DNA from: Candidatus Heimdallarchaeota archaeon
GTDB lineage: Archaea; Asgardarchaeota; Heimdallarchaeia; Hodarchaeales; Hodarchaeaceae
Reading direction: 5' to 3'
DNA length: 64,000 bases
NCBI GenBank assembly: GCA_019057635.1
Contig: DXJL01000066.1
Coordinates: 7,541-71,540, forward strand
Shown here: positions 1-64,000 of the stretch, one piece after another
Position numbering within the stretch: position 1 is the stretch's first letter
Layout: each line of letters begins with the position of its first letter
Notes under the pieces: model-generated
What the model saw: only the letters and a program-made list of their open reading frames with translations
Told to the model about the DNA's origin: nothing
The model's database searches: none
Made by a program: the position numbers and the translations under genes

Positions 1-1799
1 CACTTGAAACTTTTACAATAATTAGGAATGCTAGAAGAACTAATAAACTATATCATGAAATCAATCTTGCTTATTTCGAGGAAAATCATGTTATTTCAAT
101 CAATACAGATGAAGGACGTGTACGTAGACCACTTATTATCCTTGATCCTTCTGAAAAATCTGATCAACCCTCAGTTCCGAGACTGAAAATGGGCCACATT
201 GAGAAGTTAAGGAAGGGAGATATTAAATTTTCAGATTTGTTGAGAGAAGGTGTACTAGAATTCCTTGATGCAGAGGAAGAAGAAAATTCTTATATTGCCA
301 TGACGTTAGATGATATCGAATCTAATCATACTCATGTAGAAATTTCTCCATCAGCAATTTTAGGTATATGTGCTTCAATTATTCCTTATGCAGAACATAA
401 TCAATCTCCCCGTAATACATATGAAGCGGGAATGACAAAGCAAGCTCTAGGATTATATGCTTCAAACTTCTATTTCCGAACAGATCGTCGGGCTCATATC
501 TTACAAGCTCCCCAAATTCCTTTAGTTGGTAGTAAACCTATGGAAGTTATTGGATTCAACGATCGACCTGCTGGACAGAATTTTATAGTAGCTATTCTTA
601 GTTTTCAAGGTTATAATATTGAAGATGCTATTATTTTAAATCGTGCCAGTGTCCAAAGAGGACTAGCACGTAGTCATTTCTTCCGTTCTTATGTCGGCGA
701 GGAGAAGAAATATTTAGGGGGTCAAGAAGACAGGTTTGAAATCCCACAGAAGGGTGTCCGAGGGTATCGTGCAAAAGAAGTCTATCGTCATTTAAGTGAG
801 GTAGATGGAATCATTGAACCTGAAATAGAAGTTGGAGGAGGAGATATTTTAGTTGGGCGAACTTCCAGACCACGATTCTTAGAAGAATATATAGAACTTG
901 ATTCATTTGAGTCAGCAACTCCCCAGCGAAGAGAGACAAGTCTTGCTATTCGTCATGGAGAGAAAGGTATTGTGGATTCTGTAATATTAACGGAAACTTC
1001 TGAAGGAAGTACACTTGTCAAAATTAAAGTTCGTGATCAACGAGTACCTGAATTAGGTGACAAATTTGCATCGCGTCACGGTCAAAAAGGAATAATTGGG
1101 AATGTTGTTCCACAGAGTGATATGCCCTTTACAGAAGAAGGTATTGTACCAGATTTAATCATTAATCCACATGCCATTCCAAGTCGTATGACTGTTGGGC
1201 AAATTATTGAATGTATGAGTGCGATTGTTGCTTGTTACGAAGGAAAACAAATTGATGCCACCCTATTTGAATCCCCAGATCCAGAAGATATTGGAGATAG
1301 ATTACGAAAATTAGGATTTCATCCCTACGCAGAATCGATTATGTATGATGGTATGACAGGACAGAAACTTCCCTCACGAATCTTCATCGGACCAACTTAT
1401 TATCAGAAGTTACATCATCTAGTTTCTGATAAGATTCATGCACGGGCACGTGGTCCCATTCAAATCCTCACTCGTCAGCCTACAGAGGGACGTGCGCGAG
1501 AAGGAGGGCTTAGATTTGGAGAAATGGAACGTGATTGTTTGATTGGGCACGGAGCGGCATTATTATTAAAAGAACGATTACTTGAGGAGTCTGATAAAAC
1601 AGAGATCTTTATATGTGAGACCTGTGGTGTCATCGCTACTTGGGATCGTAAAAAGGATCAAACTTATTGCAGTATTTGTGGAAATGTAGATACTGGGATT
1701 TATAAAATTGCAATATCTTATGCTTTTAAATTGCTGTTGCAGGAATTAATGGCTCTGACAATAAAGCCTCAAATTGTTTTAGCAGATAGTACGTATTAA
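1..1799 (+). CDS. rpoB: DNA-directed RNA polymerase subunit B, C-terminal part (5' end cut by window edge)
   Basis: Frame 3 is open from nt 3, upstream of the listed ATG at 189. Has the Rpb2 signature ELGDKFASRHGQKG and a C-terminal Zn ribbon CETCG...CSICG. Confidence 0.95.
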   Translation, partial: LETFTIIRNARRTNKLYHEINLAYFEENHVISINTDEGRVRRPLIILDPSEKSDQPSVPRLKMGHIEKLRKGDIKFSDLLREGVLEFLDAEEEENSYIAMTLDDIESNHTHVEISPSAILGICASIIPYAEHNQSPRNTYEAGMTKQALGLYASNFYFRTDRRAHILQAPQIPLVGSKPMEVIGFNDRPAGQNFIVAILSFQGYNIEDAIILNRASVQRGLARSHFFRSYVGEEKKYLGGQEDRFEIPQKGVRGYRAKEVYRHLSEVDGIIEPEIEVGGGDILVGRTSRPRFLEEYIELDSFESATPQRRETSLAIRHGEKGIVDSVILTETSEGSTLVKIKVRDQRVPELGDKFASRHGQKGIIGNVVPQSDMPFTEEGIVPDLIINPHAIPSRMTVGQIIECMSAIVACYEGKQIDATLFESPDPEDIGDRLRKLGFHPYAESIMYDGMTGQKLPSRIFIGPTYYQKLHHLVSDKIHARARGPIQILTRQPTEGRAREGGLRFGEMERDCLIGHGAALLLKERLLEESDKTEIFICETCGVIATWDRKKDQTYCSICGNVDTGIYKIAISYAFKLLLQELMALTIKPQIVLADSTY

Positions 1800-1813
1800 T
1801 TAAGGTGGTAATT

Positions 1814-2011
1814 ATGGGAATCGATAGTAGTAGAATGGGTTCGGCAAGTTTTTACAAAAGGGCGCTGCGAATACTGAGGATTGCTAAAAAGCCTGATCGG
1901 TCAGAAGTATCGCTAGTTATTAAAATAACAGTCGCTGGAATGGCGATATTAGGGTTTATCGCATTTGTCATTCGTTTTATTATATTTGTATTGCTTGGCC
2001 GTGAATTATAG
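1814..2011 (+). CDS. secE: Preprotein translocase subunit SecE / Sec61-gamma
   Basis: Short basic N-terminus plus a single C-terminal TM (VAGMAILGFIAFVIRFIIFVLL). Lies directly before spt5, as in the conserved secE-nusG pair. ATG 1814 is preceded by AAGGTGG. Confidence 0.8.
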   Translation: MGIDSSRMGSASFYKRALRILRIAKKPDRSEVSLVIKITVAGMAILGFIAFVIRFIIFVLLGREL

Positions 2012-2058
2012 AGAAATCTGGTTTTGAACTCATTTTAATGTGAAATTATGTGGTTAGA

Positions 2059-2532
2059 ATGCTAGAAAAATATGGTATATATTGTTATAAGGTGAAAAAA
2101 GGCCAAGAGTTCAATGCCGCAGAATCATTAGCACAATATGCTGATGTTCATCGTTTCGATATAAATACAGTTCTTGTTACTGAGATTCAAGGGTACCTGT
2201 TCATTGAGGGGAATATTCAAGACATTTTAAAAGCAGTTGATAATGTTCATTATGTCAGTAAACAGTTGGGTCGTGTTCCAATTTCTGAATTAGAAAATCA
2301 GTTGGTTCCTACTCCAGTAATAGAAGGATTAAAACCAGGAGATATAGTCGAAATCACAGAAGGGCCCTTCAAAGGGAGTCAAGCGCGAATTTCTTCTATT
2401 TATCAAGCTCGTGAGGAGATTACAGTTGATTTATTAACCAGTAGTGTTACAATTCCAATAGTACTTCATGCTGATTCTGTAAAATTAATCCAACCGAGTG
2501 AAGAAGAGGACGAGACTGAACTTGAGTTATAA
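2059..2532 (+). CDS. spt5: Transcription elongation factor Spt5 (archaeal NusG)
   Basis: NGN-like N-terminus followed by KOW motif GDIVEITEGPFKGSQARI. Position after secE fits. Confidence 0.9.
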   Translation: MLEKYGIYCYKVKKGQEFNAAESLAQYADVHRFDINTVLVTEIQGYLFIEGNIQDILKAVDNVHYVSKQLGRVPISELENQLVPTPVIEGLKPGDIVEITEGPFKGSQARISSIYQAREEITVDLLTSSVTIPIVLHADSVKLIQPSEEEDETELEL

Positions 2533-2660
2533 CTGTGTCTAACTACTAGAGCCTAACTTATTAATCGTGAATAAAGGAAGCCTAGACGAAGAAGACATTC
2601 TGCAGGAGTCTCGATACTTCGAGTTCTAACTGCTAAATTAGCGAAAGTGTGTTGAATATT

Positions 2661-3581
2661 ATGGCTATCTCAATAACAAAAACAAAAAGCGGGTTGACTA
2701 GAAAAGAAGCCCAAATTGAGACTATTAAAAAATTAACAGAAGAGAATTCGGTCATAGGTATTGCTGATTTGAGTGGAATAAGTTCTAAAGCTATTCAGGG
2801 AATAAGAACCTCTTTAAGATCAGGAGAGGTTAATGCAACACTTAAAGTGGCAAAAAATACTTTGAAAACAATTGCTTTGGAAAAACTTCAAGCAAAAACA
2901 AGTAAAAAAGCTGTAGATCAATTTCTCTCTCATATCAATGGTTCTTGTGCGTTAATTTTTTCTAATGAGAGTCCTTTTAAACTACAGCGCTTTTTAAGTA
3001 AAAACTCTGTTCCTGCTCCTGCGAAAGCGGGCCAAATATCTCCTGTAGAAGTATTAATCCCCGAAGGAGTAACTAATCTCGATCCAGGACCAATTATCAG
3101 TGAACTAGGATCGATTGGATTAAAAACAAGAATTGAAAAAGGTAAAATACGAATCACAAAGACAGCCAAAGTTCTTTCTGTTGGAGATACCGTATCTGAA
3201 ACTCATGCAGCTGTGCTTACAAGGCTTGGTATTCAACCATTCAGCGTAAACTTGCGAATAAGTCAAGTAATCGAGGGCGATGAAGTAATCGATGGGAGCA
3301 TCCTTGAAGTTGACGAGGATCAAATCATTTCCGATCTACAACAAGCCTACATGAATGCAATGGCGTTAGCGATTGATTCACGTGTGAATTATTATTCAGA
3401 AGAATCTATTCCGATTTTATTAGGGAATGCGGTACGTCAAGCTTTTGGATTATCTATTGAGTCAAATTATCTAACCAAAGACAATCTCAATGCTCTACTT
3501 GCAAAAACAAAAGCTCAAGCAGATACTTTGAAAGAAAAAGTCTCTGATAAGGATTCAAAAATCGAATTCAAAGATTACTAA
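2661..3581 (+). CDS. rpl10: Ribosomal stalk protein uL10 (P0)
   Basis: uL10 N-terminal domain (ATLKVAKNTLKTIALEK), archaeal/eukaryotic insertion domain and helical spine. Ends ...KIEFKDY with no acidic/hydrophobic tail. ATG at 2661. Confidence 0.9.
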   Translation: MAISITKTKSGLTRKEAQIETIKKLTEENSVIGIADLSGISSKAIQGIRTSLRSGEVNATLKVAKNTLKTIALEKLQAKTSKKAVDQFLSHINGSCALIFSNESPFKLQRFLSKNSVPAPAKAGQISPVEVLIPEGVTNLDPGPIISELGSIGLKTRIEKGKIRITKTAKVLSVGDTVSETHAAVLTRLGIQPFSVNLRISQVIEGDEVIDGSILEVDEDQIISDLQQAYMNAMALAIDSRVNYYSEESIPILLGNAVRQAFGLSIESNYLTKDNLNALLAKTKAQADTLKEKVSDKDSKIEFKDY

Positions 3582-3613
3582 ATGTCTTAGTACTTTTATG
3601 AACAGCTTGAAAA

Positions 3614-4537
3614 TTATTTCAAGATTTTCCGTACGAAGGCTTCTGGGTCAAATTTCTCTAAATCTGTATATTTCTGTCCAGTCCCAATATATAAGATTGG
3701 TACACCAGAAGTAGCATGCGTTACTGAGATTAAAGCCCCTCCCCTTGCATCAGCATCCATTTTAGATAATATAACTCCATCTAAAGTAATAGCTTTGTGG
3801 AAATCTGCGGCTTGTTTTGTTGCATCATTACCAGCAAGGGCATCAACAACTAAAATGATATAATCTGGATCACTGACACGTTTTATCTTCCTCATTTCTT
3901 CCATTAAATCTTTATTAATGGCCATTCGTCCAGAAGTATCGATTATGACCACATCTGCATATTTTGATTTTGCATGTGCTATAGCGTCATATGCGACCGC
4001 AGCTGAATCACTCCCGTAATCTCCAGATATTATCTTAACACCTACCTTATCAGCATGTATTTTTAACTGTTCTTGGGCACCAGATCGAAATGTATCGCTT
4101 GCAGCAAGAATAACACGCATTTTTTTCTTTTTTAATAAGTATGCTAATTTCGCTATTGTAGTTGTTTTGCCAGTTCCATTTATCCCCAATAATAAAATTA
4201 CAATTGGATCTTTCGTCAGAGATTGTTCCGTCTCTTTTCGTTTCTCAACTATCTCATTTATTAAATCGATTGATCTTGTAGGAGAAATGATCTTAATTAA
4301 AGTTGGTTCTGCAAACTCAAGAAGTAATTTTGAAAGGTCACTAAATCTGCGTGCCCTTTTCCCCATCATTTTCTTAGCTAAATCTGTTGCTATTGCATCA
4401 GCAACTTCAATTGACACATCATTAGTAATTAATAAGCGTTTAAAATCTCTAATTGCTCGCTGCACATTTTTTTCCGAGATTTCATAGGAAGAGAGTTTCT
4501 TTTTGAGTGATCCCACCCCTTTCTTAAGCGAAGACAT
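3614..4537 (-). CDS. ftsY: Signal recognition particle receptor FtsY
   Basis: SRP-GTPase motifs GINGTGKTTTIAKLA, IDTSGR and SKMDADARGG. Conserved neighbour of pfdA. Confidence 0.95.
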   Translation of the reverse strand: MSSLKKGVGSLKKKLSSYEISEKNVQRAIRDFKRLLITNDVSIEVADAIATDLAKKMMGKRARRFSDLSKLLLEFAEPTLIKIISPTRSIDLINEIVEKRKETEQSLTKDPIVILLLGINGTGKTTTIAKLAYLLKKKKMRVILAASDTFRSGAQEQLKIHADKVGVKIISGDYGSDSAAVAYDAIAHAKSKYADVVIIDTSGRMAINKDLMEEMRKIKRVSDPDYIILVVDALAGNDATKQAADFHKAITLDGVILSKMDADARGGALISVTHATSGVPILYIGTGQKYTDLEKFDPEAFVRKILK

Positions 4538-4594
4538 CTCTACATCATCCTACATGCAGCACGTGAATTAAAACGTTCAACAACATTCTTTTTC

Positions 4595-5047
4595 TCAGCT
4601 AAGGATTTGATAGTCCTGTGCAATTTTCACCAATTCTGTTCTCTTGATGTTTAACATCTGAGAAAATTGATTGAACTGCTCTCTTAATTGTTTCATATTA
4701 GAATTCAGACTACTTAATTGTTCTTTATTTCTGCTTATTGCTTCCTTTAAGGTTGTTTGTCTGCTGATTCCAGATCCCAGTGAGATATAGACCTTTTCTG
4801 GGTCTTTGACCGAACAACGAATATAATTTGACCCTCCAATTGGTATTAGAATATCATCTCCACTTTTTTTTCCTTCTAGTTCTTCTTGAGTAAGAATCGA
4901 ACCGTCTACTGAGTTCATTGCTCTGTTAATGAGGGATATTTGTTGTTCTATGGCATTGATACTTAGTTGGAGCTGTTCTATCTCAGCTTGAAGTACTTGA
5001 ACTCGTTGTAAGATTCCTGGAGGCAAATTGGGGGTCGCCATTCTCAT
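4595..5047 (-). CDS. pfdA: Prefoldin alpha subunit
   Basis: 150-aa coiled-coil/beta-hairpin/coiled-coil layout. Sits in the conserved eL39-eL31-aIF6-LX-pfdA-ftsY archaeal cluster. 4-nt overlap with the upstream gene. Confidence 0.85.
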   Translation of the reverse strand: MRMATPNLPPGILQRVQVLQAEIEQLQLSINAIEQQISLINRAMNSVDGSILTQEELEGKKSGDDILIPIGGSNYIRCSVKDPEKVYISLGSGISRQTTLKEAISRNKEQLSSLNSNMKQLREQFNQFSQMLNIKRTELVKIAQDYQILS

Positions 5048-5310
5048 TCCTCAACAGGGATGGTGAAATCACTATTGACGATTTTTTCGATTAATGGATC
5101 TTTAATTTCATCTTTTGTGATTTCTACAATGGACTGGATTTTGATTTGGTTTCTTTTGAGACGGTTTTTACTACCAAATTGAGAAAACAGCTTATCTGTT
5201 GCGTTTCTTTGTGTTAAAGCTAAGTATTCTTTGGAAAATGGTGTAGTTTCCCGTCTCTGTTTAAAATATCCAGAAATTCGGAATATTTTCACAGATTTTT
5301 CATTTGACAT
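5044..5310 (-). CDS. rpl18a: Ribosomal protein eL20 (LX / L18Ae)
   Basis: KIFRISGYFKQRRETTPFSKEY... matches the archaeal LX pattern, and the position in the cluster fits. Confidence 0.85.
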   Translation of the reverse strand: MSNEKSVKIFRISGYFKQRRETTPFSKEYLALTQRNATDKLFSQFGSKNRLKRNQIKIQSIVEITKDEIKDPLIEKIVNSDFTIPVEE

Positions 5311-5387
5311 TTTTGGACACCTCTATTATTTTTTGATTTGTGCTATAATTCTACTTCTTAATCATGTTAACTTTATTATTTTCGATT

Positions 5388-6041
5388 TTATGATGAGAAA
5401 CATCGTGTTATTTCCATGATTTCGATACCCGTTGTTTCTCGTCCAATTAGCATACCTTTGGAGTTTCCAATAATTCCAGAGGCGATAAATTCTGATCCTT
5501 TATTGACGCTTCCTACCCCAATCTCATGGAGATTTAGAAGATTTTTAATCTCTTTTACTTCCTCTTCATTAGCGAGTGGAGTGATTAAACCTCCATAGTT
5601 TGTAATATACCCCAAACTTCCGACTAAATCCGAATTTGCTATTGTTTTCAACGTAAGAGGAACTTTTAAGATTCGTTGGATGTTTTCACGAATTGAGGGG
5701 GGAACAATTGGTGAAATTAATCCGCTGTAATCATTTGCTAAAACTACATTACCAAACGCGAAAAATTCTGGAGCCTGATAAACAGGAAGGTCTGTAGATT
5801 CGATTTGGTCTACAACTTCTTTAGTAATTACATTAGAAATTATGAAACCATTAGAGTTCCCTACAACTAAAGAGCCTATAATCCTTTCAGCCAGTCTAAT
5901 AACTTTTACTTTCATTGTAGATCCTATAAGCCTGACTAGTGTGTCTGGTGTTTCAATAGGAACTAATGCATAGTTCTCTGTACAAAGAATAGAAACACCT
6001 ATATGGATATTGCCGTTTAAGTCCGCAAATTCAATTTCCAA
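5388..6041 (-). CDS. eif6: Translation initiation factor 6 (aIF6)
   Basis: Five-fold pseudo-repeat (G.l.v.N..G..v) typical of eIF6. Conserved cluster position. Confidence 0.9.
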   Translation of the reverse strand: MEIEFADLNGNIHIGVSILCTENYALVPIETPDTLVRLIGSTMKVKVIRLAERIIGSLVVGNSNGFIISNVITKEVVDQIESTDLPVYQAPEFFAFGNVVLANDYSGLISPIVPPSIRENIQRILKVPLTLKTIANSDLVGSLGYITNYGGLITPLANEEEVKEIKNLLNLHEIGVGSVNKGSEFIASGIIGNSKGMLIGRETTGIEIMEITRCFSS

Positions 6042-6103
6042 TACCTAACCACCTACAATTTTCGATATGTTTTCGAGTCTCTATACCAGAGAAACTCAAG
6101 TTA

Positions 6104-6385
6104 TCATGCAAGGAAGACTGTAACTATATCATCTTCTGTTTTTACTACACGTACACGTATTCTTCGTGGTGGGTGTTGGATTCCTCTTGTCCACATCAAT
6201 TCATTGACTTCAGCGGTAATGATAACATTTTCACTTCTAAGATGACGCTGAATAAATGCCTTAAGGTGACGCATTGCCCTTGGGGTTCTCTTCTTACGCG
6301 GGATTTTTCGCCCATATACCACCTTACTAAATGGTACGGTGTAAATCCTTTCCTCTATTATGGAATCTGCTGATGTATCACTCAT
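6104..6385 (-). CDS. rpl31e: Ribosomal protein eL31
   Basis: ERIYTVPF...RKKRTPRAMRHLKAFIQRH...VWTRG-type eL31 signature. Confidence 0.92.
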   Translation of the reverse strand: MSDTSADSIIEERIYTVPFSKVVYGRKIPRKKRTPRAMRHLKAFIQRHLRSENVIITAEVNELMWTRGIQHPPRRIRVRVVKTEDDIVTVFLA

Positions 6386-6396
6386 TTTGTTTCACC

Positions 6397-6552
6397 TTAT
6401 GGTTTGATTTTTGTAGTACGCCACCGTCTCTTCTTAGGGTGATTTGTAAAACGGCGAGAAGTTTTCATGATTACCCAAGTTGGAACACTCTGGTTTTCTC
6501 TCCCTTTTTTTCCCAGTCGGATTTTTTTAGGGAACGGTTTATTTCGTGCCAT
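6397..6552 (-). CDS. rpl39e: Ribosomal protein eL39 (not in the supplied ORF track, 51 aa)
   Basis: Hand translation of the minus strand gives [51 protein letters not shown]. This is a classic eL39 sequence in the expected slot next to eL31. Confidence 0.93.
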
Positions 6553-6564
6553 TTTTCTTACTCC

Positions 6565-7224
6565 TTACGCCTTATCCACTTTTGTGGAAGGACCCATTGT
6601 TGTTTTTATGGTTACTGTTTTGATCTGTGTCGTTCCTTTTGGCAATTTACTTGTAAGCGTTTGGATAATCGCATTGGCGTTTTCAGTTAACATTTTATTA
6701 TCTAAATCTGCTTTCCCTATTTTTGCATTGATAACTGGGGTAGATTTTAAACGTAGTTTTACTGTTCTACCATATCGTTCCACAAACTTATCGATATCTA
6801 CTTTTGGGGGTATAGGTTTTGGCATTTTACCTCTTGGTCCAAGAATTTTTCCTAAAAATCTCGCTACAACACCCATTAGTGGTGGTTCAGCAAGAAAAAA
6901 CGCATACTGATTAGCGAATTTCTTCGCTTGTTTAGGTTCCTTTGATAACTGTTCTATTTCCTTTCGACCTAAGGTATGTAATCCTGATTCTTTAGATTTT
7001 GTTGCGAGGTCTCCCTCAGCAAAGACGGCAACACTAATGTTACCTCCCAAATCGTTAGGAACCAAGGTCTCCATATTTATTCGGTTCGTAGGATTTTTTA
7101 AGTCAATATCACGCAAGCCTACTGAAATTTCAACGGTCTCAGTAAATTTCCGTTGTTTTCTTCGCTCACTTAGAGTCTTGGCTTTGGATATTGCTTCTTC
7201 CAATTGATTTGGTGCATAAGACAT
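6565..7224 (-). CDS. rpl1: Ribosomal protein uL1
   Basis: FTETVEISVGL...LGPRGKMPKPIPP motif. Confidence 0.93.
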   Translation of the reverse strand: MSYAPNQLEEAISKAKTLSERRKQRKFTETVEISVGLRDIDLKNPTNRINMETLVPNDLGGNISVAVFAEGDLATKSKESGLHTLGRKEIEQLSKEPKQAKKFANQYAFFLAEPPLMGVVARFLGKILGPRGKMPKPIPPKVDIDKFVERYGRTVKLRLKSTPVINAKIGKADLDNKMLTENANAIIQTLTSKLPKGTTQIKTVTIKTTMGPSTKVDKA

Positions 7225-7568
7225 AATTAAATCCCTTCAGATTATTTTTCTGGTTTTTATTTGATTTTTTAGACTGCTTCTAGGATTTTTCGACTTATTT
7301 TTTGTATGTTTTGCGGTCTTTGTCCCTCTTTTGTAAACGAGAAACCAAGTAATATTTATAAAAAATTGTGTGTTCTTTAGATGCTTATGCTATCTTTTAG
7401 TGAATCTCTCAGTTTAATTAAATAAGAGCCGAGTCAATTATATCAGAAGGGAGAGTATCAAAATAACAAATCTTAATTTGTCAATCAAATCTCCCGTATA
7501 TATCAAGCATATCAATCAATTTCGAAGACATAGGCTTTTTTTCGATTAAAATCAAACTTGTGAGCAAA

Positions 7569-8039
7569 ATGGCAAAAACAGTTGAAGCATTAATTGATGC
7601 AGGGCAAGCCACCCCTGGTCCACCACTTGGTCCAGCTCTCGGCCCTCTTGGTGTAAATATCAAGGCAGTTATCGATGAAATTAACAAAAAAACTCAAGAA
7701 TTTAAGGGTATGAAAGTTCCAATCGTTATTGAAGTAGACGATAAACGAAATTTTACCATTACTGTCGGAGTCCCCCCAACATCTTCTTTACTATTAAGTG
7801 AGGCTGGAGTGGAGAAAGGGAGTGGAACACCCAATTCTGAAAAGGTTGGTAATTTAAAATTTGACCAATGTGTTAAAGTTGCTAAAATGAAACAGAATGC
7901 AATGTTAGCCGTTGATTTACGTGCTGCTGTTAAAGAAGTTGTAGGGACATGTGTTTCGATTGGTTTAACTGTAGATGATTCAGAGCCCAAGAAAGTCATA
8001 GAAGATATTAATTCAGGTTCCTATGATCATTTTTTTTGA
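7569..8039 (+). CDS. rpl11: Ribosomal protein uL11
   Basis: GQATPGPPLGPALGPLGVNI signature. ATG 7569 is more likely than the GTG at 7560. Confidence 0.95.
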   Translation: MAKTVEALIDAGQATPGPPLGPALGPLGVNIKAVIDEINKKTQEFKGMKVPIVIEVDDKRNFTITVGVPPTSSLLLSEAGVEKGSGTPNSEKVGNLKFDQCVKVAKMKQNAMLAVDLRAAVKEVVGTCVSIGLTVDDSEPKKVIEDINSGSYDHFF

Positions 8040-8045
8040 GAAAAA

Positions 8046-9230
8046 ATGACTGAACCCGCTCCACTTGAGGAACAAGTTGGAATTAAAGGTCATAATTTAA
8101 CATTTGCTGGTGTTGGGGGAATAATCAAGCTTCTTCCAGAAGATTTTCTTGTACACGAAATTCTTCCAAATGGAGAGATTCTTTACACAGGAGATGAAAT
8201 CGGAAAGGATGTCGGGGGGATGTATGTTCATTTTGTCTTGTGGAAACGAGGATTAGATACAAATTCAGCATTAAAGAGAATTAGTAAAATCTGTCATCAC
8301 AATGAAAAGGACTTTGGTTATGCGGGATTAAAAGACGCGCATGCAGAAACTATTCAGAGGATATCCGTCTGGTCTGGCCAAAAGGAATGCTTAGGTGACA
8401 TAAATCTCCCTAATTTAAAAATTCTAAATCCCATTAGACAAAAATTTGGAATTTCTATTGGTGATCTTGTCGGAAATCGTTTTCAAGTACGGATTCGCAA
8501 CACTCAGAGAAATGTGAATCACTCAGAATGGAAAACTGTTTGTTCAGAATCAGAATCAAATGGATTCTTGAATTTTTATGGTCTTCAGCGATTTGGTTCG
8601 AAAAGACCTATACTTCACAAGTTTGGTCGCTATTTACTCCAAGAAAAATACTCCCTTGCCATAGATTCATATCTAGGTACAGAATCCAAGTTCGAGAATG
8701 AAAAGATTTCAAACCTTCGAAAGATGTATGTTAAGAAAGAATCACTAGCCGAGATATACGCTCTGTTTCCTTACACATATTCATTTGAAAGAAGGATGAT
8801 CTCAGGTTTAATGAAACGTAGTTCTCCAGAGAAAATAATAAGATCTTTCCCGATTTATTTTCTACGTCTGGCTATTTCTGCTTATCAATCATTTATTTTC
8901 AACAGATTATTAAGTAAACTTCATACAAAGAGATATGAACTCTTATCACAATTGAGATTACCAATAATAGGGCATTCTACTAATATGTCAACGTTACCGC
9001 TGGAGATAAAATCCTTATTACAGGATTTTCTCGCATTTGATAACTTAAATTTGAAATCATTTAATCACGAAATAAAAAAATTGAGTTCTAAAGGAAGTGA
9101 AAGAGCAGCTATCGTAAAGCCTTCCGATGTTAAAATCACATCTAATCTTGCGAAAAATGACGATGTCCAGATTCATTTTAGTTTGCCCAAAGGCTCTTAT
9201 GGAACTATGTTCCTAAGAGAAGTGATTTAA
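8046..9230 (+). CDS. truD: tRNA pseudouridine synthase TruD/Pus7 family
   Basis: Catalytic-Asp block YAGLKDAHAETIQ and FLNFYGLQRFG motif. Confidence 0.88.
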   Translation: MTEPAPLEEQVGIKGHNLTFAGVGGIIKLLPEDFLVHEILPNGEILYTGDEIGKDVGGMYVHFVLWKRGLDTNSALKRISKICHHNEKDFGYAGLKDAHAETIQRISVWSGQKECLGDINLPNLKILNPIRQKFGISIGDLVGNRFQVRIRNTQRNVNHSEWKTVCSESESNGFLNFYGLQRFGSKRPILHKFGRYLLQEKYSLAIDSYLGTESKFENEKISNLRKMYVKKESLAEIYALFPYTYSFERRMISGLMKRSSPEKIIRSFPIYFLRLAISAYQSFIFNRLLSKLHTKRYELLSQLRLPIIGHSTNMSTLPLEIKSLLQDFLAFDNLNLKSFNHEIKKLSSKGSERAAIVKPSDVKITSNLAKNDDVQIHFSLPKGSYGTMFLREVI

Positions 9231-9250
9231 AATAATATTTTGAGAAAAGA

Positions 9251-9652
9251 TTATTCAGGATAAAATTTTCCGTCTTTTACTTCCCCATTCAAACTTTTCT
9301 GGGCGATGAGAGTCTCAATAGCTTTTCCTACTGCTTGAGAGGAAATTCCCTGAATCTCTATTTCATCAATGGGGGTTGGTTTTTCAATTAATTTTACTGC
9401 TTGAATGAGTGATTCCTTTTTTGAAGTACCTGAACCCATTTCATCGCCCTTTACCTTTTTAAGAGCTGCACGAACCGAAGCATTACATTCTGGGCATCTA
9501 AATGATCCCATAATCGTAAGGGTAACCCTTCCTTCTTTATCAGGCATTGGGCTTACTAATTGCCATGTTTTTAATGGAGGGGTTTTCACTGGGTCAATTT
9601 CTGTTCCACATTTTTTGCATGAAATCCTCTTCTTCCTTTTTCCTGGGCTCAT
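9251..9652 (-). CDS. Zinc-ribbon protein (CKKCG...CPECN) with a possible C-terminal winged-helix; function unknown
   Basis: Two CxxC pairs in the N-terminal half; helical C-terminal half. Family not recognised. Confidence 0.5.
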   Translation of the reverse strand: MSPGKRKKRISCKKCGTEIDPVKTPPLKTWQLVSPMPDKEGRVTLTIMGSFRCPECNASVRAALKKVKGDEMGSGTSKKESLIQAVKLIEKPTPIDEIEIQGISSQAVGKAIETLIAQKSLNGEVKDGKFYPE

Positions 9653-9699
9653 GTTATTATCACTTCTATCTTTGATTCGCTGGTTATTCCTAAAATTTT

Positions 9700-9918
9700 T
9701 TATAATTCAATCATTTGTATTGAGGATTTCAAGCAGGCCGGGCAAAGCTCTGCACTAAGCGGTCTAGCAACTCGTTTCCCACTTTTTGTTTTGGTTTTTT
9801 TGTTTGTACGCAGCGAAATACCGCAGATTCGACAGTGAGAAGACGATGCAGACTTCTTTGTTTTGTGGGCAACGACTTGTCCGCCTGGAGTTTTCTTCTT
9901 TATGATATTCTTAGTCAT
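9700..9918 (-). CDS. rpl34e: Ribosomal protein eL34
   Basis: TPGGQVVAHKTKK...CRICGISL...RPLSAELCPACL matches the eL34 Zn-ribbon pattern. Adjacent to the DUF106 gene, as in other archaea. Confidence 0.85.
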   Translation of the reverse strand: MTKNIIKKKTPGGQVVAHKTKKSASSSHCRICGISLRTNKKTKTKSGKRVARPLSAELCPACLKSSIQMIEL

Positions 9919-9939
9919 TATATTTCACCTTTTTGATAA

Positions 9940-10539
9940 TTAATCAGGCTGTAGGCCTGCAAGTTTTTGAAAGATTGATCCAAAAGTTATACTGCCTCCA
10001 AAATACCACCAGACATAATCAGGACGAAAAACTTTTCCCCATCCATCCACAACTTCGTATCTGCCTATTCTCAGAAGTATGCTTTCTGGTAGTTCGAACG
10101 GAATAACTGCAGGGATCGCTCCACCTCTGTAAATGTTAGAGAGAAGAACAAAAAATAACATTAGGGGAAGAAATGTAATGAGTAAAGGTTTCATTCTCAT
10201 CGTTGTTAATTCTGATTGCATTTTCTTCATCTTACCCGCATTTCTTTCATACTTCAGTTTTAATTTCGTGTCAGCTGTTTTCATCATTTCCATTCGCATT
10301 TTATTGTGTTTTTTTGTTTCTCTCGTTAAGGTACCTAATCTATCTATGTCTATCATATATCTTGACACTAAAGTAGACCCGAGAGACACAAAGAACGATA
10401 CTATTAGAATGAAAATTGATGAGAAGGGCGGGTTTTCTGGGGGAAAAGATGCCAAAGTTGTTAAGAATGTATTTAAAGTTTCAGCTAAGAATATGCCAAC
10501 ATTATTAAGAAAAAACATCGTGAATTCCTTCGATATCAT
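9940..10539 (-). CDS. DUF106-family membrane protein (Oxa1/EMC3/TMCO1 superfamily, putative insertase)
   Basis: TM1, then a lysine-rich coiled coil (KKHNKMRMEMMKTADTKLKLKYERNAGKMKKMQSEL), then TM2/TM3. Synteny with eL34 is conserved. Confidence 0.7.
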   Translation of the reverse strand: MISKEFTMFFLNNVGIFLAETLNTFLTTLASFPPENPPFSSIFILIVSFFVSLGSTLVSRYMIDIDRLGTLTRETKKHNKMRMEMMKTADTKLKLKYERNAGKMKKMQSELTTMRMKPLLITFLPLMLFFVLLSNIYRGGAIPAVIPFELPESILLRIGRYEVVDGWGKVFRPDYVWWYFGGSITFGSIFQKLAGLQPD

Positions 10540-10734
10540 CTTTTTCAGGACTAGGGAGGATAAATCAAAGTCCTTCTTCGTAAGAACGATTTTATTTTTC
10601 TGTTTTATGTTCTCGTATCGTAGTTACAACAAGACACAAAGATCCGTAGTGGTAAACTAATGAAGATAATCAAACAATTTCTTTTTTGGATGTCGATCTG
10701 AAAATTGAATACTTACACATCCACGAACGTAGGT

Positions 10735-12138
10735 TTATTGATTTTTCCATACCAGTCTTTTTGCTTCTAGTGCATATATCAAGATTTTTTCCACTGATCT
10801 ATCATCACTTTTGTCTTGAGTTCGGATCATACGTTTTAGCCTAGTAATTTCCTTCTGAGCTCTACGTGCCTCGGTTACTAGGCCTTTTTCTTGAGCTGAT
10901 TTGATGATTCGTTCCATCTCATCGATTTCGTCAAGGTCTCCCACAGATATTTTCAACATCACATTTACTACGCTCGCACGCAAAAATCCCCGTACGTGAT
11001 CAGTTGTTTCAGAGATTTTTATAGCGTCTTGAATTAAGCTCTGTGCCTTAGATAGATGAACCGTATCGAAAAAAATACGATATTTATAGAGAGAAATTAT
11101 TGCTAAACTGATTAAAGCCCCATAAAGATCTGTAATTTTTGCTTCTCCTCGTCTACGAAGAATATAATTATATAAATCCTCAGCATTTGTAAAATTCAGC
11201 ATTTTAAGCTGGATATTTCCTTTTATTAAAGCTAAAGACATTTTTCCTTGAAAGTACAAACTGGAATTAATATTTGTTTGCCTTAATATGGCATCTAATT
11301 CTTCTACTAGAGTATTTATGTGTTTATAGTCTTCAAAATCGAGAAATAAATCACAAAATCGTGATAAATGACTGAATAAAGCGGATTTTGGAACTTTATC
11401 CTTTATTTTCTCTATACGACTAGTAAACTCATCATATAGAGTTACTAATTTTTCAGATGAGGTAGTTTGTTGATTCTGTGACTCAACATCAGCTCTAGAT
11501 ACAAGAACTTCAAGGATTTTTCTTTCATTATTTAAATAGTGATAGATTTGAGATGCAATGTCGAAATGATGACTTGCCTCCTCTAGATTTTCTAAACGAA
11601 GGAATGCCTCTCCGATCCCATGATGAATTTGAGCTTTATAATATTTTCGATTGGTTTCAATTGCATTTTGTAGTGCAACTTGGAATTTATTAAAGATTTG
11701 GCCGAATTTTCCAATACCGCGATTGACCAGATACATTCCATATTGATAATTTAATTTAATTAATCCTTCCTTATCATTGAGTCGCTCATATATTTCCCGA
11801 GCGGCCTGAAACTCACTAAGCGCATCCTCCTGAGATTTAGATCTGAGAGCGATTTCTATTAAAGAATCAGCTGCACCCTTTGAGTAATTTATTATTTCTG
11901 AATTTTTTTTGTTTTTAATGATATCTATTTCTGTTTCAATCCTTCCTTCCCAAATTCTTTCGTACATCGCGAGATAATTTACTGCATCAATCGAAATCTG
12001 ATCATTTTCTGATTCTGGATACTTTCGAAGAATTGAATACCAAATTTCAGCAGCCTCTGTATCATGACCATGTATCCATTCTTTCCATGCCCTATCAAAT
12101 TCAGCTTTGATTAATGAATTGGTTTTCACAAGATTCAC
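10735..12138 (-). CDS. All-helical repeat protein, TPR-like; function unknown
   Basis: Repeated about 35-40-aa helical hairpin periodicity. Starts 1 nt after the tiaS stop. Confidence 0.5.
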   Translation of the reverse strand: MNLVKTNSLIKAEFDRAWKEWIHGHDTEAAEIWYSILRKYPESENDQISIDAVNYLAMYERIWEGRIETEIDIIKNKKNSEIINYSKGAADSLIEIALRSKSQEDALSEFQAAREIYERLNDKEGLIKLNYQYGMYLVNRGIGKFGQIFNKFQVALQNAIETNRKYYKAQIHHGIGEAFLRLENLEEASHHFDIASQIYHYLNNERKILEVLVSRADVESQNQQTTSSEKLVTLYDEFTSRIEKIKDKVPKSALFSHLSRFCDLFLDFEDYKHINTLVEELDAILRQTNINSSLYFQGKMSLALIKGNIQLKMLNFTNAEDLYNYILRRRGEAKITDLYGALISLAIISLYKYRIFFDTVHLSKAQSLIQDAIKISETTDHVRGFLRASVVNVMLKISVGDLDEIDEMERIIKSAQEKGLVTEARRAQKEITRLKRMIRTQDKSDDRSVEKILIYALEAKRLVWKNQ

Positions 12139-12139
12139 C

Positions 12140-13519
12140 TCAAATTAAAGGATGCTTCAATAGATTCTCTCTATTCTTCAAAAAATCATGAAATTCCTTG
12201 TGAAAACTTTCTTCTGAAGGCAAGTGAAATTGCAGGTTATCATCACGCGAAGTTGGTTTAGTTAAGTGGCGTTGTGCGCAAGTTGGTATGACATATCGCA
12301 CTCCTGAATACAATCCACGCTTTTTAAATTGAAATCCAATTTCTTTTTTGTCTATTTGATATTTACATTTTTTACAACGAAATCCTTGGTTCTGTCCAAC
12401 AGATTTTAGCGCGCCTTCACAATGAGGACATTTCAAAGGAATTCGTGCTATCTGTTGTTGTAGTTTTATGATCTCGAATTGTTCCAAATTAATTGTTATT
12501 GGATATTCATCAGAAGCTGGTCTCACCCCTCCATAGACCATTAGTTCGTCTCCTGTTATCAATTCTCTTACAAGTTTTCGAAATTTCTTAGTCGGCTCGT
12601 AGGCCGCACAATTTATGGTTTTTCCATTTGAAACTATAGAAACTATAACATGTCCACCAGTTATCAAATAAGGGGCCGAATCCACAACTCCTCTAACTTT
12701 TACAGAATAGTATGGTTTAATATCCTTTCCAGTAAATTCCTTGGGAAAATGAGGCTGAGTATGTTGATTTGATCTAAACAACATAACCGTAGCAATATTT
12801 TCTTGTATTTTTATCTCGTTCCACATTTGGATAACAGATTTTGCAGTTTCTCCCCTAATTCCGACATAGACCGGATCCGGTCCATGTGGGGTAATCATTA
12901 ATTGATTTTGTACATAATCATAATTCCCAAATGATAAGGGATTAGATTGATCAGCCTTAATAACCGATTTTTCATCAATCATCCGTATAGATGTTTTAAT
13001 ACTTGGATCCCTGTAACCAATGAATTCATATGTATAATCAGAATATAGATTCGCACCAATGGCCGCACATGCTCCGATTAATCCTCTTCCTTCTTTTATG
13101 GAATAGTAAAGTCCCTGAAAATTATTATTCAAGATTTGTTTCATGCTCTTTAATGAGATGACTGTATAAAGTGCCTCATAATAAACTTTTTTAGTTCTTG
13201 GGTCTGGTTTTCCAATTTGCAGGACTAATCCAGGATCAGTATTCTCAGCTTTGATATCTGAATGGATTTTAACAAGGTTAATACATTCTTTCCAAATTTC
13301 TTCTATTTTATGTGTCGTTGAAATGAAACTGATGGAAACTGCACCGTTTCCCCTGGTTTTATACGGAATATTAGGATTTAATCTGACTAATTTCGGGAAG
13401 TCAAGGAATTCTACTCCATGATTCTCCAATGAATCAACGATTAGGGTTGCTAAATATGTTGTACACATACCTTCATGAGAATCAGTATCATCAATACCAA
13501 TATGATATTCCTTGAGCAT
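12140..13519 (-). CDS. tiaS: tRNA(Ile2) 2-agmatinylcytidine synthetase TiaS
   Basis: N-terminal HIGIDDTDSHEGMCTTYLA signature and C-terminal Zn ribbon CPHCEG...CKKCK. Confidence 0.88.
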   Translation of the reverse strand: MLKEYHIGIDDTDSHEGMCTTYLATLIVDSLENHGVEFLDFPKLVRLNPNIPYKTRGNGAVSISFISTTHKIEEIWKECINLVKIHSDIKAENTDPGLVLQIGKPDPRTKKVYYEALYTVISLKSMKQILNNNFQGLYYSIKEGRGLIGACAAIGANLYSDYTYEFIGYRDPSIKTSIRMIDEKSVIKADQSNPLSFGNYDYVQNQLMITPHGPDPVYVGIRGETAKSVIQMWNEIKIQENIATVMLFRSNQHTQPHFPKEFTGKDIKPYYSVKVRGVVDSAPYLITGGHVIVSIVSNGKTINCAAYEPTKKFRKLVRELITGDELMVYGGVRPASDEYPITINLEQFEIIKLQQQIARIPLKCPHCEGALKSVGQNQGFRCKKCKYQIDKKEIGFQFKKRGLYSGVRYVIPTCAQRHLTKPTSRDDNLQFHLPSEESFHKEFHDFLKNRENLLKHPLI

Positions 13520-13540
13520 TAACTATTCATTTCCTCGTAT

Positions 13541-14458
13541 TCAAAGCCTTGAAAGGATTCCCGCGACTAAAAGTGGAAGAACAAGGGTGACATCACCCAT
13601 AATATCAATCCATTTAGCATCGGATGTCACTTTCCCCCATGATACGGCTTCTTTTATGGAAGCGCCGCTCACACCACCATGTTCGGGTCGATCCATCGTA
13701 ATTTGTATTGCATAACTTAGTCCATCATGTAATTGAGACCCGTTCATGATGAAGTGTTTTGGAACGCCACCCCCAAGAATCATTGCTCCCATTTTTTTCG
13801 AATCATAAATTATCTCTGAAAATTCAGTGTGATCTTTCAATACATCAATATTTAAAGGTTTAATTTGCGAAAAAAGCCAAGATTGGACACCTAACATACT
13901 GTCAGCAAATGACGGGGCAAAAATTGGGATTTCTTTCTCATGTGCTAATCTGACAATTGAATTTGGATCAGTGACATATCGTCCAATTTCATAGATAAAT
14001 CGGCGTGTACTCATCGGTTCCTTAGGAATATTATCTAAAATTTTCTGAACTAATTTCTCAAATTTTACAAAGGATTCATACGAAATAAAAGTATCAAAAA
14101 TTCTACTAACATCGAGTTCTTTAAGTTTTATATCATCAAGTTGACTATTTCCATGGAAATGTGATCCTCCTGAAGTTTCCAATAGATCATGGCTTAGATT
14201 TGCACCAGTAGTGACAATACAATCAATTATCTTGTTGTCTATCATTTTATACAGGATATTTCGCATTCCACCAGGTATGAGAGCGCCAGCGAGACCTAAA
14301 AATATGGTACAAGATTTATCCTCAATCATTTCCAAAAAAAGATCAGTAGCGAGTCCAACCTTTCGACATGTAAATCCTCCATTTTTCATAGAATCTAAAA
14401 GTTCAGAGACACTCATATTTGGATTAATGTCTACCTGTTTCATTTTGTGTAGTTTCAT
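13541..14458 (-). CDS. dhs: Deoxyhypusine synthase
   Basis: IFLGLAGALIPGGMR...DCIVTTGANLSHDL...ILGGGVPKHF motifs. Confidence 0.9.
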   Translation of the reverse strand: MKLHKMKQVDINPNMSVSELLDSMKNGGFTCRKVGLATDLFLEMIEDKSCTIFLGLAGALIPGGMRNILYKMIDNKIIDCIVTTGANLSHDLLETSGGSHFHGNSQLDDIKLKELDVSRIFDTFISYESFVKFEKLVQKILDNIPKEPMSTRRFIYEIGRYVTDPNSIVRLAHEKEIPIFAPSFADSMLGVQSWLFSQIKPLNIDVLKDHTEFSEIIYDSKKMGAMILGGGVPKHFIMNGSQLHDGLSYAIQITMDRPEHGGVSGASIKEAVSWGKVTSDAKWIDIMGDVTLVLPLLVAGILSRL

Positions 14459-14640
14459 AATCGGTAAATCTCATTTATTATATTAGTAAATTCTAAATTC
14501 TTGTCTTTATATTGACTAAGGGGCTCACTGGTACAGATAAATGTCCTTCTCAAATTCTTTGAGTCACTTTTTTCACGAATCTCATATTTCATTATTGCAT
14601 TTATTCGATATATTGCTGTAAGTAACACAAGTCCCTTCAT
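14455..14640 (-). CDS. 61-aa ORF, ATGA-coupled at both ends; function unknown
   Basis: Its start overlaps the decarboxylase stop (tcat at 14637-14640). Its stop overlaps the dhs start (tcat at 14455-14458). Confidence 0.45.
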   Translation of the reverse strand: MKGLVLLTAIYRINAIMKYEIREKSDSKNLRRTFICTSEPLSQYKDKNLEFTNIINEIYRL

Positions 14641-15923
14641 TTTTTACTTGTGTTAAAATTAAAATAAACTAAAGGTCTTTCTTCCATACAATACGTTGAA
14701 TTAAAAGAAATTGAATATGCTCCAGTCTGTAAAAACACGATATAATCTTCTTCTTCTAATTTAGATAATAAAACCAAGCTATTTCCCTCTATTGATCCTT
14801 TATAATAATCTAAAGTATCATTAGATGAACCCACAATTCGGTAAGGAATAATTGGTGTATTGATATTTTTTTTCACCTTTTTAATTGGGAAATGCCAATC
14901 TGCGATAATAACATCAGGTATAGTGTTATAAAAACTCCCGTTAACGCAAGCAATGTTAAGATTAGATTCTCTCTCTTTAATTATTGAGATTTGAAGTGCT
15001 AAAACACCCGCAGGGGCTGTTAAATATCTTCCTGATTCAAGGATTAATGTAATAGAGGATAATTGACCATTAAATTCCTCTTGAATTACATCTTTGAATT
15101 TTTCGATTGGTGGTACATGCTTTTCTCCATAGGGTATAGGAAGTCCTCCTCCGATATCAAGGATCTTAATTTCAAAACCTCTCTCCTCGATTTGGGTTAT
15201 AAGAAGACTTATTTTTCTCATTCCCTCCCTATATTGATCTAAATTTACAATTTGGCTCCCTAAATGAACATGGAGACCTTGAAAGCACAGCCATTCAGAA
15301 TTTAAACAATGGTCGAGAATTTTGTTGAACTGGGATTCTCCCTCGAAAGTCTTCGGTATTAGAATACCAATTTTGCTATTCCCACCTGTGCATGAAAATA
15401 AAGTATCATTCAGTTGTGTACCAGGATTTACACGTAATAGAACGTTTGCTCTTATTTGTAATGCCTTACAAGCTTCCTCTATGTTTCTCATATCACTCCA
15501 AGAGTCAACTGCAAACAAACCAACACCTTTTTCTAGGCAGTACTTTACCGTTGGTTTATCCTTAACGATATTAGTGAATATAATCTTATTTGGTTCCCCT
15601 CCATTCGCAATAACGTGTTTTATTTCTCCTATAGAAGTAACTTCAAAATCAGCACCTTTTTCCATAAATGTTTGAGCCACTTCAGGGAGCGGGTTAGATT
15701 TCACTGAAAATGCAATCTTCAGGAATTGAGTATTAAGAGAAGAAAATGTTTCATGGATTTTTTTATATTGTAGCTCTAGAATTTCTTGAGAAAATATGAA
15801 TAATGGAGTCTTATACTTCTTTAGAAGCTCCTCTAGGTTCAATCCGTTGAAAAATAGCGTTTTTTCTTGATACTCAAGTAATAAATACTTTTCCTCATCC
15901 AAATTTATTTTTTCTGAGTGCAA
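14637..15923 (-). CDS. PLP-dependent decarboxylase, Orn/DAP/Arg decarboxylase family (fold-type III)
   Basis: PLP-Lys block FSVKSNP, glycine loop DIGGGLPIPYG and ESGRYLTAPAG. Context suggests arginine or ornithine as substrate. Confidence 0.8.
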   Translation of the reverse strand: MHSEKINLDEEKYLLLEYQEKTLFFNGLNLEELLKKYKTPLFIFSQEILELQYKKIHETFSSLNTQFLKIAFSVKSNPLPEVAQTFMEKGADFEVTSIGEIKHVIANGGEPNKIIFTNIVKDKPTVKYCLEKGVGLFAVDSWSDMRNIEEACKALQIRANVLLRVNPGTQLNDTLFSCTGGNSKIGILIPKTFEGESQFNKILDHCLNSEWLCFQGLHVHLGSQIVNLDQYREGMRKISLLITQIEERGFEIKILDIGGGLPIPYGEKHVPPIEKFKDVIQEEFNGQLSSITLILESGRYLTAPAGVLALQISIIKERESNLNIACVNGSFYNTIPDVIIADWHFPIKKVKKNINTPIIPYRIVGSSNDTLDYYKGSIEGNSLVLLSKLEEEDYIVFLQTGAYSISFNSTYCMEERPLVYFNFNTSKK

Positions 15924-16033
15924 GACTTAAGTCGCTCCTACTTGTGCTTTGCTAGTGTCCTACAATACAGAATAGTCTTATCAGGAAATATTATTTATAT
16001 TTGTATTAGATAAGTCTTTTTGTGTGATCCCTC

Positions 16034-16966
16034 GTGAGTAATCTAGATTTTATATCTCATCAACCACAATCATTTTGTGGGCTTATTAAACATGATTGGA
16101 AGGACGAAATCCCAAACTATAATTTGATAGGAGTTCCGTTAGATATTTCCTCGTCTTATCGCCCAGGAGCCCGTTTTGGTCCTGATTCGTTAAGAAGAAT
16201 ACTTCAATCAGAAAATTTTGAGTGTGTTTCAGAAAAAGGGATAGATTTAACAAGGTATTTTCGTCTTAAAGATTGGGGCAATATTGGAATTATTAATACC
16301 GATATTGGAAAAAGTTTAAGACGCGTAAGCGAAGGTGTAACTGATCTAATTTCTTTTCAAAAACCTTTTCTTATAATGGGAGGTGATCACAGTATTACTA
16401 TTGGTGTAGGAAAAGCATTCGAGAATAAAAACATTCCTGTGCATATTATTTACATTGATGGACATTTAGACCTTTATGATGAAGTTAATGAGTCTCGTCT
16501 CTCTCATGCGTGTTCGCTCAAAAGACTCTCTGAGCTACAAACCTTTGACGGAGCAACTATACTTGGATACCGTGATTTTTTAAGCGAACAAGTCGAATAC
16601 GCAAAGCAAAAAGATATGCTATTGTATTCTACATCATACCTTCAGCATCAAGCAAATTTATTTGATTTTGGAACTTCTTTGATTCAGAAATTGGCCTCAA
16701 AACATCAGTATTTTCATATTTCTATTGACCTAGATGTCCTTGATCCGAGTTTTGCTCCTGGAGTCGGTAATCCTGTAGCATGCGGACTTACTAGTCGGGA
16801 TTTAGTTACGTTACTCTTGGGAATCTTTAATGCACTTCCTCCTGGGAAAAATTTTAGCTGGGATATTGTAGAATATAACCCCCTGTTTGATACTGCAGAC
16901 ATCACTGCATTTTTTGTAATTAAACTCTTAATTGAATTGTTAGGGGAACAGATTAAATTTGTTTAA
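16034..16966 (+). CDS. speB: Agmatinase / ureohydrolase family
   Basis: Metal-binding motifs GGDHSIT, IDGHLDLYD and SIDLDVLDPSFAPGVGNP. Confidence 0.85.
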   Translation: MSNLDFISHQPQSFCGLIKHDWKDEIPNYNLIGVPLDISSSYRPGARFGPDSLRRILQSENFECVSEKGIDLTRYFRLKDWGNIGIINTDIGKSLRRVSEGVTDLISFQKPFLIMGGDHSITIGVGKAFENKNIPVHIIYIDGHLDLYDEVNESRLSHACSLKRLSELQTFDGATILGYRDFLSEQVEYAKQKDMLLYSTSYLQHQANLFDFGTSLIQKLASKHQYFHISIDLDVLDPSFAPGVGNPVACGLTSRDLVTLLLGIFNALPPGKNFSWDIVEYNPLFDTADITAFFVIKLLIELLGEQIKFV

Positions 16967-17121
16967 TTGGAAAATCTGATTATTTTCTTAAAAAACAAAA
17001 AATACTTAATAAATCATTGTCAATATCCGTTCTACAACAAAGATTGCTTTAATTTGAATACAGAGCTGAGAAAAATAAAAAAGGAATGTCCATTTTTCTT
17101 CCGAACAACAGGTGAAAATCT

Positions 17122-18333
17122 ATGACACGAGATCCAAACAGCTTTTTTGTCACTGAAATGAAAGAAATTCGTAATGCAGGTAGGGAATGGATTCATCGAA
17201 CTTTAGAAGGAGCTTCTGATACTGTATGCAATGTTGAGGGGAAAAATGTCATTATGTTATGTTCTAATAATTATCTAGGATTAAGTAATCATCCGAAAAT
17301 GAAGGAAGCAGCAATTCAGGCGGTTAAAACCCATGGTGTTGGTTCAGGATCTGTTCGAGCAATCGCAGGTAATATGGATTTACATGTACAACTGGAAGAA
17401 CGTCTTGCTAAATTCAAAGAACAAGATGCTGGTTTTGTCACTTCCGCGGGTTTTACTGCTAATGAAGGAATCATCCCCCAGCTAGCTCCTGATAAAAACG
17501 ATATAATATTGTCAGATGAGCTGAATCATGGTTCGATAATTGACGGAGTACGCCTATCTAAAGCAAAACGGGCTGTTTATAAACACAATGATATGAGTGA
17601 CTTGGAAAAGGTTATAGCTGAGCTTGATAAGCAGAATCCAAGAAGGATCCTCTTGATCACGGATGGTGTGTTTTCAATGGACGGGGATGCAGCCAAATTA
17701 GATGAGATATACAAAATTGCTTCCCCCTATGGTGCAATGATATATGTTGACGATGCACATGGTGATGGAGTGCTTGGTCGAAATAATTCAGGGAAGGGTC
17801 TTGTAGATTATTATAGTTTACAAGGAAAAGTAGATATTGAAATGGGAACCTTTTCTAAGGCTTTTGGTACAATGGGCGGATCTATTGTTGGATCAAAGGA
17901 GCTGGTGACTTGGTGCAGAAACAAGACTCGATCATATCTATTATCAGGGAGTCATCCTCCTGCAACTGCTGCTGCTTCTATTAAAGCCTTGGATTTAATT
18001 GAAGATGAGGAACCAGACTTAGTACCGAGATTATGGGACAATATCAAATACTTTAAAAAGAGGATTATTGATATAGGTTATAATCATGGAATTACAGACG
18101 CATCCACTACAGCAATCATCCCTATTATTTGTGGAGATCCATTAAAAGCGAAAGAAATATCAAATTTACTGTATAGTGATTATGGAATTTTTGCCCTGCC
18201 AATAGTTTTTCCCATGGTTCCACGAGGTTTAGATAGAATACGTGTACAGGCAAATGCTGCTCTCACAAAGAAACAATTAGATGAAGGACTTCGGGCATTT
18301 GAAGAGCTTGGAAATAAGTTGAAAATCCTTTGA
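17122..18333 (+). CDS. kbl: Alpha-oxoamine synthase family (2-amino-3-ketobutyrate CoA ligase / 8-amino-7-oxononanoate synthase-like)
   Basis: NNYLGLSNHP, SDELNHGSIIDGVRLSKA, VDDAHG and PLP-Lys GTFSKAFG. Confidence 0.85.
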   Translation: MTRDPNSFFVTEMKEIRNAGREWIHRTLEGASDTVCNVEGKNVIMLCSNNYLGLSNHPKMKEAAIQAVKTHGVGSGSVRAIAGNMDLHVQLEERLAKFKEQDAGFVTSAGFTANEGIIPQLAPDKNDIILSDELNHGSIIDGVRLSKAKRAVYKHNDMSDLEKVIAELDKQNPRRILLITDGVFSMDGDAAKLDEIYKIASPYGAMIYVDDAHGDGVLGRNNSGKGLVDYYSLQGKVDIEMGTFSKAFGTMGGSIVGSKELVTWCRNKTRSYLLSGSHPPATAAASIKALDLIEDEEPDLVPRLWDNIKYFKKRIIDIGYNHGITDASTTAIIPIICGDPLKAKEISNLLYSDYGIFALPIVFPMVPRGLDRIRVQANAALTKKQLDEGLRAFEELGNKLKIL

Positions 18334-18344
18334 TCATTCCCCTT

Positions 18345-18785
18345 TTATTTATTGTCTAACTTTTCTCCCTCTTCTTCTGTTTGGATTAGTTTGCGATGGC
18401 TCTTTACTATCACCTTTCCTGAAAATCGAAAAACCTGACCACAATCTGGACAGTACCAATATTTTCGTGAAGCTTCATCTCCGCTAGAAAATTGATAGAA
18501 ACCCTGAAAGACGGCCTGAGGATGTCGACATCGTTTCTTTTTTCGTTGTTCATAAGTTTGGGTCATTAGTTTTGGAATGGGCGGAGGTTCATCTTCTAAT
18601 ATTCGTGTTTTATCTTTTACACTGTGATTTATGAGTGTAGTCTCTTGAAATGCTATTTTGTTGACCTTTTTGCTTTCTAATATTTCTATTCGACATTTGG
18701 GACACCAATACATTAATTTTCTTTCTGATCCGATTCTTCGAGTTGTTATTAAAGTACCACAGGTCTCACAGAAAGGACTAGCCAT
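18345..18785 (-). CDS. TFS/Rpb9/TFIIS-C-like zinc-ribbon protein (divergent)
   Basis: N-terminal ribbon CETCG...CPKCR. C-terminal block CRH...YQFSSGDEASRKYWYCPDCG resembles the TFIIS-type ribbon with its acidic DE loop. Confidence 0.5.
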   Translation of the reverse strand: MASPFCETCGTLITTRRIGSERKLMYWCPKCRIEILESKKVNKIAFQETTLINHSVKDKTRILEDEPPPIPKLMTQTYEQRKKKRCRHPQAVFQGFYQFSSGDEASRKYWYCPDCGQVFRFSGKVIVKSHRKLIQTEEEGEKLDNK

Positions 18786-19009
18786 TTTTTTTCCTCATTT
18801 TCCGAGTAATCTATCATTTTATAGGAAGTATTTCTCTTTTTCAGATCATTTCCCTTTTATTGCTGTGTTACATCTTTTACTCAGAATTGACTTAAAACGA
18901 TACTAAAAATCTTTATATTAGATTTTTATGCTCTATTCTGGCTTTATACATTAACATTTCTTTATAAATGAGTTGTTTCTAAGATTAAAAATCTATTGCG
19001 GAGATATTT

Positions 19010-20968
19010 TTGAAAATTCCATTCTTGGGTAAAGTACGACTTCATTGGTGCGATATATGCCAGGTTCCTTTGATACGTAAACAGTGTAGTAGCTGTGGAA
19101 AGTCTGGGCGTAAGATCCCAGTAACACCTCCAGGAGATATTCGTCCTGCATTCGAGGGGGATTTGTTACAATTAATTAAAGCTGTGGAAGACCAATATGG
19201 AGTAGAATCGGCCAAGATTTTTCAAAATATGATTAAAAATCAAATTCTTCTTCTAAACAAAGTGCCTTATGTTGATAGAATGGATGAAATTTATTATCTT
19301 GGGGGAGTAATCGGATTACTTCGATTTAATCCACTTAAAGAGAACTTTGAACTGGTACCAAAGCTTACTCTGGCCCGAAAACTTTGGCATAGTGACGCAT
19401 CCAATTGGGTCGAGGTAGATATCGGAGCAAAAGAGCCAATTATAAAAGGAGCTTCAGTCCTTGCACCAGGTATATTAGGAGTGCATGGAAATATTAATTT
19501 AAATGATCCTACAATAATTGTTTGTCAACATGAGGTCATTGCTGTCGGTTTAGCAAAGATGGATAGAGAAACTATGCTTAACTCCCCTCGTGGTGTTGCA
19601 ATAAAGACTAAATATAGAAAAAAATCACTTTTGGTTGAGCCAATATCGCATTCTTCATGGGAAAAAATAATTAAAGCCAATCGTCAATCATTAGCATACA
19701 TTGAAGACGAAGCGATAAACTTCATTGAAAAGACAGCTCAGGATTTCGACAACATCGTCGTGGCCTATTCGGGAGGTAAAGATTCTCTTGCGACTCTAAA
19801 CCTTGTTGCCCAATCTGATGTTCCCTATGAGATAATTTTTGCAGATACAGGATTAGAATATCCCGAAACACTCGAGAATGTTAAATTAATTTCGAAAACT
19901 TATGGACGGAAAGTACTGGTTGATGAAAATGAATCTTATGATTTTTGGGAGCGATTTGAACAGTTTGGTCCTCCGACTAGAAACTCACGCTGGTGTTGTA
20001 AATCGTCCAAACTTGCTCCTATAAATTCAATATTAGAAAAAAACTTTCCCCATGATGATCAAGTCTTAACTTTTTTGGGAAAACGTCGGTATGAGTCGTT
20101 TGGGCGCTCCCAAGAACCACGTGTCTCTCAAAATCCTTGGATACCTAAACAAGTCTCCGCTTCCCCGATTAACAATTGGAGTGCTTTTGAGGTTTATTTG
20201 TATATTGAAGCTCGGCGTTTAATGGGGCTTCTCAATCCACTATATACTAAGGGTTTTATCCGAATCGGCTGTTGGGTCTGTCCAGCTGCCTCGCTTGCTG
20301 ATTTTTCTATAATGAAAGAGACTCATCCTATTCTGCTTGAACAATTAACCCAAAGATTATCAAGTATTAAATCAGTAAATAATTTTCCAAAACAATACAT
20401 ATCCTGGGGTCTCTGGAGATGGAAAATTCTTCCAGCAAAAATTTTGAAACTCCTTCAAAGAAATAATATTAAATACAAAATTAAGAATTCCTCGTCAGAG
20501 CCTAGCTCACAACTCCAGTTTTCTATAACTCGTTCTCCTTCTCCTTGTGTTTTGGGAGGTTTTTCCAGCTATATTTCAGCGAACCAATTGCTTGAATTGG
20601 AATTAATTAACCGATTGCTTCCAATCGTTGGAGAAACACAACTTAATGAAGAATTGGATCTCCTTCACAGCACCGATTCCAGAGGAAACAGAACCGATGT
20701 TTTTCGGGATGGATCAGTCATTATTAGAGATAATTTCAAGGCTTCTATAGATGCTAAAGCAATAGATTTTATAAAAACTATATTTCGTGTTACATATTGT
20801 GATGGATGCGGTGTTTGCATTTATAATTGTGAGGAAGATGCGTTATTTCTTAGAAATGGGAAGATTAAGGTCGATACTTCAAAATGTATTCACTGTATGA
20901 GATGTAACAGTTTTTGTCCTTTGTTAAGATATCGTAGTGATGCTAGTTATATAATTGAAGATGTGTGA
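19010..20968 (+). CDS. Multi-domain protein: Zn ribbon, PUA-like, PP-loop ATP pyrophosphatase (PAPS-reductase family), C-terminal 2x[4Fe-4S]
   Basis: CDICQ...CSSCG; PP-loop VAYSGGKDS; C-terminal CDGCGVCIYNCE and CIHCMRCNSFCP. TTG start. Confidence 0.7.
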   Translation: MKIPFLGKVRLHWCDICQVPLIRKQCSSCGKSGRKIPVTPPGDIRPAFEGDLLQLIKAVEDQYGVESAKIFQNMIKNQILLLNKVPYVDRMDEIYYLGGVIGLLRFNPLKENFELVPKLTLARKLWHSDASNWVEVDIGAKEPIIKGASVLAPGILGVHGNINLNDPTIIVCQHEVIAVGLAKMDRETMLNSPRGVAIKTKYRKKSLLVEPISHSSWEKIIKANRQSLAYIEDEAINFIEKTAQDFDNIVVAYSGGKDSLATLNLVAQSDVPYEIIFADTGLEYPETLENVKLISKTYGRKVLVDENESYDFWERFEQFGPPTRNSRWCCKSSKLAPINSILEKNFPHDDQVLTFLGKRRYESFGRSQEPRVSQNPWIPKQVSASPINNWSAFEVYLYIEARRLMGLLNPLYTKGFIRIGCWVCPAASLADFSIMKETHPILLEQLTQRLSSIKSVNNFPKQYISWGLWRWKILPAKILKLLQRNNIKYKIKNSSSEPSSQLQFSITRSPSPCVLGGFSSYISANQLLELELINRLLPIVGETQLNEELDLLHSTDSRGNRTDVFRDGSVIIRDNFKASIDAKAIDFIKTIFRVTYCDGCGVCIYNCEEDALFLRNGKIKVDTSKCIHCMRCNSFCPLLRYRSDASYIIEDV

Positions 20969-21068
20969 TATTATTTTAGAATCAAATTCAGTTGAATTCT
21001 CTTAGTAGAAAAACAAAAAACCCCGCTTTAAAAAGTCCCCTTGAATTGTTTTTAGAGGTTTAATACAT

Positions 21069-21611
21069 TTGACTGGGCGTAAAGATCGAGTTATTGATGG
21101 TGCAAAGTCCATTCTATTAACTAGAGGTTTTGAAGTAACTTCTGAAGTTGAGAATGAAGAATACCATGATATTTTTGGCAAAAATTCTGAAGGCCAGACG
21201 ATTATGGTGCGAATTCCAGAAAAAGAAGTCGTCGGTGTTCGTGAATTAAGGGATTATAAGGAAGAAATTGAGGAGAAGGGGTATAATTACGCCTTGCTGC
21301 TTGCATTAAATAAATACACTCATTATGCAAAAAGAGAAGCCAAAGCAGCAGATATCGAAACTTTTTCGATAAAATTTCCTTTCTTCAATCTTTTTAAACA
21401 TTATCTCGTTCCCGTTCATGAATTTGCTACTGAATCGGAAGTTCAAGAATTAGAGAAAAAATATTCAATATTTACCTATCAACTTCCCAAAATTTCAGCT
21501 GAAGATCCTGCAGTTCAACTTTTAGGCGCAAAAGTTGGCGATGTATTAAAAATCAAAAGAAATAGTCCAACAGCTGGAGAATTCTTGGTCTATCGAACTG
21601 TAGTTCCATAA
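21069..21611 (+). CDS. rpoH: RNA polymerase subunit H, full-length Rpb5-like (N-terminal jaw-type domain plus RpoH domain)
   Basis: C-terminus HYLVPVHEF...YQLPKISAEDPAVQLLGAKVGDVLKIKRNSPTAGEFLVYRTVV is a canonical RpoH/Rpb5 C-domain. It is preceded by about 100 aa that line up with the eukaryotic Rpb5 N-domain. TTG start. Confidence 0.85.
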   Translation: MTGRKDRVIDGAKSILLTRGFEVTSEVENEEYHDIFGKNSEGQTIMVRIPEKEVVGVRELRDYKEEIEEKGYNYALLLALNKYTHYAKREAKAADIETFSIKFPFFNLFKHYLVPVHEFATESEVQELEKKYSIFTYQLPKISAEDPAVQLLGAKVGDVLKIKRNSPTAGEFLVYRTVVP

Positions 21612-21788
21612 GTGAACCGCTGATCTCTCCGCGGATGAAAGATTAACATGACCGATAACATAAAAAAGTCAATAAAGAGGGTTCAAAGTGACCTCAAACA
21701 TCTTTAGAATCGCTCTAGAAGCATAAACTCCGTCAAGAGATACGTTGAATCGTTGAATTAAAATAATCCATCATTAGAGGAATAAACA

Positions 21789-23087
21789 TTGAAAAAACTG
21801 AAAAAAACTTACGTCTTATTTATGTTTGTCATATTTCTAACTACGGTCACAATAGAGGATAACAACTCAGCCTCAATGATTGTCATGGGAGCGGGAGCCC
21901 CAATTCTCGAATCAGATATCGTGATCGGTATAGATATGGCACATAACAACAATATTTCTGAAAGCCAGCTAAGTAACCTTACGACATTACTAAATGGGAT
22001 ATTTAGTCCAACTCAAGATGTTCAGTTTCTCAGTGAGAATGTAAATGAGGAAGCTCTAACCTCAATCGATGTCCTCCTCGTTTTGGCTCCAACTTCATCT
22101 TATACTGATTCAGAAATTCAGGATGTCGAGGAATTCATTAAAGATGGAAACTCAATGCTTGTTGCCACAGGTTATATGAATCAAACTACTGTGGAATCCA
22201 ATGATATCCTAGATAGATTTGGACTTTCATTTAATCTCTCTAGCTCTCTTATACCAGCTGAAGTGAGAGATAACAGAGATATTGTTATACCCTATGAATA
22301 TTTAGCACGTAATTTCACTACTCCTATAACACCTATTACGGAAAACATTTCACAAGTAAATCTTCCTAATGCACTTGGTATATCTTTCAATACATCAAAA
22401 TTGGAAACATATGTTTCTCCCTCAATTACTTACTTTAATCCTCTCCTATTGAAGGACTCTACAAAAGAACCGTCAGAAAATAATACTTTGGCATCTACCT
22501 TGGAGTTCGAGAATGGCGGTCGAATATTTACAATTGGTTCCGTTGATATGTTTAACGATACGTATATTGAGCCACTAGATAATTCAACAAGTGTTTTTAT
22601 TGATAATTCTGATTTAATTATAAATTCGATTAGATGGCTTGGCCGTAACACAGGAATTATGAGTTTTTATAATCCTTGGACTGATCGAGAAGGACTATCT
22701 GTTAATTTAGGAGTGACAATAAGCGGAAACGTTACCTTAGTGAATTCTCAAAATCAGAGCTTATCTCAAACTCAAATATTCATCGCCTTAGAACGGACGG
22801 GATCGATTCTGACTAAAAGGATAATGAATGTTGACCCATTAAACTCAACCAAATTCTTTGGAACTATTGATACCGAAGGATTGAGCAGTGGAAGCTGTGA
22901 CATTATTTTCATTGCTAATCGCATTGGCTATCTCCCAATTCAAGTTTTTGCGGGTAGAATTTATCTAAAAAGTCCCTTTCCCTCTCCAATTCTTCCAAAT
23001 TTGGCCCAATGGGGACTATTAATTGCAGTCGTTATTCTGTTTGTATCAACTGCTTTTCTTATTCGAATGAATCTAAAGGAAGTATAA
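21789..23087 (+). CDS. Exported, C-terminally TM-anchored, sequon-rich protein; function unknown
   Basis: N-terminal signal/TM (YVLFMFVIFLTTVTI) and C-terminal TM (WGLLIAVVILFVSTAFLI). At least a dozen N-x-S/T sequons by hand count. Confidence 0.6.
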   Translation: MKKLKKTYVLFMFVIFLTTVTIEDNNSASMIVMGAGAPILESDIVIGIDMAHNNNISESQLSNLTTLLNGIFSPTQDVQFLSENVNEEALTSIDVLLVLAPTSSYTDSEIQDVEEFIKDGNSMLVATGYMNQTTVESNDILDRFGLSFNLSSSLIPAEVRDNRDIVIPYEYLARNFTTPITPITENISQVNLPNALGISFNTSKLETYVSPSITYFNPLLLKDSTKEPSENNTLASTLEFENGGRIFTIGSVDMFNDTYIEPLDNSTSVFIDNSDLIINSIRWLGRNTGIMSFYNPWTDREGLSVNLGVTISGNVTLVNSQNQSLSQTQIFIALERTGSILTKRIMNVDPLNSTKFFGTIDTEGLSSGSCDIIFIANRIGYLPIQVFAGRIYLKSPFPSPILPNLAQWGLLIAVVILFVSTAFLIRMNLKEV

Positions 23088-23107
23088 ATCTTCCTTATTT
23101 TTTTTAT

Positions 23108-23425
23108 CTATAGAATTAATGATTCTGCTGAGATCTCAAAAGATTCAGGTAATAATAACAGGTAATCTAAATTACCCAAATTCAAAATTTCATAGTTATA
23201 CTGGCGAATAAGGGCATTAAGAGATTGAAGGAATCGTTTTGCTTCTAATGATTTGGTGATACGAAATTCTCTAAAAAAAAGGACAGTAACATTTTGTTTC
23301 ATCATCTCTAGTTCAATTTCGTCACTATCTCGAATATCCTGAATGGAGATACATCGGACTCTCTGATATTTTCCTTTAAATTGCCGATGGAGATTATTCC
23401 GTATGTTAGATATAAAAGTGCTCAT
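23108..23425 (-). CDS. Hypothetical protein (105 aa)
   Basis: ORF only; no recognisable motif. Confidence 0.3.
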   Translation of the reverse strand: MSTFISNIRNNLHRQFKGKYQRVRCISIQDIRDSDEIELEMMKQNVTVLFFREFRITKSLEAKRFLQSLNALIRQYNYEILNLGNLDYLLLLPESFEISAESLIL

Positions 23426-23671
23426 TTTTTTTTCCCAATGGTTTGGGTTTAGGATTATATTGAATTAGAACTCGAAAGAGCTACTACATCATGTTCATAC
23501 TAAGGAGAAACTCGAGAAGATAAAACTCATCATAACATCTAGCTCATATATTATTATCGTGTGTCTTCTCCCGTCATTATTTCATCATTCTTTGAAACTT
23601 TCTTCATGAGAAATCAGAGTTCGAGGATAATTATGTAGTTATTAAAGTATTATCCTAAAAATAAAGTGAAA

Positions 23672-23817
23672 CGGGCCCGATGAGATTCGAACTCATGACC
23701 CCTGCGTATCTTCAAGACCATAATTAATGTGTCTTTCCGCAGCGCAGTACTCTGTCTAGCATTGCTGTGTTCACCATGGTACATCCAGCATTTAAATCCA
23801 GGCTAAGCCACGGGCCC
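23672..23817 (-). tRNA. tRNA-Arg(GCG) with two introns (D-loop and canonical 37/38)
   Basis: Acceptor GGGCCCG/CGGGCCC; T-arm ATGAG-TTCGAAT-CTCAT; anticodon arm CTGCG-CTGCGG[29-nt intron]A-CGCAG. D-arm GCTT-AGCCTGGA[42-nt insert]CA-GAGT forms only after removing the insert. Confidence 0.7.
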
Positions 23818-24135
23818 TTCTTGTGCATATTGATAGTATTCTACTTATGTAATTGAGCAAAATATTAGAATTTGAAATAGCTTTTGGATCTCAATCCTTT
23901 AAAGGGATAATATGTTTTCCACTGATATAAATTAGTTTTCAATTATTTCCTTAAGGATTCAAAGAATTATTTGATAATTAATCAATTTTTCTCGAATTAT
24001 CACTAATTACTGTCAATAAACTTCAGATTAATTCCTCAGGATTAAGTTTGAGTATTGAAACAAAAACAAATAAAAGATGAATTTTCCAATGAATTTTGTT
24101 AAGGAATAATTTTCGAATTATTGAGGTGAATTGAT

Positions 24136-24513
24136 ATGAAAACTCCCACTTTGTTAGGTACAATTATTTTTGGTTTTAGTATTCTGGTCACTGCTATTGC
24201 TGTATTTCGATTAGATTTTATCGTAACTGATGATGCTAGGACAGAGTATTTTGAGCTATTCTTTATATGGATTGCTGGTATTGTCGGTGGTTTAGGAATG
24301 GGTTATGGAAGTCGTGAGAGTTTTGGCTACAATGAAGGCAATAATGCAACAATAATCGGTGGATTGGGATTTATCGTTAGTGTAATTCTCGCAATCTGGA
24401 TGATGATTAATGATTCTCCTCCATTTGTAGGGATTGCTATTGCTTTTGTAGGTGCAATCTTAGCCCTTATTGGCTTATACATTGTCGTAGTGTCAACACA
24501 GGAGACTTATTAA
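24136..24513 (+). CDS. Small integral membrane protein (about 4 TM); function unknown
   Basis: Hydrophobic segments throughout. Confidence 0.45.
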   Translation: MKTPTLLGTIIFGFSILVTAIAVFRLDFIVTDDARTEYFELFFIWIAGIVGGLGMGYGSRESFGYNEGNNATIIGGLGFIVSVILAIWMMINDSPPFVGIAIAFVGAILALIGLYIVVVSTQETY

Positions 24514-24599
24514 GTTTCTCTCGATATAAAATCCTTTTTTCACGTATTAGGTCAAGTGAAATTTGAATAGAATTTTATAATAAGAGACTTACTATTTTT

Positions 24600-25922
24600 C
24601 TATCTCTTCTTTATAACATCAGTTATGATTTCCTTTAGGGAAGGTTGACCTTGTACTTCTAAATCATAAGTTACTCTTACGGATGGTTTTTTTATAGATA
24701 ACAATCTTCCTAAATCTATTGGTGTACCGATAACCACTGTCTCACAGTCAGATGCATTAATAGTATCTTCTAATTCTTTCATCTGTTTTTCACCATAGCC
24801 CATTGCAGGTAAAACATCTGATAAATGCTTATACTTTTGATAAGTGTTTTTAATGCTTCCAATTGCAAAAGGTCTTGGATCGATTATCTTTCTGGCTTTA
24901 TATTGCTTTGCTGCGATATGACCCGCTCCATATTTCATTTCACCATGTGTTAAGGTTGGGCCATCTTCGACAACTAACACTCGCTTGTTTAAGATAAGCT
25001 TTGGATCTTCTACAGTGATTGGTGAGTTCGCAATTAATATTTTCGCTTTTGGATTTAATTCCTTAATACTTTCCTTGAGTTTTGAAATGTTTCCAGGTGG
25101 TGCGGTTGCTGCTTTATTTATTATAACAACCTCAGCTCTCCGTACATTTACTTCACCTGGAAAATATGATCTCTCATGACCAAGACGATGAGGATCAGCA
25201 ATTGTTATTGTTAGGTCAGCTTCATAGAAACTCCAATCATTATTTCCTCCGTCAAATAGAATAACATCAGCTTCCTTTTCCGCTTCACGAAGAATTTCTT
25301 CAAAATCTACTCCAGCAAAAACAAGGTTTCCTTCATTAATATGAGGTTCATATTCCTCCATCTCCTCAATTGTGCATCCATGTTTTTTTAAATCCTCATA
25401 AGAGTCAAATCTTTGGCACCTCTGCTTCTCTAAATTCCCATAAGGCATCGGATGACGAATGACAGCGACTTTTTTACCTTGCTCTCGTAATATCTTTCCT
25501 ATTTTCCTAGTAGTCTGGCTCTTTCCTGATCCAGTTCGTACTGCAAGTACCGCAATTACAGGCAATTTAGACTTTATCATTGTATGTTTCGGACCTAAAA
25601 TTCGAAAATCTGCTCCATTTGCAAGAACTTTAGACGCTAAATTCATAACATATCCATAAGATAAGTCTGAATAAGCTAATATAACCTGTTCAATGTTGTG
25701 GGTTTTAATAAGATCATCAAATTCATCTTCTGGATATATAGGTATTCCTTCAGGATAAAGGCTACCTGATAGTGTAGGGGGGTATCTTCTATCTGATATA
25801 TCGGGTATCTGAGTAGCGGTGAAAGCAACGATTTCGTAATTTTCGTTATTTCGAAAGTATGTATTGAAGTTGTGGAAATCCCTTCCAGCAGCTCCTAGTA
25901 TTAGTGCTTTTATCCTTTTCAT
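24600..25922 (-). CDS. COG2403-type predicted P-loop NTPase (often annotated as cyclic 2,3-diphosphoglycerate synthetase-like)
   Basis: N-terminal ILGAAGRDFHNFN...VAFTATQIP block and P-loop RTGSGKSQT. Confidence 0.7.
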   Translation of the reverse strand: MKRIKALILGAAGRDFHNFNTYFRNNENYEIVAFTATQIPDISDRRYPPTLSGSLYPEGIPIYPEDEFDDLIKTHNIEQVILAYSDLSYGYVMNLASKVLANGADFRILGPKHTMIKSKLPVIAVLAVRTGSGKSQTTRKIGKILREQGKKVAVIRHPMPYGNLEKQRCQRFDSYEDLKKHGCTIEEMEEYEPHINEGNLVFAGVDFEEILREAEKEADVILFDGGNNDWSFYEADLTITIADPHRLGHERSYFPGEVNVRRAEVVIINKAATAPPGNISKLKESIKELNPKAKILIANSPITVEDPKLILNKRVLVVEDGPTLTHGEMKYGAGHIAAKQYKARKIIDPRPFAIGSIKNTYQKYKHLSDVLPAMGYGEKQMKELEDTINASDCETVVIGTPIDLGRLLSIKKPSVRVTYDLEVQGQPSLKEIITDVIKKR

Positions 25923-26287
25923 GGTAAACCTCTCTTTGATCTTGTTTGATAGGTGATTTTCAGCTCAGATTTTTAAAATATTCTCTCTTCAATGATATGA
26001 CTACAATATATTACCAAAGGGGAGGTTTAAGAGCCCCAATCAAATCTGTAAGTCATTAGAAACAATCCAGTCATTTTAAATTGGGACTCGATAAGAATTT
26101 TATGAAATGAAAGAAAATTACTTAAGAAATACATAGCATGGAATTAGAATTTTCATTGCCAGGACCCAATAAGCCATCCCAAATTTCTTCAATGCAAATT
26201 GTTCACTGTTTTGGTATTTTATTTTTGATGGAAAATACTAAATAACTCATGAAAAAACGTCTTTCTGCTTAGTTTGGTGAACACACA

Positions 26288-26605
26288 ATGAGTTCCGATT
26301 TTAAAGGCTGGTCTAACCTACCCAAATCAGTTAAACTGTTAGATATATCAATCATTAGTTACGGAATTTTACTTATCATTTCAATTTCATTATATTTTTT
26401 CTTTCTTGATCAAACTGTGCAGAATCTCATGCCAATATTTCTTGTGGCGATACTTCTGATATTTACATGGAATTTTCGTTCCCAGCTGCTCTCTCTATCA
26501 AAGCAGGAAGTCCAAAAGCGACATTTCCGTGAGTGGTTAATAATTTCTACAATTATAATTCTTCTTTTCGTACTACTCATACTCATTTATCCAGTAACTT
26601 ATTAG
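26288..26605 (+). CDS. Small membrane protein (3 TM); function unknown
   Basis: Hydrophobicity only. Confidence 0.4.
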   Translation: MSSDFKGWSNLPKSVKLLDISIISYGILLIISISLYFFFLDQTVQNLMPIFLVAILLIFTWNFRSQLLSLSKQEVQKRHFREWLIISTIIILLFVLLILIYPVTY

Positions 26606-26787
26606 TAGCATAATTCTTCCAGTCAATTGAATTTAAGACTCGCATATTTAATCTCTAGATGAGAATTCTTTCACTTATGATGAAGTTATCCCCGAAGGAG
26701 TTGTATTAACAACGATGAACTCAAGAAGAGCCGTCTGAAGTGATTATCATTGATTATGCTTTTTTTACTAAAGGAGTACGACTTATT

Positions 26788-27057
26788 ATGAAGATGGATT
26801 TAATGGATATACTAGCTTGCCCAATCTGCAAGAATGAAGAACTTAAGCTCATTATTATTGAAAAAGATAAAGAAGAAGTTGAAACAGGTCTGATTACTTG
26901 TAATAAATGTTCCAGATATTATCCTATCAAGAAAACCATACCAATCATGCTTCCTGATGATTTACGAGATATGGAAGAAGATAGAAATTTCTTGTTTACA
27001 AATAAAGAAAAGATTCCAGATGAGATATTAAAAAACGGAAAGCCTGTATCACTTTGA
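26788..27057 (+). CDS. trm112: Trm112-like zinc-ribbon methyltransferase activator
   Basis: ILACPICK...ITCNKCSRYYPIKKTIPIMLPDD is the Trm112/UPF0434 signature. ATG 26788 follows AAAGGAG. Confidence 0.85.
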   Translation: MKMDLMDILACPICKNEELKLIIIEKDKEEVETGLITCNKCSRYYPIKKTIPIMLPDDLRDMEEDRNFLFTNKEKIPDEILKNGKPVSL

Positions 27058-27099
27058 GGAACATGATTCTTTAGTTTAGGTCTTTTTTATTAGAATGCG

Positions 27100-27333
27100 T
27101 TATTGCCCTAGATCAGCGAAAATTTTTACAGCTTTGACAGGACATACGATTTCACAAGCACGACATTCAAAGCATTTCTCCGGAGAGATAATTTCGAGAA
27201 ATCCTTTTCCATCATTATTACTCTTTGGATTTGAGATGAGGATTTCTGCTGGACAGCTCTTAGTGCACTTCCAGCATAAAATACAAAGATCCCTATTTCT
27301 CTCGATCTTTGGGGGAATATTATCCTACCTCAT
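27100..27333 (-). CDS. 2x[4Fe-4S] ferredoxin ORF with in-frame TAG at codon 3 (or a non-canonical start)
   Basis: Hand translation gives M-R-TAG-DNIPPKIERNRDLCILCWKCTKSCP...EKCFECRACEIVCPVKAVKIFADLGQ*. Two complete CxxCxxCxxxCP motifs. Missing from the ORF track because no ATG/GTG/TTG follows the TAG. Confidence 0.7.
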
Positions 27334-29393
27334 TTCGTAAGTAAGTTCCTTAGCTCAATTAAAACTTTATCAATCTCGTTGTTTGCTTTTCTAAGTTTAT
27401 TATCATAATCGATTTTTAACTTAGCATAAGCTTCTTTTCCAATCCGACCTTGAGTTTTCTTCTTCTCTAATGACTCAATATTAATCAAGTAATCTTCTCT
27501 ACTCGCCTCAGCAACTTCAATTGATCGCATAGACAACCGTATACGAGGATTTTCCTCAGCAAGTTTGCGAGAAACAGAGACAATAGTCCGATCATTCTGT
27601 TGCTGTTGATTTCGGAGAATAATTTTTGTCTGCTCATATTCTCGGGCACTAATATTTTTTGATTTTCGTTTGCGATCCAATCTTAGTATCTGTTCGCGAA
27701 TTGCTGTCTTCTCTTCATACGATTTAACGAAACTTTTAATCAAATCTAGTGGTATTTCTTCAAGTACGAGTTTTGAGGGTTTATATCCAAATGAAAGGTT
27801 TCTAACAAGAGCGTATGCTAGACCAATTAATAAAAAGAATAATGAAAAAGAGATTGGAGTATAAAGTTGGTTTAATGGACTTATTCCATATTCTATTCTA
27901 ATTTGCTTATTACTAAGCGGGGTTAATTCTTCAAAACTTAACTTATATCCTCTACTATTAAATAGACCTAAGAATTGTTTTTTCTGAATAGCTGAAACAG
28001 AAACGGGACTTCTCAATGAACTTTCAAATGTTGCATCCATAATTTTTGTTCTGGATATGGATGATCCAAATGGGAATAGTAATTCAAGATCGTACTCTTG
28101 AATTGTACAATTGAAGCTTGTTGACAGATCAGTTAATAGTTGTACTTTTCCCCCGCCGAGATTGTTAATAACCTTAGTCGATGGTTGTGTGAACGAGAGT
28201 AGGAGATGATACTCTGCACCTTGTTCTATCTGGACTCTTGGTCTAAACTCAATTACTTTTTTCTGTGTTACTGGATCTGCATCTACAATTGGAGTGATAT
28301 TTCCGTAGTTATCTTTAACTCCAATTTTACTCGCAGAATCTGGGACGTTAAATGATAATGTAGGAAAAGTCGTTCCTCCAAGTGCGGTTGATAGGACAGG
28401 TCCAGATTGTAATCCTATATTTTTTAGACGTATTTCTTGCGTGGTGAACACTTTTCCCCACTCCGATACTTCAATAGTGGTCACCAAAGAAGTGAATGTC
28501 ATAAAAGTTCCAGCAACCTGGAAATAGTCAAATGTCAAATTCTCTGTTAAATTATGAGCAATATTCGGTTTGTAGGAAGGAATAAAGTTCCGATTTGCAA
28601 GAGCTGTAAGATTATAGTTACCATGTTCAGATTGATTTAGAACTTCCCGATTAATTGATGATAATTCTTGAATTTCCTCGTAACGAAGAGTAGTTAATTC
28701 TTGATTAATATTTCCAGTAAAATTTGTTTCTGTTGGCCTTAATGATTCATTATTTATATTAATACTAATATCTTTTCCTACCATCCATTTTAAAGTGTAA
28801 GAAGTAATGGGAATGGTAAGTAAAGGTAAAAAACTTAAATTAAAATGGTAAGGATATTCCGACTCCACAAGTTCATCGTTTTGATCATAAGTTATGGCGT
28901 TCGGATGATCCATATCCATAATTAGAGTGACTGTCTCCTCAGAACCGACTGAAGGAAATTTTATAACAATTTCTGTTGTTTGATTTCCAATGTGAACATC
29001 ATATGCTGTGTTTTCAGTCTCTGTATCATTCTGTGAGTAAATTTTGAAATACTTGGAGCTATTATACTCATTTGTTGGAAGAATATAATTTAAAGCGTTG
29101 ATTTCAGTGGAACTATTGCTTGATATCTGAATCTCTGTTCTAGATGAAGTATATCCATATTGGTTTGCAGTTATTGTTCGATCTACATTAATTAGATGAC
29201 TTGTGTTAGTAAATTCAGTAACATCGAAATACATTAAATCTGTGATGTTTAAATTACTGTTTTTTGTGTTCACTGAATCGGTGCTCGAACTCGCCTCACC
29301 AGCGTTAACTTGGGGATTAGCGATCAAGAATGTCGAAGTAATAACTATGGCGAGTAGTAAAAAACGCAAACCATTTCCTAAGATTTTCTTCAT
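27330..29393 (-). CDS. Ribophorin I / Ost1-like oligosaccharyltransferase subunit homologue
   Basis: Signal peptide, about 500-aa lumenal/extracellular domain, single TM (ISFSLFFLLIGLAYALV), about 150-aa coiled-coil tail. Blocks IEVSEWGKVFTTQEIRLKNIG and KDNYGNIT...EFRPR resemble conserved ribophorin I blocks as I recall them. Confidence 0.75.
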   Translation of the reverse strand: MKKILGNGLRFLLLAIVITSTFLIANPQVNAGEASSSTDSVNTKNSNLNITDLMYFDVTEFTNTSHLINVDRTITANQYGYTSSRTEIQISSNSSTEINALNYILPTNEYNSSKYFKIYSQNDTETENTAYDVHIGNQTTEIVIKFPSVGSEETVTLIMDMDHPNAITYDQNDELVESEYPYHFNLSFLPLLTIPITSYTLKWMVGKDISININNESLRPTETNFTGNINQELTTLRYEEIQELSSINREVLNQSEHGNYNLTALANRNFIPSYKPNIAHNLTENLTFDYFQVAGTFMTFTSLVTTIEVSEWGKVFTTQEIRLKNIGLQSGPVLSTALGGTTFPTLSFNVPDSASKIGVKDNYGNITPIVDADPVTQKKVIEFRPRVQIEQGAEYHLLLSFTQPSTKVINNLGGGKVQLLTDLSTSFNCTIQEYDLELLFPFGSSISRTKIMDATFESSLRSPVSVSAIQKKQFLGLFNSRGYKLSFEELTPLSNKQIRIEYGISPLNQLYTPISFSLFFLLIGLAYALVRNLSFGYKPSKLVLEEIPLDLIKSFVKSYEEKTAIREQILRLDRKRKSKNISAREYEQTKIILRNQQQQNDRTIVSVSRKLAEENPRIRLSMRSIEVAEASREDYLINIESLEKKKTQGRIGKEAYAKLKIDYDNKLRKANNEIDKVLIELRNLLTK

Positions 29394-29898
29394 TTATAAA
29401 AACTCCGTTATATCTTTACAATCAACTTTAGGGTTCTTTAGAATAAGCTTCTGTGCAATCTTTAACTTTACTCCCTAAGTTTAAGGAATAATACTGAATG
29501 GTTCTCGTTTTTCAGAGTGTAAAATATTTTGTTCTTAGTTTAATTAGTAGATTTCCCAACTTTCGCTAATAAAAATGACTTTAAAACAAAAATTCGCTGA
29601 CTTTCACTATACGATAACATTAATTGATATTAAATGGTCTTTCAAGCAATATAAAATTGCCTTCATTCTTTAGTATTTCCCTTCTATTCTTTGCCAGTTT
29701 TTTTGGCTCAAATCATCCCTTATTTACTGTATAAGGTAAAAATTAGGATTAAATTGGCGATTCCTTGATATTAAATGGATCTAGTAATAGAAAAAAAATA
29801 AATGAATTATAAATCTCCGTCCACATAAGGTTAAAAACAAGTTTTTTCGTGCTGAGATAACATTAGAATAGTATTCTATGCCTGAATAAACTTGGTAG

Positions 29899-31434
29899 AT
29901 GGACTTAACCTTCGAGGTTTTCTTAATGACATCCAGATTTCTACAAGCTGTTCGACCCTTTATGTCAATTACTCCTGAGGTTGTAAAACCTACTCGTGAA
30001 GTTCATTTCAATGAAAAAATGATCTGGACTTTTGCTGCCCTTGTAATATATTTTGTTATGACTTCTACACCCATTATCGGTGCAGATTTAGGAGAAGGGG
30101 ATCCTTTTGCTTTTATGAGGACTATTACTGCTTCCACACAGGGATCACTTGCTGAGCTAGGGATAGGGCCTATAGTAACTGCAGGATTAATTATGCAAAT
30201 CTTGGTTGGTTCAAAGATAATTAATGTCAATATGGGAGATCCAGAGGAAAGGTCCCTCTATACTGGCGCTCAGAAAGTTATGTCCGTTTTGATGACAATC
30301 ATAGAGGCTGGCGCTTTTATCATAGGTGGAACTTATGGTACAGATCTATCTCTTAGCTCTCAAGTAGGGATTATTTCACAATTATTGACCGCAGGAATTA
30401 TTATTATCTTGTTAGATGAGATGATACAAAAAGGCTGGGGTTTAGGCTCAGGAATTTCGTTATTTATTGCTGGAGGAGTCGGGTTACAGATCTTCCAAGG
30501 ATTGTTTGCCCCAAATAATATTTTGGAAGGGCCAAATGGAGTAACTTCTGCACGTGGAATTGTTCTAGCATTTATTTACTGGTTAGGAGAAGAAGGACCA
30601 TTATCTGCTTTTGGAAACCTGTTTTTCAGGTATAGCACTAATCCAGCCCACAATTTAAATTTACCTTCTTTGTCTATCCTCTCAGTAATCGCTACACTTG
30701 TCGTATTCGTTATTGTGATCTATTTTGAATCAATGAGAATAGAAATTCCAATTTCTTATGCTCAATATAAAGGAATTAGGTCTACTTATCCTATAAAATT
30801 ACTCTACGTCTCAAATATCCCGGTAATTCTAACCTCAGCGGTATTTGCAGATATATACTTTATAGCCCAGATGATTTGGAATAGCTCTGGCCGTGAAAAT
30901 TCAACAAGTCTATTGACACAAATTCTTGGAACGTTTAGACTGGATGCTGTAAATAATCAATATGTTCCAATAGGAGGACTTGTGTACTTTTTAACACCTC
31001 CGCGTTCATTAATTGGGGATCAAGGTGTTATTAATTTCGCAGATCCATTGAGTTCTCTCACACGAGCCTTTATATACGCTATCATTCTGATTCTCCTTTC
31101 AGTGGTCTTTTCTATGATGTGGTTGGAGACAGCGGGTATGGGCCCAAGAGATGTTGCAAGTCAATTTCTCCAATCGGGTATGCAGATGCCTGGATGGAGA
31201 CGAAGCAAAAAAATTGTTGAACGACGCCTTGAAATGTATATCCCGACAATTGCAATTATCGGTGGCCTTTTCATTGGGATTCTTGCCGCTTTTGCTGACT
31301 TCTTGGGGGCAATCGGTTCAGGTATGGGAATTCTCCTCTCTGTTAGTATTATGAGGCAATACTTTGAACTAATTAGCAAAGAACGGGTCGCTGAGATGAA
31401 TCCTGCTCTACGTGGGTTCCTAGGGATTAACTAG
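29899..31434 (+). CDS. secY: Protein translocase subunit SecY / Sec61-alpha
   Basis: PEVVKPTREVHFNEKMIWT N-terminus, 10-TM layout, plug and lateral-gate regions. The real start is probably ATG 29926. Confidence 0.93.
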   Translation: MDLTFEVFLMTSRFLQAVRPFMSITPEVVKPTREVHFNEKMIWTFAALVIYFVMTSTPIIGADLGEGDPFAFMRTITASTQGSLAELGIGPIVTAGLIMQILVGSKIINVNMGDPEERSLYTGAQKVMSVLMTIIEAGAFIIGGTYGTDLSLSSQVGIISQLLTAGIIIILLDEMIQKGWGLGSGISLFIAGGVGLQIFQGLFAPNNILEGPNGVTSARGIVLAFIYWLGEEGPLSAFGNLFFRYSTNPAHNLNLPSLSILSVIATLVVFVIVIYFESMRIEIPISYAQYKGIRSTYPIKLLYVSNIPVILTSAVFADIYFIAQMIWNSSGRENSTSLLTQILGTFRLDAVNNQYVPIGGLVYFLTPPRSLIGDQGVINFADPLSSLTRAFIYAIILILLSVVFSMMWLETAGMGPRDVASQFLQSGMQMPGWRRSKKIVERRLEMYIPTIAIIGGLFIGILAAFADFLGAIGSGMGILLSVSIMRQYFELISKERVAEMNPALRGFLGIN

Positions 31435-31519
31435 AAATAAATTTATCCCTATTCCTTCTTTTTTCTCTTTTTGCAGGGTATTATCAGAGTAATGGATTGA
31501 ATTGTTGTCCTCATGATTG

Positions 31520-32932
31520 TTATTTTGAGTTCCTTAGGTTTGTTGAATTTTTTGACCCGACTTCCTTAGCTTTAAACAGAAGGAGGATCCCAGTAACGCT
31601 AAGCATGAAAAGAAATAGTAATGTTTCTAAAAATCCTATTTTCTCCAAAATAAATCCAAGAATACTAAATCCGATTATAGAGACTGTGAGAGACAACGTA
31701 TTCAAATAAGATTCTTGAGAGCTTCGATATTCTGATAGTGTTATATCGTAATATAAATGCCAATGAAGTCCTGAGGTCAACCCACTGATAATGAGCCGAC
31801 TCAAGAAAATAATTATAATAAATATCAGACGCCAATAATAACTGATATTCACTAGGAGAATAAAGAAAAATAAAATCCAAGCTAGAGGGAAATTCAGAGT
31901 ATAAAATGCAACTAATCCTTGACGGGGAGATTTAATAAATGATGTGAATCTACCTGAAAACCTACTTGAAACTCCGTATATAAAATCTGTAATAGAATTA
32001 ATTAAAGATATAATCAATATAGCGAGTGAACTAAAATCAATTTTGACATATTCTCCATTCACAACATTATCAGAAGATAATAAAGAATAAATAATTAATG
32101 GAAAAACAATAGTTGTGAAAGCCAGTGAAGTAAAACTAAGGATACCAAAACTAAGAAAATAGGGTGAGACAGCGAGGTATTTTATCCGTAAATTATTCCC
32201 CAAATTTCTAATATTTGAAAAAAGATGGAACTTATTATTCTCAGATGTTAAGCGAACATGTATATTCCTCCCTACAGGGTTATAGTTCACCATAATAATA
32301 AATCCAAGAATGAAACCCACTAATGCAATAAATGCCTGTAATAAAAATATCAATTGGGGAGCTAGATGCACTTGGTACAATAAAATTCCTCCCAAAATGG
32401 TTAAAGAGGAAACTGCGATCATTTTAACGAATTTCACATTGCCCATTGTACTTCGAAATAGTCTCTCACTTTTTTCATTTCTATCCACAATATTTTCCCA
32501 AGAATTCAGAAACCATGCAATAAATGAACCTGAAAGAAGGGCAGAAAATATACCTACTAATATTTCAAGACATAATAGCTGAAACGAACTCGTAGCAAAA
32601 ATTAATCCTAGGTAATAAATCGTTAAACATCCTAAAGCCGCACAAAAGGCCCCTCTTTGACCAAACTTGTCAGTGAGCATCCCTAATGGAAGATCTAATA
32701 CAATCCCAAAGAACATACCAATGGCTACGATACTACCAAAAAGTGCGTATGATCCAAGAATTGAGATATAATATAAAGAAATCCATGCATGGCTAAGATA
32801 AATTACTGTAATGATGAGTTCAAGACTAAAAAACCTCAATGTTAGGCTTTTCAGTTCTTTCGGATAATATTTTACACCCAATAAGGTATCAACATATAAC
32901 ATTTGTTTAATCTCCTGTTCATAAACAATCAT
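31520..32932 (-). CDS. MFS-type transporter
   Basis: About 12 TM segments and MFS motif A, GMLTDKFGQRG, between TM2 and TM3. Confidence 0.75.
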   Translation of the reverse strand: MIVYEQEIKQMLYVDTLLGVKYYPKELKSLTLRFFSLELIITVIYLSHAWISLYYISILGSYALFGSIVAIGMFFGIVLDLPLGMLTDKFGQRGAFCAALGCLTIYYLGLIFATSSFQLLCLEILVGIFSALLSGSFIAWFLNSWENIVDRNEKSERLFRSTMGNVKFVKMIAVSSLTILGGILLYQVHLAPQLIFLLQAFIALVGFILGFIIMVNYNPVGRNIHVRLTSENNKFHLFSNIRNLGNNLRIKYLAVSPYFLSFGILSFTSLAFTTIVFPLIIYSLLSSDNVVNGEYVKIDFSSLAILIISLINSITDFIYGVSSRFSGRFTSFIKSPRQGLVAFYTLNFPLAWILFFFILLVNISYYWRLIFIIIIFLSRLIISGLTSGLHWHLYYDITLSEYRSSQESYLNTLSLTVSIIGFSILGFILEKIGFLETLLFLFMLSVTGILLLFKAKEVGSKNSTNLRNSK

Positions 32933-32938
32933 TCTTGA

Positions 32939-34312
32939 TTAAGCAGGAGTAAGCTGTTGTGCAACACTAGAGACTAAACTGAAATTAACAATGGGGAATG
33001 ATTGAGAATTAACCTCCCCTCCAGATATAATGACAAGATACGGAATTTTTCCTAATATCTGGGCATAATGTTCCATATACTGTTGAAATCGATCTCCAAC
33101 AATCATTGCACGATTACCACAATCAAAGAATAGGCCAAATTTTGTGTTGTTTCCAATTAAAGAAGATAAGCTTTCATCTAGTAAATTCTCAATTGTTACC
33201 GCACTTTGATTACAGATATACGATTGATATTTATCTTTATGATTGACATATAGTTTTTTAGCAACCTGATTCGGTGCAGTAATTAAAGCATGATTAAGAT
33301 TTGGATTTATTGAAAGTCCATATAAATTTTGACTCTTCTTATCATCTAAAATACATAAAGGCTTAAAGGGGTGGTAATAGAAATATTTTTGGGTACATTC
33401 TTCAAGAATTTCTGGAGTACTCTCCATTTCATATATTTTAAGTAAAGATTTCGCTCCCCATTGACCGTCTATTCGCGGAATAAATCCTCCATCCAAATAA
33501 CTGTCAAGAGAGAAAGGTTTCTGGAAATCTACCGTTGCTCCAGTATCAGTTTTACTCATGAATCTTAAATCAGGAGAGCTAAGTGATATAAATGTCATAG
33601 AATCTTTAAATGCCTTATAATTGTAAAATTGATACGATTTACTCATTGAAATGGGATCTACCCCAAATGTACCGGTATAATGAATACCTCGTTGATATAA
33701 TTCTTGAAATAAAGGCCATGCTGATGAATATGATATTCCAATGCCAAAGAGATTCATGAGAAAATTAACAACTTTCCCTGTGAACCGGGAAAGAGCTGGT
33801 ACATCCCTCCAGATTCGATTATTTAAGGCAAAAAATGGATTAAATCCTTCAAGTCTATGATTCATTAAATTTACCATAAGTTTCGGAAATCCTAGACCAG
33901 GAGGAAAAAAGATGAAACTTGTAGAAGAATTCTGTTTTAATTCTTTATTTTCAATGGTTATACATTTTTTTAGAATTTCTTTGGTTTTGGTTCCTGTCCT
34001 AAGACGGAAACGCTTAATTAAATGTGTACTGACCGATATACCTGAAAAAAGCATGATTGCAGCTCCTTTCAGACCATAATCCTTACTATTCGCTATTCCA
34101 GTCCCCGAACATCCTGCTAAAGGAATAGTTGGATATGTTTTCTTGATAATCTTTAAAGATTGATTATATACTTTCTTACCACCAGGATGGGTTCCAGTAA
34201 AGTAAAGAATTCCAGTTGGTTCCGTATTTAACTCAGTTTCAGCTTGTTGAAGAGCTGTCTTTGTTGCGAATTTTAGATCGTGATTTATACAAAGTCCAAC
34301 GGAAGTTTTCAT
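32939..34312 (-). CDS. FIST-domain (FIST_N + FIST_C-like) putative sensor protein
   Basis: N-terminal pattern ...TGILYFTG....IPLAGCSGTGIA... and size and architecture fit FIST. Assigned from memory of the family pattern. Confidence 0.55.
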   Translation of the reverse strand: MKTSVGLCINHDLKFATKTALQQAETELNTEPTGILYFTGTHPGGKKVYNQSLKIIKKTYPTIPLAGCSGTGIANSKDYGLKGAAIMLFSGISVSTHLIKRFRLRTGTKTKEILKKCITIENKELKQNSSTSFIFFPPGLGFPKLMVNLMNHRLEGFNPFFALNNRIWRDVPALSRFTGKVVNFLMNLFGIGISYSSAWPLFQELYQRGIHYTGTFGVDPISMSKSYQFYNYKAFKDSMTFISLSSPDLRFMSKTDTGATVDFQKPFSLDSYLDGGFIPRIDGQWGAKSLLKIYEMESTPEILEECTQKYFYYHPFKPLCILDDKKSQNLYGLSINPNLNHALITAPNQVAKKLYVNHKDKYQSYICNQSAVTIENLLDESLSSLIGNNTKFGLFFDCGNRAMIVGDRFQQYMEHYAQILGKIPYLVIISGGEVNSQSFPIVNFSLVSSVAQQLTPA

Positions 34313-34764
34313 TGCTCTAAATCACCTATTGATTGTTTTCTATCTATTACTATTCCTAAACGCTTCGCAGTTCTGCTCATCTCTATTTCCATTAATCCAG
34401 TATTCGCCCTAGAATGTAATATCACAACTAAAATCCCTGAGTTACCAGCACGGTAGAAATAAACTGGAAGTGCTTCATTTTGATCTATTTGTTTATTATA
34501 TTTTATAGATCTAGCACCATGTTTGAGTTCTTCTTTTGTTTTTGAAATAATGTCTTTTACCCATCTAATAACAGTTAGGATAGAACTAGAAGTTTCTGGA
34601 TTATAAAAAGAGGTTAAAACTCTTCCATCTAAGCGAAAAAGAATTGTTGCTCTTACATCTCGAAATGTAAAAAGATGGTCAGCTTCTATTTGGATTGATG
34701 AGATTGCTCTGGATAATTTTAAGGCCTGATCATCCATATTACTTATTGGAGATTTCATAAACAA
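34309..34764 (-). CDS. Roadblock/LC7 (MglB-like) domain protein
   Basis: ...ILFRLDGRVLTS... and C-terminal ...GILVVILHSRANTGLMEIEMSRTAKRLG match the prokaryotic Robl_LC7 pattern. The real start may be Met10 at 34737. Confidence 0.7.
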   Translation of the reverse strand: MFMKSPISNMDDQALKLSRAISSIQIEADHLFTFRDVRATILFRLDGRVLTSFYNPETSSSILTVIRWVKDIISKTKEELKHGARSIKYNKQIDQNEALPVYFYRAGNSGILVVILHSRANTGLMEIEMSRTAKRLGIVIDRKQSIGDLEQ

Positions 34765-35491
34765 TTAATCCTTTTTCTTTTTGAAAACTGATAGGTTGAG
34801 GAGTTTCAGAGTGTGACGATCCTCTAAATTTTCTAATACTCATTGTTCGATTGTAGATGCCTCCTAATCCAATATGTTCTAGTTCTATAATGGAATCGGA
34901 TAGAAAAAGAGGGATTCTAGCTAAGACATCTCCAAAACCTTTTTCTAATGTGACTACGGCTGTTCCAATCTCTCTAAGAGATGAAAAAATTCGATTGATT
35001 GCGTTACGCTGTTGATTTGGGTCTGAAATTTCTAAAAGTAATGGTGTCAAAGGATCAATTGCTATTCGTATTCCTCCCGAATATTTTGAAGCGGTTTCTT
35101 TTATTATTTCAAGATATTTAGGGAGTTCATTCATAAAAAATCTTAAACCAATTTCTCCTGAAGTTAATTCTGAGTCGGCATTAAAAGCAACTTGGAATTG
35201 TAAATTCCCCTCTCTGTATTTTTCACCAAAGCTTTTCAATCCAATATCACTACAGTCTCTTAATACCGAATTTATATTTTGCTCTAGTGACACATAGAGA
35301 GCTGGAGTGTGTAGATCAGATGAACAATACTGCCAACAAAAAGTGGATTTTCCACACCCAGGATCCGCAATAATCACGTTGACCGAATGCTCTCTAAATC
35401 CACCATTTACAAGGTTGTCAAAGCCGATTACTCCACTAGGTATCCGCGAAGATCGTGCATTTATCGTTTTTCTCAATAATTTTTGCATCAT
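34739..35491 (-). CDS. KaiC/RecA-superfamily single-domain ATPase
   Basis: IPSGVIGFDNLVNGGF followed by Walker A ADPGCGKST and Walker B RIAIDPL. Confidence 0.75.
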   Translation of the reverse strand: MMQKLLRKTINARSSRIPSGVIGFDNLVNGGFREHSVNVIIADPGCGKSTFCWQYCSSDLHTPALYVSLEQNINSVLRDCSDIGLKSFGEKYREGNLQFQVAFNADSELTSGEIGLRFFMNELPKYLEIIKETASKYSGGIRIAIDPLTPLLLEISDPNQQRNAINRIFSSLREIGTAVVTLEKGFGDVLARIPLFLSDSIIELEHIGLGGIYNRTMSIRKFRGSSHSETPQPISFQKEKGLIVYEISNK

Positions 35492-35498
35492 TAATTCC

Positions 35499-36089
35499 TC
35501 ATGAAACTAATAGTTTATTAGATAATTGAGTATTTGAATCTGAAGATATGTTCGTTAATTTACTGTTTTTTCTTTCGATTGTCAATAGAACTTTCTCAAA
35601 AATATTTATAACCGATTTTAAATCTTTAGCTGAACATTTAAAAGAAGTTACACAATTAAACCTTTGAATATATCTCGCTAAATCGAAATTTTTCTCATCT
35701 TGAGTTGCTAAGTCGGATTTTGTACCAATTAAAAATCGGGGAATAGCAGGTGTGATAAACTCAAGCCATTCACTTAGATTGAATAAGGAAGAAAGATCAG
35801 TAAGGTCGAAACAAAGTAATGCGGCATCAGCACCCTTACAAAATTCACTAAAGACTCCCATGTGTTTGAAATGCTCTTGACCACCAAGATCCCAAATCTG
35901 TAGCTTGCTCACTCCCTTATCAGAATGAGTAATAATCTTCGAATGGAACTCTACTGCAATCGTTTGTTTCGATTTTGTGAAAAAATAATTATCGATGTAT
36001 GATTTCGAAATTGTTGTTTTTCCTACACCCCCTTCTCCCAAAAGAACTATTTTCAATGGTTTTTTTTCTTTCGAAGGAACTAACTGCAA
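35499..36089 (-). CDS. Ras-superfamily small GTPase, Rab-like
   Basis: G1 GEGGVGKT, switch I QTIAVEF, G3 WDLGGQE, G4 GTKSD, G5 CSAK. Confidence 0.88.
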   Translation of the reverse strand: MQLVPSKEKKPLKIVLLGEGGVGKTTISKSYIDNYFFTKSKQTIAVEFHSKIITHSDKGVSKLQIWDLGGQEHFKHMGVFSEFCKGADAALLCFDLTDLSSLFNLSEWLEFITPAIPRFLIGTKSDLATQDEKNFDLARYIQRFNCVTSFKCSAKDLKSVINIFEKVLLTIERKNSKLTNISSDSNTQLSNKLLVS

Positions 36090-36191
36090 TAATTACACCT
36101 AATCCCTTAGTAATTGAGTCTAATTTAAACTCCTAAAAAACACTAAATTTGGGGATATTATAAAGAATTTTTTTCTTGATTTCATGGTGGA

Positions 36192-36407
36192 ATGATGAAA
36201 AGGCGTTATAGTTTGAAAGGTATTCATTCAATAAACACAAGAATACGAATTAAAAGAAGAGGTTCTCCACTTGTGGAAGAAGGAATATTGATAGGATTGA
36301 GTTTATTCGGTTTTTTGTTAATTTTTTCAATAGTTACAGGAGTCCTAGATTGGCTTTTGATAAATGCAGATGAGCTATTACGAGAACTTGGGTCTTTATT
36401 TACTTAG
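36192..36407 (+). CDS. 71-aa membrane protein with a class III (type IV pilin-like) signal-peptide-like N-terminus
   Basis: IKRRG/SPLVEEGILIGLSLFGFLLIF: basic stretch, Gly, then a hydrophobic helix with Glu at +5. Confidence 0.35.
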   Translation: MMKRRYSLKGIHSINTRIRIKRRGSPLVEEGILIGLSLFGFLLIFSIVTGVLDWLLINADELLRELGSLFT

Positions 36408-36549
36408 ATGCAGCTCATCTTGACTTTTTTTGTTACAAACCGCTATCTATTGTCTGAAAAATACCTATCGGCTATTTGAAATTATTTAATGCTCTCAAAA
36501 ATTACGTAGATTTGTTTTGCAAAGTAAAAATTATTAAAAGAGTGTGATA

Positions 36550-36624
36550 TGGACCGAGTGGGATTTGAACCCACGGCCTCCTGGATGCAAACCAGGCGCT
36601 GCTACCAAGCTGAGCTATCGGCCC
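36550..36624 (-). tRNA. tRNA-Ala(UGC)
   Basis: GGGCCGATAGCTCAGCTTGGTAGCAGCGCCTGGTTTGCATCCAGGAGGCCGTGGGTTCAAATCCCACTCGGTCCA. Has a G3:U70 pair and anticodon loop TTTGCAT. No intron. Confidence 0.93.
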
Positions 36625-36667
36625 AATGACTTGATTTCTGATTATTTAGTTGTGTTTTATTAAGCTT

Positions 36668-37234
36668 TCAATTATCTTTAGGAGGTGGATCTTTCCAAAT
36701 TTTCATCGGATCTTGCTTTAATTTGAAACGTTTCTGCTCTAGGAGTCTATAGACTGTTCCATGTTTTGATCCTCTGATTAGCATATCTATAGCTTCTCTT
36801 GCAGAGCGAATTTCCGCTATTTCTCCAATTATAGAGATATGTGATCCAAAAATTGAAATATACGTATCCGTTCCAGTCTCAATCATAGATCTAGCTTTTC
36901 CCTTCTCTCCGATCAAACGAGATTTTAATCTCAGTATATTATTCTTAGAGCCTTCTAGCTGAATTGTTTCTAAAAAAGTGTTGTCTTCAATCAGGTAAAA
37001 AGCCTTATCTGCATTAAAACCTTTTCCAATTGCTTTTATAATATCTCGTGCTTTCCAAACGTACGTCGGATCTATTGTATTTTCAGTGGACAAAATCACT
37101 ATAGATCCATCATCACTATCAACTTTTACATCTACTCCAGCAAGTGATTCTATTTCTGCTTTCGTTTCTCCTTTTTTTCCAATTAATACCCCTATCCTAC
37201 TTCTTGGGATTCTTATTCGGCATGAGATACTCAT
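36668..37234 (-). CDS. Two-KH-domain RNA-binding protein (Dim2/Pno1-like)
   Basis: GVLIGKKGETK and LIGEKGKARS GxxG KH loops. Conserved position next to the Rio kinase. Confidence 0.8.
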   Translation of the reverse strand: MSISCRIRIPRSRIGVLIGKKGETKAEIESLAGVDVKVDSDDGSIVILSTENTIDPTYVWKARDIIKAIGKGFNADKAFYLIEDNTFLETIQLEGSKNNILRLKSRLIGEKGKARSMIETGTDTYISIFGSHISIIGEIAEIRSAREAIDMLIRGSKHGTVYRLLEQKRFKLKQDPMKIWKDPPPKDN

Positions 37235-37252
37235 TAAATCATTTCCTCATAT

Positions 37253-38098
37253 CTATTGTCTGGAGATCTTATCCTCATCGGTTTTAGTTTCATTATCAAC
37301 AATTGAGTCAAGAACAGATTCTGCTTCTGGTGTTTTAATTCCTCTTTTTGAAAAATAGTAAAGTATATTGTCTAAATCTCGTTCCAAAAATTCTTCTGCT
37401 TTTGGATGAGAAGTTGTTACACTTTGGCTCATATCTATTAGATACGGAGTAGATTCTTTTATTAAGATATTATAAGGAGATAAATCTGCATGTACAAGCC
37501 CAGCTTTTTGGTAAACTCTCTTAATCTGGTCCAATATTGCGTTCATCATTGGTTGAGTAGCTTCATTTGGACTTACTTTTAGCAAAGGAGAAGGAATTCC
37601 ATTTTGTCCAATTAATTCCATTAAGAGTACATTATTCTTCACTAAAATAGGTTTTGGTACGTTAACTCCAGCAAGCATGCATCTACTCAAATTTCTATAC
37701 TCTTTCTCAACCCATAATTTCACTAAACTTCTAGTTTTTTTGCTGTACTTCCTAAACCGAATATCTCCTGAAATATATTTTTCTATAGTCCTGAAATTCA
37801 GTGTACTAGTCCTAAAGATTTTAATAACAATTGGTGACTGTATAGAGAGATCATCACATTTCAATTTCCCTTTTGAGCCGAGTTCTGCGAGAAAAACTCC
37901 CGATTCCTTACCAGATGCTATTGTTCCGGAAATAGAATCAATAATCCCCTTACTCTGAAGACCTGATAATATTTTTGTTGTATTTCCATCAATTACTGCA
38001 TTAATTGTCTGGAAATCTTCTTTCCCTTTTCTTTTCTTGCGCCAGCGATCATTCTTATCGGTTAATTGTTCCCAAAACTTTTTGTCATCGGGTTTCAT
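37253..38098 (-). CDS. rio1: RIO-type serine protein kinase (Rio1-like)
   Basis: ISGTIASGKESGVFLA, catalytic LVHADLSPYNILI, metal-binding IDMSQS. Confidence 0.88.
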   Translation of the reverse strand: MKPDDKKFWEQLTDKNDRWRKKRKGKEDFQTINAVIDGNTTKILSGLQSKGIIDSISGTIASGKESGVFLAELGSKGKLKCDDLSIQSPIVIKIFRTSTLNFRTIEKYISGDIRFRKYSKKTRSLVKLWVEKEYRNLSRCMLAGVNVPKPILVKNNVLLMELIGQNGIPSPLLKVSPNEATQPMMNAILDQIKRVYQKAGLVHADLSPYNILIKESTPYLIDMSQSVTTSHPKAEEFLERDLDNILYYFSKRGIKTPEAESVLDSIVDNETKTDEDKISRQ

Positions 38099-38708
38099 TT
38101 TGTGAAGTCCTCGTAAAAGAGGTTACTAGTTTCCCAAATGAATTTGCAGTTATTCGATTTTGAATTAGGCTACAATTTGGACATTTCAAGGCGTTTCTTC
38201 TGTAGAATTCTAAATCGTGTCCACAGTGATTACATTGAGCAATTACTACTCCTAACCCTTCACCAATCAGACTGATGTATATAGGTTTCATCTTCCTTAC
38301 AATTCTAAATTTAAGCCAATCTCCAGGGCGGGTTACCTCGTACATATTTTTAACAAATCTTCTTGAAGCTTCAGATACATGCAAGATGCTATTCATTGGT
38401 AAAGGAACTTTTGTATCATTTATCATATGAATATCTACAGAAGCAATTTGTTTTTTTACATATACAACTCTACCAACACCAACGTCTCCTCTCTTGAGGA
38501 TAAATAAATTTTTAATTGGTTTTACTGTGATCTTATGTTTTTTCAGGTCAGTTATTACTTCACCTGTGGTCGTAGATAATATGCTTCCATCCTGCTCAAA
38601 GCATGTCTCGTCAGGTAAAAATTCCTCTATGACTGCAATTTTGTCACCTGGTACAACTCGGTTTTGAGTTGAATTTTCTACAAGTCTTTTACTCATTTCC
38701 AATCCCAA
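38085..38708 (-). CDS. csl4: Exosome RNA-binding subunit Csl4
   Basis: N-terminal domain VVPGDKIAVIEEF, an S1 domain, and C-terminal Zn ribbon CNHCG...CPNCS. Confidence 0.82.
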   Translation of the reverse strand: MGLEMSKRLVENSTQNRVVPGDKIAVIEEFLPDETCFEQDGSILSTTTGEVITDLKKHKITVKPIKNLFILKRGDVGVGRVVYVKKQIASVDIHMINDTKVPLPMNSILHVSEASRRFVKNMYEVTRPGDWLKFRIVRKMKPIYISLIGEGLGVVIAQCNHCGHDLEFYRRNALKCPNCSLIQNRITANSFGKLVTSFTRTSQNETR

Positions 38709-38844
38709 TGGTAGGTAATGGGGAATAATTTTAATATTCTACTAGAGATTGATCCGTTTTTTTCATCACTCTACTAAGTAATTCGTGTAGATATTAGTCC
38801 TTGATAGAATTCAGATTGGATCTATGTAGTAATCAATACTAATT

Positions 38845-39561
38845 TTAACTAGAATCCTTATTGGAAAATCGGATAAGATCTACTTTCACATTATGCTGAT
38901 CATGGAGATGAAATTTAAATGTTCGAAGTACAGAAAACTCTATAGTAGCAAGTATTGTTGATCGTTTATTATAAGAAGATGCAATTCTTTTCCACAAGTT
39001 ACGTGATTTAGTACTTGTCTTATGCAAAGAAATTACTACTTCAGAATAAGCAAGTGACTTTCTGAGAAATACTTGATCAATACCTCTCCTCTGAGTTCCA
39101 AAAGGAGGATTCATAATAGTCGTTTGGAAGAGATTTTTCCAGTTACTTGGCTCTACAAATTCAATTGAAGTATTTAGAAGATCAACATGCAAATGAAGCT
39201 TATTCATAGCAGAACGAAGTTGATTAAGAACAGAAAAATCGCTATCAACCCCAATGACTCTTTCAGAAAAAAATTTTGATATCGGAAGAGTAAACCTACC
39301 AGTACCACAACCTAAGTCAACAATATTATTATTAATTAAATCCTTCCTAGTCAGAATGAGGATAAACGCGATTAGATCACTTGGGAGTGAATATTGTTCT
39401 AAACCTATTTTGGGATTTTTGAATGTTTCAATATTATTTACTAATGACTTGATTTCATTAAATAATACATGTTCACTTCTCAATAAATCCATTTTTTTAG
39501 GATAATGAAGAACAAATTGACTCTTTTTAGGGAATGACATCTGTACAAAGGAACATTTCAA
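38845..39561 (-). CDS. METTL5-like SAM-dependent (rRNA m6A) methyltransferase
   Basis: LEQYSLPSD, SAM motif VDLGCGTGRF, catalytic TIMNPPFGT and downstream ...ISLHK track eukaryotic METTL5 closely. Confidence 0.8.
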   Translation of the reverse strand: MKCSFVQMSFPKKSQFVLHYPKKMDLLRSEHVLFNEIKSLVNNIETFKNPKIGLEQYSLPSDLIAFILILTRKDLINNNIVDLGCGTGRFTLPISKFFSERVIGVDSDFSVLNQLRSAMNKLHLHVDLLNTSIEFVEPSNWKNLFQTTIMNPPFGTQRRGIDQVFLRKSLAYSEVVISLHKTSTKSRNLWKRIASSYNKRSTILATIEFSVLRTFKFHLHDQHNVKVDLIRFSNKDSS

Positions 39562-39630
39562 GAGATATTACTAAAAATTTTTCTCTCCCCCTCATTTCAT
39601 AAAAAGAAATGAGTTTATTAGAGATAGAAA

Positions 39631-40074
39631 CTACCGCATTGGTTTTTCTTTTCTTCCCGAGAGCATAGCTTTTAGACTTACTCCGTTGACATGGACTACT
39701 CTATATCGTACTCCTGGAAGATCTCCTACGGCTCCTCCTTTTCCTCCACCGATCCCTTCGATTGAAATTTCATCATGTTCATCAATAAATAGTAATCCCC
39801 CATCTCCAGGTACAAAAGCTGTAACTTGTTTTCCATTTTTGATAAGTTGAACTCGTACACATTTTCTGATAGCTGAATTTGGTTGTTTTGATTCAATACC
39901 AACTTTTTCAATCACAATCCCACGAGCTTGCGGAGAACCTTCGAGAGGGTCATATTTTTCCTTCAAACGGAGCACTTTTCTCTTATATGTTGTACTCTTC
40001 CATCGGAATTTTTTCCGTTTCTTGACCAGCTTATTTGCTGCGAATTCGCCCCGTGGTGATTTCAATCCAGTCAT
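39631..40074 (-). CDS. rps12: Ribosomal protein uS12
   Basis: [30 protein letters not shown] signature. Confidence 0.95.
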
Positions 40075-40212
40075 GTTTTCTCGCCTAATCTTTGTAGATG
40101 AATGTGAGTTTTGTTTTCTCTTAGAAATATTGTTTAAAGTCGCAATAAACGTGTTTAACTTTGTTTTTTGTTAGGTTTTTGAACAGTTTGGCTTTACCTT
40201 CACGTTGTTAGG

Positions 40213-40653
40213 TCAATTCGGACATTGAATAATTACATTATTTACCCCAAAATGTCTTTTTAGTAGCAGACGTGACCGCTGTATATTTCTACCATTTTTG
40301 CCAATAGCTTTTCCTTTTTCTCTTTGAATCACTGTAACGATCACTGTTTTCTTGCCTGATTTTTCAATAATTTCAACGTTTTTTGTTTTTGCAGGTGCTA
40401 ATGTGTTTGTTACAAATTTTTCGATTCTTTCTGAATATTCCACAACTTCAATATTCTTCTTGAAATACTCACGAAGTCTTTGAATTGTAGTTCCTCCCCT
40501 TCCAATAACTTTTCCTGTGTCATTTCGACGAACAATAAAGATAACTCTGTTATCTTCTTTTTCCCAAATACAATCGATAGCTAGAGCCCCTGTTATTCCT
40601 TCTAATGTCGATATTAAGCTCAATTCATCTTGCGACATTCGTATATTGGACAA
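40213..40653 (-). CDS. nusA: Archaeal NusA-like protein (two KH domains)
   Basis: VIGRGGTTIQRL and AIGKNGRNIQRS KH loops. Position between eL30 and uS12. Confidence 0.88.
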   Translation of the reverse strand: MSNIRMSQDELSLISTLEGITGALAIDCIWEKEDNRVIFIVRRNDTGKVIGRGGTTIQRLREYFKKNIEVVEYSERIEKFVTNTLAPAKTKNVEIIEKSGKKTVIVTVIQREKGKAIGKNGRNIQRSRLLLKRHFGVNNVIIQCPN

Positions 40654-40664
40654 AAGTGAACTTC

Positions 40665-40967
40665 CTATTCAATATATTCAAGAATCTTTGAATTTCCTGG
40701 ATCCAAGATGGCGATTGTTGATACTTTGTGTGGACGTCCACATACGGCCCCCAACTCTTTTCCACTCTTTTCATATGAAATTATTGGTATTTTTGAAAGC
40801 TCACAGTTTCTTTTCAATTCTTCTGCAATATTGCCCGGTAAATTGCTTGAAACAATCGTAGCTTTTACTTTCCCATTTAATACGCTTTTTATCACATCAT
40901 TGTAACCCATTCTTACTTTTCCTGTACTCATTGCCATATTTATAGCTTTTTCTATATCTGGTTTCAT
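40665..40967 (-). CDS. rpl30e: Ribosomal protein eL30
   Basis: GKVRMGYNDVIKSV...ELGAVCGRPHKVSTIAI. Start taken at ATG 40967, 2 nt after the rpoA'' stop. Confidence 0.9.
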   Translation of the reverse strand: MKPDIEKAINMAMSTGKVRMGYNDVIKSVLNGKVKATIVSSNLPGNIAEELKRNCELSKIPIISYEKSGKELGAVCGRPHKVSTIAILDPGNSKILEYIE

Positions 40968-40969
40968 AT

Positions 40970-44863
<3,894 letters not shown>

Positions 44864-45220
44864 AGTGTATTCTCCCAGTCATAGTATCAGCTGAGTAAGA
44901 ATTATTGGATTAGAAAGGAATTAGAAATTTTTTGTCTGAGCAGTTCGCACAGAATTTGAGCATTAATCAACTAATGCAAAATTAAAAATGATTTATGTAG
45001 TTTCATAGAGAATTTGATTCATTAAGGATTTCGAAACTCTGAGTGAGTTATTGATCACAGAAAAAGAACTTCTTCAAGCAAATAAAATTCCTCTTCTATT
45101 TTTTCTGTTAACTGATGAATACCGTACGATTTAATGCAAAGTTAAGAGTTACTATAGTATTTGGTAATCCCAAAACCTGATTTATTCCAATTATATTAGT
45201 TCTAAATGATATAATTGTGA

Positions 45221-45403
45221 TTATACAATATACACGTTTAGAGTTAAAATCAATAATCCAAATATTATTGCATACTTTCCAAATTTAGTACCAGTAGGAA
45301 CATAGAGTATCGACCCTAAGGTAAGTGAAAGGAGTCCAAAAGGTATCGAGATAAAAATCGAAATAATTTCCTTAATTATCTGAACAACTATTACTTCTAG
45401 CAT
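45221..45403 (-). CDS. Small membrane protein (2 TM); function unknown
   Basis: Hydrophobicity. Start moved to the internal Met (45403) to remove the overlap with the upstream gene. Confidence 0.35.
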   Translation of the reverse strand: MLEVIVVQIIKEIISIFISIPFGLLSLTLGSILYVPTGTKFGKYAIIFGLLILTLNVYIV

Positions 45404-45407
45404 TTTA

Positions 45408-46070
45408 TTACCACTTCCAAGTGGGAAAATTAGGAAAGTTATTTCCAAGGGGAATAATGACAACTAAAAGACAAATTATACTTTTTCTTATATTTTTAAC
45501 AAAATTTTTTTCTGGATTAATAATATATAACCCACAGTTGCCAATGAGAAAAATTAGAGATACTGTAGCAAGAATAAATACGAGATACATACTAACGAAA
45601 GATGTAAAAGATTCAAGCTGCTCAAGATTTGGCGAATTCATATTATTCTTGGGAGAAAAATCATTAAATATGAAAATGAATAATGTAATTATACTAAGTG
45701 CACGGATGATCATTTTCTTACCATTTTCTTCCCTTTCATCTAGTAAATATGTTATTCCTCCTGATATCAAAGATAAGTATGATATTAGAAGTGCAATCAC
45801 GTGAAGAAAGGGTAGAACTTCAACGAATAAGCCAATAATCGATGAAGAAATCCCCTCAAATTGATTAATATCTAATATGTCAATAATTAGAATTATTTGA
45901 CTCCTTAATAGTATTAGATAAGAATTTAATTCGTCTTTCTGACTTAATCGATACATGTTCAAAAATAAATGTTTTACTTGTATATAAGAACCATAAAATA
46001 TTCTATATCTGTAAGTAGTAATTCCTAAACCAAATACCCCCTTATCTGAGACAAAGGACTTATCCTTCAA
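45408..46070 (-). CDS. Polytopic membrane protein coupled to the secretion-type ATPase; function unknown
   Basis: Several TM segments. The TTG start overlaps the ATPase stop (TTGA). Confidence 0.5.
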   Translation of the reverse strand: MKDKSFVSDKGVFGLGITTYRYRIFYGSYIQVKHLFLNMYRLSQKDELNSYLILLRSQIILIIDILDINQFEGISSSIIGLFVEVLPFLHVIALLISYLSLISGGITYLLDEREENGKKMIIRALSIITLFIFIFNDFSPKNNMNSPNLEQLESFTSFVSMYLVFILATVSLIFLIGNCGLYIINPEKNFVKNIRKSIICLLVVIIPLGNNFPNFPTWKW

Positions 46071-47392
46071 ATCATGTCCAGATTTCTTGTTTCGAGATAA
46101 TTAATGGTAAAAGAAGAATGTGTATTAATCTGTGAGTCAATAAATCGATCCTTTTGCCTATCAGAAATTGTCAAGATATCTCCTTCTGGAGTTAGCTCTG
46201 CAATTCTAATAATAAATCTCTTACGGATGTTTTCTCTCCAAACTGTATCCATCTCAACAAACACATGAGGGAATGACGTTTTAATGAGACTTATAGGAAT
46301 TTTATAAATATCTTGTAATCGTAAGAGCAAATAATTGGGATCTTTTCCATGAATTGTCTGGATCGAGGGTATACCAACCGAAAGAACATTCAAGAGTGCT
46401 ATAAAATTATCTTTTGTAGAAAGTTCTCCTAAGTTGACATAATCAGGACTTCTATGTAATAATTTTTGAATTTCCATTGCTTTTGTATAGATATTGCTTT
46501 CATGAGGATCATAACCAAGCCTAAATCTTACCTGATTACCCCTCCTCAAACTTGAAGTTTCTAGTACATCCTCTACAGATAAAACTCTGAAATGAGAAGG
46601 AATAAATTCTAATAGAGCATTTTGCAGAGTTGTCTTTCCCGAGTTTGGAGGACCGATAATGGAGAGGGATACTAAATTACTCATTATACTACTTAGAAAA
46701 ATTCCTTGAGATTTCGTGATACTCCCGATATCAATCAAATCCTTAAGATGAAAATTGTGATGACGAAACTTCCGTATATCTAAATGAATATCATCTATCA
46801 GTAAAGGTGGAATGTCAACCGTTATTCGTGTATGAAATAGCTTAGTCACAAAATCCCCCTTCATTGTTGGATTTTCTCGATTTAAATTAAAATCGTTCTC
46901 GAGAGCTACCCTATGTATAAAAGAGTCAATTTCTTTTTTGGATAACCGAATTTGGGAAGAACACCTACCATACTGAGCATGATCAATGTATAAATAAGAT
47001 TTACTCGAATCCAAGTATATTTCATCAATTTGGTTATCTACTAGCAAGGATCCAATTCTCTCCATGTTTAGAATTCTGAAAAGAACAGGAATAATTAAAT
47101 GCTCTGAAAAACCTAAAGTCTTTCCTCCTAGATCTGATACAAAGGAAAGTAGTTCATCTAGCGTTATGAAATCTTGTTTATCCACAATTAATTCTTTTAT
47201 GGTGTCTTTCAGCTCCTGTTCATACAAATTAAACCTTTTCAGTTCCCTCATTACTTTCTCATCATAAACAACTTGATATTCAATCTTCGACGTAATTTTG
47301 TTCTTCTTTATCGATGCTTTATAACACCAAAATTCGTAAGAATCAATCAACATGCTAGATTTTTGATTTATAACTAAATCAACTAATACCAT
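46067..47392 (-). CDS. Type II/IV secretion-family ATPase (FlaI/ArlI/VirB11/PilT-like)
   Basis: HLDIRKF, Walker A GPPNSGKTT, Asp box LSVEDVLE, Walker B-like RSPDYVNLGEL, His box IQTIHG. Confidence 0.8.
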   Translation of the reverse strand: MVLVDLVINQKSSMLIDSYEFWCYKASIKKNKITSKIEYQVVYDEKVMRELKRFNLYEQELKDTIKELIVDKQDFITLDELLSFVSDLGGKTLGFSEHLIIPVLFRILNMERIGSLLVDNQIDEIYLDSSKSYLYIDHAQYGRCSSQIRLSKKEIDSFIHRVALENDFNLNRENPTMKGDFVTKLFHTRITVDIPPLLIDDIHLDIRKFRHHNFHLKDLIDIGSITKSQGIFLSSIMSNLVSLSIIGPPNSGKTTLQNALLEFIPSHFRVLSVEDVLETSSLRRGNQVRFRLGYDPHESNIYTKAMEIQKLLHRSPDYVNLGELSTKDNFIALLNVLSVGIPSIQTIHGKDPNYLLLRLQDIYKIPISLIKTSFPHVFVEMDTVWRENIRKRFIIRIAELTPEGDILTISDRQKDRFIDSQINTHSSFTINYLETRNLDMI

Positions 47393-47422
47393 GCAGAATT
47401 TCCTCCAATATTTTTCAAAAGA

Positions 47423-47782
47423 TTACTTTTTCTGTCTCATTGAGTTCTTAATCATTTTCTCAAATAAATTATCAAGTTTTCCAGGAGCAAATTTATCCAT
47501 CTTAATGAGATTCTTCCGAACTAAATCAAAACAATATTTTCTTCTGACTTGACCATCCCCATCTATATACAAGGTTAATACATGGCCATTTTTGGCGTGA
47601 GAAATTGCCTTCGTCAGAAGAGAGTGATCATTCCTTGCTTGTTCCAATTCTGTGAGATTTATGGTTATAGACTCATATTTTCCACAAATAGGACACGTAG
47701 TGGTAATATACTTTGTCTGCTCTTCTAAAACGGGCACTTCCATCAATATTCTTATCGAGAATATACAATTAATAACACCCAA
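47423..47782 (-). CDS. Hypothetical small protein upstream of the ATPase
   Basis: ORF only. One CPICG motif; the real start may be an internal Met. Confidence 0.35.
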   Translation of the reverse strand: MGVINCIFSIRILMEVPVLEEQTKYITTTCPICGKYESITINLTELEQARNDHSLLTKAISHAKNGHVLTLYIDGDGQVRRKYCFDLVRKNLIKMDKFAPGKLDNLFEKMIKNSMRQKK

Positions 47783-48082
47783 ATATGATCAAAATTGTCC
47801 GATAAATCTTTCTCCTCATTTTCACCCTAGATAATAATGGAGGTTTATTTTGTTTTTTACCTTTATTTTTCTTGATATAGATTATGCATTCTTAGGTTCT
47901 TATGAATCAATACTCAGTTAGCATTTGTAAATTGAAAAGGAATATAACTAAGGTTTTATCACGCATTATGAAATTTCTGTATAGAACAAACGAGACAAAA
48001 GCGAGTTAAATCCAATGATCCCTTATATATTAGCTTTTAATAATACTTTATTGAATAACCAAGAATTTTTGAGGAATTCCGG

Positions 48083-49558
48083 TTGATGGATGTTATAACT
48101 AATCATGTATTCGGGAAATTAGATTTTTTTGAGAAACTAAATTACTCTCATTACTGGAAATCTAAATATTGGATTACTAGAAGTCAGATAGAAACATTAA
48201 TCCCCATTCTTAGTGTATTGTTTATAGGATTTACGTTTATTCAAATAATGACGGATCTTATTAGAATCGAGTACCTGATCCTAGAATACTTCTTCTTTTT
48301 CGTGTGTTTACGTCTCATTTTTCTTTTCATACATCAAGATTTCAAAAATTATATGATTAAAGCTGAAATTATAGGATATTTTGTACTACATGAGTTATTA
48401 ATAATTCTGGAAACATCAAAATCACTGAAAGAGGCGACTAAGTTTATTATAACAGGTAAATATTTAATATTCTCGGATATATTTAGTGAAAGCCTGATTA
48501 GATCGCATTTTGGGCAACAACTCAATGATGCTCTTAGATCTCAAATTAATAGCCAAATTTCTGGAGAGTTAAGACGTATTTTTCTCAACGTTATTGATAC
48601 TTGGGAAACTGGAGTTGAAGTCGCTCAGCTATCAACAAATATGATTCTAAACCATCTTTCCGAATATATTACGGAAGAAACTGATAAAGTGGATACGTGG
48701 GGTTCCCTTTTCTCAGGATTAATTTTCTTAAGTCCTCCAGTGATCTTATGCTTTCTCTTGCTTTCAGGCCAGATAAGCTATATTATTGTAATCATTTTAA
48801 TAGCAACTGTTTTTTTTGGTTCATTTTTATTTCGACCTGATAAACATCTATCAATATTTACCAGTGATTCACCGATTTTACCCTTTACTGACAATAAGAC
48901 GATTGAATTATTAATGATCCATGCTGAAAACTTATCATTAGGAGTGTCCTATACAAAAAGCTTGAATAAAGCTTTAAATATTTATATCACAAATTCGACA
49001 GAGGACATCGCTTCCTCAATGAAAGACTCTCTTATTTCTTTTCGTCTAGGTATAGAACGCACTTCTTTTACTGAGCTTGAAATTCTTAGGAAATTTTTTT
49101 CCTCTAGAACAATTCAAATCCTTAATTTGATTGAAAAATTTAGTTATGTTAACACAAAACTAGCAGGTTCTAAGCTAATGATGATAACAGAAGAAATGAG
49201 TAAAACCGGCAACTTACTTCGCACTGGAAAAGCCAGAGTAAAAGCAATATCATTTCAGACTACAATCATACAAACATTTTCACTTATTTCTTTAGGATTT
49301 ATAGCTGGAGCAAGTCCTTTCTTTCAATTGATATCCTATTCTGTTGGAGAATTTGATCTCAAGACTCATATAGTTACAAATTTTGACCCTATTTTCATTT
49401 TCCTTGGATTTCTAATGAGTATATTACCTATATACTTTAATTTCAGCTCTGAATACAAAATAAAGTCAACACAAGATATCATCATTCGTATTTCACGATT
49501 TCTGCTGTTCTTGATTGTATTCAATCTTGCTAGAGAAATCCTGACGGTGTCTTTCTAA
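48083..49558 (+). CDS. Polytopic membrane protein, FlaJ/TadC/PilC-like platform candidate
   Basis: Two cytoplasmic helical modules, each followed by TM segments. GQQLNDALRSQI...ETGVEVAQLSTNM resembles the T2SS-F repeat. Confidence 0.5.
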   Translation: MMDVITNHVFGKLDFFEKLNYSHYWKSKYWITRSQIETLIPILSVLFIGFTFIQIMTDLIRIEYLILEYFFFFVCLRLIFLFIHQDFKNYMIKAEIIGYFVLHELLIILETSKSLKEATKFIITGKYLIFSDIFSESLIRSHFGQQLNDALRSQINSQISGELRRIFLNVIDTWETGVEVAQLSTNMILNHLSEYITEETDKVDTWGSLFSGLIFLSPPVILCFLLLSGQISYIIVIILIATVFFGSFLFRPDKHLSIFTSDSPILPFTDNKTIELLMIHAENLSLGVSYTKSLNKALNIYITNSTEDIASSMKDSLISFRLGIERTSFTELEILRKFFSSRTIQILNLIEKFSYVNTKLAGSKLMMITEEMSKTGNLLRTGKARVKAISFQTTIIQTFSLISLGFIAGASPFFQLISYSVGEFDLKTHIVTNFDPIFIFLGFLMSILPIYFNFSSEYKIKSTQDIIIRISRFLLFLIVFNLAREILTVSF

Positions 49559-49648
49559 AGAAAATAAATTTCATAAATTCTTGGGTTGTTTTAAATCTAG
49601 TTGGTGATCCTTAAGTAGAAATAAGATTTCAGGTAGGATTCTATTTAA

Positions 49649-52600
49649 ATGAGAGCTGGTCTATTTGTTCTTGATAAGGGTCAATCTATCGTGATATTAT
49701 TTTTGTTTGTATCACCCATACTTGTAACCACAAATAATTCATCTATATCCTCATTAATAGGAATGACCGATCCTGATAATAGGTTAATGTCGTTGGCTTC
49801 AAGAACCAACGTTCAAAATGAGTTACCTGACATTCAACCAAGCATTCAATCCAGTTCTACAAACAATAATCGAATCCCGTATTCCTGTGAACAAAATACC
49901 AGTGTTGATCTTACTAGCAAAAAGTTCTTTTCGATTAATACATCGGAAACTAGTAACATTCTTGTAGAATCAACCCCGATATCATCATCGTTCCTCATTC
50001 ATTCTGGTGTCTCAGAAGAGAGAATTTCTTGGCAAAACGATATTGAGCCTGAATATGGCGATGTAGAAATCTTTAAAAATCTCTCTGCATTTTTCCCGTA
50101 TTATCGTCTGAATTTTTCAGAAAATAATGTTACTCCAGTGTCAGGAGTAACAAATACTGATTTTAATGTAACAGCTAATCCATCACCATGTAATTTCTCA
50201 ACAGAATTTTTATTCGAATATAGAATTCCCTTCATAAACAGTACGTTGATTAATGAAATTCATTCCTTAGTTTTGGAACTAAGGTTCAATGATGCCTCTT
50301 TAAATTTCATAATTGCTGACAAAGGTAGTTATTTCGGGACTCCTGTTGAGGAGAATGTTTACAAACCTGGTACCAATTCATTATATATTCTGTGTAATGA
50401 AACAGACCAATCTGATTGGATTTTCAAAAATTATAATATTACACATTTAATTACTCAATACTTCCTCCCCTCCGAATATTCTTTTTTCTCTCGGTTAGAA
50501 ACCGTGTTTTGCTATATGTTTGCCTTCATTCCTGAATTCCACATTAGTTTAGACATTAAGGTGATTAATTATACTACTATATTGTCTCCTAATGAAAGTG
50601 CAGTGATATATACTATTGGCGAAACAGAAATTCAGAGTGAAAATGGAAGTCTGAAATATGAATTTCTTGGTAGTAATATATCACTTCAAGCCAGAGAAAA
50701 TACTTTGTGGTATAATTACCAGATAACGATGTTCAATGTAGTTATAACACGATATATTGAAGTTTTTACTAGACCCCAACTGATTAGTTGGAATAACACT
50801 TTTGTGCGAGTCAATTTGAATCTATCTATTCCCCAGCTTTTCTCTCAGTCTCTTTCTAGTCGACTATTCATAACTCTTCCCTTGGATTGGATCCTCCTCA
50901 ATAATAGAAACAGTTCAATACCTTTTGAAACATTAGGGCTTTTAGAAATCCCCTCTGATAATTTGACTGGTCAACTATATTGTTTTTCGATTCAAAATCT
51001 TGAGACTTTTTTATTACAAAGCTGGGTTCCAAACTATATAAAAAATATTGAAGCTCCAACTATTGTCTCATATTATGAGAAGATTCAAGTTCTAGGAAGC
51101 TTATTACAGCCAACAACAGGAGTCTTGCATCTCTATTTAATGAATAATACAGTTTTTCATCATGATACTACAATTTGTATGTTGAATGGTAGTTTCATAT
51201 TTTCTATGATAAGTATTGATGATATTTATCCATTAGGAGTCATTAATCTACTAATCAATCTGTCTTCTAATTATCAATTTGGAATATATCAACAAATACT
51301 TCACATTCACTCGGGGGAGGAAACCTCCGCCCGTATTAATCTCTTCACACCTGAAGTTCTTGAGATATACCAATACGATCCGATCTTTCTGAACCTCTCA
51401 CTGGAAAAGAATGGATTAAAATACTTAGAAGAGTCAACAATGGTTATTCTAGTAATAGGAGAGTTTATACATCAATTAAATCAATCTATCAATGGATTTT
51501 TCCATCTCACAGTAAACCATGTAGTCTGGCCACCACAACAGAGCAATGTCACTGTTATTGCATCAAATGGTGGAGATTTTTTTGCATCAAAATACATAAA
51601 TATAACGATTTATCCTATAGTTGTTGATTGGGATATTCAAAGGATTCCAGAAGTACAAAATCCTGATAGTAATCTTTCTTTGGGAGTAAATGTATTTATA
51701 AGTCCACAAGAGGGTGGTACGAATTGGCCCTTATCTGGGGTGGATTTAACGATCTGGGTTAACAGTACATTGATTCATCAGTGTCCAACTAATGATTTTG
51801 GGTATGCTGACGTCATTATATCATCCAGAAATTACCACACTTCAAACCTTTTAAATCTAATTATCATTGCGAAATTAGAAAATATCATACTTAAGATGAA
51901 TACCTTTACAATCTCAATATCTAATGATTCTACCGAGACTGACAGAATTCATCCCTATCTCGATGAAATTATGAAAACTCCGATAGTCAGTAATAAGAGT
52001 TTTTTTTGTATTTACCATGTTATGTATCCTACTAATGGTTCTCAATGGTTTGTTTCCCATGATAATTATCAAGGTACTCCAATTTCTGCCTATTTAATGA
52101 GAAATAATATTGTTTTAGAGATTGAAGTCACAGATCAATTAATTACTTGGGATCTTGTCAGTTCTCCAACGAATAATGATACTTTAGTCGTGGAATTTCT
52201 GGGGCCGTTTGTTACTTTTTCAGTCTCGCAAGGAGTTTCGAGTTATGATTTACATATTGAAAGTTTCTCGAATTCTACAATTTCTAATTATACAATAATA
52301 TTGGATTTGGATTTCATTGATTTTCCTTTGAGTAAAATCGTTTTACGAGATTTTCTTAAGAGAGATATTACAAATAAGTTTGAAGTCGAACTTATAGACA
52401 CACATATTCACTTAAAATTCTTAAATATTATTAATGGGATAATTGTCAACTACTATCTTGAGATCCAATTTGATACCCCTAATATCGAAATACTGACTAA
52501 TTTTATGGAGAATTATGCATATGACGGCCTTATCACTGGAAAATGGAGATTTACTTCTTCCAGTGAGTTTTCCTATTCGGTTTCATATACAATTTCGAAC

Positions 52601-53173
52601 CAATCTAGATCTGAGTGTCGAAATACAACTATAATTCCCCTTCCGAATAACACGTTCATTGTAGAAGCCTTTTTTCCAAGATTCAAATGGAATTCATCTG
52701 TTTTTGTAACCTTGAAGTTAAATTTCCCAAATGGAGCAATTTCTACAAGTCCTGGACAATTCTTTACTATCATTGATCCCTATCCTCCTGATTATTCTTT
52801 TTATCTTGAATCCCACGACGAAATTATCAATCTTCATATAATCACAGCTGAACCTGAGTCAGGATCAGGAGTCCAAAGAATAATCGGTAAATATCTTGGA
52901 ATTCAGTATAATTCATCGGTTTTAAACACAAATCATCATCTGATTGAACTTCCAAGAAATAATTCTCAATTTGGGGTGATTAATGTTATAATATCAGATT
53001 GGGCTGGGAATGAAAATTCCTTTAATATTGATTTGAAATCTGAGTTGGAATCCCAACCTATGAGAGAGAAACTAGATCCTTCGTTATTCCTCCCATCGCT
53101 ATTCTCTCTAATGTCAATTTGTGGAATTTTGGCTTTTAAGTTCATAAGAAAAAGACAATCTTCTATTCTGTGA
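49649..53173 (+). CDS. 1174-aa sequon-rich surface protein with a class III-like signal peptide and a C-terminal TM anchor
   Basis: N-terminus MRAGLFVLDKG/QSIVILFLFVSPILV; C-terminus LFSLMSICGILAFKFIRKRQ. Dozens of N-x-S/T sequons. Confidence 0.6.
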   Translation: MRAGLFVLDKGQSIVILFLFVSPILVTTNNSSISSLIGMTDPDNRLMSLASRTNVQNELPDIQPSIQSSSTNNNRIPYSCEQNTSVDLTSKKFFSINTSETSNILVESTPISSSFLIHSGVSEERISWQNDIEPEYGDVEIFKNLSAFFPYYRLNFSENNVTPVSGVTNTDFNVTANPSPCNFSTEFLFEYRIPFINSTLINEIHSLVLELRFNDASLNFIIADKGSYFGTPVEENVYKPGTNSLYILCNETDQSDWIFKNYNITHLITQYFLPSEYSFFSRLETVFCYMFAFIPEFHISLDIKVINYTTILSPNESAVIYTIGETEIQSENGSLKYEFLGSNISLQARENTLWYNYQITMFNVVITRYIEVFTRPQLISWNNTFVRVNLNLSIPQLFSQSLSSRLFITLPLDWILLNNRNSSIPFETLGLLEIPSDNLTGQLYCFSIQNLETFLLQSWVPNYIKNIEAPTIVSYYEKIQVLGSLLQPTTGVLHLYLMNNTVFHHDTTICMLNGSFIFSMISIDDIYPLGVINLLINLSSNYQFGIYQQILHIHSGEETSARINLFTPEVLEIYQYDPIFLNLSLEKNGLKYLEESTMVILVIGEFIHQLNQSINGFFHLTVNHVVWPPQQSNVTVIASNGGDFFASKYINITIYPIVVDWDIQRIPEVQNPDSNLSLGVNVFISPQEGGTNWPLSGVDLTIWVNSTLIHQCPTNDFGYADVIISSRNYHTSNLLNLIIIAKLENIILKMNTFTISISNDSTETDRIHPYLDEIMKTPIVSNKSFFCIYHVMYPTNGSQWFVSHDNYQGTPISAYLMRNNIVLEIEVTDQLITWDLVSSPTNNDTLVVEFLGPFVTFSVSQGVSSYDLHIESFSNSTISNYTIILDLDFIDFPLSKIVLRDFLKRDITNKFEVELIDTHIHLKFLNIINGIIVNYYLEIQFDTPNIEILTNFMENYAYDGLITGKWRFTSSSEFSYSVSYTISNQSRSECRNTTIIPLPNNTFIVEAFFPRFKWNSSVFVTLKLNFPNGAISTSPGQFFTIIDPYPPDYSFYLESHDEIINLHIITAEPESGSGVQRIIGKYLGIQYNSSVLNTNHHLIELPRNNSQFGVINVIISDWAGNENSFNIDLKSELESQPMREKLDPSLFLPSLFSLMSICGILAFKFIRKRQSSIL

Positions 53174-53180
53174 GCTAACT

Positions 53181-54599
53181 ATGATGATCTTGAGAGAAAA
53201 AAATCAAATCTGGAGAGTATTGTTATTCAGTTTTTTTATTGGATGTTTTTTCATTATCAGTATGTTCAGCATTTTTTTTTCTGGAGAAACTCAATATTCC
53301 TCAAATTACATGTTCACATTGATAATTGGAAACATAATTCCCATTGCAATCGCGTGTCTGTTGATTTTCTATGAACTGAATATATTTTCATTTGAAAGAA
53401 AAAAACTAATGACAATTAAAGGAGGGAAGGTGCTATTCATTCCCCGATTCAATTTGTATTTAAGTATATTTGAGTGTAGTTCAGTATCAGATGTTTTTGT
53501 CGAGGGGTTAGATTTATTAAATGCGTTGAATAGGTATTCAATTGAAATAGATGGAATTAATAATAGATTAAGGGTGTTTTTTTATTCAAATTCAATAATT
53601 GAATTGTCTAGATACATAGAGGAAGCCAAACCATTACTTGATACAATCTTTCCCAATTTACTGTTACTAACTGCTTCTTCTCTAAAAGAAGGATTTCTAA
53701 ATTATTCGCTTAAGAGGATGGGGGATTATCGTGCGATAAAACAAGGGCATTATTTGATCATTCCAGAAAAAGAACAAAACTTTCTCTTAAAAAGTCCGAA
53801 AAATTATACACATGTCATAAATTATAACTCTCAAGCAAGTTCTGAGGAAAAAGCAAATAAATTTGAGTCCATCCAGCTCTATTCTTTCATTAGATTTGAA
53901 GAAGCATCATTTTTCGATTTTTTTGGGAGAATGTGTTTTACCGATAGAAATATGTTTTTTACTGACATAGTTGAAGAAAATCTTCTTTTACGCGCAATAA
54001 TTCGGTATAAACTTATTGGTTTTAACTCTATTTCGGATAATGAGGGAATAATTAACTTACAACAAAAATTAAATGCATTAAATATGGGAAATAATGCTGT
54101 AGAATATCCTGACAAATTTATACCGCCTCTAGCCGCTCTGAGCGAACATAATCCTGATTCATCAAATTTTCTTTCAATTAATCAGAAATTTAATCAAATT
54201 TGCATGGAATTATGTAACATTTCTCGGAGTTCAATGGATGAGGCAGTTAAAGCAAAGAATTGCGTTGATAGGGCAAGTTTTTGTAAAAAACTTTTAATCA
54301 ATCAAAATTTCGCAAATTTCCTTAGTGAACTTGTTGATGGTGAAGACGATCAAAGAAAAGACACTATATTATCTGATCTTCTAAGACATGTGTCTTTTCA
54401 TCAAATTCATTGTTTATTAGCACAGTTCATTGCTTCTTACGACTCTGATAATCTCGATAAGCAAATTATTAAATTATTGCATGTTTTAATACAAAAACAA
54501 CTCGAAATTAATAGTATTGAAGGAGATTCGGGGAGAAATTACTTTTCAGTTGTAGAATCTTTTCATCAAAGACTGAATCACGGGACAAACATTGCGTGA
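53181..54599 (+). CDS. Membrane-anchored (2 N-terminal TM) protein; function unknown
   Basis: Starts 7 nt after the 1174-aa ORF. No recognisable motif. Confidence 0.45.
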   Translation: MMILREKNQIWRVLLFSFFIGCFFIISMFSIFFSGETQYSSNYMFTLIIGNIIPIAIACLLIFYELNIFSFERKKLMTIKGGKVLFIPRFNLYLSIFECSSVSDVFVEGLDLLNALNRYSIEIDGINNRLRVFFYSNSIIELSRYIEEAKPLLDTIFPNLLLLTASSLKEGFLNYSLKRMGDYRAIKQGHYLIIPEKEQNFLLKSPKNYTHVINYNSQASSEEKANKFESIQLYSFIRFEEASFFDFFGRMCFTDRNMFFTDIVEENLLLRAIIRYKLIGFNSISDNEGIINLQQKLNALNMGNNAVEYPDKFIPPLAALSEHNPDSSNFLSINQKFNQICMELCNISRSSMDEAVKAKNCVDRASFCKKLLINQNFANFLSELVDGEDDQRKDTILSDLLRHVSFHQIHCLLAQFIASYDSDNLDKQIIKLLHVLIQKQLEINSIEGDSGRNYFSVVESFHQRLNHGTNIA

Positions 54600-54698
54600 C
54601 GGATTGTCAATACGTTATTTAGGAATGTCACCGTCTAAAATGAAATTTTTAGACATTATTAGTAAAAAATGACTCTTATTCAACAAATAAGTTGGAAG

Positions 54699-54833
54699 TG
54701 GGCCCACCCGGATTTGAACCGGGGATCTCTCGGTTTCTATCGGCAGCCTGGGAAACCAGTTGCGTTATCAGCATCACCCGCCCAGAAAAATTTCTGAACG
54801 TCGAGCGCTTTAACCAGGCTAAGCCATGGGCCC
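54699..54833 (-). tRNA. tRNA-Ile(GAU) with two introns (30/31 and 37/38)
   Basis: Exons 54833-54802, 54772-54766 and 54734-54699. They join to GGGCCCATGGCTTAGCCTGGTTAAAGCGCTCG-GCTGATA-ACCGAGAGATCCCCGGTTCAAATCCGGGTGGGCCCA, a standard archaeal tRNA-Ile cloverleaf. Confidence 0.8.
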
Positions 54834-54894
54834 AATAATATTCCACTAAAATGACATCTATCTTCGTTTTACTTGATTAAATAAAGGTTATGGA

Positions 54895-55296
54895 TTATCG
54901 ATAACTCTTTGTATATTTTGCACGTGCTCCAGGTCCTCCGAAATGCTTTGGCTCTCTTCTTCTTGGATCACCAACAATCATATGTCTGTCATAATTCATG
55001 AATTTTACACGTAATGCTTCCGAATCAGTCCAAGCTAAAATTGCTCTAGCGATTGCAGTTCTAGCTGCATCAGCTTGACCCATAAACCCACCACCTTTAA
55101 CCTTAACCTTTATTTCAATTTTATTTTTAATTTTCTCATCCAGAAAATATAGCGGTTCAAGTAATTTCATTCTCACAAATTCTGGTTCAATAATCTCTAT
55201 AGGTTTACCATTGATTAATACTCTACCCTTTCCTTCTTTGATTATTGCACGAGCAATTGCCGTTCTTCGTTTTCCACTTCGTAGTAGACTTTTCAA
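54895..55296 (-). CDS. rps9: Ribosomal protein uS9
   Basis: GKRRTAIARAII...GGGFMGQADAARTAIARA...KYTKSYR. Confidence 0.95.
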   Translation of the reverse strand: MKSLLRSGKRRTAIARAIIKEGKGRVLINGKPIEIIEPEFVRMKLLEPLYFLDEKIKNKIEIKVKVKGGGFMGQADAARTAIARAILAWTDSEALRVKFMNYDRHMIVGDPRRREPKHFGGPGARAKYTKSYR

Positions 55297-55306
55297 AATT
55301 TTCCCT

Positions 55307-55753
55307 TCATATCTTTTTATTCAATTCTCCTAGTGATATATAGGAGGATTTTGGGTTGTTAAGCAGAGTACCACTTGGAACTTCAAGTTCTTGATCTTTG
55401 AATAATCCGGGTAAGCGGTTAAATACCTTTAACCGCTTGTATGCCTCTTTACCTCTGCTTTTTTTGTATGGAAGCATCCCTCTTACGGTCCTTTTTAATA
55501 TCTGGTCAGGTTTTCTAGGGTTGAAGGGACCTTGCAAAGGATTTGATTTCGTTTTAATATGATACCGATCGAGATATTTTTTAGCAACTGAACCAGGATT
55601 GCCTGAAATTAAGGCTTTCTCTGCATTTACGATTATGATTTTTTCCCCAGATAATAATCGTTTAGCTACTATACTAGCTAATCGTCCGATAATTGTATCT
55701 TCAGCATTTATGATTTTTGAGTCATCAATTGTAATATCGTTCATTTTTCTCAT
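55307..55753 (-). CDS. rpl13: Ribosomal protein uL13
   Basis: IIGRLASIVAKRLL...RTVRGMLP motifs. Confidence 0.93.
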   Translation of the reverse strand: MRKMNDITIDDSKIINAEDTIIGRLASIVAKRLLSGEKIIIVNAEKALISGNPGSVAKKYLDRYHIKTKSNPLQGPFNPRKPDQILKRTVRGMLPYKKSRGKEAYKRLKVFNRLPGLFKDQELEVPSGTLLNNPKSSYISLGELNKKI

Positions 55754-55761
55754 TCCATTTG

Positions 55762-56127
55762 TTATTTCAGTAGTCGAACATTGGTACCTTTTGGATTTGT
55801 CTTAATAAGTTCTTCAAACGATAGACATTGACCACCTATTGAAAGAATCTTTTCTTTTGCAGATTCAGAGAAGCTTTCTGCGGCTATACTCAATTTATGT
55901 TTTAATATTCCTGCTCCTAGGATTTTTCCTGGAACGACTATTACATCCCCGGGAGAGGACACTCTATTTATATGAGATAGGTTAATTGCAATGCGATTTC
56001 TGTTTGCAGATGAGAGTTCTTTACTTAATCTTCTCCAAATATTCGCCTCGTTCCGTATCCCGACCTGATTAATTGATCTAATTAATGAAGTTTTGTTTGG
56101 GTCAGTTCTTGTATCTGTTTTCAACAA
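55762..56127 (-). CDS. rpl18e: Ribosomal protein eL18
   Basis: NIWRRLSKEL...VVPGKILGAG pattern and the rpoD-L18e-L13-S9 order. Confidence 0.9.
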   Translation of the reverse strand: MLKTDTRTDPNKTSLIRSINQVGIRNEANIWRRLSKELSSANRNRIAINLSHINRVSSPGDVIVVPGKILGAGILKHKLSIAAESFSESAKEKILSIGGQCLSFEELIKTNPKGTNVRLLK

Positions 56128-56135
56128 TATCCCTT

Positions 56136-56936
56136 CTAAAATTCTTCAACATTAACTTTAAATTCGTTTGCTTTCTCATTTAATATTTTGAGAGCTTTAA
56201 GTAATATATCTTTCGTACTGAGAGCACCTGTGCTTTCCACGGTGAAAATAAAGTCTGTTCCTGTTGTTGAGACAAAAACAGCATCGGTTTCACAGATATC
56301 TACACATTGATTGCAGAGACTGCAGTTGATAACATTTTCTGCGTAAATTTTTCCATTTTCAATTTTAATTATATCACGAGGACATACTTCCACACATTCT
56401 CCGCAGTATGTGCAATTTTTTTCATTGAATTTGACAACTGGGTAGTATTTATATGAAACTGTAGATGTTGGTTGCCATTTTGCATGTTCCATTCCGCGCC
56501 CTAATCTTGCTATTGCTTCGAGAAAGATTTTTTGATTCTTTGCCATTTTCAAAATCGGGATATTCAGGAAAACTGGTCCAATTTTTGGATCTTGCGATAA
56601 TAGACTATTTGAATATACAATTTCAATATCCTTTTCTCCTAATACCTCTAAAGTTAACGATACTTCACATGAAGTACAGCCTTGTCCCCCACATTCACAT
56701 TCTGTAGGTAAAACGTAACTAGCTAGATCTGTTTTAAGAGGTAGGAGACCAAGACGATGCGCTACAATTTCGTCATAAAGAGGGGTTGTATTTTCAATGA
56801 TAATTACCTCATCGATCGCCATAGTCGGTACCTCACTCATTATAAGCCGACGTAAGGTATTTGCGAAAGTAGGAGTAATACCAGAGAGAACAAACTTCAC
56901 ATAATTCTCATGCTGTTCTATTATCTCTAGTTCCAT
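56136..56936 (-). CDS. rpoD: DNA-directed RNA polymerase subunit D (Rpb3-like) with a 4Fe-4S domain
   Basis: FANTLRRLIMSEVPTMAID plus inserted CTYCGECVEVCP / CSLCNQCVDIC cluster motifs. Confidence 0.93.
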   Translation of the reverse strand: MELEIIEQHENYVKFVLSGITPTFANTLRRLIMSEVPTMAIDEVIIIENTTPLYDEIVAHRLGLLPLKTDLASYVLPTECECGGQGCTSCEVSLTLEVLGEKDIEIVYSNSLLSQDPKIGPVFLNIPILKMAKNQKIFLEAIARLGRGMEHAKWQPTSTVSYKYYPVVKFNEKNCTYCGECVEVCPRDIIKIENGKIYAENVINCSLCNQCVDICETDAVFVSTTGTDFIFTVESTGALSTKDILLKALKILNEKANEFKVNVEEF

Positions 56937-57521
56937 TATTGTCCATCTGCTGCATAATTATTTAATCTAATATAATCTATTGAGGTTGAACGTAAAATTA
57001 CATGAGGATAATTCTTCTTTATCCGTCACAAGGGTAAAATTACGTTATTATGTCCAGTTTGGCAACACTTGAGTTATCTTTAAATGTTTTTTTCTGTATC
57101 TGGTTTCTTTTTGAGTGAATTGGTGTTTTATCAGTTTAAAATGGATTAAAGACGATTTAATGGAAATATTCGCTAATTAATATAATATCTGAACACCATT
57201 ATTAATAATCTCTTAATTGAATTCCAAATCTTAGAGAATTCAAGCAGCTTTGTTCATCTAGAATATGCATAGTCTGAAAAGGGGAGATTTGTGATTGATT
57301 TGATCTAAACCAGCCCCAACTATTTTTCACAAATTCATCCATTTAACATCTTTTCTGTATCGATAAAGAAAGGATAAGATTGATCTAAAAGAACTACTTC
57401 ATATCCATTAAGAGGAAGTCCTTTCAGGGATTTTTAATCCACTACTTGTATTTATTCAATGAATTTAGGAGATTATAAGTAAGACTGTACACACTACATT
57501 AGTTTGTTCATGGTGTTTTAG

Positions 57522-57800
57522 ATGCTTATTTACTATTTAAGCCAGTGGGACGACTATATAAGAGGGTGGCAACTTCTTATCGAATCTGGAGATCAGATCT
57601 TATGGACTTTGCTAGTCTTAATCGCTTGGCTAGTCCGAGCTATTTCACTTATAATGTTATTAATTCGTCTTGGGGATAGGATGGTTCGGAATAAAAAAGA
57701 AATTGAGTTAAATATTGTAGCTACAGGAATTACATTTCTAATTGTTACAGTTCCATTTTTTTTAGCGGGACTTCCCTTAATTTATCCTTTTATTCCATAA
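57522..57800 (+). CDS. Small membrane protein; function unknown
   Basis: Two or three hydrophobic helices. Overlaps the 3' end of ksgA by 11 nt, convergently. Confidence 0.3.
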   Translation: MLIYYLSQWDDYIRGWQLLIESGDQILWTLLVLIAWLVRAISLIMLLIRLGDRMVRNKKEIELNIVATGITFLIVTVPFFLAGLPLIYPFIP

Positions 57801-58689
57801 AATCGCTGAAATTCTTAATTTCAAAATTCTCCTCAATCATCTGACGGTAATCTAAGTAAAATGCGACGATTTCATCAGGTGAAATATGAATCGTCTTTTT
57901 TTGAGACAATTCTAGCGAATCGAGAAGATTTCGATATTTAACTCTGAATCTAGAATCCAGCTTTTTTTGATAGACCATCAAATTATTACGTGCTTTCTTA
58001 TTTTTTCGACAGAAAAGTGCCGTTAAAAAAACAAAAAATGATTTTTCTCTAACAATATCTGATGAATCAATGAGTACTCCTCGCACAAGGCATGAAGATA
58101 CTTGAGGTTTAGGAAAGAAATAATCAGATGAAAGAGTAGTAATTTTCTCAAATTTATAGAAATAAGATGAGAAGACAGATAATCTGCTATACTCCTTCGT
58201 ACTTACTTCTGCACACAGATGACTAGCGAATTCTTCCTGAAGGGTAAGTACTACTACTTTGGGAGGATTAAGTAAATTTGAAATCTTCCATATTACGGGG
58301 GAGGAAATTGAATATGGGAGATTAGAAACAATTTTTCCTTTGGGAATATCTTTTTTTTTGAGAAAATCACCTGAAATTACCTTTAATCGCTTATTGTAAG
58401 AAAAAAATTCTTTTTTAAGCACAGAAGCCAATATCGGATCGATTTCATAAGTTATAACATTTTTTGCCTTTTGTAATAAATAGTAGGTTAAGGTTCCAAT
58501 ACCTCCCCCAATCTCTACGATTGTCTCATTATCTTTAATCTGCGCAGATAAAAGGATCTTTTCAACTAGTTCTTTTTTAACAACAAAATTTTGACCATGT
58601 GGTTTATGGGGAGTGATAGCGTAATCGGTGAGTATTGATTGAGTGTAATTCTTCAAGTCACCCTCGTTTAGAAAGTGGAAGCGGTTCAA
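57790..58689 (-). CDS. ksgA: 16S rRNA dimethyladenosine transferase KsgA/Dim1
   Basis: HGQNFVV, EIGGGIGTLT and SNLPYSISSP motifs. Confidence 0.9.
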   Translation of the reverse strand: MNRFHFLNEGDLKNYTQSILTDYAITPHKPHGQNFVVKKELVEKILLSAQIKDNETIVEIGGGIGTLTYYLLQKAKNVITYEIDPILASVLKKEFFSYNKRLKVISGDFLKKKDIPKGKIVSNLPYSISSPVIWKISNLLNPPKVVVLTLQEEFASHLCAEVSTKEYSRLSVFSSYFYKFEKITTLSSDYFFPKPQVSSCLVRGVLIDSSDIVREKSFFVFLTALFCRKNKKARNNLMVYQKKLDSRFRVKYRNLLDSLELSQKKTIHISPDEIVAFYLDYRQMIEENFEIKNFSDFME

Positions 58690-58695
58690 ACTAAA

Positions 58696-59298
58696 TCATT
58701 TCTGTTTTTGGATAAAAAGCTGATATTTTTCTTCTCCCTGGATCTCTTGTAGGATTCGATTTGAAAATAAACCAATAGGATCCGAGATCCCAGTTCTTTC
58801 TGTGAAATCATCGAGATCTTTAAATTCCATTTTTCTTCGTGCTTCAAGAATTTGCCAAAGACGTTTATTTCCTATGCCTGGTAATAGTTGAAGTTGATGC
58901 ATTTGAGTAGTTAATGGACGAGCACGATTTAAAAAATTGATGAATCTTGATTCTGATAGTATTACGATTTTTTTAATCATTTCAGGAAGAATATCCACAG
59001 CAGAATCTGATAATTCATTAAATCCTATTCTATTTATTTTTAATACATCTGATTTTATTGCAGAAACATCTAACGTTTGACCTGCTTGAATATTTTTTCC
59101 TCTGGCCAGAATTATATCAAAAAACGCCAAACGATTGATCGAAATTACAACTGCCAACGGATTATAAGCTTCAGCAGATCTCCGACTTAATGATTTACCC
59201 TGAGGGTAATAATCTAAGACAAGAACTTTACCTATTCCCTGTTTATTTCTGGGTGGAAATCTTTTTCCTTTTTTTGATCCTTCCACTTGTCTTTTCAT
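58696..59298 (-). CDS. DUF655-family protein (OB-like N-domain plus HhH), conserved partner of KsgA
   Basis: VLVLDYYPQGKS... N-terminus, C-terminal LLPGIGNKRLWQILEAR helix-hairpin-helix. Position upstream of ksgA. Confidence 0.75.
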   Translation of the reverse strand: MKRQVEGSKKGKRFPPRNKQGIGKVLVLDYYPQGKSLSRRSAEAYNPLAVVISINRLAFFDIILARGKNIQAGQTLDVSAIKSDVLKINRIGFNELSDSAVDILPEMIKKIVILSESRFINFLNRARPLTTQMHQLQLLPGIGNKRLWQILEARRKMEFKDLDDFTERTGISDPIGLFSNRILQEIQGEEKYQLFIQKQK

Positions 59299-59548
59299 CA
59301 GTTTTATTCCTCTAGCCTTATCATTTGCGGAAATAATTCATTTTAAGTTATTTTTTTTGGGGGGGTGTTTGGCTTTTATATTTTCATAATAATTTTCCCC
59401 CTTTTTCTCGTTTGAATATAAATGGAACTGTATAATAGCACTCTTGCCCTGTTGCTTGGTAAAATCAAAGAGCTTCATTTTCATATATGTCTCTCATTCT
59501 TTCTTTAGTTTAGATATTAGTATATATCGTATTCTACCTGTGAATACG

Positions 59549-60547
59549 ATGAAGTATAAGTGCCTAGAGTGCAATGGAAATTTAATACAAACAGATTCTG
59601 ACATTGTATGCGTAAATTGTGGATTAATTGACAAGCAAATTTATGAAAAACCGTCTATTCAACTAATAAGTTCCGAAGGTAGCTATGGAAGTCAGTATGC
59701 CTCAATAAGCGAACATCCTAGCAGAATGAAAACCCTAGGAACATTTATTGGATCTTTTCAAAAGAAAAATTTTGTGGACTCCTCTGGTACTCAATTGGCG
59801 CTTGCAAAAAAACTTCAATATCGTAGATTAAAGTCAATAAATGACATCTACTTACATTTCAATGGCCGTCAGCGAGAATATAGAGGATTCAGTTTATTAT
59901 CCCGAGTTTGTAGCAGTCTTGAATTAACCAACGCTACAAAAGCAGATACCTTATTTCTATTCCAAAAAGTTCACCTCCAGTTAAAAAAGAAAATGAAGCT
60001 ATCTTGCCTGATAATGGGAGCGTTATATTTAGCGGTACGAACAAGAAAAGAGAATATTGAGTTAAATCGACTAGTAAAAGCAGTACAAATCAACGGGTAC
60101 TCATTAGCAGGTAAAGACATTATTAGATCAGCATCTTTAATACGACAATATGCTAAGATTAGAGTCAGACATGTGAAGTCTGAAGAATACCTTGATACGA
60201 TAATAGGAAGAATTCAGAAAGACTATCTTCTTAGAAGTGCTATACAAAAAAGGACCAGTAATCGTGAGGAATTTTTTCAGTATCTAAAAGTTGTGGCAAA
60301 ACAATTGCTGAATCGTTTCCCGTTAACAAAGCGAGGTGGACGGAATCCATTTATATTGGCTGCTGCAATGATAAATGCAGCAGATGTTCTATTAGCAAGG
60401 CATAAAGTCTTTCCTGAGTGCTATTTAAGGCAAAGTAGACGTGGTGTACTGACCCAAAAGAAATTATCAGAAATCTTAGAAATTGCTGAATTTACCCTGA
60501 GAGAACATTATTTATTATTGGCAAAACCATTAGTCCGGTTATACTAG
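59549..60547 (+). CDS. tfb: TFIIB-family transcription factor (divergent TFB paralogue)
   Basis: Zn ribbon CLECNG...CVNCG and two cyclin-like repeats (GRNPFILAAAMINAA). Start taken at ATG 59549. Confidence 0.75.
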   Translation: MKYKCLECNGNLIQTDSDIVCVNCGLIDKQIYEKPSIQLISSEGSYGSQYASISEHPSRMKTLGTFIGSFQKKNFVDSSGTQLALAKKLQYRRLKSINDIYLHFNGRQREYRGFSLLSRVCSSLELTNATKADTLFLFQKVHLQLKKKMKLSCLIMGALYLAVRTRKENIELNRLVKAVQINGYSLAGKDIIRSASLIRQYAKIRVRHVKSEEYLDTIIGRIQKDYLLRSAIQKRTSNREEFFQYLKVVAKQLLNRFPLTKRGGRNPFILAAAMINAADVLLARHKVFPECYLRQSRRGVLTQKKLSEILEIAEFTLREHYLLLAKPLVRLY

Positions 60548-61484
60548 TCGAAAAAAGCTCCGTATTCAATCAGTCTATCTGAAAATTTCCATCTAGGAAT
60601 AAAAGAAAAGAGGTGGAAAAGAGAGTTACTCATGATTAGGAAAGTTTTTTCAATTAAAATCCTGGTGGGTGATCTTGCGGGGGGTTCATCTTACATAACC
60701 TCATCCCCCAAACTTGCCCCATCTTTATAGAATCCCAAAAAAATCTGAAGTCAGACTTCTCTACCAGTTTCTGTGAAAAAATACTCAAGAGTACAAGAAA
60801 CAAATTGTAAAAGTATTACTTGAATATTTTCCGTCTTTGGTAAATATGGAGGCCATCTTTACTCGGAAGACTATGAAAAATGAGCCGAATGATGTTTTAT
60901 CAAAGATTAGAGTACGAATTTTCGATTTTTAGAGATGTAATATGTTCGTAAAATAGATTTCAATTATCTTCATGACTAAATTTGTCAGCCAACGCAGGAA
61001 AACCGCGTTCTGGACAGGATGAGTCACACATCCGCTATCTCGAAAAAAACCAATTCACCTGGCGAATTCGTATTCGAGGGACTTCTTGTTACAATGGGGT
61101 TAGTATTCTCTCTTGATTCCACGAATTTCTGAAACAACTGGTCTTACCTCCCCCGTCTTTGACAGGTAACTCGTTTAATGTAGTTACGAGGGATGTATTC
61201 CAGAAACACTTAGTTATCTTTATTCATCACCTCTAATTCTTAAGGATTCAAGGGGAAGAGTCTTTTTAAAGCTTTCAGAGAGAGAGTGAGGTGAAAATGA
61301 GAGTATATATTTGTCGGACAAATTTGATCATATTTTAGTACAAATATTTGCTAGCAAACTAATGCAAAATGAGATAAACAGTTTTTTGTTTCGCTATTTC
61401 TTAGGATTAAAACCAATTTTAAAGATATTTTGTGTTTAATTAATCCTATACAAAAGTAAATAAATAATATTCTGGTGAATAATA

Positions 61485-63014
61485 ATGGCAGATCTCGAAA
61501 GAATGAATTTAGTGGTCACAGGACACGTTGATCACGGAAAATCTACCGGTCTTGGCCACATGTTGTTCTTACTAGGTCAGATACATGATCCTAAAAAGAA
61601 ACGACAACCTTGGCGAATTGCTGAAAAATACTATAAAGAAAGCAAAGCTACAGGTATGGGTAGCTGGTCGTACGCCTGGATTTTGGATCCTCTGATGGAT
61701 GAAAGAGAACGAGGTCTCACAATCAACATATCTTTCCAAGAATTTAAGACCAAGAAATTCATCTATAACTTAATCGATGCTCCAGGCCATAGTGATTTTA
61801 TAAAAAATATGATTACCGGCGCTTCTCAAGCAGATGCCGCTATTTTAGTTGTATCTGCAAGAAAAGGAGAATTCGAAGATGGAACCAAAGTTGCTGGAAC
61901 CGCTTCTGGAAAATATGCTAATGTTATAGGAATGACAACAGAGCATATGCTTCTCCTTACTTCACTTGGAGTTACAAATATTGTTGTAGCTATCAATAAA
62001 ATGGACGTTGTTGACTGGGGTAAGGAACGATATGAGCAAATCAAAACGGCAATTCATACTATCTTTACTCAATTAATGTCCGTATTACAAATAGAGAACA
62101 AAGAGGCCCGTTTAGAAGCAATTAAATATGTTCCCACTAGTGGATTAGTAGGTGTGAATCTTCTCTCTAAAGAAAATTCAGTGAAAAACTTAGAAGGACA
62201 TATATCTGCAGCAAAAGCTGGAAATGCGGATCCCGAATTCATTGAATCGTTAGTGAAAGAGATCGAGGACATAAAAGCAGGTTTTGAAGGTTTATCATGG
62301 TATGATGGACCATCCCTCGTTGATTCGCTTGATACTTTGGAATCACCAGGCGTTCGTAAAGACGCGTTGGCAAAACAAGCAATCCGATTACCAATTCAAC
62401 AAACACTCAATATCAGTGGCGTAGGGACAGTCCTAACTGGAAGACTTTCTACTGGAGTACTAAAACCGAATTCAGAGATGGTAATTTCCCCCACAAAACA
62501 GGATATTGCACCAGTACCAATTACTGTGAAGTCAATTCAAGAATTTCACAAAGATATTCCGCAAGCAATGCCAGGAGATAATATTGGTTTCAACATTAAA
62601 ACTAAAAATATAGGTGTGAAAGATATTATACGCGGTGCTGTCATGAGTGATCCGGCGGATCCAGCAGAAGCTTTAAAACCAAATGTGGACGGATTTTTAT
62701 CATTGGTACTCGTGGTCAGAGGACTAGGTAAAAAAGCTAAGAAGAAAGAGGAAGCCTGGGGAATTCATGAAAACTACTCTCCTGTGGTTCACTGTGGAAC
62801 TGCACAAGTTGCATGCCGTGTGACTGCGGTTCAAGAACAGGATAATCTGGGTCAAGGTGAGAGAGGTATGGTTTGGATGACTCCTTTAACACCTTTAGTG
62901 GTGGAGCCAATCACCAAAACTCCAGCTCTTGGACGATTTGCACTGCGTGATTCAGGAAAAACAGTTGCTGTTGGAGTAGTCCAAAAAGTCGAAAGAAATA
63001 AATACGCCTCCTAA
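61485..63014 (+). CDS. EF-1alpha/EF-Tu-family translational GTPase, 509 aa with insertions
   Basis: G1 GHVDHGKST, G3 DAPGH, NMITGASQADAAILVV, GEFEDG, G4 NKMD. Domain II GDNIGFN; domain III LGRFALRDSGKTVAVGVV. Confidence 0.9.
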   Translation: MADLERMNLVVTGHVDHGKSTGLGHMLFLLGQIHDPKKKRQPWRIAEKYYKESKATGMGSWSYAWILDPLMDERERGLTINISFQEFKTKKFIYNLIDAPGHSDFIKNMITGASQADAAILVVSARKGEFEDGTKVAGTASGKYANVIGMTTEHMLLLTSLGVTNIVVAINKMDVVDWGKERYEQIKTAIHTIFTQLMSVLQIENKEARLEAIKYVPTSGLVGVNLLSKENSVKNLEGHISAAKAGNADPEFIESLVKEIEDIKAGFEGLSWYDGPSLVDSLDTLESPGVRKDALAKQAIRLPIQQTLNISGVGTVLTGRLSTGVLKPNSEMVISPTKQDIAPVPITVKSIQEFHKDIPQAMPGDNIGFNIKTKNIGVKDIIRGAVMSDPADPAEALKPNVDGFLSLVLVVRGLGKKAKKKEEAWGIHENYSPVVHCGTAQVACRVTAVQEQDNLGQGERGMVWMTPLTPLVVEPITKTPALGRFALRDSGKTVAVGVVQKVERNKYAS

Positions 63015-63081
63015 ACTTTTTCTTTTTCAATTTCCTTTTCTTTTTTATTACTATTCAGCCTAATTTCAGGCAGTGATATTT

Positions 63082-64000
63082 ATGGTTAATTCTAAGCCAA
63101 CTATATCTTTAATATGGATTGGCCATGTGGATCATGGCAAATCTACTACATTAGGTCATCTTTTATCTCAGATCGGCGCTATTGATGTTCGTACGATAGA
63201 AAAGTTAGAGGAGGAGGCTATTGAACATCAAATGGAATCATGGAAGTGGGCTTACATACTTGATACGCTACCTGAGGAAAAGCAACGGGGTATTACATCT
63301 GATATTGCCTTCTATCCTTTTGAAACAGAGCAAAGAAACTTTATGCTAATTGATTCACCTGGTCATCGGGACTTTGTAAAGAATATGATACGAGGAGCTT
63401 CTCAAGCTGACGCCTGTGTTTTGGTAATTAGTGCTGTCCCCAATGATTTGAAATCAGGATTGAAAGTAGGAGGTTACCAAGATCCTGGAGGTCAAACAAG
63501 AGAACATGCTATTCTAGCCTCTGTATTGGGAATCAATCAAGTTATCATTGCTATCAATAAAATGGATCAAGTTGAGTATAGACAAGATCGGTATCACGAG
63601 GCTGTTGATAAAATAAAACAACTCTTTCGGGAGATCCAATCTCCTTGGACCCAACAAATTGAAAGTATTCCATTTATTCCCATTAGCGGATTAGCTGGGG
63701 AGAATTTATCAGAACACTCCAGTCAAATGGAGTGGTATGACGGTTATACATTATTAGAAGCTTTAAATTCGTTGAAAGGAGTAAAGTATGAGAAAAATAT
63801 GGAAATGCGATTTGTTGGTTACGATATTATTGAGAGACATGGATTTGGGACATTTCTCCTAGGAAAAGCACTCAGTCAAAAACTTAGATCGGGTGAAAAA
63901 GTTAAAATTCTCCCCCAAGGGATAGAATCAGAAATTAAAGAATTATGGGTGGAGGATGAAAAACAAGAAGCCATAAATCCAGGAGAACATGGATCAGTAT
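63082..64000 (+). CDS. Second EF-1alpha-family GTPase paralogue (3' end cut by window edge; not in the ORF track)
   Basis: Hand translation gives MVNSKPTISLIWIGHVDHGKSTTLGHLL...DSPGHRDFVKNMIRGASQADACVLVISA...GGQTREHAILA...AINKMD... The frame stays open to nt 64000. Confidence 0.88.
   Translation, partial: MVNSKPTISLIWIGHVDHGKSTTLGHLLSQIGAIDVRTIEKLEEEAIEHQMESWKWAYILDTLPEEKQRGITSDIAFYPFETEQRNFMLIDSPGHRDFVKNMIRGASQADACVLVISAVPNDLKSGLKVGGYQDPGGQTREHAILASVLGINQVIIAINKMDQVEYRQDRYHEAVDKIKQLFREIQSPWTQQIESIPFIPISGLAGENLSEHSSQMEWYDGYTLLEALNSLKGVKYEKNMEMRFVGYDIIERHGFGTFLLGKALSQKLRSGEKVKILPQGIESEIKELWVEDEKQEAINPGEHGSV

What the first reader, a model, noticed from the sequence alone, without database searches (positions are those of the whole stretch)
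31520..36089. Gap-free five-gene operon: Rab/Ras-like GTPase, KaiC-like ATPase, Roadblock/LC7, FIST, MFS transporter
All five ORFs are on the minus strand and tightly packed. The junctions are a 7-nt spacer, a 26-nt overlap (or a 1-nt spacer if Roadblock starts at Met10), an ATGA overlap at 34309-34312, and a 6-nt spacer. A single transcript with translational coupling is very likely. Roadblock/LC7 proteins are the established partners of small GTPases (MglB for MglA; LAMTOR/Ragulator for Rag GTPases). FIST is a predicted small-ligand sensor domain. The last gene is a transporter carrying MFS motif A. One reading is a solute- or nutrient-sensing GTPase switch with an added RecA/KaiC-type ATPase. 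The logic recalls Rag-Ragulator-SLC38A9, although nothing here shows homology to that pathway beyond the Roadblock and GTPase folds. GTPase-Roadblock pairs and KaiC-like signalling hubs have been noted in archaeal comparative genomics. I do not know of a characterised five-part module with FIST and MFS, and I cannot verify that from here.
Basis: partly seen in the sequence, partly recalled or inferred. Interest (0 to 1): 0.85.

Follow-up and report, generated by a model that had tools for sequence, protein, structure and literature searches.

The report
KaiC–Roadblock–FIST–GTPase signalling operon in Hodarchaeales
This is a real five-gene operon from a Hodarchaeales archaeon (the Asgard group closest to eukaryotes); its conserved core is a KaiC-like ATPase paired with a Roadblock-fold protein and a FIST protein, to which a Rab-like GTPase and a transporter were added later, so it offers a rare testable pairing of an Asgard GTPase with candidate regulators.

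Summary
Five minus-strand genes at 31520-36089 are tightly packed, each is preceded by a Shine-Dalgarno-like motif, and all are under purifying selection (dN/dS 0.04-0.16).

All five domain calls are supported:
- Ras/Rab-like GTPase.
- Single-domain KaiC-like ATPase.
- Roadblock fold. Pfam gives no hit, but the AF2 model matches Asgard Roadblock and MglB.
- FIST.
- MFS transporter.

Two start codons need correction. This makes the KaiC/Roadblock overlap 20 nt and the FIST/MFS spacer probably 36 nt.

Comparative genomics changes the interpretation.
- KaiC–Roadblock is the invariant pair. It occurs in Hodarchaeales, Heimdallarchaeaceae, other Heimdall MAGs, Methanoperedens and Methanohalarchaeum.
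- FIST usually follows the pair.
- The GTPase is found only in Heimdallarchaeia. It comes first in Hodarchaeales and last in Heimdallarchaeaceae. It is lost in two Hodarchaeales genomes and degenerate in one.
- The MFS gene is confined to Hodarchaeales, although a different MFS gene sits in the same slot in one other lineage.

Best reading: a KaiC-centred signalling module with a Roadblock adaptor, a FIST input and a recruited GTPase output. It is not a GTPase switch with an added ATPase, and it is not a Rag–Ragulator homologue.

I found no description of it in the searchable literature. I rate it a new variant of known kinds.

The parts
36122..36165 (-). Divergent promoter region. It holds two conserved TATA-like boxes: ctttataata at 36156-36165 and tttaaatt at 36122-36129. 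The promoter-proximal box lies about 35 nt upstream of the GTPase start.
   Evidence: Sequence. Both boxes and a GGTG Shine-Dalgarno-like motif are conserved in an alignment of 16 orthologous intergenic regions. That they act as promoters is an inference.
35499..36089 (-). Rab/Ras-like small GTPase, 196 aa, TTG start. G1 is GEGGVGKT, G2 is QTIAVEF, G3 is WDLGGQE, G4 is TKSD (TKxD rather than NKxD) and G5 is CSAK. The C-terminus has a conserved ..SKxLL[IV]S and no Cys.
   Evidence: Pfam Ras 4.1e-31. Best PDB sequence matches are Ypt7/Rab7, Rab9 and Rab11. Motifs come from the orthologue alignment. dN/dS 0.04-0.09.
34739..35491 (-). Single-domain KaiC/RecA-like ATPase, 250 aa. Walker A (GCGKST), the catalytic Glu (SLEQ), Walker B (IAIDPLT) and KFRGSSH are all intact. 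It is the most conserved gene of the module.
   Evidence: Pfam PF06745 7.8e-29. NCBIfam KaiC-type hits. Aligns to KaiC CI domains in the PDB at 5.9e-28. 74-79% identity across Hodarchaeales.
34309..34758 (-). Roadblock/LC7-fold protein of the AF0774 family (PF27410), 149 aa from ATG 34758. The open frame extends to TTG 34764. It overlaps the KaiC stop by 20 nt and the FIST start by 4 nt.
   Evidence: No Pfam-A hit. AF2 pLDDT 87.5 with alpha-beta-beta-alpha-beta-beta-beta-alpha topology. Foldseek top hits are Asgard Roadblock3 (9jue), MglB and LAMTOR. The family profile hits Thorarchaeota Robl_LC7 (7f8m) at E 0.0032. Family member L061 hits Robl_LC7 above threshold. The start codon comes from the orthologue alignment.
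32939..34312 (-). FIST_N + FIST_C protein, 457 aa, soluble.
   Evidence: Pfam FIST 2.5e-7 (31.2 bits against a cutoff of 23.2). FIST_C 1.3e-5 is below its cutoff. AF2 pLDDT 83.6. The only significant PDB fold matches are the FBXO22 FIST structures, at 3.6e-7.
31520..32902 (-). MFS-type transporter with about 11-12 hydrophobic segments and motif A (GMLTDKFGQR). The probable start is ATG 32902 (Met11), with ATG 32932 as the alternative. It is a lineage-specific addition in Hodarchaeales.
   Evidence: Pfam MFS_1 2.6e-7 (30.3 bits, below the cutoff of 33.4). Hydropathy. Orthologues align from Met11, and that ATG has a GGAG motif upstream. It is the least conserved gene of the five (41-49%).
36192..36407 (+). 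Conserved divergent neighbour: a 71-aa single-TM protein that shares the intergenic promoter region. Whether it belongs to the module is unproven.
   Evidence: Present at this position in every Hodarchaeales locus with enough flank, at 71-93% identity. dN/dS 0.09-0.13. No Pfam or PADLOC hit. Not found next to the Heimdallarchaeaceae module.

Best explanation
This is a cytoplasmic, KaiC-centred signal-transduction module transcribed as one operon.

Proposed mechanism:
- A single-domain KaiC-like ATPase acts as the hub. It is probably hexameric, like other KaiC/RecA-family proteins, and its ATPase motifs are intact.
- Its constant partner is a Roadblock-fold protein of the AF0774 family. This protein plays the 'second component' that reads the ATPase or phosphorylation state of KaiC-like hubs.
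- The FIST protein supplies the input. It may bind a small molecule or a protein partner.
- In Heimdallarchaeia the module recruited a Rab-like small GTPase. The Roadblock protein is the likely link between KaiC state and the GTPase nucleotide state, acting as a GAP- or GEF-type platform in the way MglB acts on MglA.
- In Hodarchaeales an MFS transporter is co-transcribed. It either delivers the sensed solute or is the regulated target.

Shown here: the gene structure, the domain identities, intact catalytic motifs in both NTPases, and the pattern of co-conservation.

Inferred: all physical interactions, the direction of signal flow, and the nature of the signal.
For: Operon structure:
- Junctions are a 7-nt spacer, a 20-nt overlap, a 4-nt overlap and a 6- or 36-nt spacer.
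- A GGTG/GAGG/GGAG motif precedes the GTPase, KaiC, FIST and MFS starts; the Roadblock start has only a weaker AAGGA.
- One conserved promoter region lies upstream.

Domain identities.

The KaiC-Roadblock pair is invariant. The two genes are adjacent or overlapping in every locus examined that had enough flank:
- 18 of the 20 Hodarchaeales loci (L024 is broken by an assembly gap and shows no KaiC; H. mangrovi L003 is the same contig as L023).
- L027.
- L025, L026, L060, L061, L062 and L063.
- 21 Heimdallarchaeaceae loci.
- L058.
- Eight of nine Methanoperedens, Methanohalarchaeum and related loci; L057 ends inside the Roadblock gene.

An exhaustive profile search found only 35 clusters of this Roadblock subfamily among 1.84 billion representative proteins.

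FIST follows the pair in Hodarchaeales, L027, L063, L058, Heimdallarchaeaceae and Methanoperedens L053-L056.

The GTPase is linked in two different gene orders and two unrelated genomic contexts. This argues for selection on the linkage rather than inherited synteny.

A natural fusion joins an AF0774-type Roadblock domain to a Ras-like domain (P0239).

A second, non-orthologous MFS gene sits directly after FIST in L058.

Literature frame: KaiC-like ATPases are proposed archaeal signalling hubs that act through a second component (PMC4858521; PMC5847659).
Against: - There is no experimental or structural evidence for any interaction. I could not run a multimer prediction.
- The GTPase is absent from two Hodarchaeales loci and degenerate in H. 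mangrovi. The rest of the module therefore works without it.
- The ligand or partner of FIST is unknown. The only solved FIST protein binds a protein, not a metabolite.
- MFS linkage is seen in only two lineages, and MFS genes are common.
- Within Hodarchaeales the whole block of about 12 genes is syntenic, including secY, RIO and KH genes. Conservation inside that order alone says little.
- Some KaiC-Roadblock pairs at 48-56% identity may be paralogues rather than orthologues.
Confidence: 0.55

Rival explanations
1. The module is a small-GTPase switch of the MglA/MglB or Rag/Ragulator type. The Roadblock protein is primarily the GTPase's GAP or GEF. FIST and MFS provide nutrient sensing, and the KaiC ATPase is an accessory.
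For: - The Roadblock fold matches MglB and LAMTOR.
- The GTPase has intact G motifs and a catalytic Gln.
- A Roadblock-Ras fusion exists (P0239).
- GTPase linkage is kept in two gene orders.
- MFS genes recur after FIST.
Against: - This Roadblock subfamily is always next to KaiC and often has no GTPase nearby.
- The GTPase is lost or degenerate in three Hodarchaeales lineages while the other four genes stay intact.
- The GTPase is Rab-like and has no C-terminal roadblock domain. Its Gtr1_RagA hit scores 21.2 bits against a cutoff of 22 and covers only residues 13-76.
- SLC38A9 is not an MFS protein (established knowledge).
- No LAMTOR1-like or DENN gene is present.
Confidence: 0.2
2. Only KaiC-Roadblock, perhaps with FIST, is a functional unit. 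The GTPase and the MFS gene are neighbours kept by synteny and operon drift, with no shared function.
For: - The whole region is syntenic in Hodarchaeales, including clearly unrelated housekeeping genes.
- MFS has the loosest junction and the lowest conservation.
- The GTPase is dispensable in some genomes.
Against: - The GTPase stays attached after moving from the first to the last position, in an unrelated context, in 18 Heimdallarchaeaceae genomes.
- It is also attached in L027, whose flanks differ.
- MFS stays attached to FIST in L002, L011 and L019-L022, where the secY flank is gone.
- A different MFS gene occupies the same slot in L058.
Confidence: 0.15
3. A KaiC-type timing or oscillator system, with the Roadblock protein substituting for KaiB.
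For: - Best sequence matches are bona fide KaiC CI domains.
- The literature notes that archaeal KaiC-like proteins pair with KaiB-like or substitute second components.
Against: - The protein has a single RecA-like domain, not the CI+CII double domain of clock KaiC.
- No KaiA or KaiB gene is in the neighbourhood.
- Nothing indicates rhythmic behaviour.
Confidence: 0.05

Closest known systems
Archaeal KaiC-like ATPase signalling hubs (Makarova, Galperin & Koonin 2017; ArlH/FlaH and related proteins)
   Same: Both have a single-domain KaiC/RecA-like ATPase with intact motifs. In both, this gene lies in an operon with a small 'second component' and a putative sensor domain.
   Different: Here the second component has a Roadblock fold (AF0774 family) rather than being KaiB-like or DEATH-like. 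The input is FIST, and a Rab-like GTPase is attached. I could not read the 2017 paper, which is not held. I therefore cannot exclude that it lists a KaiC-Roadblock or KaiC-FIST link.
MglA-MglB (bacterial polarity GTPase and its Roadblock-fold GAP)
   Same: The fold matches MglB, including the extra C-terminal helix. A small GTPase is encoded in the same operon.
   Different: The GTPase is Rab-like, not MglA-like. The Roadblock gene's constant neighbour is an ATPase, not the GTPase. The sequence relationship to MglB is marginal (E 0.0085; 0.49).
Rag GTPases-Ragulator-SLC38A9 (eukaryotic lysosomal amino-acid sensing)
   Same: The logic is similar: Roadblock-fold proteins, a small GTPase and a transporter. 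LAMTOR subunits and the RagA/C C-terminal domains appear among the fold hits.
   Different: There is no Rag-type GTPase architecture, no LAMTOR1, and the transporter belongs to a different superfamily. A KaiC ATPase and a FIST protein have no counterpart in the eukaryotic system. This is analogy only.
Asgard LAMTOR1-like Roadblock / Rab-like GTPase / DENN operon (Liu et al., bioRxiv 10.1101/2020.10.19.343400)
   Same: Both are conserved Asgard operons that combine a Roadblock-superfamily protein with a Rab-like GTPase.
   Different: The partners differ: KaiC and FIST here, DENN there. The distribution is restricted to Heimdallarchaeia for the GTPase-containing form. That paper's text does not mention KaiC or FIST.
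FBXO22 (eukaryotic F-box protein with FIST_N/FIST_C)
   Same: It is the only solved FIST structure and the only significant fold match to the window's FIST protein.
   Different: FBXO22 is a ubiquitin-ligase substrate receptor with an F-box. The window protein is a stand-alone FIST protein with only about 10% identity to it.

Membership tests
Ras-superfamily small GTPase (Rab-like) | G1-G5 nucleotide-binding motifs, including the catalytic DxxGQ | tested here: met
   GEGGVGKT, QTIAVEF, WDLGGQE, TKSD and CSAK are conserved in orthologues. G4 is the TKxD variant. Pfam Ras 4.1e-31.
Ras-superfamily small GTPase (Rab-like) | C-terminal Cys prenylation motif typical of eukaryotic Rabs | tested here: not met
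   The C-terminus is ..NKLLVS with no Cys. The conserved ending is LL[IV]S.
KaiC / RecA-like ATPase (PF06745) | Profile match above threshold, with Walker A, Walker B and the catalytic Glu | tested here: met
   101.1 bits against a cutoff of 26.6. GCGKST, SLEQ, IAIDPLT and KFRGSSH align to KaiC CI.
Circadian KaiC proper | Duplicated CI+CII domains with KaiB/KaiA partners | tested here: not met
   The protein is 250 aa with one domain. NCBIfam KaiC equivalogs score far below their cutoffs (83.8 against 408). No kaiA or kaiB gene is in the neighbourhood.
Roadblock/LC7/MglB superfamily | alpha-beta-beta-alpha-beta-beta-beta fold | tested here: met
   AF2 pLDDT 87.5 and pTM 0.82. Foldseek hits 9jue, 1j3w, 3t12, 6hjm, 7f8m and LAMTOR at E 1e-4 to 6.5e-7.
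Roadblock/LC7/MglB superfamily | Sequence-profile membership (PF03259 Robl_LC7) | tested here: inconclusive
   The window protein has no Pfam-A hit. The family profile hits Thorarchaeota Robl_LC7 (7f8m) at E 0.0032. Family member L061 scores 25.2 against a cutoff of 23. Precomputed hits assign the homologues to PF27410 'AF0774'.
Roadblock/LC7/MglB superfamily | GAP or GEF activity on a partner GTPase | not testable with these tools
   This needs biochemistry. The only indirect support is operon linkage and the P0239 fusion.
FIST domain proteins | FIST_N and FIST_C profile matches | tested here: met
   FIST_N scores 31.2 against a cutoff of 23.2. FIST_C scores 25.8, below its cutoff of 28.5, in the window protein. 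Both are above threshold in the related L058 protein (59.8 and 39.4). The fold matches FBXO22.
FIST domain proteins | Binding of a small-molecule ligand (the predicted sensor role) | not testable with these tools
   The prediction comes only from domain-architecture studies. The solved FBXO22 FIST binds a protein.
Major facilitator superfamily | About 12 TM helices, motif A between TM2 and TM3, and a profile match | tested here: inconclusive
   MFS_1 E 2.6e-7, but 30.3 bits is below the cutoff of 33.4. Motif A is GMLTDKFGQR. There are about 11-12 hydrophobic segments. Orthologues carry precomputed PF07690 hits.
Rag-Ragulator-SLC38A9 pathway | Rag-type GTPase with a C-terminal roadblock domain, a LAMTOR scaffold and an SLC38-type transporter | tested here: not met
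   The GTPase is 196 aa with no extra domain. Its Gtr1_RagA hit is partial and below threshold. Its best matches are Rab7, Rab9 and Rab11. The transporter is MFS-like.
Anti-phage defence systems | Match to a known defence protein family | tested here: not met
   PADLOC returned only a weak hit confined to the P-loop region (residues 13-33; 0.0023) for the GTPase and nothing for the other proteins.

The most novel reading that the evidence does not exclude
In the closest archaeal relatives of eukaryotes, a RecA/KaiC-type ATPase controls the nucleotide state of a Rab-like GTPase through a dedicated Roadblock-fold adaptor. It does so in response to a FIST-sensed signal tied to solute transport. 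This would be a previously unknown way of driving a small-GTPase cycle: an ATP-powered hub in place of classical GAP/GEF control. It would also be a possible prokaryotic forerunner of transporter-coupled GTPase nutrient signalling.
Probability: 0.2. Interest if true: 0.85.

Novelty: new variant of a known kind. Interest (0 to 1): 0.63.

Why it matters
Asgard archaea encode many small GTPases and many Roadblock or longin proteins. It is mostly unknown which regulator acts on which GTPase, because the genes are rarely in operons. Tran et al. 2024 say this explicitly for MK-D1 (PMC10933270). Liu et al. note that most Asgard eukaryotic-signature genes lack conserved neighbourhoods.

This module is an exception. 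It is found in Hodarchaeales and Heimdallarchaeaceae. It names one specific Rab-like GTPase, one Roadblock protein, one ATPase and one FIST protein that can be expressed and tested together.

It also extends the proposed archaeal 'KaiC hub' signalling scheme with a new class of second component (Roadblock fold) and a new output (a small GTPase). Finally, it gives the poorly understood FIST domain a defined genetic context.

Tried and rejected
- Defence system: PADLOC found nothing meaningful.
- Rag/Ragulator homology: rejected on GTPase architecture and family.
- SRP-receptor-like reading (small GTPase plus a longin/Roadblock protein next to secY): rejected. The GTPase has no SRPRB hit, and the Heimdallarchaeaceae module is not near secY.
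- L024 looked like a truncated module but contains a run of N, which is an assembly gap.
- P0238, a 1463-aa hit to the Roadblock profile, is a WD40 repeat protein and a false positive.
- The KaiC-GTPase fusion near the Methanoperedens triplet occurs only in L053 and L054, so it is not a conserved link.
- An alignment of all distant Roadblock groups (A2) was too diverse for a locus search.
- Both metagenome scans (P0239 and A6) returned nothing.
- The key KaiC-hub paper (mBio 2017, PMC5717392) is not held.
- Literature searches for FIST+KaiC+archaea and for AF0774 gave only irrelevant papers.
- The sigma-70 promoter and intrinsic-terminator scanner was not used, because it does not model archaeal signals. 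T-runs are too common in this AT-rich DNA to be informative.

Full report
**Source of the window.** Over 12.7 kb spanning this region, the window is 96.9% identical in nucleotides to contig NJBF01000005.1 of 'Candidatus Heimdallarchaeota archaeon B3_Heim'. Orthologues of its genes are named Hodarchaeales or Hodarchaeum in public records. The organism is therefore a Hodarchaeales (class Heimdallarchaeia) Asgard archaeon.

**Observation.** The five minus-strand ORFs are at exactly the stated coordinates. The 7-nt GTPase/KaiC spacer and the ATGA Roadblock/FIST overlap are as described.

Two start codons need adjusting.
- Roadblock gene: all 40 aligned orthologues begin at the residue matching Met3 (ATG 34758). 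Independent gene calls in L001 and L002 show the same 20-nt overlap with the KaiC gene. The overlap is therefore 20 nt, not 26 nt, and the alternative of a 1-nt spacer is not supported either.
- MFS gene: most orthologues align from Met11. That ATG (32902) has a GGAG motif upstream, whereas ATG 32932 has none. The FIST/MFS spacer is probably 36 nt, and other genomes have 19-50 nt at this junction.

The GTPase's TTG start is supported. It aligns with ATG or GTG in orthologues and is preceded by a conserved GGTG.

GGTG-, GAGG- or GGAG-type motifs precede the GTPase, KaiC, FIST and MFS starts. The unit is bounded upstream by a divergently transcribed 71-aa gene and tRNA-Ala, and downstream by convergent secY. 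The divergent intergenic region holds two TATA-like boxes that are conserved in 16 genomes.

All five genes are under purifying selection, with dN/dS of 0.04-0.16 against three relatives at dS near 1.

**Domain identities.**
- GTPase: Pfam Ras 4.1e-31. Its best solved relatives are Ypt7/Rab7, Rab9 and Rab11. G1-G5 are intact and include the catalytic Gln. G4 is TKxD. The C-terminus ends in a conserved LL[IV]S and has no cysteine.
- ATPase: PF06745 KaiC 7.8e-29. It is a single RecA-like domain that aligns to KaiC CI domains. Walker A, the catalytic Glu, Walker B and the KFRGSSH motif are all present.
- Roadblock candidate: no Pfam-A hit, and only a marginal NCBIfam MglB hit. An AF2 model built on 41 homologues is confident (pLDDT 87.5, pTM 0.82) and has the alpha-beta-beta-alpha-beta-beta-beta(-alpha) topology. 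Its best PDB fold matches are Asgard Roadblock3, MglB, MglC, LAMTOR subunits and Rag C-terminal domains. At the sequence level, the family profile reaches a Thorarchaeota Robl_LC7 protein at E 0.0032, and one family member passes Pfam's Robl_LC7 threshold. Precomputed annotation places the family in PF27410 'AF0774'.
- FIST: FIST_N is above threshold and FIST_C just below it. The AF2 model (pLDDT 83.6) has FBXO22, the only solved FIST protein, as its only significant PDB match.
- MFS: E 2.6e-7 but slightly under Pfam's cutoff. It has motif A and about 11-12 hydrophobic segments.

**Conservation within Hodarchaeales.** A profile-guided scan of one genome per species found 20 loci.
- Fifteen carry all five genes in the same order.
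- Two are cut by a contig end or an assembly gap (L012, L024).
- Two lack the GTPase (L009, L011).
- In Hodarchaeum mangrovi the GTPase slot holds an intact ORF that still matches a GTPase profile (E 3e-15) but has lost the P-loop and G3.

The whole block is also syntenic: methyltransferase, Csl4, RIO, KH, the 71-aa gene, the module, secY and a 687-aa protein. Conservation inside this order alone therefore cannot prove functional linkage.

**Conservation beyond Hodarchaeales.** This evidence decides the interpretation. An exhaustive profile search found only 35 clusters of this Roadblock subfamily among 1.84 billion representative proteins. Loci for the divergent groups show the following architectures.

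| Lineage | Architecture | Calls |
|---|---|---|
| 21 Heimdallarchaeaceae genomes, including AB_125 | KaiC-Roadblock-FIST-GTPase with short overlaps and spacers (4-nt overlaps in L029), in an unrelated context. 18 are complete and 3 are cut by contig ends | 47, 48, 50, 56; AB_125 assignment from 10.1101/2025.05.16.653879, |
| L027 | GTPase-KaiC-Roadblock-FIST, different flanks, no MFS | 33, 65 |
| L063 | KaiC-Roadblock-FIST | 102 |
| L058 | KaiC-Roadblock-FIST followed by a clear MFS_1 gene (6.9e-39) that is not an orthologue of the window's MFS | 82-84 |
| Methanoperedens | Overlapping KaiC-Roadblock pair, with FIST next in L053-L055 (L056 has one inserted gene and a split FIST); no adjacent GTPase | 51, 52, 55, 56 |
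| Methanohalarchaeum, and Heimdall lineages L025, L026, L060-L062 | KaiC-Roadblock pair only | 31, 32, 52, 90-92 |

In summary:
- KaiC-Roadblock is invariant.
- FIST is usual.
- The GTPase is a Heimdallarchaeia-specific addition, but its linkage survived a change of gene order and of genomic context.
- MFS is a late addition that has occurred at least twice.
- A natural protein, P0239, fuses an AF0774-type Roadblock domain to a P-loop-less Ras-like domain. This gives independent support for a Roadblock-GTPase connection.

**Mechanism.** The best-supported reading is a KaiC-centred signalling module. Published comparative work proposes KaiC-like ATPases as archaeal signalling hubs that act through a state-dependent second component. 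That component is usually unidentified (PMC4858521; PMC5847659). Here the Roadblock-fold protein is the obvious candidate, because its gene overlaps or directly adjoins (within 37 nt) the ATPase gene in all lineages.

FIST would provide the input. In Heimdallarchaeia the Rab-like GTPase would be the output switch, most plausibly contacted by the Roadblock protein in the way MglB contacts MglA.

All interactions and the direction of signal flow are inferences. The FIST ligand is unknown, and the one solved FIST domain recognises a protein.

The MFS link suggests that solute transport is the source of the signal or its target in some lineages. This rests on only two lineages.

**Comparison with known systems and novelty.**
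- The module is not a member of the Rag-Ragulator system. The GTPase has the wrong architecture and belongs to the wrong family.
- It is not an MglAB pair. The GTPase is Rab-like, and the ATPase is the constant partner.
- It is not a clock KaiC system. The ATPase has a single domain, and no KaiA or KaiB gene is in the neighbourhood.
- It is not a known defence system.
- The Asgard Roadblock-GTPase operon already described pairs a LAMTOR1-like protein with DENN. That paper's text does not mention KaiC or FIST.
- Full-text searches for FIST with KaiC in archaea, and for AF0774, found nothing relevant.
- The main KaiC-hub paper could not be read, so prior mention of a KaiC-Roadblock or KaiC-FIST link cannot be excluded.

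I rate the finding a new variant of known kinds. It is moderately to highly interesting, because it gives a specific and testable GTPase-regulator set in the archaeal lineage closest to eukaryotes.

Noticed in passing
window 36192-36407 (+): A 71-aa protein with a basic N-terminus and one TM helix, transcribed divergently from the operon. It is 71-93% identical across Hodarchaeales, which approaches the conservation of SecY. dN/dS is 0.09-0.13. It has no Pfam or PADLOC hit and its function is unknown.
   Followed up: partly
window 36549-36625 (-) and 54699-54833 (-): tRNA-Ala(TGC) lies between the KH-domain gene and the 71-aa gene. A second tRNA match spans 135 nt, which suggests an intron.
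   Followed up: partly
L054 10320-11489 (also L053 10181-11347): Methanoperedens encodes a 389-aa fusion of a KaiC-like N-terminal domain with a Ras/Arf-like GTPase domain. It lies 2.5 kb downstream of the KaiC-Roadblock-FIST triplet and is preceded by a DUF7504 KaiC-like gene. It is absent from L055 and L056.
   Followed up: partly
P0239 (337 aa, representative-library hit): A natural fusion of an AF0774-type Roadblock domain with a Ras-like domain that lacks the P-loop (Pfam Ras 1.5e-14 from profile position 21). Its genomic context could not be recovered.
   Followed up: partly
L003 5787-6266 (Hodarchaeum mangrovi; same in L004 and L023): The GTPase slot holds an intact 159-aa ORF that still matches the GTPase profile (E 3e-15) but has lost G1 and G3. 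It is either a pseudo-GTPase or a decaying gene.
   Followed up: yes
L026 3916-4482 and 4850-5383; L060 5422-5952; L058 4143-4628 (-): Small proteins sit next to KaiC-Roadblock pairs in lineages without the GTPase. Three of them form one family of about 180 aa (43-55% identity to each other). Of these, L026 3916-4482 has a weak longin-domain hit (Fuz_longin_1 0.0055); the unrelated L058 protein also has one (1.4e-4).
   Followed up: partly
L062 7369-7809: A canonical Robl_LC7 gene (4.2e-9) directly follows the AF0774-type Roadblock gene. This locus therefore has two Roadblock-fold genes after KaiC.
   Followed up: no
window 27330-29393 (-): A 687-aa protein with an N-terminal signal-like segment, a C-terminal TM helix, many N-x-S/T sites and a charged coiled tail. 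It is conserved in synteny beyond secY and has no significant Pfam hit.
   Followed up: no
L029 3640-4915 (-): Two genes are transcribed divergently from the Heimdallarchaeaceae module. One is a 252-aa protein with weak PCI, E3-UFM1-ligase and DDRGK-like hits. The other is a 141-aa OST3/OST6-like membrane protein. An OST3/OST6-like gene also lies near the pair in L025.
   Followed up: no
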